From Calditrichia bacterium (GTDB lineage Bacteria; Calditrichota; Calditrichia; RBG-13-44-9; J075): 61,231 nucleotides of DNA. Of the stretch, positions 1-61,231 are shown piece by piece; the stretch's first letter is position 1; each line of letters starts with the position of its first letter. Below the pieces are notes generated by a model. That model did no database searches. It saw only the letters and a program-made list of their open reading frames with translations, and was not told the DNA's origin. Location: assembly GCA_050633245.1 (NCBI GenBank), contig JBOEGD010000003.1, forward strand, positions 15,011 through 76,241, read 5' to 3'. Position numbers and translations under genes: made by a program.

Positions 1-21
1 CTCTGAACTCTGAACTCTGAA
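1..21. repeat. Heptamer tandem repeat (CTCTGAA)x3 at the window start
   Basis: Sequence reads ctctgaa ctctgaa ctctgaa; probably truncated by the window edge. Confidence 0.85.
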
Positions 22-58
22 CAGAGTAGTGTATCAAACCTTACACCTGACTCCTGAA

Positions 59-1630
59 TTAAATAAAGAAAAAATACGTCACACCCAGGAATATCAGGCC
101 GAGCACCATCACAGAATATAACATGTAGCCAAAGAAGCTCGGCATTTGAATATCAGACTGTTCAGCAATTGACTTCACCATAAAGTTTGGCGCATTTCCA
201 ATATAGGTTAAGGCACCAAAGAAAACAGCACCAGAGCTTATGGCTTCCAGATAAATAGAATTCTCGGCAATTAATTGCGAAACCGCCTCAGTAATCGGCA
301 TACCGGCAAAGAACTGACCGCAGGCTGTATTCAGAAAAACTAAGTAAGTTGGGGCATTGTCCAGAAAACTGGAAAGTCCACCAGTGACCCAAAAGTATTG
401 CCAGGGTTCTTTTACTGCTGCAATAATAAATCCAAGGGTACCTTGCTCACCAGCTCCCAGCATCGCAAGTGCCGGAATAATCGTGATAAAAATACCGGCA
501 AACAATTTGCCAACTTCTTCAATTGGGAACCAGGTAAACTCATTTTCTTCCCGAAAAGATTTCGGCGTTATGCGCAGACTCATTATTCCCATCAAAATAA
601 GAAATGCGTCGCGAATAATATTTTGAATGTCCATATGAATGCCCAGAACGGTTACCTCTCCAAGCTTCACTGATCCACTAAATAAGACCCCGCCGATAAC
701 GCCAAGCAATAAAGGTAAATTGACCAGGCCATGAACTTCTATGCGAATCTTTTTCTCGCTTGCCCGACCTTTTTCATCAATCATTTGAACCTGCTCATCT
801 ATAGCAAAGCCTTCTTCACCGGGTGTAATATCGAGCTCTTCATCCAGTACATGCACTTTTTTATGCCAGCCTTCACGACGATACATGTAGCTATCCCAAA
901 GGTAAAAAACAACCAGCAGAATAGAACCAACAAACAGCATATGCGGCAACAAGTTCATTGTCCAGAAAAAGGGAACACCTTTTAGAAAACCGAGAAATAA
1001 CGGCGGATCGCCCAAAGGAGTCAATGAACCGCCAACATTGGCAACCAGGAAGATAAAAAAGACTATTAGGTGCACTTTCGATTTTCGGAACTTGTTCATC
1101 TTGATATACGGCCGAATCAGAACCATTGCCGCACCAGTTGTGCCAATCCAGGATGCCAGAACCGAACCGACGATCAGCAAAATAGTGTTGGCAATCGGCG
1201 TTCCTGTTGGTGCACCTTTTATCAGAATGCCACCGGAGATGGTATACAGTGCCCAAAGAAGAATAATGAATGGGAAATAGTCCAGAAAATATATGTGAAG
1301 AATCTGGTGAACTGCCTCCTCTCCATAAGCATAAAGAAACGGAACGGCAAATAGGATTGCCCAAAAGGCAGAGACCTTGCCAAAGTTGTGGTGCCACCAG
1401 CGACCAGCAACCAGAGGGAAAATTGCAATCGACAAAAGAATTCCCACAAAAGGAATGACGCTCCAAATGGGTAAAATACTCCCAAGATTGGCGCCTTCTT
1501 TAGCTGCAGGAGCGTCAGTAAGCGACAGTGGCGCATCCGACATTATGCTGGAACTCTCTAGTGCAAATACAGGAGCAATAAGTAATAGAGAATAGATTAC
1601 AAGTAGGAGAAGAGCACTTCTGCGAACCAT
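59..1630 (-). CDS. Putative sodium:proton antiporter (ion transporter/CitMHS-like superfamily)
   Basis: Many TM segments, with ANVGGSLTPLGDPPLFLGFLKGV and SSFLDNAPTY...TYIGNAPNFMVKSIAE motifs. Start placed at the ATG of MVRRSALLL (signal-like); the ORF track starts at 1672. Confidence 0.8.
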   Translation of the reverse strand: MVRRSALLLLVIYSLLLIAPVFALESSSIMSDAPLSLTDAPAAKEGANLGSILPIWSVIPFVGILLSIAIFPLVAGRWWHHNFGKVSAFWAILFAVPFLYAYGEEAVHQILHIYFLDYFPFIILLWALYTISGGILIKGAPTGTPIANTILLIVGSVLASWIGTTGAAMVLIRPYIKMNKFRKSKVHLIVFFIFLVANVGGSLTPLGDPPLFLGFLKGVPFFWTMNLLPHMLFVGSILLVVFYLWDSYMYRREGWHKKVHVLDEELDITPGEEGFAIDEQVQMIDEKGRASEKKIRIEVHGLVNLPLLLGVIGGVLFSGSVKLGEVTVLGIHMDIQNIIRDAFLILMGIMSLRITPKSFREENEFTWFPIEEVGKLFAGIFITIIPALAMLGAGEQGTLGFIIAAVKEPWQYFWVTGGLSSFLDNAPTYLVFLNTACGQFFAGMPITEAVSQLIAENSIYLEAISSGAVFFGALTYIGNAPNFMVKSIAEQSDIQMPSFFGYMLYSVMVLGLIFLGVTYFFFI

Positions 1631-1819
1631 GCAATAACCTTTCTGTTTTGTGTATAATGTATCAATCGGCATGTTTGGTGGATGTTTTAATAATAAAGAT
1701 GCTTATTCATATTTCAAAGGCGAATTCTGAGAAAAGCACTATTGTAACAGCTTGGTTTTTTGCAACTAAGCGTTATTATATATAGTTAATGTTTTCTGCA
1801 AACTTTTACAGGAGCACAA

Positions 1820-3850
1820 ATGAAACCTATTGGCATTATTCTATTTGTTTTAGTCGGCATCCTGCAGCCGCTATTTGCGCAGACCCCTTTGACATGGGAA
1901 AAAATGTTCTCGACTCATCGTATTTCCAGTCCTGCGATTTCACCGGATGGAAAATGGATCGCATATCGCGTTTCAACCTATGAAACCACAGAGAACAAAA
2001 GCAGCAGCGATATTCATCTCGTTTCAAGTGACGGAAAAACACATCGTCGGGCAACCACCGATAGCGGTGCTGAAAGCTCGCCACAATGGTCGCCTGATGC
2101 TAAGATGTTGACATTCCTTTCCTCAAGAGACGGCTCATCACAGGTATATGGTGTATCGCCTGCCGGCGGTGACGCCATCCAACTAACCTCAGTAGCAACC
2201 GGCGTAGATGGCTATCGCTGGTCACCTACTCAAAAGCACATCGCTGTGGTTACCTCTCTTTCGCCAGGCAGCACGCCGGAAACCGCGGCAGAACAAGCTG
2301 CAGCAAAGAAAAAAGTAAACCCCTCCAGTGGCAGACTCTATGATGGACTTTTGTATCGCCATTGGAACCACTGGCGCGACGATACGTTCAGCCAGCTGCT
2401 CGTTGTTTCAATGGAAGATGGAAGCAGCAAACGTGTGACGTTTCCCGAGAGCGACTCTCCGCCTATTTCTCTGGGCAGCGCACGCGACTTCGACTGGCAA
2501 CCCAATGGCGACCAGCTGGCGTTTGTACAAAACACGGATAAGGTTATTGCAACGTCCACGAACAATGATGTCTGGATGGTTGGCAAAGACGGCAGCAAAC
2601 CGAGACGGATAAGTAAAAGTAAGGGCAATGACAACGCTCCCAGATTTTCACCAGACGGAAAGGCTATGGCCTACTTTTCCATGCGGCGCGCAGGATTTGA
2701 GTCTGAACAACAAGATTTGTTTATCTATGAGACATCAGATGGAAAACACACAAACCTTACTGCGAAACTCGATCGCTATGTCAACGATGCAGTATGGTCA
2801 CCGAATTCAAAGAAGCTCTATTTTACTGTTCCCCACCATGGTCGTCATCGATTATATGAAGTAGCGCGTAAAGGAGGCGAGCCCAAGCTACTGCTGGAAA
2901 ACCGCTATATAAGCAATCTGCGAATGAGCCCGAATGGTAAGTTTCTTGTATTACTGCATCAAACCTCACGCAGTCCATACGAAGTCTATCGTTTTGATAT
3001 AAAATCCCGCAATCTCACTCCCCTCACGTCTCACAATGAGGAAGCGCTTTCAAATATTGATATGAATCCAATTGAGGATCATTGGTTTACCGGCGCAAAG
3101 GGAGACAAGGTACATTTAATGGTTATTAAACCGCCGGGATTTGAAAAAGGAAAGCGCTATCCTGTCATTAATCTCATTCATGGCGGTCCGCAGGGGGCAT
3201 GGAGCGATAACTTTCACTATCGATGGAACTCCCAAATGTTCGCGGCACCCGGCTATGTCGTTATCATGATAAATTTTCATGGAAGCCGTGGTTATGGACA
3301 GAAATTTTGCGATGCGGTTAGCAAAGATTGGGGCGGTGCTCCGTTTGAGGATATTATCTCCGGAACACGCTGGGCAATCGCGAATTTTGATTACATCGAC
3401 GCCGATAGGATTGGCGCAGCCGGAGCATCTTATGGCGGCTTCATGATTAACTGGATTGAAGGACATAACCCAGACGGTTTATTCAAGACCCTGGTTTCCC
3501 ATGCCGGCCTTTTTGAGCAGGTTAGTTTCTATGGTGCCACTGAAGAGTTGTGGTTCCCAACATGGGAATTCGGCAAACCTTACTGGGAAGACAGTAGCCT
3601 CTATCAAAAATGGAATCCGGCAAATCACGTCAGCAATTTCAATACGCCGATGCTGGTCATTCATGGTGAGAAAGACTTTCGCGTACCGTACACTCAGGGG
3701 TTACAGCTGTTTACAGCCCTACAGCTACAGGGCGTTGAATCGAAGCTATTGGTTTTCCCCGATGAGGATCATTTTATTCGCAAATCATTAAACGCTGAGT
3801 TCTGGTGGCGTACCGTTCATGAATGGTTTGCAGGACATTTGAAAAACTAA
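1820..3850 (+). CDS. Secreted S9 family peptidase (dipeptidyl/acylaminoacyl peptidase, DPP5-like) with PD40 beta-propeller
   Basis: Signal peptide, WSPDG-type propeller repeats, IHGGPQ, nucleophile GASYGG, HGEKDFRV (Asp) and DEDH (His). RBS AGGAG upstream. Confidence 0.92.
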   Translation: MKPIGIILFVLVGILQPLFAQTPLTWEKMFSTHRISSPAISPDGKWIAYRVSTYETTENKSSSDIHLVSSDGKTHRRATTDSGAESSPQWSPDAKMLTFLSSRDGSSQVYGVSPAGGDAIQLTSVATGVDGYRWSPTQKHIAVVTSLSPGSTPETAAEQAAAKKKVNPSSGRLYDGLLYRHWNHWRDDTFSQLLVVSMEDGSSKRVTFPESDSPPISLGSARDFDWQPNGDQLAFVQNTDKVIATSTNNDVWMVGKDGSKPRRISKSKGNDNAPRFSPDGKAMAYFSMRRAGFESEQQDLFIYETSDGKHTNLTAKLDRYVNDAVWSPNSKKLYFTVPHHGRHRLYEVARKGGEPKLLLENRYISNLRMSPNGKFLVLLHQTSRSPYEVYRFDIKSRNLTPLTSHNEEALSNIDMNPIEDHWFTGAKGDKVHLMVIKPPGFEKGKRYPVINLIHGGPQGAWSDNFHYRWNSQMFAAPGYVVIMINFHGSRGYGQKFCDAVSKDWGGAPFEDIISGTRWAIANFDYIDADRIGAAGASYGGFMINWIEGHNPDGLFKTLVSHAGLFEQVSFYGATEELWFPTWEFGKPYWEDSSLYQKWNPANHVSNFNTPMLVIHGEKDFRVPYTQGLQLFTALQLQGVESKLLVFPDEDHFIRKSLNAEFWWRTVHEWFAGHLKN

Positions 3851-3862
3851 GTTGGTTTAATC

Positions 3863-3896
3863 AAAAAAGCCCGCGATTTAAATCGTGGGCTTTTTT
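3863..3896. terminator. Bidirectional intrinsic terminator
   Basis: AAAAAAGCCCGCGATT-TA-AATCGTGGGCTTTTTT between two convergent genes. Confidence 0.88.
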
Positions 3897-3942
3897 GTAG
3901 TCATGGACCTCTTTATCTATAAGCTATATAGAATACCAGTAT

Positions 3943-4620
3943 TTATTCCTCACCGGACAGCATGAACAACTGCAAGAGTTGAGCAGCAGCCATGATTGTT
4001 GCTGCCACGTAGGTTAGTGCAGCCGCGTTCAGCACTTTCTTCGCACCAACGACCTCATCACTCGAGAGCATCCCGAAACCAGCTAATTGCTTCATAGCGC
4101 GCTTACTTGCATCAAACTCAACGGGTAATGTAATCACTTGAAAAAGGACAACAGCGGCAAAGAATGCAATCCCTAAGGTCATTAATGAGGTAACCTGGAA
4201 GAAAAGGCCTGCAAGAAACAGTGGAACATACAACATTGAACCAAAGTTGGTTACGGGCAGTATAGCTGTGCGAATCTCAAGTGGTTTATAACTATTTGCG
4301 TGCTGGATTGCATGTCCTACCTCATGTGCGGCGATACTCACAGCAGCCAGAGAGCTACCCTGGAAATTTGCAGACGATAGTCGAACCGTTTTATCACGCG
4401 GATCATAGTGATCACTCAGTTCACCGGCCACTTCTTCAACGGCAACATCAGTTAACCCATTTTGCTGCAGCAAGTAAACTGCGGCATCATGCCCATTTAT
4501 TCGCTTTTCATTACCAACTTTACTGTATTTTTTATAAGCATTTTTTACTTTATACTGTGCGTAAAGCCCTAGCAAAAATGCAGGAATCAATAACAACGTT
4601 GTGGGATGAAATAAAAACAT
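3943..4620 (-). CDS. Membrane zinc metallopeptidase, YugP/Zn_peptidase_2 family
   Basis: LSDHYDP, AAHEVGHAIQH (HExxH), TLPVEFDASKRA, VLNAAALTYVAA. Confidence 0.9.
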   Translation of the reverse strand: MFLFHPTTLLLIPAFLLGLYAQYKVKNAYKKYSKVGNEKRINGHDAAVYLLQQNGLTDVAVEEVAGELSDHYDPRDKTVRLSSANFQGSSLAAVSIAAHEVGHAIQHANSYKPLEIRTAILPVTNFGSMLYVPLFLAGLFFQVTSLMTLGIAFFAAVVLFQVITLPVEFDASKRAMKQLAGFGMLSSDEVVGAKKVLNAAALTYVAATIMAAAQLLQLFMLSGEE

Positions 4621-4840
4621 ATCTCTAATCCTCCTTATACTCTATTTCTTTCAGAAGGCATCTCGTCTCTACAGAGTGCCTAATTTTATTTTCATGCTGT
4701 AAAAAAACTATTTTAAAAAGCCCTGCACACCTCCTTTTTCGTCGCTTAAATTAGATGCGACATCCTTAGAAAGTGTTACGAAAATCTGCATTTAAGGTTT
4801 CTTAAAATCGGCAATAACATCTGGAAACGAAGGGAAATAA

Positions 4841-5602
4841 ATGAAGCTTATATCTTGGAATGTTAACGGAATCCGCGCTGTATTAAAAAAGGGGTTCCTG
4901 GACTTTGTTGCCAAAGAGAAACCAGACATACTTTGTCTTCAGGAAGTGAAAGCCATGAAGGAACAGGTAGAGCTTGAACTTCCCGGATATGAGCAATTTT
5001 GGAACTCTGCAGTTAAGAAGGGATATTCCGGTGTGGCAATATTTTCAAGAATTACGCCACTTTCTGTTCAGAATGGTTTGGGGATAGAAGAACATGATCA
5101 GGAAGGCCGTGTACTGACGCTGGAGTTTGAGGATTATTATGTAGTGAATGTATATACCCCGAACTCGAAGCGAGAACTGTTGCGCCTGCAATACCGCACG
5201 GAAGAGTGGGACGTAGCGTTTCTAAATCATGTCAAATCTCTGGAGGAGAATAAACCCGTTATATTTTGCGGCGATTTAAATGTCGCACATACTGAAATCG
5301 ATCTTGCCAACCCCAAAACCAACCGTAAAAATGCCGGCTTCACCGATCAGGAACGGGAAAGCTTTGATAATATTATAGCTGCCGGCTTCATTGATACCTT
5401 CAGGGAATTTGAATCGGAAGGTGGTCATTACTCCTGGTGGAGCTATATGGGCGGCGCAAGAGCACGGAACGTAGGCTGGAGAATTGACTATTTCTGTATA
5501 TCTCAGGCGCTCCGTCCGCGATTGAAAAGTGCTTATATTCTACCCGATGTCATGGGGTCAGATCACTGTCCTGTGGCCATTGATCTAACGCCGGGGAATT
5601 GA
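4841..5602 (+). CDS. xth: Exodeoxyribonuclease III / AP endonuclease
   Basis: [29 protein letters not shown] and GSDHCP motifs. Confidence 0.95.
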
Positions 5603-5766
5603 TCATCCAACATATTCGCAGCTGGAGTCATCTGGTTGCGACATATATATTTGCGCAAAAAAAAACATTCTGGTTCTGCCCGCATTATCACGCAATGATT
5701 CTTACAAGGCGAACACATTTAGCTCATATTAGTTGTATCGTCCCATAAGACACGAAGTGGTTTATC

Positions 5767-6597
5767 ATGCTAAACAAATATTTAGTCGGCTTTGTACTGG
5801 TTCTATTTTTGCAACAGGGCGGCTTGACAAACAATTGCAAGGATGGGGATGTATGCATTTTTGTCGAAAAAAAGTTTGAACGCATCGATGTATATGTCAA
5901 AAACGACAAAGCTGTCGATGTTACAATGACTATAGATGTTTTTCGAGACAACCTGTTTCCAACAAAACAACTGCCATTAACAGATACTTTTCGCGGTAAA
6001 ACGACAACTCTAGCATTCCGTCTTCACGTTGATGATCCACAGATTAAGTGGAAATATCAATACAAGTGGAGTTGGACACGTGGCAATATTTATGCAGAGC
6101 ACGATAATAGCTATGTTTACAGACTTCCCTATGCCAAAGGCCAGGCAGCTCGGGTTCTTCAGGGTTATCACGGCTCACTAAGCCATTCTGGCGATGATAC
6201 CTATACCATAGACTTTGATCTCGCAGTAGGCAGCTCAATTTTTGCTGCACGTGACGGAGTTGTTGTTGATGTTAAGGAGAATTCTAATAGTGGTGGCGAC
6301 AGTCGTGACTTCGTTATGAAGGGAAATTATATCGTCATCAAGCACATTGATAATACAATCGCAGAGTACTTCCATCTTATGCATAACGGAGCAGCGGTAG
6401 AAGTTGGACAAATTGTAAAGCGTGGACAGCATATCGGCTACTCTGGAAATACCGGCTTTTCGAATACTCCCCATCTGCACTTCGGTGTTTATAAATCAGT
6501 AGACGGTGACAAACGTGAATCTATTCCGGTGCGCTTCAAAACCAGCCAGTCCATCATGCGCAATCCCGTTGTTGGTTACTACTACATTGCCGAATAA
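5767..6597 (+). CDS. M23 family metallopeptidase
   Basis: Signal peptide; H...IDF, AARDGVV, GYSGNTGFSNTPHLHF (HxH). Confidence 0.9.
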   Translation: MLNKYLVGFVLVLFLQQGGLTNNCKDGDVCIFVEKKFERIDVYVKNDKAVDVTMTIDVFRDNLFPTKQLPLTDTFRGKTTTLAFRLHVDDPQIKWKYQYKWSWTRGNIYAEHDNSYVYRLPYAKGQAARVLQGYHGSLSHSGDDTYTIDFDLAVGSSIFAARDGVVVDVKENSNSGGDSRDFVMKGNYIVIKHIDNTIAEYFHLMHNGAAVEVGQIVKRGQHIGYSGNTGFSNTPHLHFGVYKSVDGDKRESIPVRFKTSQSIMRNPVVGYYYIAE

Positions 6598-6607
6598 CCG
6601 TCAAGAG

Positions 6608-8566
6608 CTATAATGTAACAGAGAGCTGCAGGTAATAATTTAAGTCCAGCTGTCCACCCAGCGGATGAACACGTTGTTCATCGTTAAATAAATTTTGCAT
6701 TATCAGACTCCCTCGCAATCGCCTCTTCCAAAAGTGTTTATGCAGAGCAATGTCTGAAGTAAGAAACGATTTTGTGGACGCAGCAAACGGTTTTCCCAGG
6801 ACGTCATACTGTTTCCAAAATGTAGCCGCACGATAGTTCATTGCAGACTGAATTGTAAAGTTCTCAACCGGGCGCCAGTTTATCTCGACACGCGCATGTC
6901 GCTCCGGAATTTCCTTCTGCCGTTGGCGAAATAGAGATGTTCCATCAATAACACCATAATAGCGATAGCTTCCACGCACATTCCACTTTCCCGCAAATGA
7001 AGTAGAGGCTTTCAGCGCCATGCCGGCGAGACGGCCGCGCTGTTCATGCACTAAAGTTATGTCTCCGGCAGTTAATCGCGGACCATTATATGTGTACTCT
7101 TGTTCAGAAATAGTTAAATTTGCCAACGATCGATAAAACCCTTCGGCACGCAGCTGAATTTTTTTAAAGATCGCTGTTTGCCAACTGCCATCAAAGGTTA
7201 TGGTGCGACTTTTACCGGCTATGCCATCTTCGAAAAGCTCCACTCCATTCGCCTGAAGCAAACGCAGCTGTTGATCCTGCCAAAACCACAGGTCGTTATT
7301 TTCCGAGAGGAGCCGCTCGGAATAACTCAATTGAAGCTCAATCTGCTGTCTCTTGACGTTGCCGGTAACCCCGGTAGCCAGCTTCAGCGAACTTTGATTA
7401 TTATTCGTTGTTAGTTGTCCTTGCGTTGCCTGGCGAAATCCACGGAAGGGCTTTAGAACGACAGAGGCAAAGATTGCACTGGTGGTGTAGTTGTCCGCTC
7501 CGAAAAAATAACCACTGGAAGGCTCAGCTCGCTGCCAGAGCACACCGACTGTCGCCCGATAGTTCTTCCGTTTTAAAAGACTTTCCAGGCTCGCATGAGC
7601 AACATCCAGCTCCCAATCGATACGTCTCACTAATGGTGCTTCGACTTCTTCAAAAATACGATCTCGCGAAAGTCGCAGCTTATACCTTAAAACCATTGTC
7701 GTGTCTGCCCCGACTTCACCAGATAATCCAGAGCTCGTAGCGATACGGGTGGTAGGAATTTCTCCTCCCAAGGGAGCAAAGAATAAAGGATTGCTACCAT
7801 TCAACTTATTCCCTGCAAAGCCACGCGTGCTGTTGTGCAGTAACAGAAATTTATGAGATCCTCCAAACGCCGGAAAATTTATCTGGAGTGACGGAAGATA
7901 ACGCCTCAACCAAAGATCTGAGTTGGCCCGACCGGGGTTTCGCTCGCGAAGACGCCCATCCGTTGAATAATGGTTTTGATCGAGAAGGCCGGCACGAAGA
8001 GCAATTTTACCATAGCGGTAAGACAGGAAGTTCGAATAATCCGGTCCAACCCGATCAATATTGCGTGAACTGCGTTCAGTAAAGATAAATGGACCCGGAT
8101 CACCGGTTTCATTACCATACCAAGTGAGATTGGAATAGGAAAATCCCTGTTTGGGAACAGACGTATGAATGTGGATTAGCCCGCGATCGGAAAAGCGGGA
8201 GTGCACCAATTGCGGTGTTGAGAAGAACTCGACAGAATCGATCATAGCAATACCGACCGGAAGTGCATTGAGATCTATTGCCGTCAGAACGCCGAGATAA
8301 ACAGGTTGACCGTCGACTAATACTTCCCAGTGTTGGTTCTCGAAGCTGGCAAGGTTTCCGGCGGTTAACTGCTCTACATAGTCATCAACAGATGTGGCGT
8401 ACCAATCATCTACAAGCCTAAGAAGCCCAGTCATTCGCAGGATACCGGCTTCGCGAATCTGATCTGCACTTATCACCTGTCTTCCCAGCTTACCGGTCAA
8501 CGGTTGCGCAAATGAAGAGGCCCCAAGCAGGACGATACAAAGGAATAGTATAGCATGCTTATTCAC
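6608..8566 (-). CDS. TonB-dependent receptor-like outer-membrane protein
   Basis: Signal peptide, plug-like N-terminus (VISADQI...VLVDG...IDSVE), beta-strand-rich C-terminus with NLFN and a terminal beta-signal-like YLQLSVTL. GTG start. Confidence 0.7.
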   Translation of the reverse strand: MNKHAILFLCIVLLGASSFAQPLTGKLGRQVISADQIREAGILRMTGLLRLVDDWYATSVDDYVEQLTAGNLASFENQHWEVLVDGQPVYLGVLTAIDLNALPVGIAMIDSVEFFSTPQLVHSRFSDRGLIHIHTSVPKQGFSYSNLTWYGNETGDPGPFIFTERSSRNIDRVGPDYSNFLSYRYGKIALRAGLLDQNHYSTDGRLRERNPGRANSDLWLRRYLPSLQINFPAFGGSHKFLLLHNSTRGFAGNKLNGSNPLFFAPLGGEIPTTRIATSSGLSGEVGADTTMVLRYKLRLSRDRIFEEVEAPLVRRIDWELDVAHASLESLLKRKNYRATVGVLWQRAEPSSGYFFGADNYTTSAIFASVVLKPFRGFRQATQGQLTTNNNQSSLKLATGVTGNVKRQQIELQLSYSERLLSENNDLWFWQDQQLRLLQANGVELFEDGIAGKSRTITFDGSWQTAIFKKIQLRAEGFYRSLANLTISEQEYTYNGPRLTAGDITLVHEQRGRLAGMALKASTSFAGKWNVRGSYRYYGVIDGTSLFRQRQKEIPERHARVEINWRPVENFTIQSAMNYRAATFWKQYDVLGKPFAASTKSFLTSDIALHKHFWKRRLRGSLIMQNLFNDEQRVHPLGGQLDLNYYLQLSVTL

Positions 8567-8602
8567 TAGAAAAATCTTTCTAAGCTAGGCAGTGTAATAA
8601 AG

Positions 8603-9589
8603 TTAGATTATTTCGCGCTGGCATAGTTTATTGAGTTGTCTCAGATTAGCATCTCTTCCAATTGCAATCATCCTGTCGCGACGTTGAATAACAGTTTCAG
8701 GAGTTGGGTTGTATAGAAAATTATCTCCTGCGCGAAAAATAGCAACCACAATTATATCAAGGGGTTTGCAGACAGCCTTCCCCAATGCACTGCCAATCAG
8801 ATCTGACTCTGTGCCGACAATAACTTCTTCCATCTTTAAGTCGACGCCTTTTTCGCGACGGACGAGGTCAATAAAGTCGACCACGCCGGGCTGCAAAAGT
8901 AGGCCAACCATTCGAGCGGCACCAATTTCATAGGGTTTTAGAATACGATTGGCTCCCGCCCGACGCAACTTGATATCCGTATCTTCGTTCACCGCTCTCG
9001 TTACAACAAAAAGATCTGCATTTAACACGCGCGCCGACAGAGTAGCAAATACATTATCTGCATCCGTTGAAAGTACCGCCATCATACCCTTCGCTCGTTC
9101 GATACCGGCATCCTTTAAAACAGCATCCTGGGTTGCGTCTCCCTCCAAATAGGTATAGCCAAGGCTTTCCAGGGCTTCAACCCGCTGCGGATCGAGCTCG
9201 ATAACAACAAAGGGTAGTTTGCGTTCACTCAACTCTGCACAAATCGGCTTACCCAGCCTGCCAAAACCGCAAATGATATAATGACTCGACAGTTTTTCGA
9301 TTTTCTTCATCATGCGATTTCTCCGAAAGCGTTTTACATCAAGCAGCCATTGGGCTGTTGAACCGGCAATATAACCTGCAACACCAACACCAGACATTAT
9401 AAGAAGAATAGTGAGCACACGGCCTGCAGGGGAAAGCGGTCTTACTTCACCAAAACCGGTAGTCGTTATCGTTATAATGGTCATATAAAATGAATCGAGA
9501 AGCCCCCATCCCTCAAGAAATGCATAGCCGACGGTGCCGGTGAATTGAGTGATAAATAAAAATATAAATGCAGATTTCAATTGTCGCAT
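8603..9589 (-). CDS. Potassium channel protein with TrkA-N/TrkA-C (RCK) domains
   Basis: Pore filter TITTTGFGE, Rossmann motif ICGFGRLG, GDAT, and a C-terminal TrkA-C domain. Confidence 0.9.
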   Translation of the reverse strand: MRQLKSAFIFLFITQFTGTVGYAFLEGWGLLDSFYMTIITITTTGFGEVRPLSPAGRVLTILLIMSGVGVAGYIAGSTAQWLLDVKRFRRNRMMKKIEKLSSHYIICGFGRLGKPICAELSERKLPFVVIELDPQRVEALESLGYTYLEGDATQDAVLKDAGIERAKGMMAVLSTDADNVFATLSARVLNADLFVVTRAVNEDTDIKLRRAGANRILKPYEIGAARMVGLLLQPGVVDFIDLVRREKGVDLKMEEVIVGTESDLIGSALGKAVCKPLDIIVVAIFRAGDNFLYNPTPETVIQRRDRMIAIGRDANLRQLNKLCQREII

Positions 9590-9651
9590 TGTTTTTTCGC
9601 AGCTTCATTTATAAGTTCCTTAAATATACGGCAATTGCAGCCCCGCCAACA

Positions 9652-11634
9652 ATGGTTTCTTTTGTCGCTTTATTCTACTTTGGAGCAACCGTGTTACTTC
9701 AGGCAAAAGCGAAAAAGCCGCTTCAGGTTTTCGTTAAAATTCTTATTTATACACTCTGGTACTCCATTGTCTATATGGCGGTGTCTTCTTTACAGCTTCC
9801 GGCTGCGGCAATTGTTTCCTTCTTATTAGCAATGTTGGTAATTGTTCCAAATAGAGGCAAGCTGACTGCGATTATTAAGAAGTTTGTAGAGAAAAGTTTA
9901 TATCGTTCTGTTTACGACGTCAATAAAATGACGCAGGAGTATAGACAGAAATTAAATTCCTCACTGGAGTTTGATTCCTCGATTGATGCCACCCGCGACT
10001 ATTTAAACAATCTGGTCCAGGCAGAGAACTATGCTTTCTTTCTATACTCAGACGCGGTGTTTGAACAAGTAGCAGGGCAAGATTTTCTGGCAGAAGCACC
10101 GCTAAAGATAGATTTCCCTATTCACGATGCAACAATTCAGCTTTTTCAGGAGGCACCGGATTTTTATTTGATAGCAGATTTGAACCGCGAATGCATTCCA
10201 TTAAAGCCTTTGCTTCGAAATCTACCGAATTACCACTTTACACATTTCGTTCCGCTACATGGTTCCAGCACAATTATTGGCTTTTTACTGTTCACAGATT
10301 CGATTCGACGCCATATCAGTATTCACGACATTTACACGTTATTGAGCCAAGTCTTCAAAAAAGCAGCTCTTTCAATAGAGCACACGCTTGTTCATCGGGC
10401 GATAAAGCGTAACTCGCTGGAAAATGAGCTGCTTCTTGATATAGTTCGAAAAATTTCTGCAACGCTCAGCCTGAACTCCGTTCTCAACAATATAATCAAT
10501 AACGTCTCACGGCTCGTTAGCTGTAATGCAGCAGCGGTTTTTTTGTTAGACCGGGATTCAGATACGTTGAGGCATACTGTTACACGAGGCTATGAAGACA
10601 CTGTAATTGAGAGGGTTGCTATTAAACTAAATGAAGGACTCAGCGGTAAGGCTATCCGTGAAAAGCGCGGATTTATTGTTCCCGATGTTAAGAATGACCC
10701 GTTTTACTACATGACGCGCACCGATACTCTGTCGCAGTTAACGGTTCCCATCCTGGTTCAGGATGAAGCAATTGGTGCAGTCATTCTTGAAAGTGACCAA
10801 CTTCAGTTCTTCACAAATAACCATCTGCGTTTACTTACACTTTTTTCCGGACTTGCGGCGGTTGCCATTCGCAATGCGCAGCTTTACGAAGACTCTCAGC
10901 TAAAACAAAAGATGGAAACAGACCTCTTGGTGGCCTCAAAGGTTCAAAAAGCTCTGTTACCAGCACGAGTTCCATCGATTAAGGGATTGAAAGTGCATGC
11001 CTTTTCGATACCACATTCCATTGTCGGCGGGGATATTTATGACGTTTTCCGCATGTCTGAACATAAGCAGGCCGTGGCAATTGGTGACATCTCTGGCAAG
11101 GGAGCACCAGCGGCTATTTTAATGGCCGTTGCCTATGCCGGATTTAAAAGCCTGTTAAAAGAAAACAACACCGTTGCTACAGTCCTTGCCAGATTAAATA
11201 ACTTCATGGTCGAGGCCACTTCCAGCAGCTATTATCTCACCTTTTTTTATGGTGTTTTAAATATGCATAAGAAGGTGTTTACCTACTGCAATGCCGGGCA
11301 TAACCCACCAATGATCATGCGCAGCGATAAGTCAATTGAATATCTTGAGGATGGTGGAATTGTTTTGGGATTCCTGTGTGATCAGGTGTATCGACAAACT
11401 CAGCTGCCGGTAGAGAGCGGAGACTATCTGATTTTATTTACTGATGGTGTAACCGAGATTATGAATGAAGCTGGTGATGAGTTTGGCGAGGATCGCCTCG
11501 AAAAGAGCCTGCAAAAGAACTATGGAATGCGTCCACGCGATTTGCGCAGACGCATTGTGAGTGACATAAAAGGTTTTGCTGGTCGGAAAGAATTTCAGGA
11601 CGACTTTACAATGCTAATCATATATGTCGATTAG
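9652..11634 (+). CDS. Membrane-anchored GAF + PP2C/SpoIIE (RsbU-like) serine phosphatase
   Basis: N-terminal TMs, GAF domain, VGGDIYD, GDISGKG, CNAGHNPP, FTDGVTE and DDFT motifs. Start uncertain: ATG 9652 avoids overlapping the divergent gene; the ORF track gives 9568. Confidence 0.85.
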   Translation: MVSFVALFYFGATVLLQAKAKKPLQVFVKILIYTLWYSIVYMAVSSLQLPAAAIVSFLLAMLVIVPNRGKLTAIIKKFVEKSLYRSVYDVNKMTQEYRQKLNSSLEFDSSIDATRDYLNNLVQAENYAFFLYSDAVFEQVAGQDFLAEAPLKIDFPIHDATIQLFQEAPDFYLIADLNRECIPLKPLLRNLPNYHFTHFVPLHGSSTIIGFLLFTDSIRRHISIHDIYTLLSQVFKKAALSIEHTLVHRAIKRNSLENELLLDIVRKISATLSLNSVLNNIINNVSRLVSCNAAAVFLLDRDSDTLRHTVTRGYEDTVIERVAIKLNEGLSGKAIREKRGFIVPDVKNDPFYYMTRTDTLSQLTVPILVQDEAIGAVILESDQLQFFTNNHLRLLTLFSGLAAVAIRNAQLYEDSQLKQKMETDLLVASKVQKALLPARVPSIKGLKVHAFSIPHSIVGGDIYDVFRMSEHKQAVAIGDISGKGAPAAILMAVAYAGFKSLLKENNTVATVLARLNNFMVEATSSSYYLTFFYGVLNMHKKVFTYCNAGHNPPMIMRSDKSIEYLEDGGIVLGFLCDQVYRQTQLPVESGDYLILFTDGVTEIMNEAGDEFGEDRLEKSLQKNYGMRPRDLRRRIVSDIKGFAGRKEFQDDFTMLIIYVD

Positions 11635-12962
11635 AAGCTGAATTCAAATCCAAATGTCGATACAAAGTCTGACCGCAAACCGCCATCATTTAGCGGGACG
11701 AAAGTATTGGCAAGCATTACCATATTATCCTTCGGGCTAAACTTGAAGCCAACAGAAGCATTCAGGATATTATCCGATTCGCGGTTAGGAATATTTGTCG
11801 GACTAATTTCACGCACCCAAAAGTTAGTTGGATCGCCAATATCTACCCTGATCTCCTGTGCATCCGGAAATGCTAATTCATCAATCTGATCACCAATTTC
11901 AAATTCACCTAAAAAATCGACTGCCAGCGTAAACTGATCGCTGATTTTTTGATCATAACCTACAAAGAGTTCGATCTCATTACGGTCGAGATCGCTACCG
12001 CGATATTCGTAAGCGATGTTTATGTGCGGAGCAAAGTTTCCTTTAATTGCCGAGCCAATCAGCTGAACTTTAACCGACGGATCACCTACTCCCAAAAAGT
12101 TCTCCTCATCCCCCGAAGCCAGACGATATTCTACAAGCCCGGAAAAGTCCATCGCCGCATCGCGAACAAAATTATATTTTGCACGGAAGGCAACGTCTCC
12201 GATACCGGTAGCATCATCATCTATAGGTGTTGGATTAAGAGTTAATTCAGGAAGGCTCGCACTTCCCCAGTGATGCAATGGGTTAAGCGTTCCGTTTTGA
12301 CCAGCGATAGCTCCGGTAATAGAAATCATTTCTGCTCGTGGATCAGATTTCATCTGCACACTGACATATGGCACCGCTACACCAACATCCAGACGGTTGG
12401 TAACACCATAGGTCATTAAGAAGGCTAAAATTGTCGCATTGACATCCAGATTCATAAAGAGATCAATATTATCTACTTCGGCAGGTACATCTCCAAGGAT
12501 ACCACTGTTATTTACATCCTGATGAGTAAACGAAAATCGAATGTCTTCAGTCGAGACACCCCGTACTTTGGCAAGATTAAAATAACTAAAATTAAATCCC
12601 ATATTGATGCGGTTGCGACCAATGGTTTGGGCACGTTCGGTAAATAGTGGTCCAAGACTGGTTGTCGTCTTTTTGGGCACCCCTTCACTAAAGTCGAACG
12701 TTACACCGGCAGTGGTCGAACTTAGCGGAAAGGATGAAATGTTCGCCGTAATAAAATTACTGAACGAGTTAATTGTAGCCGCACTACTAGCATTGTTTGC
12801 CACCCTGAAGTGATTACCGTGCTGACCCGGGCTACCAACTAATTCCAGTTCCAGTACCTCGGTAAATACATTGTTTAACTGTTCCGACAGCGATTGGGCG
12901 CTTACGCTACCAGCGAAAAAAAGCAAGAATACCAGTATTAAACCGTTGCTTTTCAGGTTCAT
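11631..12962 (-). CDS. Secreted protein, probable outer-membrane beta-barrel of unknown function
   Basis: GGAGG RBS before ATG 12962, signal peptide, amphipathic strands (GIGDVAFRAKY), C-terminal FGFEFSF beta-signal. Confidence 0.65.
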   Translation of the reverse strand: MNLKSNGLILVFLLFFAGSVSAQSLSEQLNNVFTEVLELELVGSPGQHGNHFRVANNASSAATINSFSNFITANISSFPLSSTTAGVTFDFSEGVPKKTTTSLGPLFTERAQTIGRNRINMGFNFSYFNLAKVRGVSTEDIRFSFTHQDVNNSGILGDVPAEVDNIDLFMNLDVNATILAFLMTYGVTNRLDVGVAVPYVSVQMKSDPRAEMISITGAIAGQNGTLNPLHHWGSASLPELTLNPTPIDDDATGIGDVAFRAKYNFVRDAAMDFSGLVEYRLASGDEENFLGVGDPSVKVQLIGSAIKGNFAPHINIAYEYRGSDLDRNEIELFVGYDQKISDQFTLAVDFLGEFEIGDQIDELAFPDAQEIRVDIGDPTNFWVREISPTNIPNRESDNILNASVGFKFSPKDNMVMLANTFVPLNDGGLRSDFVSTFGFEFSF

Positions 12963-13242
12963 AGTGTCTCCTCCAAAGTAGAGCACAGAATTAATGGTTT
13001 ATTATTAACAGTTTATTATTGATGTCTCTGACCGCGCTTTTGGTATCAGAGTTTAAACTTTTCAAAAGACATCCCGGCAATTGGTAAAACCAACAGATCT
13101 CACGTGTAAAATCAAATATATCTTCTATCAAGCATGCCCTTTCAGTGCCAAGGGAGGGAAACCAGTTAGATTCTTTAAAGCAGAATCACTACGATTTAGG
13201 CATGCGTTTGCTTTGATGGGTTACAATAAGCCACTGCTCTTG

Positions 13243-15561
13243 CTAACGAGAAATTTCCTTTACTTTCCAGCTGGAATTACTTTCCCCAAGCGTAAACTCC
13301 CAGTCATTCCAGGAGACGTTTTTTGCTCCGTCATAATCAAACCGAATTCGGGCACTTACTTTAGCGCCATTCTCGACGAAAGTAACACCCTTTGTCTGGC
13401 TGGTTACCTTTAAATTTCGCACATATCCAAAAAAGTCTGCCCAGTTTTTTTCGTCCTTACTTTTCAGGGAAGGGTGCAAATACTTTAATCCGTCCATATC
13501 CTTATTTTCCAGCGCCATTCGATAGCTTTCAACAACATTTCGCACGGATGTTTCCTGAGACTTTCGCATGTTTAAAGCGACGCGATAGCTTTCTTCAGCC
13601 AACTTAAACTTTGCAATGGCATCATCATATTTGCCGGTGTTCAACAACCCTTCGCCTTCACTCTGATATTTCGTTGCATCCTTATAAACAGCAACGAAAC
13701 GATAGCTGCCGCCATCCATTGCACCACTTACCTGCTCCAGCTTCTGCTTTGCAGCAATAGCATCGTTTTTTCGTGGGTCATCTTTAGGCACATTCGATGG
13801 CGGTGGAGTCGTTGCCTTTGAGCGTGCGGCAATACGGTTTGCTTCAGATTCTGCAGCGTTATACAGGCGTAGAGCTGACCGAAAGTTACGAGCAGCTTCC
13901 GGAAATCTTTCTCTTCGATAGGCCGTTTTTCCGCGCTCCAGATTACCTTCGGCATTCTTAAAGTCCGTTAGCTTTCCACCACCAGCATCCAATGCCGCCG
14001 CGCGCGCCGCAGTCAGCTTTTGGCGAGCAACATCTGCCAACCGCATATCACGCGAATTCGTCTCATTGGCAGCAGGCGGTTTTGCAGCTGCTTTTAAAAC
14101 CGGTTTTTCCTCAACAGCCTCATTGAGCGTAACATCCAGGGAACGCGTTTGCCCATCTCGAAGCTGGATCGTCAATTGCCGATTTTCATAACCCTCGAGC
14201 GCTAACTCGACATCATACTCACCAACAGGCACACCACCAAGCTGAAGCGGAGTTACCCCTTTCGATTCACCGTCGAGAAAGACTTCCGCTCCTTTCGGAT
14301 GGGAGACCAGATCCAAATTACCTGCTCGGGCAGGGATAGCTTCAGCTGTTTCAGTTATCTCAGGACGAAGTCGAAAAGCCAGCTTCTCAGGCAGATCTGC
14401 TGTAGAACGAATAAGCGTGTCCAGAGGTTCATATCCTTCTTTCTTAAGCGAGATTGTTCCGACGACAGCCTTTGCGGGATAATCAAGCAGCGGCGTATTC
14501 CCAACAAATTTATCATCGAAATAGACTTCCGCAGAAGAAGGTGAGCTACTTAGCGAAACGGTTTCAACAGCACTTCCACCGCTATTGCTCCACCAAAGAA
14601 ATCCCACTAATGCGACAAGCAGTGCACCGATTCCGGCAACCAGCGGCATTTTACTTCCAGCGGCAGGAGCCATTTCAGTTTTTGCGGATCGATCGCTGGA
14701 CAAGAGTACCGTATCACGTGTATTGGCGCGCTCCAGGAGCTCGAATGCAAGAAAATCATCGAGCATTGCCTGCGCAGATTGGTAGCGTTCTTCCGGATCT
14801 TTACGCGTTGCTTTTAGAATAACTTTGGCCAGTGTTTCCGGCACATCTTTATTTAATTCAAGCGGGGATGGTAATTCTTTTTCGAGGATCTCTTTGTAAA
14901 CCTGATAATCGTTCGTGCCCTTACCGATAGGCAGGTCGCCAGTAAGCATTTCATAAAATGTAATCCCGAGAGAATACAGATCACTACGGTTATCAAGATT
15001 GCGGTCGCCACGCACCTGCTCGGGCGACATGTAGCGTAATGTTCCGGCGGTCGTTTCACTAACGGTTGTATGCGCGCTGGATTGAATTTTAGCCAGACCA
15101 AAATCGGTAACCTTCACCTGATTGTTATCAGTAAGCATAATGTTACCGGGCTTGATATCTCGATGGACAACATTCTGGCCATGCGCATGAGAGATCGCCT
15201 CCAGCGACTGCTTAAAGATGGGAAGTGCTTTTTCCCAAGGAACGGGCTGTTTCAACAACATCATGTTCGCCAATGTTCTACCTTGAATAAGCTCCATGAC
15301 AATAAAGCCGACATCACCTGTTTTACGAAAGGTGTAAACACGAACAATGTTTCTGTGATCTAATTGCGCCTGTGACTGTGCTTCCTTGTCGAAGCGTCTC
15401 ATAAATTTATCGTCACGCGCCAGCACCGGATTCATCATTTTCAAAGCTACGTACTTACGCAAATTCTCGTCGAAAGCCTTGTAAACGATCCCCATACCAC
15501 CTTTGCCAAGAACATCTACAATGCGGTATTCATCAAACTGTTTGTTTAGCATTTCTTCCAT
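13243..15561 (-). CDS. Hanks-type transmembrane Ser/Thr protein kinase with extracytoplasmic PEGA domains
   Basis: GKGGMG, VALK, HRDIKPGN, DFG and GTLRYMSPEQ; one TM; two PEGA repeats (SSPSSAEVYFDD..GNTP, SHPKGAEVFLDG..GVTP); helical region and C-terminal alpha/beta domain. Confidence 0.92.
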   Translation of the reverse strand: MEEMLNKQFDEYRIVDVLGKGGMGIVYKAFDENLRKYVALKMMNPVLARDDKFMRRFDKEAQSQAQLDHRNIVRVYTFRKTGDVGFIVMELIQGRTLANMMLLKQPVPWEKALPIFKQSLEAISHAHGQNVVHRDIKPGNIMLTDNNQVKVTDFGLAKIQSSAHTTVSETTAGTLRYMSPEQVRGDRNLDNRSDLYSLGITFYEMLTGDLPIGKGTNDYQVYKEILEKELPSPLELNKDVPETLAKVILKATRKDPEERYQSAQAMLDDFLAFELLERANTRDTVLLSSDRSAKTEMAPAAGSKMPLVAGIGALLVALVGFLWWSNSGGSAVETVSLSSSPSSAEVYFDDKFVGNTPLLDYPAKAVVGTISLKKEGYEPLDTLIRSTADLPEKLAFRLRPEITETAEAIPARAGNLDLVSHPKGAEVFLDGESKGVTPLQLGGVPVGEYDVELALEGYENRQLTIQLRDGQTRSLDVTLNEAVEEKPVLKAAAKPPAANETNSRDMRLADVARQKLTAARAAALDAGGGKLTDFKNAEGNLERGKTAYRRERFPEAARNFRSALRLYNAAESEANRIAARSKATTPPPSNVPKDDPRKNDAIAAKQKLEQVSGAMDGGSYRFVAVYKDATKYQSEGEGLLNTGKYDDAIAKFKLAEESYRVALNMRKSQETSVRNVVESYRMALENKDMDGLKYLHPSLKSKDEKNWADFFGYVRNLKVTSQTKGVTFVENGAKVSARIRFDYDGAKNVSWNDWEFTLGESNSSWKVKEISR

Positions 15562-15705
15562 AACAACTTATTCCATCATTTCAAAAGCGTTATAAAGCAT
15601 GATTAAGTATGAGTAAATATTCTCTCAAACCATTTGCAAAAAAACTGTATCTATATCAAAAAGTGGTGTAAAAAGTCGAAGATTGAGTCATCCCAACGTG
15701 CTACT

Positions 15706-16119
15706 CTAATCGGGTTCTTCTAGCCAGGTTTCTTCATTATCAGCCGGAGAGTTAGGTTCATCATTTTGAACCGAGCCGGGTTTACCCAGGGCCTGCAGCC
15801 GCCATTTTATTCGCGGACCAAGATGTCCCAAGGCAACTGAGCCACTGCTATTGAGCGAAATTTCTTCAATTCGTTCGCCGTCAACAAAGCTACCGTTCGT
15901 ACTATCAAGATCACGCAGACCCCATCCTCGGCTGGTCTGATAAAACTCTAAATGCTCTCTACTAACAAGGCCGTTTTGAATAACAATATCGCAATTTTCT
16001 GCTCTCCCAATAATAACAGGATTGCTGAAAAACAGCTCATCTCGTTCCGCATCAGCGGAGTCAACGATCAAAGCAAGCAGCCACGCTGCCTGACTATTGT
16101 AGTGTTGGGGTTGTCCCAT
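15706..16119 (-). CDS. FHA domain protein
   Basis: IIGR, VSREH and DLDSTNGSFVDG, the conserved FHA motifs. Confidence 0.9.
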   Translation of the reverse strand: MGQPQHYNSQAAWLLALIVDSADAERDELFFSNPVIIGRAENCDIVIQNGLVSREHLEFYQTSRGWGLRDLDSTNGSFVDGERIEEISLNSSGSVALGHLGPRIKWRLQALGKPGSVQNDEPNSPADNEETWLEEPD

Positions 16120-16275
16120 AAGAATGTTTGCAATACAGTTTAGCTGGCATCGATTTAACTCGATGAATTGTTAGTAAGTTACGACATTGACCAATGGATG
16201 CCAAATGCTATTGTTGTTATAAGTGAGTATAGAGAATAAGGGAATTTAAGGCATTGACGTGCTTCACAATGCCAA

Positions 16276-16725
16276 TTACGAGCTTGCATGGCCTGTCAAT
16301 TGCAGTTGGCAAGAAGAAATGATATCGGAATGATCAAATGCCAGGTCAGGCAATTTATTAAGAGGAAACCAACGGGCATCGTTGGCATCGTCAGCAGCCT
16401 TGGGGCGGATGTGAGCTCCTTCGGGTATCAGACAGCCATATACAATGCTGATCGTATGTCCGCGCGGATCGCGTCCCGGTTTACCTGCAGCCATTAACTG
16501 CTTGAGGGCAATACCGGTTAAACCGGTTTCTTCTTCAAGTTCACGCTCCGCAGCTTTCAGCAAGGCTTCATCTTTATCGACAAAACCTCCGGGGAGTGCC
16601 CAGCTTCCGGCAAAGGGATCGCGCTTGCGTTCAATCAGCAACAGGTTATAAATTCCTTTCTGCTTTTGAAGCAAAAAGACATCGACAGTAACCATCGGAC
16701 GCGGATATTTGTAGGAGTAGGTCAT
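16276..16725 (-). CDS. NUDIX hydrolase
   Basis: Nudix box GGFVDKDEALLKAAERELEEETGL, plus RDPRG and LAFDH. Start at the ATG just after the upstream stop. Confidence 0.9.
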   Translation of the reverse strand: MTYSYKYPRPMVTVDVFLLQKQKGIYNLLLIERKRDPFAGSWALPGGFVDKDEALLKAAERELEEETGLTGIALKQLMAAGKPGRDPRGHTISIVYGCLIPEGAHIRPKAADDANDARWFPLNKLPDLAFDHSDIISSCQLQLTGHASS

Positions 16726-16726
16726 A

Positions 16727-18130
16727 TTATTTACTGATATCCGCAAAGATGAATAACGACTGTCTACGAACCCGAACATTGAACATCAGATTGGTTGCAT
16801 CAGATTTCAACAGCGACTGCATCAAGCTTTCAAAACCTTCGAGATCCTTAACCCGCTGTCCGTTCACTTCGGTAATGATATACCCGACGGACAAACCGGC
16901 TAGCCCAACCGGAGACGCGCGGTCTACCTGATACACGTAAACGCCTTTTGTATCCAGAGGCAGGTGATAATTGTAAAGCACATCGCGCGTCAGTTCCCGC
17001 ACTTCCAGGCCGATTTCAGAAAGCTGAACTTTTTCAGCCAGATCGATGGCTTTCGGAGCAGCGGTTAGTTTTATCGTTACTTTGCGAGGCTTTTTATTAC
17101 GAAAGATCTTTAGTTCAACTTTACTGTCGACCTTTTGATTCGCAATTGTTTCCCGCAATTGGTCGAGTTCCTTTTCCTCTGTAATCTTAAGCGGCTCACC
17201 ATTAAAAGCAATCAGAATATCTCCACTTTCAAGTCCGGCATTGGCTGCAGGAGAACTCGGAAAAACCCGATTAATGATCGCTCCCCCCTCAGATGGAACA
17301 GCCCAAAACTCTTTCAATTCCTTGCTAAGTGCCTGCATCGAGATGCCAAACCACGGCTTGCCCTTCTGCTTTGTCTGCTTAAGTGTCGGCGGCGCGGCTA
17401 CAAGCGGGGCAATTTGCTCTCCCGGGGAAATTTCCAGCAAGGAGCGCGAGTAATCCTCAAACCCACCGTCCATCATATATCCATAGTTAGTATCGCTACG
17501 CAGAGTAACGCCGATCGCCTGACCGTTTTCGGATAACACAACACCTCCTGCAGAAAGAGAGCTCATTTCACTTTTGACAAGAAGTTTTCTACGCGGCGAT
17601 TCCAGCACAGCATTGATAACCGCCGGGGTAAATACCGGCTGAAACTGATAATTTTCTCCCAATAGTTCCAGCATAAAAACAGGGCTGCCAACAGCAACAT
17701 CTTTGCCTGACGCAAAAGTAATATGCGGAAGAGGTTCTTCCAGCTGATCTTCAATCTGCAGAAAAGCCATTTGAGTTTGATCATCTTTTCCTACGAACGA
17801 AGCGGCTAATTCTTTGCCATCGCTCAGGATAACTTTAAACTCTGTAGGCTCGCCGGAATAAAACGAACCGCCGGCACGAGACATGATGTCCAGGGAAAGT
17901 GGATAAACATCGCTATTGACCAGAATGAGACCATCTGCACTGACAACCAATCCGGTACGATTTTGCTTAATTTTTAGATATGAGCCAATCTGCGACTGCG
18001 AAGAGACATTTTTAAAAAATTGCACCTTGCAAATCATGGGACGATATTTCTTGAACACTTCTGATGAAGACTGTGCAAACAAGAAGCCCGAAAGAAAAAT
18101 CGCTGCGAATATTATATGTCTGAAGATCAT
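16727..18130 (-). CDS. HtrA-like protein with degenerate trypsin domain and two PDZ domains (probably inactive)
   Basis: Same architecture as the upstream HtrA, but the triad regions read LVNSDV, QMAFLQI and LSAGG. Confidence 0.75.
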   Translation of the reverse strand: MIFRHIIFAAIFLSGFLFAQSSSEVFKKYRPMICKVQFFKNVSSQSQIGSYLKIKQNRTGLVVSADGLILVNSDVYPLSLDIMSRAGGSFYSGEPTEFKVILSDGKELAASFVGKDDQTQMAFLQIEDQLEEPLPHITFASGKDVAVGSPVFMLELLGENYQFQPVFTPAVINAVLESPRRKLLVKSEMSSLSAGGVVLSENGQAIGVTLRSDTNYGYMMDGGFEDYSRSLLEISPGEQIAPLVAAPPTLKQTKQKGKPWFGISMQALSKELKEFWAVPSEGGAIINRVFPSSPAANAGLESGDILIAFNGEPLKITEEKELDQLRETIANQKVDSKVELKIFRNKKPRKVTIKLTAAPKAIDLAEKVQLSEIGLEVRELTRDVLYNYHLPLDTKGVYVYQVDRASPVGLAGLSVGYIITEVNGQRVKDLEGFESLMQSLLKSDATNLMFNVRVRRQSLFIFADISK

Positions 18131-18140
18131 AGTTAACCTT

Positions 18141-19490
18141 TTATTTGCCAGGGATTGAAATTGGTTTTAATACGGCATACCAGGGATAAGCGCTACGCAA
18201 CAGCTCGACAAAAAGCGGCTTTGCCTTATCTCCGGACTCTACAAAGGCAGCGTAAATGCGTTCAATATCATCGCTGTTATTAATCGTTTCGCCATTGATG
18301 CTACGGATGACGTCACCATGTCGCAAGTTAGCCTCGTCGGCCACGCTTCCCGGTTTAACGCTGGTGATAAAAACACCCTTAAAATCTTCCATCAGCTGCA
18401 TGTAGTAAACATTCCAAGAGAGGTCCTTTATCACTACGCCCCACTCTTCAGCCTGAAATTCAGGTTCATCTTTTAACGGTTCTTCCAGTGTAGTAATGCT
18501 AAGCGTTTTGAAGCTTTGATTCCGCCAGATCGAAAACTTTACGGGCTTATTAATTGGCAAGCTGGAAATAATTTTTCGAATCTGCGGCATACCCTCTTCA
18601 AACTCCGCGTGAACAGCCTCATCACCTATCTTTTGAACAACGTCTCCCGAGCGCAGACCTGCTTTGGCGGCCGGCGAGTTCGGATCGACATGTGATACGA
18701 GAACGCCACGAAAGTCGGGCTTCTCCATGTATTCTTTTAATCCCTTAATTTCCTGAAAATCCGCGCCAATCCAACTTCGGGTCACGCTACTGCCTTTAAT
18801 AATTTCATCGGCTACTTCACGTGCAAGGTCGATAGGGATTGCAAATCCAAGGTTTTCCGCCATAAAAACAGCACGTGCATTTATTCCAACCACATCGCCG
18901 TCAAGGTTAATAAGCGGCCCACCGCTATTACCGGGGTTAATAGCTGCATCGGTTTGAATCCATAGGTTATATGGGGAAATCATTGAACCGGTGTCTGGAA
19001 AGTAGCGATCAATTGAACTTACCACGCCCATCGAGACCGAACGAGAAAGTCCGAGTGGACTTCCAAGCGCTAATACAATCTGCCCAACTTCAAGTCCGGT
19101 AGATTGCCCAAGAGGTGCAGGATAGATCATTTTGTCCTTCAGCTCGGAGAGATTGAGTTTTAAAACAGCAATATCGGTAGAAGGATCGCTGCCTACAACC
19201 GTGGCGGTAATACGCTCTTTATTTGCGAGCGTGCACCAGACTTTCTCTGCATTTCCGGCAACATGATGATTTGTCATCACATGGCCATCTTTCGAGAAAA
19301 TCACGCCACTTCCCGTACTTAACTGACTCTGTTTCTCGCCACGAGTATACACTTGTTTAATCGGCTCGACATGAACAAGTGCCGGCAGCACCCGATCGCG
19401 AGCATGAAAAACCTGTTTTTGAAATTCACCTGCTACATTCTGAGCATTTGCGAATTGCAGAAACAAAAAAAGAAGACAAAATAGACGCAT
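18141..19490 (-). CDS. HtrA/DegP/DegQ family serine protease with two PDZ domains
   Basis: TNHHV, DIAVLKL and IQTDAAINPGNSGGPL (triad intact); signal peptide. Confidence 0.92.
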   Translation of the reverse strand: MRLFCLLFLFLQFANAQNVAGEFQKQVFHARDRVLPALVHVEPIKQVYTRGEKQSQLSTGSGVIFSKDGHVMTNHHVAGNAEKVWCTLANKERITATVVGSDPSTDIAVLKLNLSELKDKMIYPAPLGQSTGLEVGQIVLALGSPLGLSRSVSMGVVSSIDRYFPDTGSMISPYNLWIQTDAAINPGNSGGPLINLDGDVVGINARAVFMAENLGFAIPIDLAREVADEIIKGSSVTRSWIGADFQEIKGLKEYMEKPDFRGVLVSHVDPNSPAAKAGLRSGDVVQKIGDEAVHAEFEEGMPQIRKIISSLPINKPVKFSIWRNQSFKTLSITTLEEPLKDEPEFQAEEWGVVIKDLSWNVYYMQLMEDFKGVFITSVKPGSVADEANLRHGDVIRSINGETINNSDDIERIYAAFVESGDKAKPLFVELLRSAYPWYAVLKPISIPGK

Positions 19491-19723
19491 TCCTACCTCA
19501 TTATTTGCGTGTGCTTCACTATTACTCCCAAGTGCACAGGTCTAAAACCCGGCAATCGAAAAATATACACCCGGCAAGAAGGCATAGCAAATCGTTTTAT
19601 GTAGAGACTTCGATAATTTGGTTTGGTAGGGAACTATTTTTACTTATTTTATACACCTTATCAAAAAAGCCGGTGTCGGTAGCCGTTCATTGACCCGGTA
19701 AAACTTTCTTTAGGAGAAAAAGT

Positions 19724-20917
19724 ATGTCTTTTGAAAATCCGGATGCACGCGCCATTTTAAGCAAAGGCAGAGAGAAGTCTGTCCTAAATCGTCACCCGTG
19801 GATTTTTTCGCGTGGCATTGACGCGGTGGAAGGCGACCCTGAAGCGGGATCGATCATTTCTGTCTACTCGAAGCGAAATGATTTTCTGGGAAAGGCATTC
19901 TTTAATCCCAATTCTCAAATTCGTCTGCGAATGTTATCGTTCAACACTTCTGTCATCGATCTTGAATACTTAAAAAATACTCTGGTTCAGGCGAACAGCT
20001 TTCGCCAGAAAAATTTACCTGCCAATACCAATGCCTATAGGGTTGTTAATTCCGAAAACGACTTGCTTCCAGGCTTAATCATAGATCGCTACAATGACGT
20101 ATTGGTAATTCAGTGTAATACGCTTGGAATCAGTCTACTAAAACCTCATATCGTGGAAATCCTTGAAGAGATGTTCTCACCTGCAGTCATTCTGGAACGC
20201 AGCGATTCAACTCAGGGAGCTCGTGAAGGCATGCAGCCAACACGATCTACGCTCGTTGGCAATATTCCTGAGCAGCTGATGATTCAGGAAAATGGTATTG
20301 CCTTCGAAATAGATCCGGTAGAAGGCCAAAAAACCGGTTTTTTCCTGGATCAGCGCGACAATCGCCAACGCCTGGCCAACTTTTGCAATGATAAAAACAA
20401 TGTTCTCAATTGCTTTGCATTTACCGGCGGTTTCAATGTTTACGCCGCTCTGAAGGGCGCGACAACAACATCCGTCGAGCTAAGTAAACCGGCGGTGGAA
20501 ATGAACAAACGCAACATGATTCATAACAAGATTGATCCCAAAAAGCATACGTTTATTTGCGACAACGTTTTCGAGTATCTGCGCAAGGCTGAAAAGAATA
20601 CATTCGATCGGATTGTGTTGGATCCACCGGCATTTGCCAAACAGCGCAAACAGGTGCAAAAAGCGGCGCGTGGCTACAAAGACATCAATCGCCTCGCCAT
20701 CGAGCAGATTAAACCGGGTGGAATCTTGCTTACCTGCTCGTGTTCTGCGGCAGTGGATGCAGATCTATTTCAGAAGATAGTTTATTCTGCTGCTCAGGAA
20801 GCAAATCGTGCAGTGCAGATTATCGGCAGGCCAACACAGCCGCTCGATCATCCAACCAGTATTTTCTTTCCGGAAGGCGAGTATTTGAAGACGCTTATTT
20901 TGCGGGTGGAAGACTAG
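19724..20917 (+). CDS. rlmI: 23S rRNA m5C1962 methyltransferase (RlmI family)
   Basis: PUA domain RHPWIF, GQKTGFFLDQRDNR, FAFTGGF, VLDPPAF, CSCS and PEGEYLK. Confidence 0.85.
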   Translation: MSFENPDARAILSKGREKSVLNRHPWIFSRGIDAVEGDPEAGSIISVYSKRNDFLGKAFFNPNSQIRLRMLSFNTSVIDLEYLKNTLVQANSFRQKNLPANTNAYRVVNSENDLLPGLIIDRYNDVLVIQCNTLGISLLKPHIVEILEEMFSPAVILERSDSTQGAREGMQPTRSTLVGNIPEQLMIQENGIAFEIDPVEGQKTGFFLDQRDNRQRLANFCNDKNNVLNCFAFTGGFNVYAALKGATTTSVELSKPAVEMNKRNMIHNKIDPKKHTFICDNVFEYLRKAEKNTFDRIVLDPPAFAKQRKQVQKAARGYKDINRLAIEQIKPGGILLTCSCSAAVDADLFQKIVYSAAQEANRAVQIIGRPTQPLDHPTSIFFPEGEYLKTLILRVED

Positions 20918-21509
20918 AGGCATTCTCAACAATATATTTTGCCGCAGCTAATACATCTGCTAAAACATGATCTGGCTGCGGCAGAGTTTTGTCGGCAGCA
21001 GCCTTGACAGCTTGCAACTTCCCCTCCCCCGTATTAACCAGCACAGTGGTCATTTTCAAACGCAGCCCCGCTTCAACGTCACTCAGCTTATCGCCGATCA
21101 TATAGCAACGAGACAAATCCAGATCAAAGTCTTTGGCGGCCTGCAGGAGCATGCCTCCGCCGGGCTTTCGGCAATCGCATTCTTTGCGATATGGTGCCTC
21201 CCCTGCTGTTGGGTGATGCGGACAATAATACCAACCATCAATCCTTGCACAGCCTTCTTCAAACCACCTCGTAATACCGGCGTTAATTTCCAGCACACGT
21301 TCTTCAGAGAAATATCCGCGGGCGACTCCGCTTTGGTTTGTCACAACAATCGCAAGTATTCCGGCCTCGTTTAGCAAACGCACTGCTTCTATCGCTCCAG
21401 GTAACAATTCAATATCATCGAGGCTTGCCGGATAACTGGTATCGATATTCAGCGTACCGTCTCGGTCGAGAAAGACGGCGATCTTAGTTGGGGTCGTATT
21501 GTTTTTCAT
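20895..21509 (-). CDS. gmhB: D,D-heptose 1,7-bisphosphate phosphatase (HAD IIIA)
   Basis: FLDRDGTLN, VTNQSGVARG, CPHHP...CDCRKP and IGDKLSD. Start placed at MKNNTT; the ORF track starts at 21617. Confidence 0.85.
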   Translation of the reverse strand: MKNNTTPTKIAVFLDRDGTLNIDTSYPASLDDIELLPGAIEAVRLLNEAGILAIVVTNQSGVARGYFSEERVLEINAGITRWFEEGCARIDGWYYCPHHPTAGEAPYRKECDCRKPGGGMLLQAAKDFDLDLSRCYMIGDKLSDVEAGLRLKMTTVLVNTGEGKLQAVKAAADKTLPQPDHVLADVLAAAKYIVENASSLPPAK

Positions 21510-21623
21510 GGTTGGCAATGTAGTGGAGGAGAAATCGGGTTCAAAGTTCAAAGTTTTCCGCCTCGCGAAAAAGGCTGAAGCTAAATAGCGAGCTGGATTA
21601 TTAAACTTTTCGAGCAAACACGA

Positions 21624-23192
21624 TTAGTTTGCTCGAAAAGTTTTCGGCTCCACAAGTAGTACCTCGTTGTATCTCGAAAGTATAATGAATCTTCCATCGA
21701 GAGTAACCATAAGGCTCTTAGGATTAATTTGCGTCGCTGTTTGATCCGTTTTGATGCTTTCATCGAAGTTTATTACACCTATTTCATGTAAAAAAACATC
21801 TAAATAGTAAGCGGAGTTGTCCTCATTTGGCCTGTAACTAAAATCGAAATGCCGGGTTCTTAGCTGCATATTTGCGAGAATCGTTCCCTGTGAGCTCATT
21901 AAAGTTACACCTGTGTTACCATAAATCATAAACCGGTCTGCTTTTCTATTGCCGATAGCTGCGTGCCAAACACCAGTTGGCGCTGAATAGGTTGTAAAGG
22001 TATCTGTTACATAGTCGTAAACTTCAACAGGTGAATTATCTCCGCTTAAGAAAAGATTCTTATCGTAGTTGAAGGGCCGAGCAAAAAAATTGTCATGCGT
22101 CTCTGGTGCAAACTTCGGGTGTATATAAAGTGAATCTTCATCGCTTCCCACAATTACCTGAACTGAAAAGGGACCTGAAGATCCTATAGGCTTTGCTGTT
22201 GCAATGCCTGTCCCGTTTAATGTAAATGCTAAAGATAAAGGATCATCCGCAGAACGATCCGGAGTATCGGTTTCTAATAAAGAGAACTCTCTGATTTCAA
22301 TGCCCAATTCAGTGTCAAATACAAGGATCTTACTCTCATTGTAATTATAAATATATATTCTTTTATTCTGAGGATTCCAGGCAAGCTCACCGCTTAATGA
22401 CAATTGGAAAGATTGCTCAAATTCGAGGGTTAACAGGTCATACTTGTAAAGCGTTTTGGTATTCTGCTCTTGAACATAAAGATAACGTTGATTCGAATCT
22501 AATAGAGGTTTGGAGATACCGTCGGGAAATGATAGTCTCTCAAAATAGGTATTAATTGTGATAGTTGTATCCGTCATGTTCAGTGCGGAATCCGTAACTG
22601 TAAAATTTAAAGGGAAATAGTCTCCGACGCTGAAAAATGGGTAAACAAATTCTATAGATCGAAAATCGCTACTCATAATTGTAGATACACTTCCTCCTAT
22701 ACCGTCTCGGACAATACGTGAATACTTATGAGTAACAGGGCTATCAAAGTTTACAATAATCGGAGTATTGATGCGATATGAACGTCCATCCGGCGGCAGT
22801 GATGTGCTATCGATTTTGGGTGGAATATTGTCATGAATTATTGTTTGAAACGTACTATCGCTAATTCGATCGTATTCGTCAACAGCATAAAGAATCAGAT
22901 CGTTTCTTTGATTCCTATTTAATGGGATGGTTAGTTGGAAATACCCACTGGTTAATTCTCTCTCCATTCTGCTTATTCCGCCTTCACAGATAACTTTCTG
23001 GTATCCTTCGATATTCCCGATAATGAGGAGCGAGTCGGTATTGATATATCGTTCAAAAGATGTTCCACGTAAACTGTAGCGGAGGTTATCTTCTGATTGT
23101 GCCCGGGGGTCTTCCGAAGCAAGAGAATAAGTTGTTAAATCCGAACAGCTACACAAAGCAATTAATATCAGAAAACATGAGAGTCGTTTCAT
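21624..23192 (-). CDS. Hypothetical lipoprotein with Ig-like region and YncE-like beta-propeller
   Basis: Lipobox-like MKRLSCFLILIALCSC; beta-rich repeats; visibly AT-richer than neighbouring genes. The ORF-track extension to 23393 runs through a REP element. Confidence 0.6.
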   Translation of the reverse strand: MKRLSCFLILIALCSCSDLTTYSLASEDPRAQSEDNLRYSLRGTSFERYINTDSLLIIGNIEGYQKVICEGGISRMERELTSGYFQLTIPLNRNQRNDLILYAVDEYDRISDSTFQTIIHDNIPPKIDSTSLPPDGRSYRINTPIIVNFDSPVTHKYSRIVRDGIGGSVSTIMSSDFRSIEFVYPFFSVGDYFPLNFTVTDSALNMTDTTITINTYFERLSFPDGISKPLLDSNQRYLYVQEQNTKTLYKYDLLTLEFEQSFQLSLSGELAWNPQNKRIYIYNYNESKILVFDTELGIEIREFSLLETDTPDRSADDPLSLAFTLNGTGIATAKPIGSSGPFSVQVIVGSDEDSLYIHPKFAPETHDNFFARPFNYDKNLFLSGDNSPVEVYDYVTDTFTTYSAPTGVWHAAIGNRKADRFMIYGNTGVTLMSSQGTILANMQLRTRHFDFSYRPNEDNSAYYLDVFLHEIGVINFDESIKTDQTATQINPKSLMVTLDGRFIILSRYNEVLLVEPKTFRAN

Positions 23193-23299
23193 ATCAAGTA
23201 TGTGCCTTATTTGGTCGGAGAATGTTTTTATGAACTCTATAATGCGAATCATGAGTTGAAAAGCATGACCCGGATTACCTTCAGAAAAATGAAACCTTT

Positions 23300-23355
23300 C
23301 CCCTCGGCTTCGCTCGGGGAACGCAATGGCCCGCTCCCTGAGCGGATCCGAAGGG
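23300..23355. repeat. REP-like imperfect inverted repeat (CTTCG.CTTCGCTCAG family)
   Basis: Arms CCCCTCGGCTTCGCTCGGGGAACG and CGCTCCCTGAGCGGATCCGAAGGG are complementary at 19 of 24 positions. A related single arm lies at 42442-42461. Confidence 0.7.
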
Positions 23356-23706
23356 CTGGGCGCGGCAAAAGTAATCGAAAATACTCTCAACATGTGATTC
23401 GCATTCTATAATATAATAAGGCTAAAACAGAAAATTGCGATGACTATATTTTCGATTTGAAGTTAAGCCTAATTCTTGCAGCAATATCATGTATTGTCGA
23501 TCCTGAGACTCTTCGAGATCGCCTGCGATAATTATCAACCTTTAGTATAACTTATAAAGACAAGCTGCTTTTTTGAAAAAAGTTATCATTCCTTATAACT
23601 GAGGCAAAACGGTGAATGAAAAATAAAATTCAAAAAAGTACGTTCAAACTATAAGAAAGAGTAAGGATCAGATATCGGTTCAAATTAAAAATAGTTGAAC
23701 TTGCCT

Positions 23707-23744
23707 CTCTATGTGTATAAATTCAAGGCACTATACACACAGAG
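23707..23744 (+). promoter_or_regulatory. Putative vapBC autoregulatory operator (inverted repeat)
   Basis: CTCTATGTGTATA-N12-TATACACACAGAG (12/13 complementary) immediately before the vapB RBS and ATG. Confidence 0.65.
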
Positions 23745-23750
23745 GAGCTA

Positions 23751-23945
23751 ATGAGGACAAATATTGTGATTAATGATGAGCTTATGAATGAAGCCCTGGA
23801 GCTTAGTGGTTTACCAACTAAAAAAGCTGTTGTTGAGGCAGGCCTTAAGCTACTTATTCAACTGAAAAAGCAAAACAGTATTCGTTCACTGCGTGGCAAG
23901 CTGGAATGGAGCGGAGATCTAAACGACTTGCGAGAAGATGAATGA
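23751..23945 (+). CDS. vapB: Type II TA antitoxin, VapB family
   Basis: MRTNIVINDELM...TKKAVVEAGL...LRGKLEWSGDL; ATGA overlap with the PIN toxin gene. Confidence 0.88.
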   Translation: MRTNIVINDELMNEALELSGLPTKKAVVEAGLKLLIQLKKQNSIRSLRGKLEWSGDLNDLREDE

Positions 23946-24340
23946 TTCTTGTCGATTCATCTGTCTGGATAGACTACTTCAATGGAAAAGAATCCTGGCA
24001 AACCGATTACCTTGACAACTCATTAGGGGGCAAAATCATCAGCATTGGTGATCTCATGCTTGCAGAGGTCTTGCAAGGTTTTGCAAATGACAAGCACTAC
24101 ACACAAGCTCGAGAGGCATTACTTATTATTCCATGTTTGCCTATATGTAGCAAGGCAGTTGCTCTTAAGAGTGCAAATAACTATCGTATTTTGCGAACAA
24201 ATGGCATAACCGTTCGGAAAACAATTGATATGTTGATTGCAACATTCTGTATTGAGCAAGAGCTATCACTCTTACATGCAGACAAAGACTTTGACTACAT
24301 TGGCTCTTTCCTTCCATTACAAATCATAAAAGCGATTTAA
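23942..24340 (+). CDS. vapC: Type II TA toxin, VapC PIN-domain RNase
   Basis: ILVDSSVWIDYF, EVLQG, TIDMLIAT and LLHADKDFD acidic PIN residues. Confidence 0.92.
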   Translation: MILVDSSVWIDYFNGKESWQTDYLDNSLGGKIISIGDLMLAEVLQGFANDKHYTQAREALLIIPCLPICSKAVALKSANNYRILRTNGITVRKTIDMLIATFCIEQELSLLHADKDFDYIGSFLPLQIIKAI

Positions 24341-24708
24341 CGCCCTTCTGCCCCGTTTGGGTCATATTGCATGACCAATTAATCTTATTTTTCGCCAAAT
24401 ATTCCCCGTTTAGGGAATTTCCAAGCGACCATTCTTTATATATCTTTATTCCAGAGACTGTGATTCAGCTGGAACCTCAAGACACTCCTGAAATGTCTTG
24501 AGAGTATGAAGCGCGCAGGGAGCGGCAACTGAAATAAAGGCTCATATCTCCCATACCATATGATAATTTTTCTTCAGTTGCTGCCCTGCCTCTTCATGCA
24601 AATCATCAACAACCATTAGGAGACGACGCATATAGGCAATAGCTACCGTTAAATTTGAGTTTCATTAAATCATTACCCCAATCAAAAAAACACTCAAAGG
24701 AGGCGGAT

Positions 24709-27700
24709 ATGCCAAGCGTGCGTACTTCAGTTTTTGCACTCACCTTTTTATTATCCTTTCTTCTGCTTTCTTCGGGACTTATGGCACAGGTTGGCTACCA
24801 ATTTGGCCAGAATAAAGTCCACTATAAAGATTTCGACTGGAAAGTTTTCAGAACTGAACATTTTGATGTCCACTACTATCCGGAAGAAGAACAAGCAGCC
24901 TACGACGCGGCTCGAATGGCCGAGCGTGGATACGATTATCTCAGCGAAGTACTCGAACACGACATAAAGAAGCGTATTCCGCTTATTCTCTATGCTTCGC
25001 TAAACGATTTTCAACAAACCAATGTAATTAGCGGCTTTATCGGCGAAGGGACTCGTGGTGTTACCGAGAGTCTGAAAAACCGCGTGGTCTTGCCGATAAC
25101 CGGATCTTACCGCGAATTCAATCACGTATTAGTACACGAACTGGTTCACGCATTCCAATTCGATATCATGGCACTGAAGCTCACCAGTACTCGCAGTAAT
25201 GTCCCGCTATGGGTTGTTGAAGGTATGGCAGAATACCTCTCTAATAACATGGATAACATTACCCGGATGTGGGTGCGCGATGGTCTGGAGCGCGATAAGC
25301 TTTTAACCGTTAAGCAGCTCAACGGAACCTTCGACATCCGCGTATATCGCCTGGGACAATCCTTCTGGCACTACATCGGCGAGACGTACGGCAAGGAGAA
25401 AGTTGGTGCAATCTTCAAATCGGCAATTCATCAGGGTGGCTTCGACCAGGCGCTAAAGAAGCACATTAGTAAGAATGAAAAAGAGGTGACCAAGGACTGG
25501 CACGCATATGCGAAGGCTAATGCACTCCCGGGCGACAGTACGCTGCAGTCGCCTTCAGATATTGCTCAACAGATAACTCGGCAACGCAGCTTCTATCACC
25601 GAATGAATGTGGTTCCGTCTATTAGCCCGGACGGAGAGCACGTTGCTTATATCGCAAATCAAAACCTTAAAGAGGAGATTTATCTTCTCAGTGAGGATAA
25701 CAACGCGTCATTTGTCGATCAGCGGCTGATCAAGGGCGGAGACAGCAAAAGTTTTGAAGCACTCCGCTACTTTGATACTGCTATTGGCTGGGCCCGGGAT
25801 GGAAAAAAGATTGCCTTTGTTTCCAAGTCAGGCCAGGATGACGCGATATATATCATGGATCCGCATAGCCGTAAGGTGTTACAGCGCTTTATTTTTGATG
25901 AGCTGAACGGCTTGCAGTCCCCCACTTTCTCTCCCGAGGGTAATCGTATCGCATTTGTTGGAATCCGCGGAGGCATATCAAATCTGTATCTGCTCGATCT
26001 GGACAGTGGTGCGTTGGATCAGCGAACAGACGATCGCTATGCAGTATTGCATCCACAGTGGTCGCCAGACGGCGGTAGTATTGCTTTTACAACTGACCGC
26101 GGACCGGATGCCAACGAGGCAGAGCTGATCTTCAGTGATTACGATATCGCCCGGTATCACCTGTCGACCGGAAATGTAGAGCTTCTTACAGATTTACAGG
26201 GAAGCGTTACCAATCCACAGCTATCACCCGACGGAGAGACGGTGGCCTTTGTTTCCGACCACCAGGGAATTGCCAATATTTATCGCATGAACATTGGCTC
26301 TCGTGAGTTGCAACGACTGACCAGCTTCAAGAACGGTATTTCCGGCATAACCAATACCACACCCAGCTTTAGCTGGTCTGCAAATGGTGAGCGTATGGTA
26401 TTCTCCGCTTTCTATGACAATGCCTGGCATTTGTTTCGCCTGAATGCTAAGCAAATAGAGGAACTGGCTGCGGAAACGCCTTCTGTTACGCTGGACCCGG
26501 TTTCCGAAATTACCAAAGCCGCTATGGCAAATAAAGAACCTCGCCCCATTAAAGAAATGGTGAGCACGAGTGACAGTATGCTCGCAATAAACAACGAGGA
26601 TTCAACGCTTGGTGAGGCCGAAGTTATAGCGAGTTCAGAGTCCGACTGGATTCCCGAGCTTGCCGATCAGAATGACATTTATCGCAGCTACGAGCTGGAA
26701 GAGCCTGATTCAGTAGAATCAACAAACTACAGAAAACGCTTTAAGCTGGATGCGGTTGGCGTTGGTGGATCAGTCGGTGGTTTTTTCGGCTCGGTAGGCG
26801 CTGCGCAGTTTCTCTTCAGCGACATGCTGGGAGACCACAGCGTCATTCTGTCTACAGAGGTCAGCTTTAGTGATTTCAGCAGTTCAGATTTTGGACTCAC
26901 TTATTTCAACCAGGCAAATCGCATTAGTTGGGGCGTGCAGGCGTTTCAAACGAGTAATATTTTCTCTGTTTTCAGAACAGGAATTAATAGCCTTGGCTAT
27001 CTGCGCAATACCTATCGCGGCGTTAATGCGGTTGCAGCTTATCCGTTCAGCAAATTTAGCAGGCTGGAAGTTTCCGGAGGCTTTACCTGGGTCGATCAGA
27101 ATTTGGTTCAGGACAATTTCAGCAACCGCGGTATTGATCGCGATGTGGAAACGCTGAACAGCTTTACTTATGGCCAGGTGGGAACAGCGCTGGTCTTCGA
27201 CAATACGCTATATGGTCCGGTGGGGCCAACAGGAGGGTCACGCAGTCGCTTCTCGGTTGAGACGACAACCAGCGATTTTCAGTTCACCAATCTACAGGCG
27301 GACTATCGCAAATACTTCCAGCTTCCCGGACGCTCGGTATTAGCCTATCGCGCAACGGCAGCCGCAAGCCTCGGAGAAGACGAACGCATTTTCGGATTGG
27401 GCGGACCTTACACCTATCGTGGGGCAGATTTTAACGAGATTCTCGGAAGCAAGTTTGTCTTGAGCAATCTGGAATATCGCTTCCCATTATTTGGATTTCT
27501 TACACCGAGGCTCGATTTAATAAGCGGAGCCGCCTTTTTTGACGCTGCCGGTGCCTGGGGAATAGATGCTCCGGGTTTAATCAGCGAAACATTTCAGCCA
27601 TTTACAGCAGATGGTGGATTTAGACTTAACGATTTGAATGCAGCTTATGGAGTGGGAGCCAGGGTAAGCCTGGGATATTTTTATCTCGGGTATGATGTTG

Positions 27701-27768
27701 CCTGGCCAACGGATTTGAAAGATATCTCTGCGCCGGTATCACAGTTCTCACTCGGCACATTTTTCTAA
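24709..27768 (+). CDS. Omp85/BamA-TamA superfamily protein with N-terminal zinc-peptidase (MA-like) and PD40 beta-propeller domains
   Basis: AAGGAGG RBS, signal peptide, HELVH...EGMAEY gluzincin motif, SPDG propeller repeats, barrel with NLEYRFP and FFDAAGAW, terminal Phe. Confidence 0.8.
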   Translation: MPSVRTSVFALTFLLSFLLLSSGLMAQVGYQFGQNKVHYKDFDWKVFRTEHFDVHYYPEEEQAAYDAARMAERGYDYLSEVLEHDIKKRIPLILYASLNDFQQTNVISGFIGEGTRGVTESLKNRVVLPITGSYREFNHVLVHELVHAFQFDIMALKLTSTRSNVPLWVVEGMAEYLSNNMDNITRMWVRDGLERDKLLTVKQLNGTFDIRVYRLGQSFWHYIGETYGKEKVGAIFKSAIHQGGFDQALKKHISKNEKEVTKDWHAYAKANALPGDSTLQSPSDIAQQITRQRSFYHRMNVVPSISPDGEHVAYIANQNLKEEIYLLSEDNNASFVDQRLIKGGDSKSFEALRYFDTAIGWARDGKKIAFVSKSGQDDAIYIMDPHSRKVLQRFIFDELNGLQSPTFSPEGNRIAFVGIRGGISNLYLLDLDSGALDQRTDDRYAVLHPQWSPDGGSIAFTTDRGPDANEAELIFSDYDIARYHLSTGNVELLTDLQGSVTNPQLSPDGETVAFVSDHQGIANIYRMNIGSRELQRLTSFKNGISGITNTTPSFSWSANGERMVFSAFYDNAWHLFRLNAKQIEELAAETPSVTLDPVSEITKAAMANKEPRPIKEMVSTSDSMLAINNEDSTLGEAEVIASSESDWIPELADQNDIYRSYELEEPDSVESTNYRKRFKLDAVGVGGSVGGFFGSVGAAQFLFSDMLGDHSVILSTEVSFSDFSSSDFGLTYFNQANRISWGVQAFQTSNIFSVFRTGINSLGYLRNTYRGVNAVAAYPFSKFSRLEVSGGFTWVDQNLVQDNFSNRGIDRDVETLNSFTYGQVGTALVFDNTLYGPVGPTGGSRSRFSVETTTSDFQFTNLQADYRKYFQLPGRSVLAYRATAAASLGEDERIFGLGGPYTYRGADFNEILGSKFVLSNLEYRFPLFGFLTPRLDLISGAAFFDAAGAWGIDAPGLISETFQPFTADGGFRLNDLNAAYGVGARVSLGYFYLGYDVAWPTDLKDISAPVSQFSLGTFF

Positions 27769-27802
27769 ACGCATTCTCTCACAATACCCCCTCATACCTC
27801 CA

Positions 27803-27836
27803 AAGAGCGGGCGGGCCAAATGGCCCGTCCGTTCTT
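27803..27836. terminator. Hairpin terminator between convergent genes
   Basis: AAGAGCGGGCGGGCCA-AA-TGGCCCGTCCGTTCTT. Confidence 0.75.
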
Positions 27837-27851
27837 ATATTATTTCACTAC

Positions 27852-28571
27852 TTACTTCTCTTCACCCGGCAACATTCCCATCTTGCGTTTTAGCGCTTCA
27901 AGAGAATCTGCAGCAGTGGCTGAACCACCACTTTCGAGTGCAGCATCAATTTCCTCGTCTACCGTAGCGCCGGCATCCTGCAGCTCACCGTAGGCTTCGG
28001 CAAGAGATTCTTCTTCGGTAACCTTGTCCTTCATTTTTTCCAGCATTGCAATCGTGCTGGTTGCATCGACCTGTGCCATCTGTTTGTTGATCTTTTTCAT
28101 CGAGTGGGCAGTGCGGGCACGAGCCTTTAGTGTGGTTAGCTCATTTTCATATTTACCAACAGCCGACTTCAGCTTATTAACCTTGGCCTGGAGCTTGTCT
28201 GCCATTGCCTGCTGACTCTTGTGATTGGTGAGCATTTCAGTAGCGCGTTTGGCTGCGATTTCCTTGCGGGAAAGTGCTTCGGTTGCCAGGCGATCGGCTT
28301 CAGCTGCATCAAGGTCGCCATCTTGACCGCGCTTTAGAAGCGCCACTGCCTTGCGCTCATAGTCTTTTGCCAGACTCTTGGCATCATTACCATCTTTACT
28401 CATGCGAATAGAAATGGCTTTTACTTCAGCCAAGCTTTTCATGGCGCCATTCAGATCTTTTTTCAGATCGCGAATACCCTGCTCCGTCATGCGAATCGGA
28501 TCTTCCAGCTTGTCTATAACCGAATGTGTTTCGGACTGAAACAGTCTAAATATTCTTGCGAAAATTCCCAT
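27852..28571 (-). CDS. pspA: PspA/IM30 family protein (second paralog, YjfJ-like)
   Basis: MGIFARIFRLF amphipathic helix, DKLEDPIRMTEQGIRDL, long coiled coil, LEALKRKM C-terminus. Confidence 0.9.
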   Translation of the reverse strand: MGIFARIFRLFQSETHSVIDKLEDPIRMTEQGIRDLKKDLNGAMKSLAEVKAISIRMSKDGNDAKSLAKDYERKAVALLKRGQDGDLDAAEADRLATEALSRKEIAAKRATEMLTNHKSQQAMADKLQAKVNKLKSAVGKYENELTTLKARARTAHSMKKINKQMAQVDATSTIAMLEKMKDKVTEEESLAEAYGELQDAGATVDEEIDAALESGGSATAADSLEALKRKMGMLPGEEK

Positions 28572-28647
28572 ATGTCTATCCTTTCAACGTTGTCATTTTC
28601 AAAAATCGTTTAGAATTGATCATTTAATATTGAAAAATAGTCAATTG

Positions 28648-29037
28648 CTAAGCGTATGTAAGTAATTCACTGCCGTATTCGGCCAGACCAAGCGATAGTG
28701 CCTGAATTGAAGCTTCCAGTTCATTCGGATCCAGGTTTTCAATTTGCAGCGTATCGCGAAAAAGGACTTTATCTCCGGCTTCGTTCAGGACAAATGCACC
28801 ATGAACCAGCGTGCGATTCATCTGCAGCAAACGCTTATACAAATCGCCGGGATTTGACGGCACGTTCAAGATAAACTGCTCGATGACCACGATCGGGTCT
28901 TCGCAATCGACGACCATATTCTGGATACCATTTTCAACGTCATCGACAACCACGATGTGATCAGCAGATTCTTCGTTGACGATCTTCATATCCAGATCCA
29001 TTAACAAATACTTCACCATTTCAAATTTGTCGGACAT
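28648..29037 (-). CDS. CesT/Tir-YbjN-like chaperone-fold protein
   Basis: Small acidic protein with LLQMNRTLVHGAFVL...FRDTLQIENLDPNEL; next to pspA, the usual context for this family. Confidence 0.7.
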   Translation of the reverse strand: MSDKFEMVKYLLMDLDMKIVNEESADHIVVVDDVENGIQNMVVDCEDPIVVIEQFILNVPSNPGDLYKRLLQMNRTLVHGAFVLNEAGDKVLFRDTLQIENLDPNELEASIQALSLGLAEYGSELLTYA

Positions 29038-29094
29038 ACATCATTCTCCTTTTTACCATTAAACTGTATTTATTAGGACGCTTATTTTATTCGT

Positions 29095-29321
29095 TCGCTG
29101 TGTTCACTGCTTGGACGCTCACTACGTTCGCTTGTGGGTCGCACCTGCGGTGCTGGTAGAACGTTCCGCTGCGCTTCACTTGTAGTTGTAGGTCGCTCAC
29201 TATGTTCGCTTTTAGTTCTTACCTCCTACAAGCCCGACAAAGGAGGGCCCCTATTTCCTACTAGTCCCGGCGTGCCGGGACGACCTACCCACTACCAGTG
29301 CAGGCCCAAGGCCAAGCGATC
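29095..29321 (-). repeat. Modular interspersed palindromic element, copy 1
   Basis: Reverse complement aligns with 52402-52530 in two blocks; internal repeats of CGCTCACTA(C/T)GTTCGCT. Confidence 0.75.
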
Positions 29322-29686
29322 TAGCCTTTAAGATGCTTCTTCAATATATCATGTGCTTCATTCAGACCCTGCAGCAATTCCGTGGCAATACGCTGTTTTT
29401 CTTCATTGCCGGAGTGCATATCCGGATGATACTGCCGAACCATTTTTTTCCACGCTTTGTGTACCGTTTCGTAATCTGCTCCGTACGGTAACTCAAGATT
29501 CGCATAGCAGCGCGCCAAATCCGGGTCTTCATTCGAATACGTTTCGGATTGACCTCTACTACTCTTGCTCTGGCGGTACGAGTTATCATTCGGTTGGCGA
29601 TACTGCTCGCTACCTGGGCGAAACGTGTCCAGCTTTTCCTGAACAACCGAACGGACAATGTTAAATAATCGCTCTACAATTGACAT
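29321..29686 (-). CDS. Small protein with C-terminal J (DnaJ) domain
   Basis: YANLEL...KAWKKMVRQYHPD...LNEAHDIL (HPD motif). ATG overlaps the upstream stop (TAATG). Confidence 0.85.
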   Translation of the reverse strand: MSIVERLFNIVRSVVQEKLDTFRPGSEQYRQPNDNSYRQSKSSRGQSETYSNEDPDLARCYANLELPYGADYETVHKAWKKMVRQYHPDMHSGNEEKQRIATELLQGLNEAHDILKKHLKG

Positions 29687-31257
29687 TAATAGAAGTTCCA
29701 CGCACCGTTTTTATAATAATGATATACTGACAAATCCAGCTCATCAGCAACTTTTATTTCATCTAACCTGTCCAATGTTCCTTTGCCAAAGCGCAACATG
29801 CCAACCACAGCATCCTTATTTAGATAGCGCGTATTTATCTGCGAATAATCTGCCTGTTCAATTCGCTGCTGCAAGGCAACATGATTTTGCTCTGGCGTTT
29901 TCATGCCCAAAACCCATCCCCATTCACCGAGGGTGGGAATATGCGTATGATAAGCAACTGCCGAATACTCGGCGGCTCGCATCGTTTTTAATATCGACAA
30001 AAATGCATCGCTGGAAAAAAACGGACTGGTCGCCTGAGTTACAACTACGCTTCCCGGTGACATGCAGCGACGCACCTGCTGATAAAACTCACGGGTATAA
30101 AGCCGAGCCAGACTAACCGTCTTGGGATCGGGCAGATCAATGATGACCACATCAAATATCATATCGGTTTCACGCAAAAAGATGTAGGCATCCATATTGC
30201 GAATTTCAACTCGCGGATCTTTCAATGATTCCTTATTCAGTTCCAAAAACTTCTCGTTCTCCAGTCCAAGCCTTGTTACCGCGGGATCCAGGTCGACCAA
30301 AACGATTTCTTCGACTTCCGGATATTTAAGAATTTCCCGCACGGCCATGCCATCTCCACCGCCAAGAACCAGAATGCGCTTGCGCGCAGCGCTTGCTACC
30401 ATTGCCGGGTGAACCAGTGGCTCGTGATAACGCTCTTCGTCATAACTGCTAAACTGCTGGTTACCGTTCAAATACAGCCAGATATCATCATTATGTTTTG
30501 TAATAACAATTCGCTGATACGGCGTCTGCTGTTGAAAGATCACCTGATCGACATATTTTTTCTGCTCGCCATACATGATTATCGGCTCTGAACCAATTCC
30601 CAATGCAAGCAGCGAGATTGGAACGAGAATAAACGCGTACAATAGTTTGCGACCATAGCGCAACGCTGAGCGATTTTGGAAGAACAATACCGCTGCTACA
30701 ATAAAATTCACACCGCCCAGAATGATTGGCGTATAAGTCAGTCCAAGATATGGCAGTGCAACAAAGGCGAATATCAGGCCGCCAAGAAGCGCACCGTAAT
30801 AGTCTTTTTCCATCACCGAGCTGATGTTGATGTGCAGATCTTCAAAGACATCGTTCAACCGCGTGGCAATAGGAATTTCGAGTCCGATCAGGGTACCAAT
30901 AGAAAACGAAATCGCATAAATATACAGGCCAACCCATTCTACATTCGCGGAAACAAGGTAGGTGCTGGTTGCACTGACCGCACAAAGCACCGAAAGTATC
31001 AGCTCAATAATAATAAATGTATCGAGTAAGTTGCGATGTATGTGTTTACTTATACGACTGCCAACGCCCATTGCAAACAACATAATCGAGACCGTCATTG
31101 TCCACTGCACAACCGAATTGCCGAGCATATAACTGGCAAGCGTTGCCATAACATATTCTGCCACAATTCCGGCAAGACCGGTGGCAAAGATACAGGCCTT
31201 CAGCGTTAGGTTGCCATTAAAACGACCAGCAGATGTTGTCGCAGTCTGATTACTCAC
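29686..31257 (-). CDS. speE: Membrane-bound polyamine aminopropyltransferase (spermidine synthase-like)
   Basis: N-terminal TM bundle, then QTPYQRI, DEERYHEPLVHP, LGGGDG, VDLD and IDLPDP. GTG start overlaps the upstream TAG. Confidence 0.9.
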   Translation of the reverse strand: MSNQTATTSAGRFNGNLTLKACIFATGLAGIVAEYVMATLASYMLGNSVVQWTMTVSIMLFAMGVGSRISKHIHRNLLDTFIIIELILSVLCAVSATSTYLVSANVEWVGLYIYAISFSIGTLIGLEIPIATRLNDVFEDLHINISSVMEKDYYGALLGGLIFAFVALPYLGLTYTPIILGGVNFIVAAVLFFQNRSALRYGRKLLYAFILVPISLLALGIGSEPIIMYGEQKKYVDQVIFQQQTPYQRIVITKHNDDIWLYLNGNQQFSSYDEERYHEPLVHPAMVASAARKRILVLGGGDGMAVREILKYPEVEEIVLVDLDPAVTRLGLENEKFLELNKESLKDPRVEIRNMDAYIFLRETDMIFDVVIIDLPDPKTVSLARLYTREFYQQVRRCMSPGSVVVTQATSPFFSSDAFLSILKTMRAAEYSAVAYHTHIPTLGEWGWVLGMKTPEQNHVALQQRIEQADYSQINTRYLNKDAVVGMLRFGKGTLDRLDEIKVADELDLSVYHYYKNGAWNFY

Positions 31258-32099
31258 TACACAACCCATCCCACCAGAAATGAAGCGCCGATATACGAGC
31301 AGGCTTCCATTGCTCCGGCAGCAACATTCGGAACTTTTTGATTCACCAGTTCATCGGTAAGCTGCTCACCCGGCAGCAACAGCTTATCTGCAAGTAGGCG
31401 TAAAACCGGCAGCATCAGCAAACCAAAAGTAACGAAGCCCACATAAACAACGCCATTGTCGTACCAAGAGATAAAGTCGCCCTGTGAACCTATGCGAATA
31501 ACATTGCCAATAGCGATAAGCATTCCCGCATAGGCGACGCCAACGGCGGCATTGTCGCGCTCAAGCTCGTAGTTCAAATCGAAGGGTAATGTATTATTGT
31601 AAATGATGCTGGCAACAACCAACGTCACCTGTCCAATTACCCAAAAGGCGGCAGCGGTAAATATAGTTCCTTCACCGGACATCGCACCAAAAATAACAAG
31701 TCCGACAGCAACATGATTCGCGGCTTCGACAACCCCGATGCCGGCATTGCGATCGACTATCAGCTCTTTGACATTGTCAAATTTGTGAAAAATTATCTTG
31801 TCGTTAATAACAATTGAAATATTTAGCAGGATGATCGACATAATTCCGTAGAGGAAGATATCGATGAGATCGTTAACAAGTCCGGCAGACTCGCCCTGTA
31901 ATACCCCGCCAAGCGCAATGACCATACCGAAGTAGTAGCCAAACAACGCCAATCCGAGAGCAAAATTGTCTTTTTTTACCAGCTCTTCCTGCAGATCGAA
32001 ACTGGTATTCAGCTTATCGTAAATAATTTTTCCGAGGAAAAAGAGGAAGAACACTGCGATTAGATAAACAGTGGCTGTTAAAACTTCATCAAATGTCAT
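31257..32099 (-). CDS. DUF350 (YjfL-like) membrane protein, duplicated domain
   Basis: Repeated units (EELVKKDNFALGL, ELIVDRNAGIG, YELERDNAAVGV, ELVNQKVPNVAAG); context next to speE and DUF4178. Confidence 0.8.
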   Translation of the reverse strand: MTFDEVLTATVYLIAVFFLFFLGKIIYDKLNTSFDLQEELVKKDNFALGLALFGYYFGMVIALGGVLQGESAGLVNDLIDIFLYGIMSIILLNISIVINDKIIFHKFDNVKELIVDRNAGIGVVEAANHVAVGLVIFGAMSGEGTIFTAAAFWVIGQVTLVVASIIYNNTLPFDLNYELERDNAAVGVAYAGMLIAIGNVIRIGSQGDFISWYDNGVVYVGFVTFGLLMLPVLRLLADKLLLPGEQLTDELVNQKVPNVAAGAMEACSYIGASFLVGWVV

Positions 32100-32132
32100 G
32101 GCAGTCTCCGAATCATTCTTTCAATTCTTTTG

Positions 32133-32873
32133 CTATTTACCAAAACCACCACTGCTTCTGCTGCGCGTGCGGCTCATATTTGTTCTGCGGGTTCGTTTCT
32201 GCACTTTATTGCGGAACGATTCTTTAGAAGAACTTTGGCGCATCTGTCTGCGTTGGAAAAAGTCCGGATTACTTTTCTTTGTGTAGCTACCGCTGGTGCC
32301 GTATTCATTTTTCTTACCGTAGTAGGTTCTTCCACTTCGGCGATGGTCGCGATAAGTGGTCCAGTCCCCACGATCAATTCGTCCACGGTTTCCCATGCGG
32401 AACAAATCTCCCAATATCCTCGAGGTACCGTACCACACCCAGAACGAGCTACCACCACCGGGTTGGCTTTCCCAACGTCCATAGCGTTCATCACCAACAT
32501 AGTCGTATCCAGGCGGTTGTTCAACAGTACTTTCTTCACCGTCTTTCTTGGTAACCAGCGCCATTCCCAGACTTTTTTCATACTTTCGATAATCGCTTTC
32601 TGAAACGCGCTTCCAAGGGATATTTATTGAAGAAAAGATCGGCGTCCCATCAGAGTTATTTTCACCCGAAGCGTATACGACCCGGTACTTATGATAATAA
32701 TCTGTAGAAAAGTTGCCTTCTTCGTTCATGTCCTCCAGAATAATGGTGTATTCCGGGTAACTTGTCATTTGGCTTTTCAGGCTCTCTAGGGTTGATCCGC
32801 GAACGGCGCTTCCACCGGTTCCGCAATCGCAGGCGCGCAGGAAAAAAATCAAGCCGGCAAATAAGGCAAACAT
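32133..32873 (-). CDS. Exported/membrane-anchored protein with Arg/Ser/Gly-rich tail
   Basis: Hydrophobic segment with Cys (LIFFLRACDC), YDYVGDERYGRW...FWVWYG core, low-complexity end RTRSRSSGGFGK. Start uncertain; the frame is open back to 33050. Confidence 0.7.
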   Translation of the reverse strand: MFALFAGLIFFLRACDCGTGGSAVRGSTLESLKSQMTSYPEYTIILEDMNEEGNFSTDYYHKYRVVYASGENNSDGTPIFSSINIPWKRVSESDYRKYEKSLGMALVTKKDGEESTVEQPPGYDYVGDERYGRWESQPGGGSSFWVWYGTSRILGDLFRMGNRGRIDRGDWTTYRDHRRSGRTYYGKKNEYGTSGSYTKKSNPDFFQRRQMRQSSSKESFRNKVQKRTRRTNMSRTRSRSSGGFGK

Positions 32874-32950
32874 TTTAAGGTGAGACGGTGCTCCGGAGCG
32901 ACGCGTTTTTTTACGTGGTCTTGGAGGTTCTGGTCGGCCGGCGCCGACTT

Positions 32951-33514
32951 TTACTTTCCCAGGCCTTCCTCTCCCCCCGGTAGTATATTGGTGAACTGAT
33001 ATTCCTTCACGTAGAAACCTTTTGACGCTTCGAAACGTTCTTCGCCCCACTGCTCGATTTCCACATACTTATCGTCACCGCTATCGATGAAGCACCAGTA
33101 AACCAGCCCCACTTTCTCGAAATTACCGTTTTCGATAAAGTGCACCGGGCCGGATTCATCCAGATAATAGGTTTCACCACCGACAGTGATCTCTTTTTGC
33201 GGGTCATCTGTACGTTTGATACTGGAAGCCACATCCTCCTGAATATCAGAGAGCGGAATCTTCGTACAGATACTCCACCAAACGTCATCGTCTTCTTCCC
33301 GGATCAGATAAACCTTTTCACGTCCGGATGTCAATTCCCACTCATCGGAAACCGTGCCTTCACCATAATCATAACGGTTATAGGCCGTTACTTCCCAGGT
33401 CTTAAGGTCATAATCCAGATAGTAGCCCACTTTTAACGCATCGAGCGATAGGTCTGAAAGTGGATCAAAATTATCTTCTTCGTCTTTGCTTTTGAAGATA
33501 TCGAACAATCCCAT
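32951..33514 (-). CDS. DUF4178 domain protein
   Basis: MGLFDIFK amphipathic start, acidic beta-rich body (EWEL, YYLDESG, IEQWGE); AGGAG RBS; usual neighbour of DUF350 and speE. Confidence 0.75.
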   Translation of the reverse strand: MGLFDIFKSKDEEDNFDPLSDLSLDALKVGYYLDYDLKTWEVTAYNRYDYGEGTVSDEWELTSGREKVYLIREEDDDVWWSICTKIPLSDIQEDVASSIKRTDDPQKEITVGGETYYLDESGPVHFIENGNFEKVGLVYWCFIDSGDDKYVEIEQWGEERFEASKGFYVKEYQFTNILPGGEEGLGK

Positions 33515-33609
33515 AAAACTGCTTCTCCTAATGGGTAGATTGGTTGAATTTATCCCGGCGAAATTTAGGCAGCCGGAGATCAATTACCAAATGATGAATC
33601 GAATTCTGC

Positions 33610-34452
33610 TTACTGATCAATTTTTCGCTGAATAGCTTGTTTTAACATCCAGTCATCGTAGCCTCTTGGTGCTTTGCCATCACGGGCAAAACGATAGAGG
33701 GCCGTCTGAAAGATCATAACGAGTGCGGACTGTATCTGACTTAGCACAAAAAGATAGAGAACACCGAGCCCTAGCATAAAGTAGCCGACCAGGCTTGAGC
33801 CCATAGCCGAACCGGCGGCAATCCCAAGTATTGCCGGAATTGCAAATATAAAGAAGATAATCCCGTAGCTAAATCCGCTTATCAGCTGCTCCCCCCAGGT
33901 ACGGCGTAACAATCCAGCGGAGCGTTTAAGCGATTCTATCGGACCAAGGTTTTCAGCAACCATAATCGGCACAACGAAATAACTGGCCATTGTCCATGCA
34001 ACGCCTACAAAGCTCAGGAGAATTTTTCCCAGCCAACCAACGCGTTCCTCCAGCATACGGATAAGAAAGCCCACAGTTGCAGCAACCAACGACCAGCCTA
34101 AAATCAAATGTACTTTTGAAAACGCAACATTGAGGCCGTCCATAAATTTTGGATCACCGCCGCTCATGCGAATTTGCACGGTAGCCACAATTGCTGAATT
34201 AAAAAAGTTTATGACAAAGTAATTAACCACATAGAAAAAGAAGATCAGTGAGTATAGAAAAAAGTCGCCATTATTTTCCGGGGACACGAGATCCAGCTGC
34301 CCGGAATAGAAGACGGGAATTAAAAATGATGCCGTAACAGCGACGCAGCTCAAAATAGAGATAAACGAGTATACCATTATCTCGCCATCTTCTTTCAGTA
34401 ATTCCCAAGAGGCCATCATCATTGCCCAGGTATTTTGTAACTTATTTAACAT
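33610..34452 (-). CDS. Multi-pass membrane protein (DUF6159 / glycerophosphodiesterase-membrane-like)
   Basis: About 6 TMs with FVVPIMVAENLGPIESLKRSAGLLRRTWGE; AAGGAG RBS. Confidence 0.7.
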   Translation of the reverse strand: MLNKLQNTWAMMMASWELLKEDGEIMVYSFISILSCVAVTASFLIPVFYSGQLDLVSPENNGDFFLYSLIFFFYVVNYFVINFFNSAIVATVQIRMSGGDPKFMDGLNVAFSKVHLILGWSLVAATVGFLIRMLEERVGWLGKILLSFVGVAWTMASYFVVPIMVAENLGPIESLKRSAGLLRRTWGEQLISGFSYGIIFFIFAIPAILGIAAGSAMGSSLVGYFMLGLGVLYLFVLSQIQSALVMIFQTALYRFARDGKAPRGYDDWMLKQAIQRKIDQ

Positions 34453-34529
34453 ACACAAGCTCCTTTTGTTAGCAGCAATCCGTTGTTATAAAAATGCTAT
34501 TATATGTAATGTCGTCATTGGTTGGCAAA

Positions 34530-35021
34530 TAAAAGAACTGGTCACCCCCACGTTTCCCCTCGCTCCATGTGGGGGCGCCGTTCCCAGTAGATTTTCCCCC
34601 GAAAACCTACCCTCGTGTTCCCGCCGCGTCCGAGCGGCGGTTTATCCATCACTACCTGGCTTCCCCTTGGCCCACGCAGCAATGAAATTTTATGTTCAGA
34701 TCAAAATAAGCATTTTCATTCCTCTTACGGCGATGCCGTCCCACTTCCCTGTGGGTCTTCCCAACAAGGTCATCGCCTCCTCCCCGGGGGCACACCTCCC
34801 AGAATGACACCGGTTCTCCTACCATTCGTAGCGTATGGGTCACGCTACACCTTCCTCCCGTCTCTTTTTCATCACCATCATTGTGATTTTACCCACCACA
34901 ATCATTGCGGTGCTACTCCGCCGGGTGACATGTATAAATGTGTCTCTCCATTTATACGTCCTCCCCTGTCTCCTCACATGGGCCGCCGCCCATTGTCTCA
35001 AGAGCATCCTCACAATGCTCT
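34530..35021 (-). ncRNA. Putative multi-hairpin, GGA-rich structured RNA inside the psp operon
   Basis: About 13 consecutive hairpins; about 24 GGA on the minus strand and 0 on the plus strand (manual count); stem mismatches are mostly G-U on the minus strand; ends in a GC stem followed by a U-rich tract. Confidence 0.65.
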
Positions 35022-35721
35022 ATTTTTTCAACTTTTTCTTCAACTTTTCAAGTTCATCTTCAATGGCCTTGTCTTTGGCCAATTTGCGCAGGTCGATATC
35101 ACTGCTCTGCATATCCATCATTTCCTGCGCTGCTTCTGCCTCGGCTTCAAGCTGCATAATGTCTTGCTCATAAGACTCTATCTGATCGCCGCCGTGAGTA
35201 TTGATATCGCTAATTGAACCGGTAAGTGCATTAAAGGCATCTCTGCTCTTTTGCAGGGCGTGCTGTGTGCGCAATTGCGCTTCAGCAGAACGTTTGCGAC
35301 GAATCAGTTCTTCCTTCTTGCGGCGTGCAATTTGCACCTGATCTTCCAGCTTAAAGAGATCGCCCTTTAGCTGACTTGCTAATAGTTCGGCACTTTTATG
35401 ATCATTTTTAAGCGTATCGATTGCTTCCTCACGTTCAAAGCGTTTTGCCAAGATTTCTCGTGCAACATCTTCCTTACCAGATGCTAATGCCGCGCCTGCT
35501 TTCTCCTCGAGATCGTTACTTAAGTCTTCCGCTGCGTGCAGTTGCTTTTCGAGCTGTTTCTGCTGTCCGATAGCCTTAACCGTTTCGCGACGCAGCTCAA
35601 TAATGCTTTCTTCCATATCACGGATAATTTGTTTAACCATAACTTCCGGATCTTCTGCTTTATCTAACACGTGATTTATATTGGCGCTTAGTAATTTCGA
35701 GATGCGTTGAAAAATATTCAT
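35020..35721 (-). CDS. pspA: PspA/IM30 family protein (first paralog)
   Basis: MNIFQRISKLLSANINHVLDKAEDPEVMVKQIIRDMEE, coiled coil, IEDELEKLKKKL; GGGAGGA RBS. Confidence 0.92.
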   Translation of the reverse strand: MNIFQRISKLLSANINHVLDKAEDPEVMVKQIIRDMEESIIELRRETVKAIGQQKQLEKQLHAAEDLSNDLEEKAGAALASGKEDVAREILAKRFEREEAIDTLKNDHKSAELLASQLKGDLFKLEDQVQIARRKKEELIRRKRSAEAQLRTQHALQKSRDAFNALTGSISDINTHGGDQIESYEQDIMQLEAEAEAAQEMMDMQSSDIDLRKLAKDKAIEDELEKLKKKLKK

Positions 35722-35754
35722 GTGTTCCTCCCACCGACGTCTTGTCGGACTTGA

Positions 35755-36144
35755 TTAGTTTGCTTCGTGGGTAATATGTTTTATTGCAAGCGCAGGATGA
35801 TAAGCGACTAATAGCAGGCTTTCCTGATTTTTTCTGCCCGATCGTGCCAGTGTCTTCTGATGGATTGTAAGATCCTTTGCATGTCGCAGAATCACAATTT
35901 GAACGCTTCCAAAACACTTCACTACCGCTTCCACACCTGAAGGATACTTATTTTCCACCGACGGTTGATATTGAAACCGAATGCTTTCGCTTTTTAATTC
36001 ATTAAGGAGGTTTTGTACAAAGCTATCAGACAATCCTGTTGTCTGCACACGACCGAAGGCCCTTCGGGCTGCGCGTGCAATAAGAAGCGTTTTCGCTTCA
36101 AGAACCTGCTGTTGTCGATTTGAACGCTTTGTGGTTTCTACCAT
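35755..36144 (-). CDS. Hypothetical small basic protein, first gene of the sigma54 psp operon
   Basis: 129-codon ORF filling the space between the sigma54 promoter and pspA; purine-rich GGGAAGGA upstream; no recognisable family. Confidence 0.55.
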   Translation of the reverse strand: MVETTKRSNRQQQVLEAKTLLIARAARRAFGRVQTTGLSDSFVQNLLNELKSESIRFQYQPSVENKYPSGVEAVVKCFGSVQIVILRHAKDLTIHQKTLARSGRKNQESLLLVAYHPALAIKHITHEAN

Positions 36145-36212
36145 TTTAGCGGAGAGTCCTTCCCTTGTGTTTACCCGAACACTGGTGTGATCATCATCAC
36201 TACCACCATTAG

Positions 36213-36228
36213 AGCAACAGGTGTGCCA
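36213..36228 (-). promoter_or_regulatory. Sigma54 (RpoN) -24/-12 promoter
   Basis: Minus strand reads TGGCAC-ACCTG-TTGCT, an exact match to TGGCAC-N5-TTGC, just downstream of a bEBP gene and upstream of pspA. Confidence 0.88.
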
Positions 36229-36233
36229 ACTCG

Positions 36234-36246
36234 TAAGTTATTGTTT
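36234..36246 (-). promoter_or_regulatory. IHF-like binding site
   Basis: AAACAA-TAAC-TTA against consensus WATCAANNNNTTR (1 mismatch), between the UAS and the sigma54 box. Confidence 0.55.
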
Positions 36247-36271
36247 TTATTGAATCGGGGTTTTGAAGAGT

Positions 36272-36307
36272 TGGTGTATTACACCAGATGGCTGAAAATT
36301 ACACCAA
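36272..36307. promoter_or_regulatory. Putative PspF upstream activating sequence
   Basis: Perfect palindrome TGGTGTA-T-TACACCA (36272-36286), followed by a second ATTACACCA half-site overlapping the activator stop codon. Confidence 0.6.
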
Positions 36308-37255
36308 TATATCTGCGAGCTTGTATTTCTTATAGTAGTGACGAAATTGATCGTAAGATAATCCAAGATGTTCTGCAGCAGCACGCTGATTTCCCTCAGA
36401 GTCCTTTAAGGCAGTAATGAGCAGATTCTTTTCATAGGCACGCACTTTTTCCTGAAAATTTCCGCGAATAGGTTCAGTTGCGGTAATCTCTATTGGAAGC
36501 TCAGAGGCATGGATGGTGCCATCTTCGTCTGAAATATAGAGTCGCTCAATAACGTTTTTCAGCTGACGAATATTTCCAGGCCAGTAATAGTTCTTTAACT
36601 CTTTCACTGCAGAAGGCGTAAAATGCTTGTCTTCCAGATCGGGGATTTCGACATGTAGCTCTCCGATAAAATATTCGATTAAGGCTGGGATATCTTCCCG
36701 GCGCTTGCGCAGAGGCGGTAGTTTGAGTTCGGCAAAGCAAAGGCGATCGTATAAATCTCGCAGGAATTCCTTTTTATCCATCATCTGTTCGAGGTCGGCA
36801 TTGGTTGCAGCAATAATGCGTACATCAACCTCGATAGAATCTGATCCCCCAAGACGTTCAAACTTTTGATATTCAATAACTCGCAGTAATTTTTCCTGAA
36901 CGCGGCGACTCATATTTGCAACTTCATCGAGGAAAAGAGTGCCGCCATTAGCACGTTCCAAACGCCCCGGTCGTGCTTCGGTTGCTCCGGTGTATGCTCC
37001 CTTTTCATGCCCGAACATCTCCGCAACAAAAAGGTCTTCCTGAAAGGCCGCGCAGTTTACCACAATGTATGGCATGTCCACACGCGGGCTTTGATTATGG
37101 ATAAAGCGCGCCATTAGCTCTTTACCCGTGCCGCGCTCACCGCGTATCAGCAACGGTCGCGGAATTTTGGCAAGCGTACGGGCATTGGCCAGCATTTTCA
37201 GGAACTCATTACTTTCGCCAACGCCTGGCGTACTATGAAATGGGGATGTACTCAT
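36299..37255 (-). CDS. pspF: PspF-like sigma54-dependent transcriptional activator (AAA+ and HTH, no N-terminal regulatory domain)
   Basis: GERGTGKE, VNCAA, EMFGHEKGAYTGA, LFLDEV, WPGNIRQLKN, and HTH NQRAAAEHLGLSYDQFRHY; lies directly upstream of pspA. Confidence 0.88.
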   Translation of the reverse strand: MSTSPFHSTPGVGESNEFLKMLANARTLAKIPRPLLIRGERGTGKELMARFIHNQSPRVDMPYIVVNCAAFQEDLFVAEMFGHEKGAYTGATEARPGRLERANGGTLFLDEVANMSRRVQEKLLRVIEYQKFERLGGSDSIEVDVRIIAATNADLEQMMDKKEFLRDLYDRLCFAELKLPPLRKRREDIPALIEYFIGELHVEIPDLEDKHFTPSAVKELKNYYWPGNIRQLKNVIERLYISDEDGTIHASELPIEITATEPIRGNFQEKVRAYEKNLLITALKDSEGNQRAAAEHLGLSYDQFRHYYKKYKLADILV

Positions 37256-37340
37256 AACAGTATTCGTAGACTATGGTTTGGATTTTTCGAGATGCAGCAT
37301 TCTACTGCGAATCCACATTAAAATCAAGTGAAATGCCAAC

Positions 37341-40300
37341 TTAGGAAATGAGGTCAAAGTCCCCGTCGAGCACGCGATCCAGTCTTCCGGTTCGCCATTG
37401 CCTGATGCTATCTCTTACCAAAGGCGAGGGCAATTCCCGATATCGGCGTACAATTGTCAACTTCTGCTCTGTTTTGAGCTGCTTAAATGAAACTAAAGCC
37501 TGCTTCAGCAGCGCATCGGATTCGTTACCGGCAGGTTCTTCCGGTTGAGCAACGACGCGTACGTGAACTTTAAATCGCGAGACAGATCGGCTTTTTCCAG
37601 GCACCTCCAATACATGCAAACCAACTTCCCGATCGAGAATCGCATAGGCGGCATAACCGCTAACTGCCAGCATAATACTATATGGTTTATCCTCTGAGGC
37701 CCGGGTGCGCAGCACCTTATGCCGCATGCGCCGCTTCTCAGCCCATCGAGCATACATATTTCCAATACGTTCAGCAAAGTCGTCTTGCTGATTATCCTGC
37801 AACGATGGATCTCGGCCGGCGACAACCTCGATAAATGCGTCATTCGCCTTGCCGGCAGCTAATCCGGCCAGCGCCTCTTCTAACAGATAGATCTGATGCG
37901 CAAGCTGGCCAAGCAGCTGTGGAGAATGGATCTTTCGATCGTTTCGCCCGCCCATCAATCGTTCCAACAAACGTTCGGCAGTCTGATATCCGGTTTCAAT
38001 TCGCGACATGTATTCGACCAGCCCGAGGCGCGAAAAACGATTTGGATCATCCCAAAATCCCGGATTGGACGTTTCGCTTAAGAGAGCATCCTTGCTTATC
38101 ACCCAGTCGTCTTCACTCAGCTTTTCACCAATCGCATCTTTATGTCCCTGCAAAAACTCTACAATACCAGGCTGCACCCGCGGATCCAAAATAATTTGTG
38201 CAAGACTGGTTTCAGTAGCCTCCACCACTTCGGCAGGTTCCTGTGTACCATCATCCGGGCCATCCGGATCAATAAATTCCACTTCAATTTTTCGTCCATT
38301 GCTGCGCACGAAAAGAAATTGATCGCCTTCCGGAAACTGGTGATTTACAATTGTTAACGATAGCGGTGACAATAAATAACGTTCAATCGCCCGCTTTAGC
38401 GGGCGGGCACCCAGATCAGCGGTAAACCCCTTGTCCAGTAAATATTCAATTGCCGATTCATGCCATTCTACTGCCCAGTCGCGACTGCGAAGTCCACGAC
38501 GCTGTAATACATCTGCGAGTTCCTTGCGTAATATTTCTCTCATAACCGCACGGCTAAGTGGACGAAAGACAACCACCCGGTCGATGCGGTTCAAAAATTC
38601 TTTTCGGAAGGCCTGAGCAATTGCCTTCGAGACGGTGTTGGATGTAAATGAATCATTTCCTGTAGTAAATCCAATACTTGCCCCACGTGGAATAACGCCA
38701 CCCAGGTTCGACGTCATAATAATAATGCTGTGGCGAAAGTCTGCTGTATTTCCACGACGGTCGGTTAGACGGCCATCGTCAAATACCTGCAAAAAAAGAT
38801 CCCACACGTCGGGATATGCCTTTTCAACCTCGTCCAGCAGAATAACTGAAAAAGGCTGTTTACGAATTTGATTCACCAGTGCCTCACTTTTTTGAGACTG
38901 ATCGGCGCCACCAAGTAGGCGGTCGATTGAATCCGGCGTTTTGAATTCGCTCATATCCAGACGAATCATGCGCTGAGAAGAACCAAATAAAAATTCGGCA
39001 AGCGTTTTTGCTATCTCGGTTTTTCCTGTTCCGGTTGGACCGGCAAAAAGAAAAACGCCCTGTGGACGCGTTGGGTCATTCAGCCCGGCTTTTATCATAG
39101 CCACACGTTCAACAAGACAGTCTACCGCTTCCGGTTGTCCCATCACGCGCTTCAGGAAAAATTCGCGCAGACTCTGTAAATCTAAACCTTCACGTTCATC
39201 GAGAATGCTGATTGGCAAGCCGGTCAGTTTTGAAAGCGTTACAAGCAAATCATCAATACTAATTTCTCGTGGATGCTCATCAATGGAAAGACGTTCCCAG
39301 GTAAGATCAATAAACTGTAATAAATTTCCAGGTGCGGCTTTATCACGAAGATATTGCTGGGTCAGCTGAAATGACTCATTCATGGTAACGTCGGAAATAA
39401 TCTGCTGTTTTTTCCCGCCGCGCTTTACAACCCACTCACGAGCAATGTTTAGCGTCTCCTCCTGAGACAGCGCTGAAATTTCAATAACGTTTAGCGCTAC
39501 GCGCATTCTCGGCACACTTTGTACCAGTTTCTCGTACGCCAGCGGCTGGGTTTCTCCGATTAAAAGCACTTCACCGGTTTCAACAAACGGAAAAATCATG
39601 TCCAGCACGCCGGTTGGGCTATAGCGATGTGTGCCAGCCCAAACGAGCTCATGGAAGTTTGGAATAATCCAAACGACTTTACGTTTACCGCCAATCTTGC
39701 GAACCAGCTGCTGTATACGTTCTTCCAACTGGCCAATGTAAACCTGGCCAGCCAGGAGATCAGAAGCACTGGATTCGAAGATTGTCCAGCCATCATGATT
39801 CAATTTACGAGCAAGAACACGAAGCGTAGACGTTTTACCAACACCGTCTTCACCGACCAGAACGACTGAGCGAGCCCGGCTTTCGGTTAAGGAACGCTGT
39901 AGTTCCTGCACCTTCTCTAATAAGATGCGGTTTTCAATAAGTGGCTTATCAGACTCAGGCTCTTCGTGAAACCAAAGACGTCCAAGCGATTGTAAAAAGG
40001 GAACATCAACGCGGGTTAAAGCGAACCGTTCAATCTCGACCAGAAGGTTACTCTCATAAGATTCCCCAAGCAGCTTTACGTTGGCGAGTATACTTTCAAC
40101 CTGATCTTCGGCAACTTTTTCAAGTTCATTGCCAAAGGTTGGCATTTCTCCCTTTTCCATACGCGACTTTACAAATTCACTCAAAATACGCTGCGGAACC
40201 GCATCTGCCCAACTACTATTGGCTCTGGATAAAATAACTCCAATGAGAGGTTCAGAAACACGATCATCGAGCACCTTCATGGCAAAATAGCGTTTCCAGT

Positions 40301-40712
40301 AGGAATCTTCATTCAGACTTCGCAGAACAACGTCGCGCGCATCGAACTCATCATTACGCTTAAGCAAGGCTTCTAATGCCATGCAGGCAATAATGACATT
40401 CACACCATTATAGTAGCCTAAGAGATCTTGCAGGCTAAAGTCTTTTTGCTGTAGCAGCGCAACGCCTTCATTAAAACTCTCCTGCGTAAGGAAGTCTGCA
40501 GGAAAGGATGACTGATGATAAAAGTCCTCCAGGCTGGCAGCCAACTTGTATAGCGTTTCAGCAGGAGTTCCGGAGACAATCGCCGCAGGTTTTTCTGCTG
40601 GATCAGTCGGTGTATCCGAAGACGTGAGATCGGCCACGGGTCTACTGTAATAGTAGCGGGTTAGGCGGAAAACGAGGTATGAGATAATAAGTAGAATCAG
40701 GAATTCGAGCAT
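37341..40712 (-). CDS. Membrane-anchored ClpA/B-type double AAA+ ATPase fused to a GGQ-less release factor 2-like domain
   Basis: N-terminal TM. AAA-1 has GEDGVGKT with a degenerate Walker B. AAA-2 has GPTGTGKT, RLDMSEF, LLDEVEKA, DDGRLTD and GARPLKRAIE. The C-terminus carries RF2-like motifs (PGFWDDP, MYARWAEKR, EVGLHVL, VRRY, VLDGDFD). Confidence 0.82.
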   Translation of the reverse strand: MLEFLILLIISYLVFRLTRYYYSRPVADLTSSDTPTDPAEKPAAIVSGTPAETLYKLAASLEDFYHQSSFPADFLTQESFNEGVALLQQKDFSLQDLLGYYNGVNVIIACMALEALLKRNDEFDARDVVLRSLNEDSYWKRYFAMKVLDDRVSEPLIGVILSRANSSWADAVPQRILSEFVKSRMEKGEMPTFGNELEKVAEDQVESILANVKLLGESYESNLLVEIERFALTRVDVPFLQSLGRLWFHEEPESDKPLIENRILLEKVQELQRSLTESRARSVVLVGEDGVGKTSTLRVLARKLNHDGWTIFESSASDLLAGQVYIGQLEERIQQLVRKIGGKRKVVWIIPNFHELVWAGTHRYSPTGVLDMIFPFVETGEVLLIGETQPLAYEKLVQSVPRMRVALNVIEISALSQEETLNIAREWVVKRGGKKQQIISDVTMNESFQLTQQYLRDKAAPGNLLQFIDLTWERLSIDEHPREISIDDLLVTLSKLTGLPISILDEREGLDLQSLREFFLKRVMGQPEAVDCLVERVAMIKAGLNDPTRPQGVFLFAGPTGTGKTEIAKTLAEFLFGSSQRMIRLDMSEFKTPDSIDRLLGGADQSQKSEALVNQIRKQPFSVILLDEVEKAYPDVWDLFLQVFDDGRLTDRRGNTADFRHSIIIMTSNLGGVIPRGASIGFTTGNDSFTSNTVSKAIAQAFRKEFLNRIDRVVVFRPLSRAVMREILRKELADVLQRRGLRSRDWAVEWHESAIEYLLDKGFTADLGARPLKRAIERYLLSPLSLTIVNHQFPEGDQFLFVRSNGRKIEVEFIDPDGPDDGTQEPAEVVEATETSLAQIILDPRVQPGIVEFLQGHKDAIGEKLSEDDWVISKDALLSETSNPGFWDDPNRFSRLGLVEYMSRIETGYQTAERLLERLMGGRNDRKIHSPQLLGQLAHQIYLLEEALAGLAAGKANDAFIEVVAGRDPSLQDNQQDDFAERIGNMYARWAEKRRMRHKVLRTRASEDKPYSIMLAVSGYAAYAILDREVGLHVLEVPGKSRSVSRFKVHVRVVAQPEEPAGNESDALLKQALVSFKQLKTEQKLTIVRRYRELPSPLVRDSIRQWRTGRLDRVLDGDFDLIS

Positions 40713-40719
40713 GCGCAAA

Positions 40720-41388
40720 CTACTCCATGAAAGTCGCAATATCCGTTAGCGGTTTTTTCGTAATATTTGGCACTTTGCATCCTTCTTCCGGATATCCAAC
40801 CACAAGAATCAGAAAGGGACGTTCATTGGAAGGTCTTTCCAAAATATTATTTAAAAATTTCATCGGACTCGGCGTATGTGTCAAGGTGGCTAACCCGGCA
40901 TTATGTAGTGCTGTAATAAGCATTCCCGTAGCAATTCCGACAGACTCGGGTACATAATAGTTTTTTACCTTCTCGCCATTATTTAGTGCATAGCTCTCAG
41001 CAAAAATTGTCAGCAACCACGGTGCCGTCTCAAGAAAAGGTTTTTGATCATCAGTTCCAAGTGGTGCCAGTACCTCCAGCCAGTCTTGAGGGGCACGGTT
41101 CTCGTAGAACTCTTTTTCCTCTGCTTCAGCAGCAATTCGAATCTCTTTCTTTATCTCGGAATTCCCCACTGCTACAAAGTGCCAGGGCTGTCGGTTTGCC
41201 CCGTTTGGAGCTGTTCCGGCGGCAAGCAAACAATTTTCAATAATATCTCTCGGCACCGGCCGGTCAGAAAAATCTCTGATGGTTCGACGCGCGCGAATCA
41301 AATCATAAAAGTCGCGGGCGCGCTTCTGCATTTCTTCAACTGGATATTCTTTATAGGTAGATAACGGGACGAAACCGGAGCCGGCCAT
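40720..41388 (-). CDS. Nitroreductase family, iodotyrosine deiodinase-like
   Basis: [44 protein letters not shown] and [13 protein letters not shown]. Confidence 0.85.
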
Positions 41389-41479
41389 ATCAGATCCTCT
41401 AACTTGTCAGAATGTCGGGAAAAAGACTGTTGGTATCGAAGAATGTAAGGGTAAATGTGCCTGATACAAAGAACAGAAT

Positions 41480-42343
41480 TTACGGAGCTTCTGTTGAATC
41501 CTTGGAAACCGAAACGCTAAATGTTCCGCCAAGTCGATCGAAAGGAATTCGGGCATAACCAGCGTCAAAGACAGCGGCTTCGGTAGCGAGGCTTGCTAAA
41601 AGATTCGCCGGTACCCCGGTTCCCTCTACCCAAACAGATGGTAGAATCCTGTATTCACCCTGAGAAAGGGAATTTTGTGAAATCGTAAACTGAGTTTCAA
41701 GAGTAACGCCATTTGCGCTAATCAGTTGAGAAACAGGGGAGGTTGGCCCACGCTGAATCGGCAGGCTTACAAAAGCCGTAGTATCTGTGCGAACGGCGAC
41801 AGCGCTTGCAAAAACAGTGCTATCGGCAGTAGTTAGCGAAACTCGTACCGGCGAGCTCACAGCGCGAAGGTTCATGTTTACAGCAATTACTTCATCCACA
41901 TCCGGCGAAATAATAAGAGGGATAACGTCGGTTTGAACATTGAGCATCTTCGCCGGGCTAAGTGCGGAAACAATACCGCCGTTTTTGTTTAGGTCACCCT
42001 GTCCATATAGAAATTCACCATCGTTCATCAAAACTTGTCTTGTATCAATCTTATAGTTTCCAATATAGCAATAAAGCGTTAATGAACCGCTGAATCCATT
42101 GCCCGGTTGATTCGCCGGAGAGGGCAACTTTAATGAAAAGCGACCCGAGCTATCACTAAAGGCTCCAAGATTAATTTTATCCAGCCAAATATAAGGCCGA
42201 ACACCATTCGCTCCCTCAGGAAGCTCAACCTGACCGACAATCGAATTACGAGATTGTAGCGCTCCGTTATCAGAGAATGGGTTGTCTGTACAGGCAGCTG
42301 TAATCAGGAGGAATAATATTGCTATACATGTAGAGTTCTTCAT
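41480..42343 (-). CDS. Hypothetical lipoprotein (paralog of 43816-44721)
   Basis: Lipobox ITAAC-TDNPFS; shares CTxNPF, GxFSxxLP, QPGxG, LxGQxD and GxYRIxPxVW with the paralog. Confidence 0.7.
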   Translation of the reverse strand: MKNSTCIAILFLLITAACTDNPFSDNGALQSRNSIVGQVELPEGANGVRPYIWLDKINLGAFSDSSGRFSLKLPSPANQPGNGFSGSLTLYCYIGNYKIDTRQVLMNDGEFLYGQGDLNKNGGIVSALSPAKMLNVQTDVIPLIISPDVDEVIAVNMNLRAVSSPVRVSLTTADSTVFASAVAVRTDTTAFVSLPIQRGPTSPVSQLISANGVTLETQFTISQNSLSQGEYRILPSVWVEGTGVPANLLASLATEAAVFDAGYARIPFDRLGGTFSVSVSKDSTEAP

Positions 42344-42441
42344 AATCACTTTCGATACATTCTGTTCACCCTGAACACCATCGCAGGGCTCATGTTTTTT
42401 TTCTCTGCCCGTCCATTACCTGTCGTTTTCTCATCTGCTCT

Positions 42442-42491
42442 GGCTTCGACTTCGCTCAGCCTGGCGCTAATTCTGTGTTCTGTATTCTGTT
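42442..42491. repeat. Single REP-like arm plus heptamer repeat (TTCTGTN)x3
   Basis: GGCTTCGACTTCGCTCAGCC at 42442-42461; TTCTGTG TTCTGTA TTCTGTT at 42471-42491. Confidence 0.55.
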
Positions 42492-42497
42492 CCGTCC

Positions 42498-43841
42498 CTA
42501 TCTAACAAACAACCGGGAAGGTGAACAGGTTTCAACATAAAAGAACAAATCGAACTCTCTGCTTAAAATCGTTTGCGTAATGCCATCTTGCTGGCGTATG
42601 CCGAGTCCTTCAAAAAGCCAATCGGTTCGCACCGAACCGGCGCTCACTCCAATTGTGGATAAATAGCCAAGCGTACGATTGGTAGTGGCAATATAATTTT
42701 CGCAGCTGGCAAAAGGAGCGTCAGATGTCACCTGCAACGATTCAGTTCCTTTAATACCACTGCTGTTTAAGTACAGCTCGCCGTTGAAAAAGCTCATCCC
42801 CACTTTTAAGACATCGGCATCGGATGTCATTTCAGTGAGGTTTGCAGCAAGCGTCTTGTTTTGAACCGGAAAGAAAGCAGAGGCATAGTTATCAGTCCAA
42901 ACAACTGCCCTGGAAGAAAAGCGCTCCGCAAAGGCCTTCACATTAATTGCCATCGAACGTTGTCTTAGAAGCCGTCCGGAACCGGAAATAGAAGCACCAA
43001 ATACCTGCTCGGCCTGAACAACAATTAGTGCATGCTGCAAGGCATTCTGCGCTTCTTCTTCAGAAGACAATCCAGCCAAACGATTTACATCAGTGGTCAA
43101 CGTATCTACCACGGACTGCATATTGGCTGCACAGGCCTGCCGAGTGCTAAGAGGCAATTGGAAATACCCCTCAGCATCGTCTTGATACGGAAGAAAACAG
43201 CCTTGCTGCGCAAGCACGAAGGTAGCCAATCCAGCGTCGACACTCTGTAGGTAATCAGAGAGTGCAACAATTGATCCCGCAGGCTGCAACATATCCATTC
43301 CCAACACACGCACCTTTTCTGCTTCAACGACCGTCTGATTGTACGCGCGCAAGCTGTTAACAAATGTAACCATATCGAGTGTACTCATCCACCAGACATC
43401 CGTTTCATCCAGGATAGTTGCAGCATCACCGCTTCCTCCAAGAACGAAAGCATTTATCGCCAGCGACTTTTGAAAGGGCATTTCTATAAGCACCAGCTTA
43501 AAGTCTTTTACACTAACCATATAGCTGATCAGGCGTTGTTTCAGACCGGCCAGTTCCATTGTGCCGGTAGCCGATTCGCCAAGTAATACGTATGGCTTCG
43601 AGCCGAGTGCGGTTGCAAAGGGCAGCAAATCACCATTGGTTGGCTGTGGTTCAATGCCGGCGAGCGGCTTCAGGTTATCCTTCAGCCAGACAGTAACTAA
43701 TGAATCAACCTGATTATCAAAATCGGGGGGATCGATCATCGGCACAGTCGGAGCTGATTTTTCGGGAACGCAAGCCAGAGTAAGCCAAAGTATTCCGAGC
43801 AAAATCAGGTTGTGTTTAATTACAAGGAAACAGTCCCTCAT
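42498..43841 (-). CDS. Erythromycin-esterase-fold lipoprotein, apparently lacking the catalytic histidines
   Basis: Lipobox LTLAC; LLGESATGTMEL, LIEMPF, INAFVLGG, WW, LRAYN, GMDM, R...MAIN and VVWTDN align with the Ere family. Start uncertain. Confidence 0.72.
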   Translation of the reverse strand: MRDCFLVIKHNLILLGILWLTLACVPEKSAPTVPMIDPPDFDNQVDSLVTVWLKDNLKPLAGIEPQPTNGDLLPFATALGSKPYVLLGESATGTMELAGLKQRLISYMVSVKDFKLVLIEMPFQKSLAINAFVLGGSGDAATILDETDVWWMSTLDMVTFVNSLRAYNQTVVEAEKVRVLGMDMLQPAGSIVALSDYLQSVDAGLATFVLAQQGCFLPYQDDAEGYFQLPLSTRQACAANMQSVVDTLTTDVNRLAGLSSEEEAQNALQHALIVVQAEQVFGASISGSGRLLRQRSMAINVKAFAERFSSRAVVWTDNYASAFFPVQNKTLAANLTEMTSDADVLKVGMSFFNGELYLNSSGIKGTESLQVTSDAPFASCENYIATTNRTLGYLSTIGVSAGSVRTDWLFEGLGIRQQDGITQTILSREFDLFFYVETCSPSRLFVR

Positions 43842-44721
43842 CGAATATCTCCGGTTCAATTTGGAATGATGTTAACGAGCGCTCTCTGAATGGTAGCCGC
43901 AAATAATCCAGACTAAGCGTTTCAAATGGAACATTCAACGCATTGATAAGGCCTTCGGGCAGCCCCTTCTGTCGAGCCCAAACAAATGGCACAATCCGAT
44001 AGTCGCCATCCAGCAACGTGCAGCGCTGAAATGTGTAGTTCGAGCGAAATTCCGTGACTCCAGCCGAAACAATTTTTGAAAAGCGCTGCGAAGCATTTTC
44101 GCCAAAGATCAACCGTTGAAACGGGTCTGCCGGCGTATTGATACGATCTAAAATTCCCGCCGCAATAAACGGCTGCCCGGAAGCAATAGAATCACCAAAC
44201 GAGAACACCTCGACAGACTTACCGATAGCCACGTCCAGCCGCGTCTGACATAAAACCGTAACTGTCTCATTTCGATAGCGGCCGCTTCGCTGCAAAACCG
44301 TCGTTATCTCGAACAGCTTCTCCAGTTGGATAGATCTTGCCAGCGTTCCGTCGTCAGCAATATCTTCCTGCCCAAACAAGATTTCACCATTCCTCAACAC
44401 AACACGTGCTGTGTCTAGCTGGTAATCGGGTAGATAAAAGAAAGCGCGAAAGACACCGTTTAATCCTCCACCCGGCTGCGTTTCTGCAGGAGGCAGCGAA
44501 ATTGAAAAGTTACCTTCATTATCCGTTAGCACGCTTAATTCGAAGGTCTCGAACCACACAAGAATCTGATCGGCAGGTGCTCCGCTACTGAACTGCACTG
44601 AACCACTAAACGTCGAGCGATCCTGAATCGGATCTCCGCTACCAAAAGGATTTGTGGTACAGGCTATGGCGAGCACGAGAAGAATTGGATAGATAAAGTA
44701 ATGTTTATTCATAGTATTCAT
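43816..44721 (-). CDS. Hypothetical lipoprotein (paralog of 41480-42343)
   Basis: Lipobox LAIAC-TTNPFG; carboxypeptidase-regulatory-like N-terminus. Confidence 0.7.
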   Translation of the reverse strand: MNTMNKHYFIYPILLVLAIACTTNPFGSGDPIQDRSTFSGSVQFSSGAPADQILVWFETFELSVLTDNEGNFSISLPPAETQPGGGLNGVFRAFFYLPDYQLDTARVVLRNGEILFGQEDIADDGTLARSIQLEKLFEITTVLQRSGRYRNETVTVLCQTRLDVAIGKSVEVFSFGDSIASGQPFIAAGILDRINTPADPFQRLIFGENASQRFSKIVSAGVTEFRSNYTFQRCTLLDGDYRIVPFVWARQKGLPEGLINALNVPFETLSLDYLRLPFRERSLTSFQIEPEIFDEGLFPCN

Positions 44722-44739
44722 CGGTTCAAAGTTCTAAAG

Positions 44740-44868
44740 GTGAAAAGTGAAAAGTGAAAAGCGAAAAGTGAAAAGTGAAAATGGGCAATATACCCATTTC
44801 CTTGTCTCCCACTCTCCTTGTCTCCCACTCCTTTTTCTGTGTTCAAGGTTCTAAGTTCAATGTTCTGA
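44740..44868. repeat. Cluster of short tandem repeats
   Basis: (GTGAAAA)x6 with one variant at 44740-44781; (TCCTTGTCTCCCACTC)x2 at 44799-44830; (GTTCNNN)x4 at 44841-44868. Confidence 0.85.
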
Positions 44869-44986
44869 GAGTGAAAAAACAATTTCCCAGCTCACTTGTT
44901 TCCATTCCTACTTGCACCTCGCATCTCGTTCACCCAACAATCTTGACTCACAATCATAATTCATCAACCATCATTCATCAGTTGCA

Positions 44987-47218
44987 TCAGTATTGCGCAC
45001 CCAAGGTTAGATAGAGCCGTCGGTCGCGCAGAGCCAAGCCCTCAAGCATGGTATCGTCATCAAGAATATTGCGAGCACTCAGGTTGAGGATCAGCTTCAG
45101 ATTTCTCAGCTCGAAAAACTTTCCGATGTTAATGTCAACATTGGTTGCCGATTCAATAGTGATATCCTGTAGCGCGCCACTAAAGGTTTCCGGGTTCGCT
45201 CGGGTAAAGCCAAGCTGCTCACCTTCATGATAAAACAAGCCCTGGAGTGAATAGCCACGATGATCGAATCCAAGTTTCAGAGTTTGTTTTTGATCGTATT
45301 TGAAGGGAAAGGCCAGACGCTCTAAATCCGGAATTGAATAATAAACGGCTCCCGCTTCCAGCGAAACCTTCTTACGAAACAGGAAGAAGGTCAGTGCCGC
45401 CTCTGCTCCTGAGATCTGTGTCGACTTAATATTTGTATAGCGAACCAAAGCGCTGGCCGGCGTTAACAAAGAGATGAACTTGTTGCTGTAGGTATTGCGG
45501 AAAAAGCTTCCGGTTAGCTTAACGCCATAAATGGCGGGATGATTTCGCGTATCCCAGGTGAAGTTTGCTCCAATCTCCAATCCATTGCTTGTCTCAGGCT
45601 GTAGATTTGCGCTATAGAAACTGGTAGAATCTGCCAATGGCGCACTGATCTGCTGAAAAAGGGTAGGGAATTTTACGTTTCGTCCATAGTTCATAAATGC
45701 CTGGAACGCAAAGTCATCGCGACTGCCGCCAAGATGGGCAGAGAACTTCAACATCGCCTCGCGCCAATCATTTTGTTCAAATACCCCTGTAGAGTCCAGC
45801 GCAGAGTCGCGACGCAACTGAAGCGTTTCTTGGCGATCGCTAACGGCATCATAGCGAAAACTGACGTCGAAGTCCGCAGTATGAAGATAATCCGAACCGG
45901 TATCTGCATGAAACTTCGCAACAGCAACAGCACCGCTACGGGACTGCTTTAGCTCGGCCGACTCCACGCCTTCCTGCAGCTGGTCGTTTGGACGATCATC
46001 CAGAAAATCCAGCGTGGTCTGCTCCATCTGATAGCCAACAAGCAAATCGGCTTTGCCAATTGTAATCGCCTTATCTAACTTAAATGAAAGACTACGGTTG
46101 TCCAGATCCCGACTGAGTAAAGACAGGTCATCAATTAAAAACCGAGTTTCATCCAGCCACTGATATCCCAGCGTAACTGAAACATCTTTTAACAATCGGC
46201 TGCCGGTATAACGAGCAGAAACAAGCTGATTGAAGTTTAGAAGCGATTCCTGAAAACGAGCATTTTCGTAATCAAGCTCAGCACGAACATAGTTTATCGC
46301 CAGTACATCTCGTCCATCGGCCTGCGGAGAAATATCGAGCAGTGCTGTGGCCATTTGGTGCGCGGTTTCATTCGTCAATGAACCATCGCCAGCGCCGGAA
46401 AAACGTCTTTCCGATGCACCCTGCTTGTAGCTGTAAGCACCAAAAGCACGGCCGTGATTTCCATAAAGATGTGCTCCCCAGTTACCGGAAGCATACGTGC
46501 CAAACCGCTGATGAAGTCGTATATTATAATCCTGTTCCCGCTTTGGTATAATGTTGATGACTCCGGAGAACGCATCGGAACCGTACAGCGCAGTATTACT
46601 TCCTTTGATAACCTCAAAACGCTGCACATCTTCCAGGTCTATCAGAGAGAGATCGAAAATATTATCATACGCACTGTTCATCTTCACGCCATTATACATG
46701 ACAATCACTTCATCCGGATTACCAGCACGAATTGCAACTGTCTTTTTGCCACTGAGCACCTCTTCTACCTGAATACTCTGTTCAGTTCGCAGCAAATCAC
46801 CAGCATCAACATATCCACGCATCTCGAAGTTCTTTGCCTCCAGCACGGAAACTGTTTGCGGCAAATCGCGGGTAATATCAAGTGGGGTCGCAGCAGCTTC
46901 AACATCGACGGATTGGAGTGGAATTATGCGTTCCTGTAGATAAATAGTCTTCTGACTTCGAAGTTGAGTAATACTAAAAGACAGGGTATCATAAGAAATG
47001 TGCTCAAACCGAATTTTCTCATCTGAATCGGTATCCGCCAGTTCCAGGCGATAACGGCCGCTCGCATCCGTTATTGCACCGATCGTCGAGCGTACATGAT
47101 AAACATTAACACCAGGAATGTCCCGATGCGTATTTGCATCGCGTACGCGACCACTTAACACAATGTCTGCAAGCAGCATCTGTGTAAGAATCAGAATTAT
47201 GACAACACATAATTTCAT
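44987..47218 (-). CDS. TonB-dependent receptor with N-terminal carboxypeptidase-regulatory-like domain
   Basis: LSGRVRDANT..IPGVNV, plug motifs IRAG and EVIKGSNTALYGSDAFSGVINII, end ARNILDD...LYLTLGAQY. Confidence 0.88.
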   Translation of the reverse strand: MKLCVVIILILTQMLLADIVLSGRVRDANTHRDIPGVNVYHVRSTIGAITDASGRYRLELADTDSDEKIRFEHISYDTLSFSITQLRSQKTIYLQERIIPLQSVDVEAAATPLDITRDLPQTVSVLEAKNFEMRGYVDAGDLLRTEQSIQVEEVLSGKKTVAIRAGNPDEVIVMYNGVKMNSAYDNIFDLSLIDLEDVQRFEVIKGSNTALYGSDAFSGVINIIPKREQDYNIRLHQRFGTYASGNWGAHLYGNHGRAFGAYSYKQGASERRFSGAGDGSLTNETAHQMATALLDISPQADGRDVLAINYVRAELDYENARFQESLLNFNQLVSARYTGSRLLKDVSVTLGYQWLDETRFLIDDLSLLSRDLDNRSLSFKLDKAITIGKADLLVGYQMEQTTLDFLDDRPNDQLQEGVESAELKQSRSGAVAVAKFHADTGSDYLHTADFDVSFRYDAVSDRQETLQLRRDSALDSTGVFEQNDWREAMLKFSAHLGGSRDDFAFQAFMNYGRNVKFPTLFQQISAPLADSTSFYSANLQPETSNGLEIGANFTWDTRNHPAIYGVKLTGSFFRNTYSNKFISLLTPASALVRYTNIKSTQISGAEAALTFFLFRKKVSLEAGAVYYSIPDLERLAFPFKYDQKQTLKLGFDHRGYSLQGLFYHEGEQLGFTRANPETFSGALQDITIESATNVDINIGKFFELRNLKLILNLSARNILDDDTMLEGLALRDRRLYLTLGAQY

Positions 47219-47245
47219 GATGTCCCGCTTAATTAAGGCAAGAGT

Positions 47246-49495
47246 CTAATACTGCACACCCAATGTAACGTAATAGCGTCTATCGCGGAGCGCAAGATTT
47301 TCGATTTGAAACTCATCGTCCAACAAGTTACGGGCGCTAAGGTTCAAAATCAATTTTAGGCGGGAAGAGGGTTCAAATGCTTTACTAAAGTGCAGGTCAA
47401 CATTTTCATAGGATGGTATTTTGATAGCTTCATCGATGTTGCGTAGCAGGCCGACTTGCTCACCTTCACGGAAGGCGTGCAGCTGCAATGAATAGCCAGC
47501 CTGATCCAGGTGCATATTCACAGTCAACTTACTATCGTGTTTGAAGGGAAACGTCTCGGCGTCCGAAAAGAAGTACTTCGACGCGCTAAATTCGAGGGTC
47601 ATTTTCTTCTTAAAGAAGTAGAGCGCTTCACTCGTTTCAAAACCGGTGATATCGGCACGGTCAACATTTTCATAGGTATAAACCGGCGTTCCGGGAGAGA
47701 TATAGCTACGCAGCTTATCGCGGTACAGATTGCGAAAAAAACCACCGGATATCTTCCAGCCGGAGAAATTACCTTCACTGGCACCGTTTCCGGTAATATC
47801 GAATCCCAGCTCAAATCCGTCGTTTAGCTCGGAGCGTAAGCTGGTACTGCTTTCTTCAACAAGAAACGTATTAACCGAACTTATCTGCTGGAGCAGGCTG
47901 GGAAATTTTACGCTCCGGCCAAAGTTAATAAACCAGTTATAGGCCATAGTGCCGGTATTTCCACCCATGCCGGTAGAGAACTTCAGCATGCTGGCGCGCC
48001 ATTTTGCTCCTAAATCTGCATTTTCAACGCGTTCACCACTCTCAAAGAACTTATCTGAGACGCTATCATAACGAAGGCTCACATCAATATGTGCTCGGTT
48101 AACAATTTTGGAGTTAGTAGCAATATTAAGTTTTAGCAGCGAGCTAAAACCGTGGTTGTATCGCCTCATATCAATTGGATCTGTTGGGATTTGCGAGACA
48201 AGCGAAATGCGTTCATCCCGAAAAGAGAGCTTTTCATTACGGAACTGATAGCCGACCATCAGCTTAAATGGCGCAAGACTCATCTCTCGCAATGCGTTAA
48301 AGTGAACGGCTCTGTTTTTGAGCAAACGATCTAAGAATGATGTGCTGTCTGCAGAAAAAGAGTCTTCACGAAGACGCAGAAATTGATTTTCATCGAGCCA
48401 TTGATAGGCACCAGACAATTCCAGATTATCCAGTTTGCCAATTGCACCGGTATAACGGGCAGTCAGCATCCGACTGGACGTTTTCAATTCTTCGGCATCG
48501 CGCTCATTTTTATAATCCAGGTTTGCACGCAGGTAGGCCAATCCGAGAGTGGATTTCGGATCCCCAGCGGCATCTTCAGAAAAGTTATACCCAACTGTTG
48601 CAGTCTGATACTCCGATTCGTTCTCTAAAATGCGGTTACCGACTTCTTCTCCGATATAATTGCGGCGTGCCCCCCCGCGTTTCAGGCTGAGTGAGCCGTA
48701 CATTTTTCCGGCGCGCTCATGAAGCTGCAGCCCCCAATTGCCGGAGTCGTATGAACCAAACTGCTGCTGTACGCGAATATTATAATCCGGTTGCGAGCGT
48801 GGCTGCACATTAACCACACCGGAAAAGGCTTCCGAACCATAGAGTGAGGTTTGACTTCCTTTAATGATCTCGAAGGTCTCGACGTCAGAAAGATTCAGCA
48901 GAGACAAATCAAAGACATTATCAAATGCCCGATTAAGCTTGAAGCCATTGTAAAGAACAATCACCTCATCGGAATTACCACCGCGAATGGAAACCGTCTT
49001 TTTTCCACTTAACTGTTCATCAATCTGAATACTGTTATCCGTTTTCAGAAGATCTCCAGCATCGATGTATCCACGCAAATCGAACTTTTCATTCTCATAG
49101 ATACTAATTGCAGCGGCAACAGCGTTGTCGTCCAGGGAGTTATCCTGGCCGGAAACAGTAATTTGTGCTACCGGTACAACACGTTCTTGCAGGTAAATAT
49201 TGGGATTAGAGAGAATCACTTCAATGGTGCTCTCCAGCGTATCATAACCGACATGCTGGAACATAACAATCATTTCCGGGTCGGGGTCGAGAACTTTGAG
49301 GCTAAATCTTCCGGCACTATTGGAAACCGTACCGATTTTCAATTGTTCTATTACGACGTTTACGCCGGTAATTGCCCGCCGGGTATTTGTATCACGTACT
49401 TTTCCCTGCAGCAGTACATGCTGAGCATGTAATGCAAACGTGCACAAACAAAATAATATGCAGATGACTGAACGTCTCCACATAAGAAACCCCAA
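47246..49495 (-). CDS. TonB-dependent receptor (tandem paralog)
   Basis: LQGKVRDTNT, SIRGG, EIIKGSQTSLYGSEAFSGVVNV, end ARNLLDD...YYVTLGVQY. Confidence 0.88.
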   Translation of the reverse strand: MGFLMWRRSVICILFCLCTFALHAQHVLLQGKVRDTNTRRAITGVNVVIEQLKIGTVSNSAGRFSLKVLDPDPEMIVMFQHVGYDTLESTIEVILSNPNIYLQERVVPVAQITVSGQDNSLDDNAVAAAISIYENEKFDLRGYIDAGDLLKTDNSIQIDEQLSGKKTVSIRGGNSDEVIVLYNGFKLNRAFDNVFDLSLLNLSDVETFEIIKGSQTSLYGSEAFSGVVNVQPRSQPDYNIRVQQQFGSYDSGNWGLQLHERAGKMYGSLSLKRGGARRNYIGEEVGNRILENESEYQTATVGYNFSEDAAGDPKSTLGLAYLRANLDYKNERDAEELKTSSRMLTARYTGAIGKLDNLELSGAYQWLDENQFLRLREDSFSADSTSFLDRLLKNRAVHFNALREMSLAPFKLMVGYQFRNEKLSFRDERISLVSQIPTDPIDMRRYNHGFSSLLKLNIATNSKIVNRAHIDVSLRYDSVSDKFFESGERVENADLGAKWRASMLKFSTGMGGNTGTMAYNWFINFGRSVKFPSLLQQISSVNTFLVEESSTSLRSELNDGFELGFDITGNGASEGNFSGWKISGGFFRNLYRDKLRSYISPGTPVYTYENVDRADITGFETSEALYFFKKKMTLEFSASKYFFSDAETFPFKHDSKLTVNMHLDQAGYSLQLHAFREGEQVGLLRNIDEAIKIPSYENVDLHFSKAFEPSSRLKLILNLSARNLLDDEFQIENLALRDRRYYVTLGVQY

Positions 49496-49838
49496 GGTTT
49501 AGTCACAACTCCGCGAGAAAAAAATTCCGTTTCCCAACGCCGTTATCATGCAATTTATTGAAGTAGTATCGACTTTAAAGAGTATTGGTATTAACCAACT
49601 CTCTCATTTAGTTCAAAAATAGTACCAGAATCAAGCACAAACAAAGTCATTTTCAATAATAACAATTAGTTAGGAAGCAAACAAGATTGGCTTTGGATAA
49701 AGGTGAGACACAGATTTACCTGTAAAAGTGGGAAAATTATTTCCTATTTTGGATAAAACCAGGGATTTTGTTCCAAAACCGGCGACACCACGCGTTAATT
49801 TTACGCTCCCCTGCAGTGCCGCCGTATTGGATTTACCC

Positions 49839-52310
49839 CTATTCGATAATGATATCTGTTTCGCCAGTTGCAGCATCCAGCTTTCCGGCTTTCCGCCGAC
49901 GCATTTGCATCACCTGATACACCAGGCTCACCCACAAGGCAAAGAAAAAGAGCATGGTTAGAAATGCTGAAAATGACCAGGTAATAACGACAAGACCAAG
50001 TAGCACAAACGGCGTCATACCGGATTCAGCCATGCGACGAAGCGCTGGCAAATGCTCACGATAGGTTTCCAGAACGGAAGCCCCGTAATTCCCAACACGA
50101 ATCAACAGGGTACGTAAACGGTTTCGGGACAAATAAATAAGCAGCGCGATCAACGCGTACACAGCCCAGCGCAATGCATCGGCGACCCAGAGTTGAACAT
50201 AAGACACGTCCATAGTGAGTGGATCGTCCGGATTAATAATCGTGCGGGCAAAACGGTAAACCTGTCCACTTGTTGGAATTTCAAGGTGAACGGGCAACAC
50301 CCCCGCAGACTGTGCCCCAACATTGCGACCGCGCTGTTCCATACGTCCGCCAAACTCCATTTCAGCAGCAACCTGCTCGGAGAGTTCTTTGGATTCTACA
50401 GAGTTATTGCGAAAAGAACTTGAGACTTCGCCAGCGTAGGCTTTTTTCATTTTATCGGCACGTGCTGCTGCAGGCGCATTCTGATCGTCCAGTGCCAATG
50501 CTTCATTCATCTGACGACTATCATAACGTCGTTGCGACTGTCCAAATACATTCACACCACGAATAATCTCTTCTTTCTCAAGACTGGAGTTGAAGTAGGT
50601 ATAGGAATAATCGTTAGGCAGGTAAACCGACCAAAGAATTTGGCTGGTCATAAGATCGACTGCCGGCAATGTCGCACTTCGCGAGCCAAACCAGCTGAAG
50701 CCTGTCTCTGAAAGCGCATAAATCACCTCGACCGGAAAGGCCTTAAGCATATTATTTTCCCGATTGGAACGCAATAGCGGCACCAACAGCTTACGGTCTT
50801 TGTTGAGAGACGACTCGACGGGTTTGTTATCGACAAATACGCTCCAAACATCTGCATCTTCGGGCAGCTCCAGCTCAAGAAACTGCTTCGCGCTATTCTT
50901 GATTTGATAAATAATGCGATTGACCAGCTTGCCGTCTTCGGTTAAAAGCGTTACTACGTTTGCCGAACTAATTGCCGCAACCGGGACGGCAACCTTCTCA
51001 TGTTTTTCGATATCAAGCAGCAAATTAAAAGGATGCTTCAAATATTTGAAGCCCATCATCAATGGCTTAGCAGATCGAGAGATTAACTGTTGTGGTAACT
51101 TTTGCGGGGCAACGGGCTCGAGTCCCTTATTTTCTGTTACTGTAACCTGAGCACTTGTATTTAGCTCAATCCCAATGGAACCGGTTTCCCGCACCGAATC
51201 CAGAACTCTAATTCCGGAAAACGCATTGATGGTAGCCTTATTGCTCAGCGGTGTTTCAGTGATAACCGTAATCTGAACATTGCCCTTTTTTCCATAGGTA
51301 AACGGAATGTTCAGCACCTGCATATTTTGCTGAGTGCCCTCCTGCCATTCACCAACACCTTCGCCGTAAACGCCCAGCACATTCATGCCCTCCGGAACAA
51401 CAACACGAACTGCATCGACTTCGCTATGTAAAATAGTATAATTGATTTCGGATCGTGTTTTAAGAGCGTCATCTTCAATAGAGATCAAATGATTAACGTC
51501 GCTGTAGAGCTTGGCCGGAATCTTTTCTGCAGCCTCAACCTGCTTGCGCCAGCGAACGCTGATAGCACTGCCAGGAGTAATTACTGCGCTGACGCGAGTG
51601 GCCTTCTTTTGCGGGCTGATAACCAGGTTTTGCGCTTGAGGAATTTCCACATCAATTTCGTTTCGTGGAATTTGCAAGGAAAAAAGAGTGATGGGTGTCT
51701 TTTGAATCGGCAGATCAATTTTTTGTGGTCCGCGATCGAGAGAAGACTTCAGCGAGAATGTGGCTGTAACCGTATAGTCGCCATTCCCAACAAGGACAAT
51801 CTGATGATAGCCATTCTCTGTAACAACCAGCGCTTGCTTACCGTTTACGCTGAGATTGCGCAATGCAAGGCTCTGCGGCAGCACCGGAACTTTATGAAAT
51901 GCTTCATCAGTGAGCACCCGGATTGAGAATTCCGCAAGGAACTCGGCATTATTTTGCTTCAGCTCACCGCTGTAGCTGGCTTTTGTTATGAGATAAGCAA
52001 ATGGAGGTTTCTGAGCATTTGCAGTAGGCTGCTTCATTGCATCGATCAGCTTCTGAAACTCAGCGCGCGTAAGCGTTACGTTTCCATCGTTCACAGCATG
52101 TGGCGGTGCGGCCTGCTGCCCGGATTGTGCTAACAGCTTGTGAAACGTAGCAACCGGTATTACGATCTTATTTTCATCCAGATTCAATAACCGCTTGAAC
52201 TCTTCCCACGGCACCGTTAATTCCCCACCATTATCTCCTGAATTTTGTGCAAGAGCCATACCGCTCAACAATAAACCAACTGCAATAACGCACCAGAAAA
52301 TCCCTTTCAT
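49839..52310 (-). CDS. Large exported hypothetical protein with C-terminal membrane anchor
   Basis: Signal peptide, beta-rich repeats, AGVLPVHLEIPTSGQVYRF, C-terminal TMs; GGAGG RBS. Confidence 0.7.
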   Translation of the reverse strand: MKGIFWCVIAVGLLLSGMALAQNSGDNGGELTVPWEEFKRLLNLDENKIVIPVATFHKLLAQSGQQAAPPHAVNDGNVTLTRAEFQKLIDAMKQPTANAQKPPFAYLITKASYSGELKQNNAEFLAEFSIRVLTDEAFHKVPVLPQSLALRNLSVNGKQALVVTENGYHQIVLVGNGDYTVTATFSLKSSLDRGPQKIDLPIQKTPITLFSLQIPRNEIDVEIPQAQNLVISPQKKATRVSAVITPGSAISVRWRKQVEAAEKIPAKLYSDVNHLISIEDDALKTRSEINYTILHSEVDAVRVVVPEGMNVLGVYGEGVGEWQEGTQQNMQVLNIPFTYGKKGNVQITVITETPLSNKATINAFSGIRVLDSVRETGSIGIELNTSAQVTVTENKGLEPVAPQKLPQQLISRSAKPLMMGFKYLKHPFNLLLDIEKHEKVAVPVAAISSANVVTLLTEDGKLVNRIIYQIKNSAKQFLELELPEDADVWSVFVDNKPVESSLNKDRKLLVPLLRSNRENNMLKAFPVEVIYALSETGFSWFGSRSATLPAVDLMTSQILWSVYLPNDYSYTYFNSSLEKEEIIRGVNVFGQSQRRYDSRQMNEALALDDQNAPAAARADKMKKAYAGEVSSSFRNNSVESKELSEQVAAEMEFGGRMEQRGRNVGAQSAGVLPVHLEIPTSGQVYRFARTIINPDDPLTMDVSYVQLWVADALRWAVYALIALLIYLSRNRLRTLLIRVGNYGASVLETYREHLPALRRMAESGMTPFVLLGLVVITWSFSAFLTMLFFFALWVSLVYQVMQMRRRKAGKLDAATGETDIIIE

Positions 52311-52401
52311 CCTGAAGTCCTCCGTTAGAATAGATACAAAAGCGTGACGTGATTTTTACTATTCATGTCGTGAGGGCAAAAAAGGTGAATGAGAATTAAA
52401 A

Positions 52402-52610
52402 GATCGCTTCGCCCTACGGCCTGCGCTGGTAGTGGCTAGGACGTGCCTTCGGCACTGTAGGAAAAAATTTTTTACTACAAGTGGAGAAAAGCGGAACGAC
52501 CTACCAGCGAACGAAGTAAGCGATCCAGGAGCTACGAAGTGGCGGCCCAATAAGGACGCGCTGTGGAACGCCCTACAGGCTACTAAGTGACGTCCTACCG
52601 CCAAAGCGGT
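52402..52610 (+). repeat. Modular interspersed palindromic element, copy 2
   Basis: GATCGCTTCGCCCTACGGCCTGCGCTGGTAGTGGCTAGGACG... and ACTACAAGTGGAGAAAAGCGGAACGACCTACCAGC match the reverse complement of 29095-29321. Confidence 0.72.
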
Positions 52611-53207
52611 CTATTCAGCTGACGGTAATAGGCGATCGCGAAGTTTGTTCATACCGAGTCTGATACGGGTTTTAACCGTGCCGAGAGGAATTTGCAGCTT
52701 TTCAGCGATTTCCGATTGGCTATAGCCTTCGAAATAAGCCATTTCAATCAACATTCGCTGTTCTTGAGGAAGGCGATTAAGGTGGATGCGCAACACGTCG
52801 CCGCGCTGCGTATTGAGAGTATCCTGCATTGGATTACTGGCACCCGGCATTGCGAGCGTTTCTTCATTGATCGCAACAGATTTTTGACGGCGTTTTTCGC
52901 GACTGCGCAGGGCATCGATGCAGCGGTTGCGACAGAGGATAGACAACCAGCCTGGAAGATACCCACGCTGCGTATCAAAGCTGTCGGCTTTTTTCCATAC
53001 GTTGAGAAAAACTTCCTGAAGCACATCATCTGCCAAAACGGGATCACGTAGAATCTTCATTGCCAAACCATACAGTTTGGGTGAATAGCGATCATACAAT
53101 TCCGAGAATGCCGCAACGTTTTGCGCGGCAACCTGCAAAATTAGTATCTCATCACTGAGAAGAGAAAAATCTGTTGAAGACTTTGCACTCATCCGATGCT
53201 TGTTCAA
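52611..53207 (-). CDS. ECF sigma-70 factor (SigK-like)
   Basis: AFSELYDRY, DDVLQEVFLNVW, WLSILCRNRCIDALR, YFEGYSQSEIAEKLQIPLGTVKTRIR. Confidence 0.92.
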   Translation of the reverse strand: MNKHRMSAKSSTDFSLLSDEILILQVAAQNVAAFSELYDRYSPKLYGLAMKILRDPVLADDVLQEVFLNVWKKADSFDTQRGYLPGWLSILCRNRCIDALRSREKRRQKSVAINEETLAMPGASNPMQDTLNTQRGDVLRIHLNRLPQEQRMLIEMAYFEGYSQSEIAEKLQIPLGTVKTRIRLGMNKLRDRLLPSAE

Positions 53208-53270
53208 TCCATTAGTCGTTACAAATTCGTTTCACTACAAAAAGCAAGCAGAGTTAAGTCCGATTGGATG

Positions 53271-54131
53271 TTAATTTACTGTGGCCAGAAAAAGCATATC
53301 GCCGGTTGGCAGCGGGCTGCCGCCTTTAGGTTCAACTGTTACGGCAAATGCGCTTAGGACATCTTCAGGAATTGTATCAATATTTAGCGTTGCCTGTCCT
53401 TCAGAATTTACCTTGAGCAAACCTGCATCTATGGGTTGAGATCCTTCCAGCATCCAAACTTGGTAATCTTTACCTTCAGCTGCTTGAGGCATCTCCGAGA
53501 CGACAACTAAAGCGCGACCCAGCTCCGGAGTAAATAATACGTTTCCGCGAGCACCGTCTGGTGTGCCTTCAAAACCATTGAATGCAAGTATGCCCAGACC
53601 GGGAGCACAAGCAATCGTAAGCAGACGGTTACCCTCGGCAAGATCTCCTTCAAGTCGCTCGATCAGTTTACCACTAATTGCAACCTGACTGCGAAGTTGA
53701 GAGATTTCCGTCTGAAGCTGATAGATAAAATAGCCAAGCGCCATTATCAACATTGCCGCGATTGCAGTGGCGGCAAGAGAGAACTGTTTCCAGCGATTGG
53801 CTGTTTGGATTGGCGTAACAGTAGCTTTTTTGGAAGAAGCCTTTCGTGATGGCGGCTTTTCCGGGTTGGCTGTAGGTTCCACAATATCTAGTAAATTTCT
53901 TTTAATAGCAGCGGTAGGAGTAAGCGGTTCAATCTCTTCGCAAATGGCAATAGTAACGGCCTGCATCTCTGCAAACAATTCAACGGCCTCAGGATCCTGA
54001 AGCTCAAGCAACATCTCGAAGCTACTTTTTTCCTGACCTTCAAGAGCTCCAAGCGCATATAGCGCAGCCTGCTCTTCAAGCATTTCACGGTTAATTGGGG
54101 CCACTCGCCCGCTGTCATTAATATCTACCAT
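53271..54131 (-). CDS. Anti-sigma factor, RskA family
   Basis: ALYALGALE N-domain, one TM, KDYQVWM...PIDAGLL...FAVTVEPKGGSPLPTG. Confidence 0.88.
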   Translation of the reverse strand: MVDINDSGRVAPINREMLEEQAALYALGALEGQEKSSFEMLLELQDPEAVELFAEMQAVTIAICEEIEPLTPTAAIKRNLLDIVEPTANPEKPPSRKASSKKATVTPIQTANRWKQFSLAATAIAAMLIMALGYFIYQLQTEISQLRSQVAISGKLIERLEGDLAEGNRLLTIACAPGLGILAFNGFEGTPDGARGNVLFTPELGRALVVVSEMPQAAEGKDYQVWMLEGSQPIDAGLLKVNSEGQATLNIDTIPEDVLSAFAVTVEPKGGSPLPTGDMLFLATVN

Positions 54132-54505
54132 CTTATGAAATAACTACGCCTCAACGTTTCCAATTGGATTGCTTATTGAGAGAAGTTAGGGATTTTATAG
54201 TATGATAGCAAGAATTTCAATCGTCTATATCCGGCAAAGAGTCCCGTAAGAAAATAGTGGAAAACCATTTAGAAGGAGAGAAAAATGAATACTAAATAAG
54301 AAAGTATTCAAAATTTTCAGAGATTTAAAGAATATAGAGTACACCGTCTAGCTCACAAAAACTGCTCCATTGTGAGAATGCTCCAGTTGTCGTAAAAAGC
54401 AGGGCACGCTGCCCCCAGCCTCTAATCTTTCTACAGACCGTACAGAGTAGTGATCGATCATTCGGCTGACAGCCTTTCTTTTCAATCATACCGTGGATTG
54501 TTTGT

Positions 54506-56359
54506 TTACGGAACAGCTTTACCATACATGCGGAGAATGAGAGCCAAAAGCACCAAAGAAGCGGCCAGTGAGATATACCAGGGCATGCCAAATCCGACAG
54601 GAAGAGTGCCCACAAACAGTGCAATTCCTCCGGTTGTCGCAGCATATGGCATTTGTGTACGCACATGATCCATAAGATCGCAGCCCGTTGCCATACTGGT
54701 TAAAATTGTTGTATCGGAAATGGGTGAGCAGTGATCGGCCCAGACCGCACCACACAACACGCAGGCGATATTAGAATACAGAATGTGCATATTGTCAGGC
54801 GTTGCGCCACCATTAGTTTGTAATACCGCCCAGGTAAGCGGAATAACCAGAGGCATCAAAATGGCCATCACACCCCAACTGGAGCCGGAGCCAAATGCGG
54901 TTATTGCCGCGATTAAAAATACGATAAACGGCAGAATCTGCATTGGTAGCGATTCGCCAAGCAGCGAAACGATGTAGTCAGCGGTGTGCAATGTGCTGGA
55001 AATATCGGCAAGTGCCCATGCGAGTACCAAAACAATAATTCCGGTAAGCATAAAGCGTACGCCACCAAACCAGGCATTGAATACTTCGTCCAGACTCAGC
55101 AAGCGCTGGAACACCGATAAGCCACCAGCCACAACCACGCTTAATATTGTCCCATACATAAGCGCCTTATAAGAGTCGGCGCTACCAAGAATGGCTTGAA
55201 TGGTATCCCCTTCACCAGTTATATAGATTGTTGCCATAACCGAAACGATAAGCGTTATAATCGGCAAAAGAGCATTAATGGCTCGCATCGGGATGTTTGG
55301 TTTTACCTGAAAATCGGTATCTTCCACACCGATTTGAGGATCCATAATACTCGGATCTGCAGAGAAACGAGCATTTACTTCGGCATCATACATCGCACCA
55401 TAATCGCGGCCGCTAAAAGCAATTAATGCCACAAAAACAATTGCCAGAATCGGGTAAAAGCTATAGGGGATGGAATTGAGAAATAGAAGGTACGCCGATT
55501 CATTTAGGCCATCAAGTTTCTTAGTGGCATCCGCAATTAAGCCAACCTGAAATCCAATCCAGGTAGTGACAACAGCAATCGATGCAACAGGAGCAGAAGT
55601 AGAGTCTACTAAAAAAGCCAATTTCTCGCGCGACACTTTTAGCTTATCACAAAGCATTCTGGAGGTATTACCAACAATCAGCGTATTTGCATAATCATCG
55701 AAAAATATAAATAGCCCAAGCAACCAAACCGAGACCTGGCCTTTCCACGGTGTATTAGCTCGCTGAACCACAAAGTTTACAATTCCATGCATTCCACCAT
55801 TACGCGAAATAATTCCAACCATCCCACCGAGCATAAATGTAAACAGCATGATCGCGGCATGATCGGCATTGATAAAGGTGCTCAATACATAAATTTGAAA
55901 AGTGTCTAATAATCCGAAGTAAATGCCGCTGAACGATAATCCATTTGCCGCCCAACTACCAAACCAAATAGCCAGGAAGAGTGCCGGAACAACTGCTCGC
56001 GTTAAGAATGCCAGCAGGATCGCAATAAATGATGGCAATAAGGCTATCCACGGGGGAATAGAGCGCGTTTCAACCGATGTGAGAATGGTTTGGCCACGCA
56101 ATAATTTGAAGATGTGCTGCCCGCTTTCTGAAACTGTAACATCCTCAAATCTCCAGGAACCATCGCTTGACCGCGATAACTCATAGGCCTTACCACCGGC
56201 TTTTAAAATGAGTGCATCCTGCACTTCACCAAGAACTGGTACATCGAACGAAACATCATTCAGCAGAATACCGGGAAGCTGCATCTCTTGAGCTGCAAGC
56301 GAGGAAATACCCACGAAAGTGAAGATTAATACGATCAGTAAAGGGCGAAGAAATGACAT
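54506..56359 (-). CDS. Na+/H+ antiporter NhaC family protein with N-terminal extracytoplasmic extension
   Basis: FFDDYAN, SREKLAFLVDSTSAP, GSSWG and DHCSPISDTTILTS...DHVRTQMPYA. Confidence 0.88.
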   Translation of the reverse strand: MSFLRPLLIVLIFTFVGISSLAAQEMQLPGILLNDVSFDVPVLGEVQDALILKAGGKAYELSRSSDGSWRFEDVTVSESGQHIFKLLRGQTILTSVETRSIPPWIALLPSFIAILLAFLTRAVVPALFLAIWFGSWAANGLSFSGIYFGLLDTFQIYVLSTFINADHAAIMLFTFMLGGMVGIISRNGGMHGIVNFVVQRANTPWKGQVSVWLLGLFIFFDDYANTLIVGNTSRMLCDKLKVSREKLAFLVDSTSAPVASIAVVTTWIGFQVGLIADATKKLDGLNESAYLLFLNSIPYSFYPILAIVFVALIAFSGRDYGAMYDAEVNARFSADPSIMDPQIGVEDTDFQVKPNIPMRAINALLPIITLIVSVMATIYITGEGDTIQAILGSADSYKALMYGTILSVVVAGGLSVFQRLLSLDEVFNAWFGGVRFMLTGIIVLVLAWALADISSTLHTADYIVSLLGESLPMQILPFIVFLIAAITAFGSGSSWGVMAILMPLVIPLTWAVLQTNGGATPDNMHILYSNIACVLCGAVWADHCSPISDTTILTSMATGCDLMDHVRTQMPYAATTGGIALFVGTLPVGFGMPWYISLAASLVLLALILRMYGKAVP

Positions 56360-56464
56360 GGACAAATCCTGGGTAGGATGGGCGAGCTGCGCTAAAAAAT
56401 CGATTCTATATGTCTCAAAGCTAACGAATTACATTAACCCGTGCCAATTTCTAAGCATTTTTTC

Positions 56465-56493
56465 TGAAAAGACTGGCAGATAGTGCCAGTCTT
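56465..56493 (-). terminator. Intrinsic terminator after the serine hydrolase gene
   Basis: Minus strand AAGACTGGCA-CTATC-TGCCAGTCTT followed by TTC. Confidence 0.65.
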
Positions 56494-56503
56494 GCTGTGC
56501 AAG

Positions 56504-57502
56504 CTAGTTCTGATTATAGCGTCGATGACCAATACTCGGACTCCACGTTTCACCTTCAAAATACCCCCAGGCAATTCGGGAAACGTCACGGATCAACGTA
56601 AATCCTTCGTTTCCATATTCCCAAGACTCATCTTTTTGATTATTAGTGATTACGCAAAACACATAGTCACCCGATGGAGCATTCACCAAAACAACTTCTG
56701 AACGAGATTTATTTACCGCTCCCTGCTTTGTTGCACTCTGAACAGTTGGAGGAAATTGTGAAATCGCTTCATCACTCCAGTAACTGGTACATAAAATACG
56801 ATACATTTCTTCGCTTGCAGCTTTCGAGACAGCTTTTCCATCGCGAATAAGACATACCAACTCTGCCATTTCGCGAGGCGTCGTTTGACCCCAGCCATAT
56901 TTTTTCCAGTCTTCTTCACGACCAGCTGTACGAGAATTCATACGAGTGCTACTTAAACCATAGTCCTGCATTACAGCATTTATATCAGCACCTCCACCGG
57001 CAAGTTTTTGGCACCAAAGGCTCGCATGATTATCACTATAACTTACCATAAGCCAAGTGAGTTTAGCCGGAGATATTTTCATGCTGTCCTGAAAAGAATC
57101 GAGTATTCCGCCACCGTATGGATAATTGACCACATCTTTTGTCCAAACCAAGGATTCACCATATTTGAGGGAATCCTGCTCCATTTTCTGGAACAATGCA
57201 ACCATTATCGGAACCTTTATCATACTGGCCGTTGGAAAAAGACTGTCTGCATTTATTGACACCGTCTCACCGGTTTTTAAATGCTTCACGTAAATGCCCA
57301 CATCACCATCAAAACTGCGAATGCGTTCTGAAAGCACGAATTCGAGACTTGGCTTCTCTTCCTCACTGCAGGAGAAAGTCACCAGAAATAGACAACAAAA
57401 TACGACAAGTAGCTTAGATTGCCGAGATTTCCACGAAACGCTTCGATACTTTTCAAGCATTTTTTCCTCAAGTCTTTTAACATCAATTTGCGTCTTCCAC
57501 AA
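56504..57502 (-). CDS. Class A beta-lactamase-like serine hydrolase (Beta-lactamase2 family), probable lipoprotein
   Basis: FPTASMIK (SxxK), SDN, TTPREM, and KQG at the KTG position; lipobox-like VTFSC. True start probably downstream of 57502. Confidence 0.8.
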   Translation of the reverse strand: MWKTQIDVKRLEEKMLEKYRSVSWKSRQSKLLVVFCCLFLVTFSCSEEEKPSLEFVLSERIRSFDGDVGIYVKHLKTGETVSINADSLFPTASMIKVPIMVALFQKMEQDSLKYGESLVWTKDVVNYPYGGGILDSFQDSMKISPAKLTWLMVSYSDNHASLWCQKLAGGGADINAVMQDYGLSSTRMNSRTAGREEDWKKYGWGQTTPREMAELVCLIRDGKAVSKAASEEMYRILCTSYWSDEAISQFPPTVQSATKQGAVNKSRSEVVLVNAPSGDYVFCVITNNQKDESWEYGNEGFTLIRDVSRIAWGYFEGETWSPSIGHRRYNQN

Positions 57503-57962
57503 ATACAGAAAGACTCAGCTGGGCCTTGTTGCCAATTTAGTCTTACCGTCTTTCTATATCCATCTTCAGGGATTTCTTAAAATTACATGCCAGGCAAAGT
57601 TTTAAAGATGGCGCCCCCAAAGGGTGATATATATTGTTGAAATCCTTTGAGTATCGCCAATTGTCGTCAACACGACCTGAAAAAATTTTATGTTCAGTCT
57701 ACGGGTTTTCTGAACAACCGTCGGCAAATTTTCGTAGAAAAAGAGTGAACTATTATCGTATTAGCTTATCAAGGTTGCCTAATACCAGGATGGAAGATCA
57801 GATTTAAGTAGACAATACTCGCTTATACGATATATTTTAGACATTCAAAATCCACTAAAGATTAAACAATAATATACAAATACCTGGTGCAAAAAACGAG
57901 CTGCTTTAACCGCCTCATACCCGGCTCAAAGGTTAACACCAATTAAAAAAGAAGGCTTGAAA

Positions 57963-58487
57963 ATGAAAAAACTTCAACCTCACCATGAAAGTTCAACCTC
58001 TCCTTCTACACTCCGACACAACCTTAGCGAGCTGGATTTCAAAATTATGCGTCATGTAATTGACGACGGCAGAAAGTCGTTGACGGATATCGCGAAAGAC
58101 TTAAACGTATCGATCGGCACAGTTAGTAATCACCTTACACGTTTACAAAGCGATGGGATTCTGCTGGTATTTGGTCAGGTACACCCGAATCGGATTGGCT
58201 TCAATACCTATGCACAGGTATGTATTGCGGTGCGACCAGCCAATAAGATAGACGCGATTGCCAAGGCAATCATGACAATTCCCGAAGTGAGCTTTGTTGC
58301 TCAAATCTCAGGAGAATTTGACTTGGAGATTAACGTCATGTGTCGGGACAACGATCACCTTACCAGCGTTTTGAATGAGAGTGTGTATACATTGGAAGGG
58401 ATTTCTTATACGCGCACAAACATATATCTAAAAATCTTCAAGGTTGCTCAACCAGCTCTCGAACTTCTGGCAGAACAAACAAATTGA
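57963..58487 (+). CDS. Lrp/AsnC family transcriptional regulator
   Basis: LDFKIM...DGRKSLTDIAKDLNVSIGTV HTH and IPEV...SGEFDL ligand-binding domain. Confidence 0.9.
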   Translation: MKKLQPHHESSTSPSTLRHNLSELDFKIMRHVIDDGRKSLTDIAKDLNVSIGTVSNHLTRLQSDGILLVFGQVHPNRIGFNTYAQVCIAVRPANKIDAIAKAIMTIPEVSFVAQISGEFDLEINVMCRDNDHLTSVLNESVYTLEGISYTRTNIYLKIFKVAQPALELLAEQTN

Positions 58488-58526
58488 CATTCGACAAAGT
58501 GACTTTTAATGAACAATGAACAATTG

Positions 58527-60005
58527 TCACTTCAGGGCTTCAGGGAAAACAGTTAAATCAATTCCCCAAAGCAGTGGCAACAGAAAGTAAACTAGTAGCG
58601 AGATCAATAGAATCGACAATAGGTTTAACCAAATTCCGGTACGAATCATATCCGGCATTTCCAGATAGCCGGATCCGAAAACCACAGCATTGGGTGGAGT
58701 GGCCACAGGTAGCATAAACGCGCAGCTGGCGGCCAATGTTGCTGAAACCATAAGCGCATATGGGTGTACATCAATCGCTAAAGCCATCGGCGCTAAAATT
58801 GGCAATAACATAGCGGTCGTCGCAAGGTTGGAGGTGATTTCCGTTAGAAAGTTTACCACCGCAATTAGCACTATTACGATGATAAATAGGGAAATCCCCT
58901 CCAGCAGAGTCATTTGACTGCCAATCCAGCTTGCGAGCCCGCTCACCTTAAACCCGTCGGCGAGTGCCAGTCCACCGCCAAACAGAAGTAGAATTCCCCA
59001 AGGCAGTCTTTTCGCATCTTCCCATTTCAGTAGCTTTTCGCCAGCCTTTTTCGCAGGTAAAATAAAAAGCATGATCGCGCAAATAATGGCAATTATTGTA
59101 TCATCAATTGCCGGAATTAGCGGTTTCAGTAAAAAGGAGCGGCTTATCCATGCCGATGCGGTAACAACAAAAACGCCAAGCACCACCTTCTCCTCAAAGC
59201 CGATTTTGCCCAAGGCGGTTAACTGACGATTTACTTCATCCCGCCCTCCCGGAAACTCTTCCTGCTGAAGAACAAACATCTTCCGGGTAAGATAAAACCA
59301 GCTAATCGCCAATAGCAGCATTGAGATCGGTAATCCAAACGACATCCAGCCGGCGAAGGTGAGCTCTATGCCATAAGTTTCCTTAACCACTCCGGCAAGA
59401 ACCAGGTTCGGCGGCGTTCCGATAAGCGTTGCCATTCCACCAATTGAGGCACTATAGGCGATGGCAAGCATTAGAGCTTTGCCAAATATTAGATTCTCAT
59501 TTTCCTTGGTTGCAGGGTTGTTCCGCAGCTGTGCAATGATGGCCATTCCAATCGGAAGCATCATTACCGAGGTAGCGGTATTTGATATCCACATGGACAG
59601 AAAGGCCGTCGCAACCATGAATCCCAGAATAATACCGTTCATGTTCGCACCAATCGCCTGAATAATGTTCAAAGCAATGCGCCGATGTAAGTTCCACTTC
59701 TCAATAGCAAGGGCCAGCAGAAATCCACCCAGGAAAAGAAAAATAAACTTATGTCCGAAAGCGGCTGCCGTCGGCTTTAAAGGCAATCCACCCGTTAGCG
59801 GGAAAAGAACCAGCGGCAGTAATGCCGTCACCTCAATGGGAACGGCTCCGCTAATCCACCAAATGGCAATCCATGCAGTGGATGCCAGAACAGCCGTTCC
59901 TTCCAGCGACAAGCCCACGGGTTTTTCCACTAACAAAATGATAAAGAAAAGTAACGGCCCGGCATAAAGACCAATGGTTTTAATACGCATCGTTTTCGCT
60001 TTCAT
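58527..60005 (-). CDS. SLC13/DASS family sodium:dicarboxylate (or sulfate) symporter
   Basis: LSMWISNTAT, IGTPPN, TEITSNLAT and FMLPVATPPNA. Start at 60005 or 59990; the ORF track starts at 60122. Confidence 0.9.
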   Translation of the reverse strand: MKAKTMRIKTIGLYAGPLLFFIILLVEKPVGLSLEGTAVLASTAWIAIWWISGAVPIEVTALLPLVLFPLTGGLPLKPTAAAFGHKFIFLFLGGFLLALAIEKWNLHRRIALNIIQAIGANMNGIILGFMVATAFLSMWISNTATSVMMLPIGMAIIAQLRNNPATKENENLIFGKALMLAIAYSASIGGMATLIGTPPNLVLAGVVKETYGIELTFAGWMSFGLPISMLLLAISWFYLTRKMFVLQQEEFPGGRDEVNRQLTALGKIGFEEKVVLGVFVVTASAWISRSFLLKPLIPAIDDTIIAIICAIMLFILPAKKAGEKLLKWEDAKRLPWGILLLFGGGLALADGFKVSGLASWIGSQMTLLEGISLFIIVIVLIAVVNFLTEITSNLATTAMLLPILAPMALAIDVHPYALMVSATLAASCAFMLPVATPPNAVVFGSGYLEMPDMIRTGIWLNLLSILLISLLVYFLLPLLWGIDLTVFPEALK

Positions 60006-60182
60006 CAAGAAGAGAGAATTGAGAAGAGATAGCTTACAGATTTCCGGTGAAATAACAAAGCAAGCGGCAAAGAAAGGATGCCAAAGAAGAATGCACATCA
60101 ACAAGTTGAACGTGTTGAGCAATAGACGAAACCTTACAACAAAAGATCACGTCAGATACGTTATAACGAAACGGATCTTCCA

Positions 60183-61231
60183 ATGAAAACACTCTTATCA
60201 GTATTTCTCATACTTTTCACAGTATTCCCTCTGAGTTGTAGAAATGAAAATCCCTTACCTGAACACAAGAATTCTGTGAGTTTGGAAAAATTAGAGATAC
60301 AGTTCTTACCAAATCCCAATGTCATTTATAAAGTTGATGATGACCTCGGATTCGAGAACGTAAATTTCGGTCTTTCCACTTCCGGTAAGCTGACTATTGA
60401 ACAAGTTGATTCTCTACGACTCGTTTTTTACTCTCAATCAAATAAGCAGCTCACACAGTCCTATCCGCAAAGCTTGCTACAACATTATGTTCGTCGGAAT
60501 GCTGACAATTTCATTCTACACAACTTTCATCATTTATTTCCAAGACCATGCGATATTGACAGGCTTGTAATTTCGCTCTTCACTAACAACCATTCAGTTC
60601 TGCAAGACACCATTTCTTTGGTGAAATATCAGCAGTCCAACAGCTATCGTCTTCCTTTTAACAGCACCTGGTTTGTGTCATCAGGCCATGACTTTGGCGT
60701 AGAGCATCGCAGGCACTTGTCTCGCGGGCATTTCGCCTGGGATTTTGTCCGCATTAATCATATTGGTAAATCGGCAACCGGGAACTCACTCGATTCATAT
60801 TTCTCATATGGACAGGTTGTTCTTGCTCCGGCAGACGGAGTAGTTATCGCTATCCACGATGGCGAGACAGATAATGCCCCGGGACGTATCGAGAGCAAAA
60901 AGCCAAACTTCATAGAGATAGATCATGGTGGTAATGAAATAAGTCGGCTCGTTCACTTGAAGATGGGATCGATTATCGTTGCCACAGGTGATACCGTAAA
61001 GTCGGGGCAACCAATTGCAAAGGTTGGCAATTCGGGTTATTCGGAAAGACCGCATCTACATATCGGTTTTCAGCAATATATCCCGGACAAGAATGGAGAA
61101 ACGCTGGCTGTTCCAATTGCGGTTCAATTTAGCAACTATCAAGTTAGCTGGAATCAAGGTGTAGATCAGCCTGTATCCAGTGGCCGACCAAGACGCGGGC
61201 AGTTTCTTAGAACGGTGAGCGGTGAGCGGTG
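60183..61231 (+). CDS. M23 family peptidase lipoprotein (absent from the ORF track; stop lies at the window edge)
   Basis: Manual translation gives MKTLLSVFLILFTVFPLSC...YRLPFNSTW...H...FAWDF...APADGVV...HLKMGS...VGNSGYSERPHLHIG, 349 codons with no stop. The window ends in TG, probably the start of TGA. Confidence 0.85.
   Translation, partial: MKTLLSVFLILFTVFPLSCRNENPLPEHKNSVSLEKLEIQFLPNPNVIYKVDDDLGFENVNFGLSTSGKLTIEQVDSLRLVFYSQSNKQLTQSYPQSLLQHYVRRNADNFILHNFHHLFPRPCDIDRLVISLFTNNHSVLQDTISLVKYQQSNSYRLPFNSTWFVSSGHDFGVEHRRHLSRGHFAWDFVRINHIGKSATGNSLDSYFSYGQVVLAPADGVVIAIHDGETDNAPGRIESKKPNFIEIDHGGNEISRLVHLKMGSIIVATGDTVKSGQPIAKVGNSGYSERPHLHIGFQQYIPDKNGETLAVPIAVQFSNYQVSWNQGVDQPVSSGRPRRGQFLRTVSGER
61213..61231. 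repeat. Heptamer tandem repeat (CGGTGAG)n at the window end
   Basis: cggtgag cggtgag cggtg. Confidence 0.7.

Follow-up and report, generated by a model that had tools for sequence, protein, structure and literature searches.

We found that pspA1 in a phage-shock (psp) operon of an uncultured marine bacterium (Calditrichia; 6.3-Mb, 97%-complete genome) is directly followed by a structured non-coding element of ~490 nt, which runs on the minus strand from the pspA1 stop codon through a terminator-like stem with a U-tract. It folds far more stably than shuffled sequences, and its 3′ core is more conserved than the third codon positions of the neighbouring genes. Our preferred explanation, to which we give slightly less than even confidence, is that the element is a lineage-specific (Calditrichia) functional 3′UTR RNA of the psp operon that binds a protein, with CsrA as the lead candidate. 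The features are collected in Table 1; the window is the whole stretch of DNA analysed (61,231 nt).

Table 1. Features of the psp locus, with positions in the window; L017 and L018 are metagenome contigs carrying homologous loci.
Feature	Positions	Strand	Remarks
pspF-like sigma54 activator gene, 318 aa	36299..37255	(-)	Pfam Sigma54_activat 4.5e-62 + HTH_8; 91% identical in L017, L018
Sigma54-type promoter TGGCAC-N5-TTGCT	36213..36228	(-)	10/11 consensus positions; ~505 nt upstream of pspA1 start, upstream of orf129
orf129, conserved protein, first operon gene	35755..36144	(-)	54% aa identity to L017/L018; coding-type codon-position pattern
pspA1, 233 aa, PspA/IM30	35020..35721	(-)	Pfam PF04012 1.8e-34
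Whole structured non-coding element	34527..35021	(-)	pspA1 stop codon (35020-35022) through end of terminator U-tract; ~490 nt
Variable 5′ half	34814..35021	(-)	hairpin array; whole-hairpin insertions, losses and replacements between relatives
Invariant block GGGCGGCGGCCCATGTGAGGA	34971..34991	(-)	within variable half; hairpin GGGC-GGCG-GCCC, then AUGUGAGGA; identical in 3/3
Conserved 3′ core	34532..34813	(-)	six hairpins, ~285 nt; split by variable A/U-rich linker 34691-34725
Hairpin h8	34729..34777	(-)	outer stem GGCGATG/CATCGCC around CCCAC-AGGGAA-GTGGG (34740-34755)
Terminator-like hairpin	34527..34585	(-)	~15 pairs, 17-nt conserved loop starting ACAUGGAG, then UUUUAUUU; in MFE and consensus structures
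Sigma70-like promoter TTGCCA-18-TATAAT	34499..34528	(-)	11/12 matches; directly after terminator, before DUF6159 gene
DUF6159 membrane protein gene, downstream	33610..34458	(-)	Pfam PF19656 7e-50

The element within the psp operon

The sigma54-type promoter, scored against the sigma54 consensus, has the same offset in all 3 loci (window, L017 and L018). The earlier note had placed the RNA under sigma54/PspF control; the conserved promoter and the adjoining pspF gene agree with this, but the promoter precedes orf129 and not pspA directly. Given a promoter upstream of orf129-pspA1, the element would be the 3′UTR of the operon. No conserved internal promoter of the sigma54 or sigma70 type was found for the element in the window, L017 and L018, and a weak sigma70-like match (9/12) inside the pspA end had no counterpart listed in L017 or L018. 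The sequence TGGCACgatcgGGCA at ~35835-35850, spotted by eye as a sigma54 site, fell below the scan cut-off and is not the conserved promoter.

The orf129 product has no family match in Pfam or NCBIfam, and its Atlas model (pLDDT 0.41) gave no usable match. Homologs of its N-terminal part lie between pspF and pspA in other loci of the family that lack the RNA, so that nothing ties orf129 to the element, and its product was rejected as an RNA-binding partner. In the other psp loci of the family, a gene for a membrane protein of ~200 aa follows pspA at 50-380 nt in 7/11 cases (translations read by eye), and a GGA-rich spacer after pspA was present in none of those examined.

All hairpins listed in the earlier note were found on the minus strand where it had placed them, and its count of ~24 GGA on the sense strand and none on the antisense strand was reproduced (24 vs. 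0 in 34530-35021); TGTGAGGA, which it described as occurring twice, does so. The same interval bears 12 GGGA, 10 GGAG, 10 GAGG and 5 GGAGG, its 492 nt consisting of 175 G, 133 A, 93 T and 91 C. When compared to 2000 dinucleotide shuffles, 24 GGA is reached by 16% (20.7±2.9), 12 GGGA by 6% (8.1±2.1), and the total absence of TCC by 1.5% (3.3±1.5). The richness in GGA is a consequence of the G/A-rich composition, and the unusual trait is the composition itself: the GC skew of 0.316 and the purine content of 0.626 are matched by 35 and 82, respectively, of the 63,196 genome windows of 492 nt. Among all loci of the genome, the element ranks second in density of GGGA and third in that of GAGG, and it belongs to the top 6 for GGAGG; the other top-density loci inspected (C9, C25 and C10) are a heptamer repeat or lie inside long open frames.

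A genome-wide GC-skew scan at 300 nt showed high noise and was of little use. The low-ORF outliers proved, in the cases inspected, to be purine-rich heptamer tandem repeats unrelated to the element.

Neither codon-level conservation as a protein gene nor the behaviour of a multi-copy mobile repeat, each of which would have counted against the earlier note, was observed. Stop codons interrupt all three sense frames in 3/3 homologs, substitutions lack 3-periodicity (the counts by position mod 3 are flat), the indel lengths among the three homologs are not multiples of three, and a short ORF from a shared GTG crosses h8 in a frame that differs between homologs (by eye). The antisense open frames are long in all three homologs, as expected when the sense strand is so rich in purines that stop codons are scarce opposite it; they share one stretch, of 23 residues. 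No frame is thus kept on either strand, and Pfam gave no match for 6 ORFs of the element. Both BLAST and a covariance model found a single copy in the 6.3-Mb genome, with no copies in unrelated contexts, and exact-pattern scans for the element in genome contigs and viral contigs gave 0 matches.

The results of folding clearly showed a stable structure. The MFE of the sense strand is -188.4 kcal/mol vs. -154.9±6.3 in 100 dinucleotide shuffles, none of which was as good (z -5.34), so that the shuffle check suggested in the earlier note came out in its favour; the three homologs gave z values of -5.34, -3.94 and -6.37, with 0/100 shuffles in each case. The antisense strand also folds well (MFE -150.6, z -4.99), as real palindromes should, and G-U pairs make the sense strand more stable by ~38 kcal/mol. 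The MFE structure has 13 hairpin loops, the approximate number counted in the earlier note, vs. 9.3±1.7 in 200 shuffles, 3% of which reach 13. The final stem followed by a U-rich tract is also present, but it is longer than was described, with GGGAACGGCGCCCCCAC pairing with GTGGGGGTGACCAGTTCT before TTTATTT; a simple terminator scan missed it because the 17-nt loop exceeds the limit of 8 set in the scan. A 285-nt spacer of the window (29038-29322) was not unusually stable (z 0.14).

Rfam gave 0 matches in the window at the gathering score and, at E up to 10, chance-level noise alone (E>1) in 34300-35300, while at E up to 1 the L017 and L018 loci showed no family and chance-level matches that differed between them. 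The Rfam comparison proposed in the earlier note thus assigned the element to no known family and lent the decoy idea no support from the Csr/Rsm models.

Conservation, structure and distribution

A metagenome search with PspA found L017-L020, and the full-length elements are those of the window, L017 and L018. In the latter two contigs (PspA 86-87% identical), a homologous element occupies the same place; the set thus numbers three, L017 and L018 being nearly identical.

The alignment suggests a two-part anatomy, with a fast-evolving 5′ array of simple hairpins followed by the ~285-nt 3′ core. The 5′ half is 59% identical to L017/L018 over aligned columns and has at least 55 gap columns in addition (alignment columns 1-280). 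The identity of the core to L017/L018 is 70-75% in h7-h8 and 79-81% in the last four hairpins vs. 33-48% at third codon positions of pspF, pspA, orf129 and DUF6159 (44-48% without orf129); between L017 and L018, the respective values are 93-98% and 60-65%. Conservation rises toward the 3′ end and drops to 39-41% right after the U-tract; 3′UTR-derived RNAs show a similar rise toward the 3′ end. Across the last four hairpins, the share of invariant columns is 83% among paired and 73% among unpaired ones; the 17-nt loop of the terminator hardly differs between the three homologs, and the linkers GGAGGAGGCG and UGGAGGAAA are conserved. Judged by this comparison, the stems, loops and linkers of the 3′ core all appear to be under purifying selection. 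Since the closest relatives keep the element with very little change, it is probably functional.

The RNAalifold consensus comprises 132 pairs, 8 of which have compensatory changes. In h7, four C-G pairs became U-G in the window, a change tolerated on the sense strand only; in h6, the sequence differs in L017/L018 while the stem is kept in place, with 3/5 pairs changed on both sides (by eye). Position 34788 is C in the window and A in the sequencing runs X1, X2 and X5 and in L017 and L018, where A restores a U-A pair. Among the differences listed for the contig of run X2 is also a 28-nt insertion at ~34901 that looks as if the ATTGTGGT...ATCACAAT hairpin had been duplicated (by eye). In the last four hairpins, 92.8% of the cells are paired vs. 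36-52% with the partners slid, and helices 4 and 5 (terminator region) are 95-100% paired. The covariation sought by the earlier note is weak with three sequences. In the last four hairpins it is indistinguishable from shuffles: 1 pair is changed on both sides, which 165/500 shuffles equal, and 144/500 equal the covariation score.

BLAST in 40 relatives gave just chance matches of 27 and 35 nt, and in 15 genomes of the family 0 homologs. A covariance model of the last four hairpins, run on 101 genomes, found the own copy and, in genome G015, one 25-bit match whose E of 0.0022 for a single genome loses significance across all 101. The element is confined to one genus-level clade, whereas PspA, PspF and orf129 are common to the family; it is therefore no generic component of Psp systems.

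These data bear on the possibility that the element is a purely cis-acting 3′UTR whose hairpins and terminator shield the orf129-pspA1 mRNA from 3′-to-5′ exonucleases, insulate downstream genes and raise the PspA yield, with no function in trans. Such a role would fit an element flanked by the stop codon and the terminator, the high stability of its stems and the gain and loss of whole hairpins in the 5′ half, which is to be expected if stability alone matters there. It would also fit pspA2 of the same locus, which has just a short terminator; only the pspA copy under PspF control is followed by the long form. However, protection requires stems and not sequence, yet nearly three quarters of the unpaired positions of the last four hairpins are invariant and the terminator loop hardly varies; moreover, ~490 nt is far beyond the need of known protective 3′ hairpins. 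We consider a solely protective role unlikely.

Candidate CsrA sites and the decoy reading

The genome has one copy of csrA (PF02599, 94.5 bits), and its 82-aa product bears L4 and R44 (by eye), residues named as critical in PMC7652899. FliW, the protein antagonist of CsrA, is also encoded, so that both genes the earlier note had suggested looking for are present. Searches of the 97%-complete genome found neither Hfq (PF17209) nor ProQ (PF04352); a gene for RNase E/G is present.

According to PMC7652899, the canonical high-affinity site of CsrA/RsmE is a hairpin with an AC-[ANGGAN]-GU hexaloop. The inner loop of h8 is of this very type, with ACAGGGAAGT (34743-34752) in the window, ACACGGAGGT in L017 and ACACGGACGT in L018, so that the N positions alone vary. 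Nowhere else in the 61-kb window does ACANGGANGW occur. The expected number of strict motifs is 0.05 in a shuffle of the element and 0.011 per 492 nt genome-wide; the genome has 279 matches in total, and the h8 match is post hoc. A second, near-canonical and conserved ACANGGA opens the terminator loop. In the leader of the main flagellin gene, immediately 5′ of position 153893 of contig C18, the same 10-mer consensus (ACACGGAGGT) overlaps the Shine-Dalgarno sequence 5 nt before the ATG, and in FliW-type bacteria CsrA classically targets flagellin mRNA (PMC7652899). SELEX ligands of CsrA mostly have stems of ≤4 pairs (same source), while the inner stem of h8 has 5 G-C-rich pairs inside a 9-pair outer stem, and the site may therefore be less accessible than its motif suggests. 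Effects of CsrA on the elongation of transcripts are known (PMC7652899), and PMC11882849 reports a CsrA RIP-seq peak upstream of pspABC in Pseudoalteromonas. Our literature search on CsrA in Calditrichota found nothing.

The earlier note regarded the element as a CsrB/RsmZ-like decoy. Part of this stands, namely a structured non-coding RNA, a csrA gene and one conserved hairpin of the CsrA type; the GGA-loop design and the Rfam models do not. On this proposal, a PspF-induced RNA of high capacity would titrate CsrA or another GGA-binding protein and couple envelope stress to global translation. In its favour, the three homologs have 24, 18 and 19 GGA with a mean unpaired probability of 0.53-0.56 vs. 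0.38-0.40 overall, one canonical and one near-canonical site are conserved, the element ranks among the top 2-6 genome loci for GGGA, GAGG and GGAGG, csrA is present with neither Hfq nor ProQ found, and the modular, fast-changing 5′ hairpin array resembles the evolution of Csr RNAs. Besides, no known Csr RNA scores above the cut-off anywhere in the genome, leaving the role of such an RNA unfilled.

The placement of the GGA motifs argues against the proposal. The earlier note saw many of them in loops and linkers, but just 3/24 are in hairpin loops of the MFE structure vs. 2.2±1.6 in 200 shuffles (40% reach 3), and 8 are fully unpaired vs. 6.0±2.2, so that, like the number of GGA itself, both values are within shuffle expectation. 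A local scan found 4 hairpins with GGA in a small loop; the genome mean is 1.2 per 400 nt, with maxima of 8-12 elsewhere. Conservation of the GGA loops holds for h8 (3/3), but the loop GGAs of h9 and h10 are lost in L017, and the hairpin loops GGCG, GAGAGACA, AGTAGCA, GGGTAAA and GACCCAT of the 5′ half lack GGA altogether. Genome-wide, the CsrB and RsmY models reached at best 21.4 bits (cut-off 71) and 17.6 bits (cut-off 57), RsmZ gave none, and none of the matches is at the element. Finally, an organism that encodes FliW has no need for an RNA antagonist of CsrA. A large CsrA decoy is thus weakly supported, and a high-capacity one of the CsrB/RsmZ kind seems improbable to us.

Similarly low in probability is an RNA arm of the phage-shock response, in which the ~490-nt decoy induced by PspF/sigma54, or a processed 3′ core, would capture CsrA or regulators directed at ribosome-binding sites under membrane stress. 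If true, Calditrichota would be the first non-proteobacterial phylum of the FliW type with an RNA antagonist of CsrA, and a regulatory RNA would for the first time be linked to a psp operon.

Other readings, a possible mechanism and its meaning

The element may alternatively be a leader or attenuator of DUF6159, DUF4178, DUF350 and other downstream genes, where the RNA senses a protein or a ligand and sets read-through of the terminator. The RNA and DUF6159 occur together in 3/3 loci and neither is present in the other family loci compared, L017 and L018 have no sigma70-like promoter between the terminator and DUF6159, the conserved terminator loop contains the ACANGGA motif, and the effect of CsrA on elongation mentioned above would suit such a mechanism. 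Against this, the window does have a near-consensus sigma70 promoter after the terminator, the scan for promoters being limited to the sigma70-type consensus; no conserved antiterminator pairing was found by eye; and the DUF6159 genes of two other genomes of the same class have no such element upstream. We hold this reading to be improbable.

Even less probable is a base-pairing RNA or Shine-Dalgarno mimic, an RNA sponge whose purine-rich GGAGG/GAGG single strands would base-pair with the 16S anti-Shine-Dalgarno sequence or with C/U-rich small-RNA seeds. The 5 GGAGG and 10 GAGG, which place the element among the top 3-6 genome loci, and the conserved linkers would agree with this, but both motifs are only marginally above the own composition of the element (6% and 3% of shuffles, respectively), no partner RNA is known, and Hfq was not found in the genome. 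The 16S 3′-tail motif was searched for in the assembly and not found. That the element has no function, being a decayed gene, a mobile repeat or compositional junk, is very improbable: although its range is narrow (0/15 family genomes with BLAST and one weak match in 100 other genomes with the covariance model) and its antisense open frames are long, it is single-copy, no frame is conserved on either strand or matches Pfam, the antisense frames are those expected from a purine-rich sense strand, and the idea is largely refuted by core conservation far above third-codon identity.

We return to the preferred reading, a protein-binding 3′UTR RNA. Its most likely route would be a PspF/sigma54 transcript running from the promoter through orf129, pspA1 and the element to the terminator, so that, being part of a co-transcribed 3′UTR, the RNA would appear whenever the phage-shock response fires. 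The 3′ core would serve as the protein-binding module and may act inside the mRNA, with its 3′ end at the terminator, or as a stable 3′ fragment cut free by processing in the A/U-rich linker. CsrA would be the leading candidate ligand by virtue of the canonical h8 hairpin and the second ACANGGA in the terminator loop. One canonical site plus one ACANGGA leave room for one or a few CsrA dimers, which suggests a low-capacity CsrA-binding element and not a high-capacity sponge of the CsrB type. The strong conservation of the loops would be equally compatible with a different protein ligand or with a tertiary fold.

Several known systems share some of these properties. OLE, GOLLD, HEARO, ROOL and raiA are large bacterial non-coding RNAs whose function is unknown or partly known; they resemble the element in size class (~500 nt), many conserved helices, conserved loops and, for some, narrow range, but Rfam gave no match to any of them in the element region at E up to 10, and a complex tertiary fold is not demonstrable from three homologs. 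CpxQ is short and acts by Hfq-dependent base pairing, whereas the element is ~490 nt, purine-rich and unrelated in sequence, in a host where Hfq was not found. Nevertheless, CpxQ, a small RNA processed from the 3′UTR of cpxP mRNA, belongs to an envelope-stress response and shares both transcript and terminator with the effector gene induced most strongly in it (PMC4817254). The arrangement proposed here is similar, as is conservation concentrated at the 3′ side (5′ half 59% with gaps, core 70-81%).

The flagellin leaders of hag (Bacillus subtilis) and flaA (Campylobacter jejuni) are CsrA-binding RNAs in FliW-type systems (PMC7652899, PMC4894983). Like these leaders, the element would be embedded in an mRNA and has one or two candidate CsrA sites; the host encodes FliW together with a CsrA whose C-terminus is long, and the ACANGGANGU consensus also occurs in the flagellin leader of this genome. 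The sites in these 5′ leaders overlap the ribosome-binding site and control translation, whereas the element follows the coding region and greatly exceeds the size needed for two sites. Finally, CsrB/CsrC and RsmX/Y/Z of Gammaproteobacteria (RF00018, RF00166 and RF00195) are likewise multi-hairpin, GGA-rich non-coding RNAs, the element holds a hexaloop hairpin of the kind that CsrA/RsmE binds with high affinity (PMC7652899), and the host encodes csrA. These sponges are separate genes, whereas the element would be part of an mRNA 3′UTR; it matches none of their models, has 3-4 GGA in small hairpin loops, not above chance, and long stable stems, and belongs to a Calditrichia bacterium with FliW.

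We found no literature on a regulatory RNA of the Psp response, while the Cpx response has CpxQ. The importance of the element is limited by its narrow distribution, in a phylum, Calditrichota, with very few cultured members. Even without CsrA, the element, 490 nt long and with loops no less conserved than its stems, is a candidate large structured RNA. If it is expressed and binds CsrA, the membrane-stress regulon can feed directly into CsrA-controlled translation, and bacteria using FliW have RNA ligands of CsrA beyond flagellin mRNA. It would also show that such RNAs can arise de novo in a single genus.

A structured region behind pspA1

The minus strand runs for about 560 nt behind pspA1 without a credible ORF before the DUF6159 gene begins, and the element occupies the first 490 nt of this gap. 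The hairpins quoted in the earlier note were all found in the minus-strand sequence, its GGA counts (24 sense, 0 antisense) proved exact, and TGTGAGGA does occur twice. When compared to dinucleotide shuffles, the sense strand folded with an MFE of −188.4 kcal/mol vs. −154.9 ± 6.3 (z −5.34, 0/100 as good), and the MFE structure contained 13 hairpin loops vs. 9.3 ± 1.7 in shuffles. The antisense strand gave −150.6 (z −4.99), leaving the sense fold ahead by 38 kcal/mol. The final hairpin comprises a stem of ~15 pairs and a 17-nt loop followed by UUUUAUUU; a simple terminator scan missed it solely because the loop exceeds the size limit of the scan.

Features of the psp locus and related sites (window coordinates unless a contig or locus is named)
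Feature	Position	Strand	Remarks
psp supercluster, single strand	27852-37255	minus	ends with YbjN/CesT-like gene and pspA2
YbjN/CesT_Tir_1 family protein	28648-29037	minus	PF22550, 5.9e-50; directly upstream of pspA2
Spacer, DnaJ-domain gene/YbjN-like gene	29038-29322	minus	285 nt
DUF6159 protein gene	start at 34458	minus	next after pspA1
Near-consensus sigma70 promoter	34499-34528	minus	TTGCCA-18-TATAAT, 11/12 matches; directly after terminator
Element	34527-35021	minus	
Final hairpin	34527-34585		
Core of element	34532-34813		
Candidate CsrA site	34740-34755		CCCAC-AGGGAA-GTGGG
Invariant block	34971-34991	minus	contains AUGUGA
pspA1	35020-35721	minus	PF04012, 1.8e-34
orf129	35755-36144	minus	between pspF and pspA; L017:2009-2386; L018:2583-2960
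(AAGTTCA)n-like repeats	L017:3600-3700; L018:4160-4260		
Weak R1 match (L022)	G015:C398:25870-25975		same-family genome
ACACGGAGGT at main flagellin gene	G000 C18 ~153879-153888		gene start 153893
Purine-rich heptamer repeats	G000 C9:119150-119275; C9 ~175650-175800; C7 ~377100-377220; C16 ~90680-90780; C6 ~25850-26030		

Homologs, selection and fold

BLAST against 40 relatives and against the 15 other genomes of the family revealed no homologs of the element. Two metagenome loci, L017 and L018, were obtained by a PspA-anchored search of metagenome contigs. Their PspA is 87% and 86% identical to that of the window, respectively, and both show the order pspF, orf125, pspA, ~480-nt element, DUF6159, DUF4178. 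Both elements can be aligned with ours (alignment A1), and their folds are likewise significant (z −3.94 and −6.37). Their identity to the window is 79-81% in the last four hairpins, 70-75% in hairpins h7-h8, 59% with many gaps in the 5′ half and about 40% beyond the U-tract, vs. 44-48% at third codon positions of pspF, pspA and DUF6159; L017 and L018 are 93-98% identical to each other in the element and 60-65% at third positions. Of the alignment columns in the last four hairpins, 83% of those paired and 73% of those unpaired do not vary. The identity of the core above that of third positions, together with these invariant columns, indicates purifying selection on both stems and loops. Within the variable half, an invariant block contains a start codon with an immediate stop in all three homologs (by eye).

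Closer relatives lie on contigs from three sequencing runs (X1, X2 and X5). One X2 contig covers all 2151 nt compared, differing by 99 substitutions and 63 gap letters, and carries a 28-nt insertion near 34901 resembling a second copy of one hairpin, which again shows whole-hairpin turnover in the 5′ half. A covariance model of the last four hairpins (R1) gave a weak match of 25.3 bits in one genome of the same family; its per-genome E of 0.0022 is not significant once all 101 genomes are counted.

The RNAalifold consensus of the three sequences contains 132 pairs, 8 of them with compensatory changes. Four C-G pairs of h7 are U-G in the window; position 34788, C in the window, is A in L017, L018, X1, X2 and X5, restoring a U-A pair; and h6 differs in sequence in L017/L018 with the stem kept at the same place (alignment A4, by eye). 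Taken together with the folding advantage of the sense strand, these changes suggest an RNA with the polarity of pspA. A formal count over the last four hairpins yielded a single pair with changes in both partners, no better than shuffles (165 of 500 scored as high); pairing there was 92.8% vs. 36-52% with slid partners. As two of the three sequences are nearly identical, support for the fold comes from thermodynamics and conservation rather than from covariation.

A protein gene was rejected, as each homolog has stops in all three sense frames, substitutions lack 3-periodicity and the lengths of indels are not divisible by three. A short ORF from a shared GTG after AGGAG was likewise discarded, its frames over the conserved h8 differing between the window and L017/L018 (by eye). 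All three loci have long antisense ORFs because the pyrimidine-rich strand has few stop codons, and only one 23-residue stretch is common to these ORFs. With no conserved frame and no Pfam match for any of its ORFs, the element is not a gene; nor is it a multi-copy repeat, being present once in the 6.3-Mb genome. We conclude that it is very probably a real, selected, structured RNA new to Rfam.

Predicted transcription and neighbors of the element

A sigma54 promoter, TGGCAC-N5-TTGCT, is kept in all three loci ~505 nt upstream of the pspA start and, since it lies upstream of orf129, makes the latter the first gene of the operon; pspF is located just upstream. The conserved product of orf129 matches no protein family, and weaker N-terminal homologs are found at the same position in other Calditrichia loci. 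Scans of the window, L017 and L018 found no conserved internal promoter, and the sigma70 promoter after the terminator is confined to the window among the three loci. Most economically, the locus would give a single PspF-dependent transcript running from orf129 through pspA1 and the element to the terminator.

The supercluster reads pspF, orf129, pspA1, the RNA, DUF6159, DUF4178, an unassigned ORF, DUF350, a spermidine-synthase-domain protein, a DnaJ-domain protein, the YbjN-like gene and pspA2. The spacer preceding the YbjN-like gene holds three copies of an AGCGAAC-RUAGUGAGCG-like word and has ordinary stability (z 0.14). Right after the terminator, L017 and L018 carry (AAGTTCA)n-like repeats with an inverted copy, and purine-rich heptamer tandem repeats, e.g., (ATCGGGA)n, (GTGAGAM)n, (AGTGAAA)n and (ATGTGAG)n, are found in numerous intergenic regions, both in this genome and in relatives. 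In the family genome G008 (locus L015), a 193-aa ORF just after pspA, unlike the gene in most relatives (by eye), suggests an insertion.

CsrA as the candidate partner

A single CsrA of 82 aa (94.5 bits), with L4 and R44 in place, is encoded in the genome along with FliW and an RNase E/G; neither Hfq nor ProQ was detectable there. According to the review PMC7652899, high-affinity CsrA sites are hexaloops of the form ANGGAN, closed by AC/GU and embedded in the SELEX consensus RUACARGGAUGU, and CesT of enteropathogenic E. coli binds CsrA competitively. The element has exactly one such hexaloop, kept in all three homologs with variation at N positions only. It is the sole match to ACANGGANGW in the 61-kb window, and a shuffled element would contain 0.05 such motifs on average. 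The conserved terminator loop begins with a second ACANGGA. Tentatively, the element is best explained as acting via a bound protein, with CsrA as the lead candidate. Its nearest functional analogue is CpxQ, described in PMC4817254; for a Pseudoalteromonas, PMC11882849 describes a peak of CsrA RIP-seq upstream of pspABC. The titles and abstracts from a full-text search on psp-linked small or UTR-derived RNAs name no psp-encoded regulatory RNA, and a search for CsrA with Calditrichota or Caldithrix returned no paper with both.

A purely cis-acting stabiliser and insulator is an unlikely alternative to protein binding. The high-capacity, CsrB/RsmZ-like decoy of the earlier note is improbable: the conserved canonical site and the presence of csrA speak for it, and the loop GGA level of shuffles and the lack of a model match speak against it, with no CsrB, RsmZ or RsmY match at the Rfam cut-off genome-wide and none at the element. 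A GC skew of 0.316 is matched by 35 of 63,196 genome windows, and the locus ranks 2nd for GGGA, 3rd for GAGG and in the top 6 for GGAGG; the other top-ranking loci inspected are a heptamer repeat or lie inside long open frames. The GGA richness is special against the genome. It is not special against the element's own composition: GGA reaches 24 vs. 20.7 ± 2.9 (16% of 2000 shuffles as many), GGGA 12 vs. 8.1 ± 2.1 (6%), GGA inside hairpin loops 3 vs. 2.2 ± 1.6 and fully unpaired GGA 8 vs. 6.0 ± 2.2; the count follows from a G/A-rich, C-poor sequence. A local scan found only 4 hairpins with GGA in a small loop, other loci reaching 8-12. With its canonical site and the second ACANGGA, the element thus resembles an RNA that offers CsrA one or two good sites, unlike CsrB. 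Attenuation of the downstream genes is as improbable as the decoy, the chances of an RNA-RNA sponge or Shine-Dalgarno mimic are slim, and that a region with a selected core should be junk is hardly credible.

For the CsrA reading, the main flagellin gene is informative. The sequence ACACGGAGGT, which matches the CsrA consensus ACANGGANGU perfectly and shares the 10-mer consensus of the element's site, overlaps the Shine-Dalgarno sequence of this gene, with two more GGA 30 and 46 nt upstream. This suggests that CsrA of this genome reads the canonical motif, and it agrees with the CsrA-flagellin circuit that is classical for FliW-type bacteria. A CsrA-FliW-flagellin circuit is likely in a Calditrichia bacterium.
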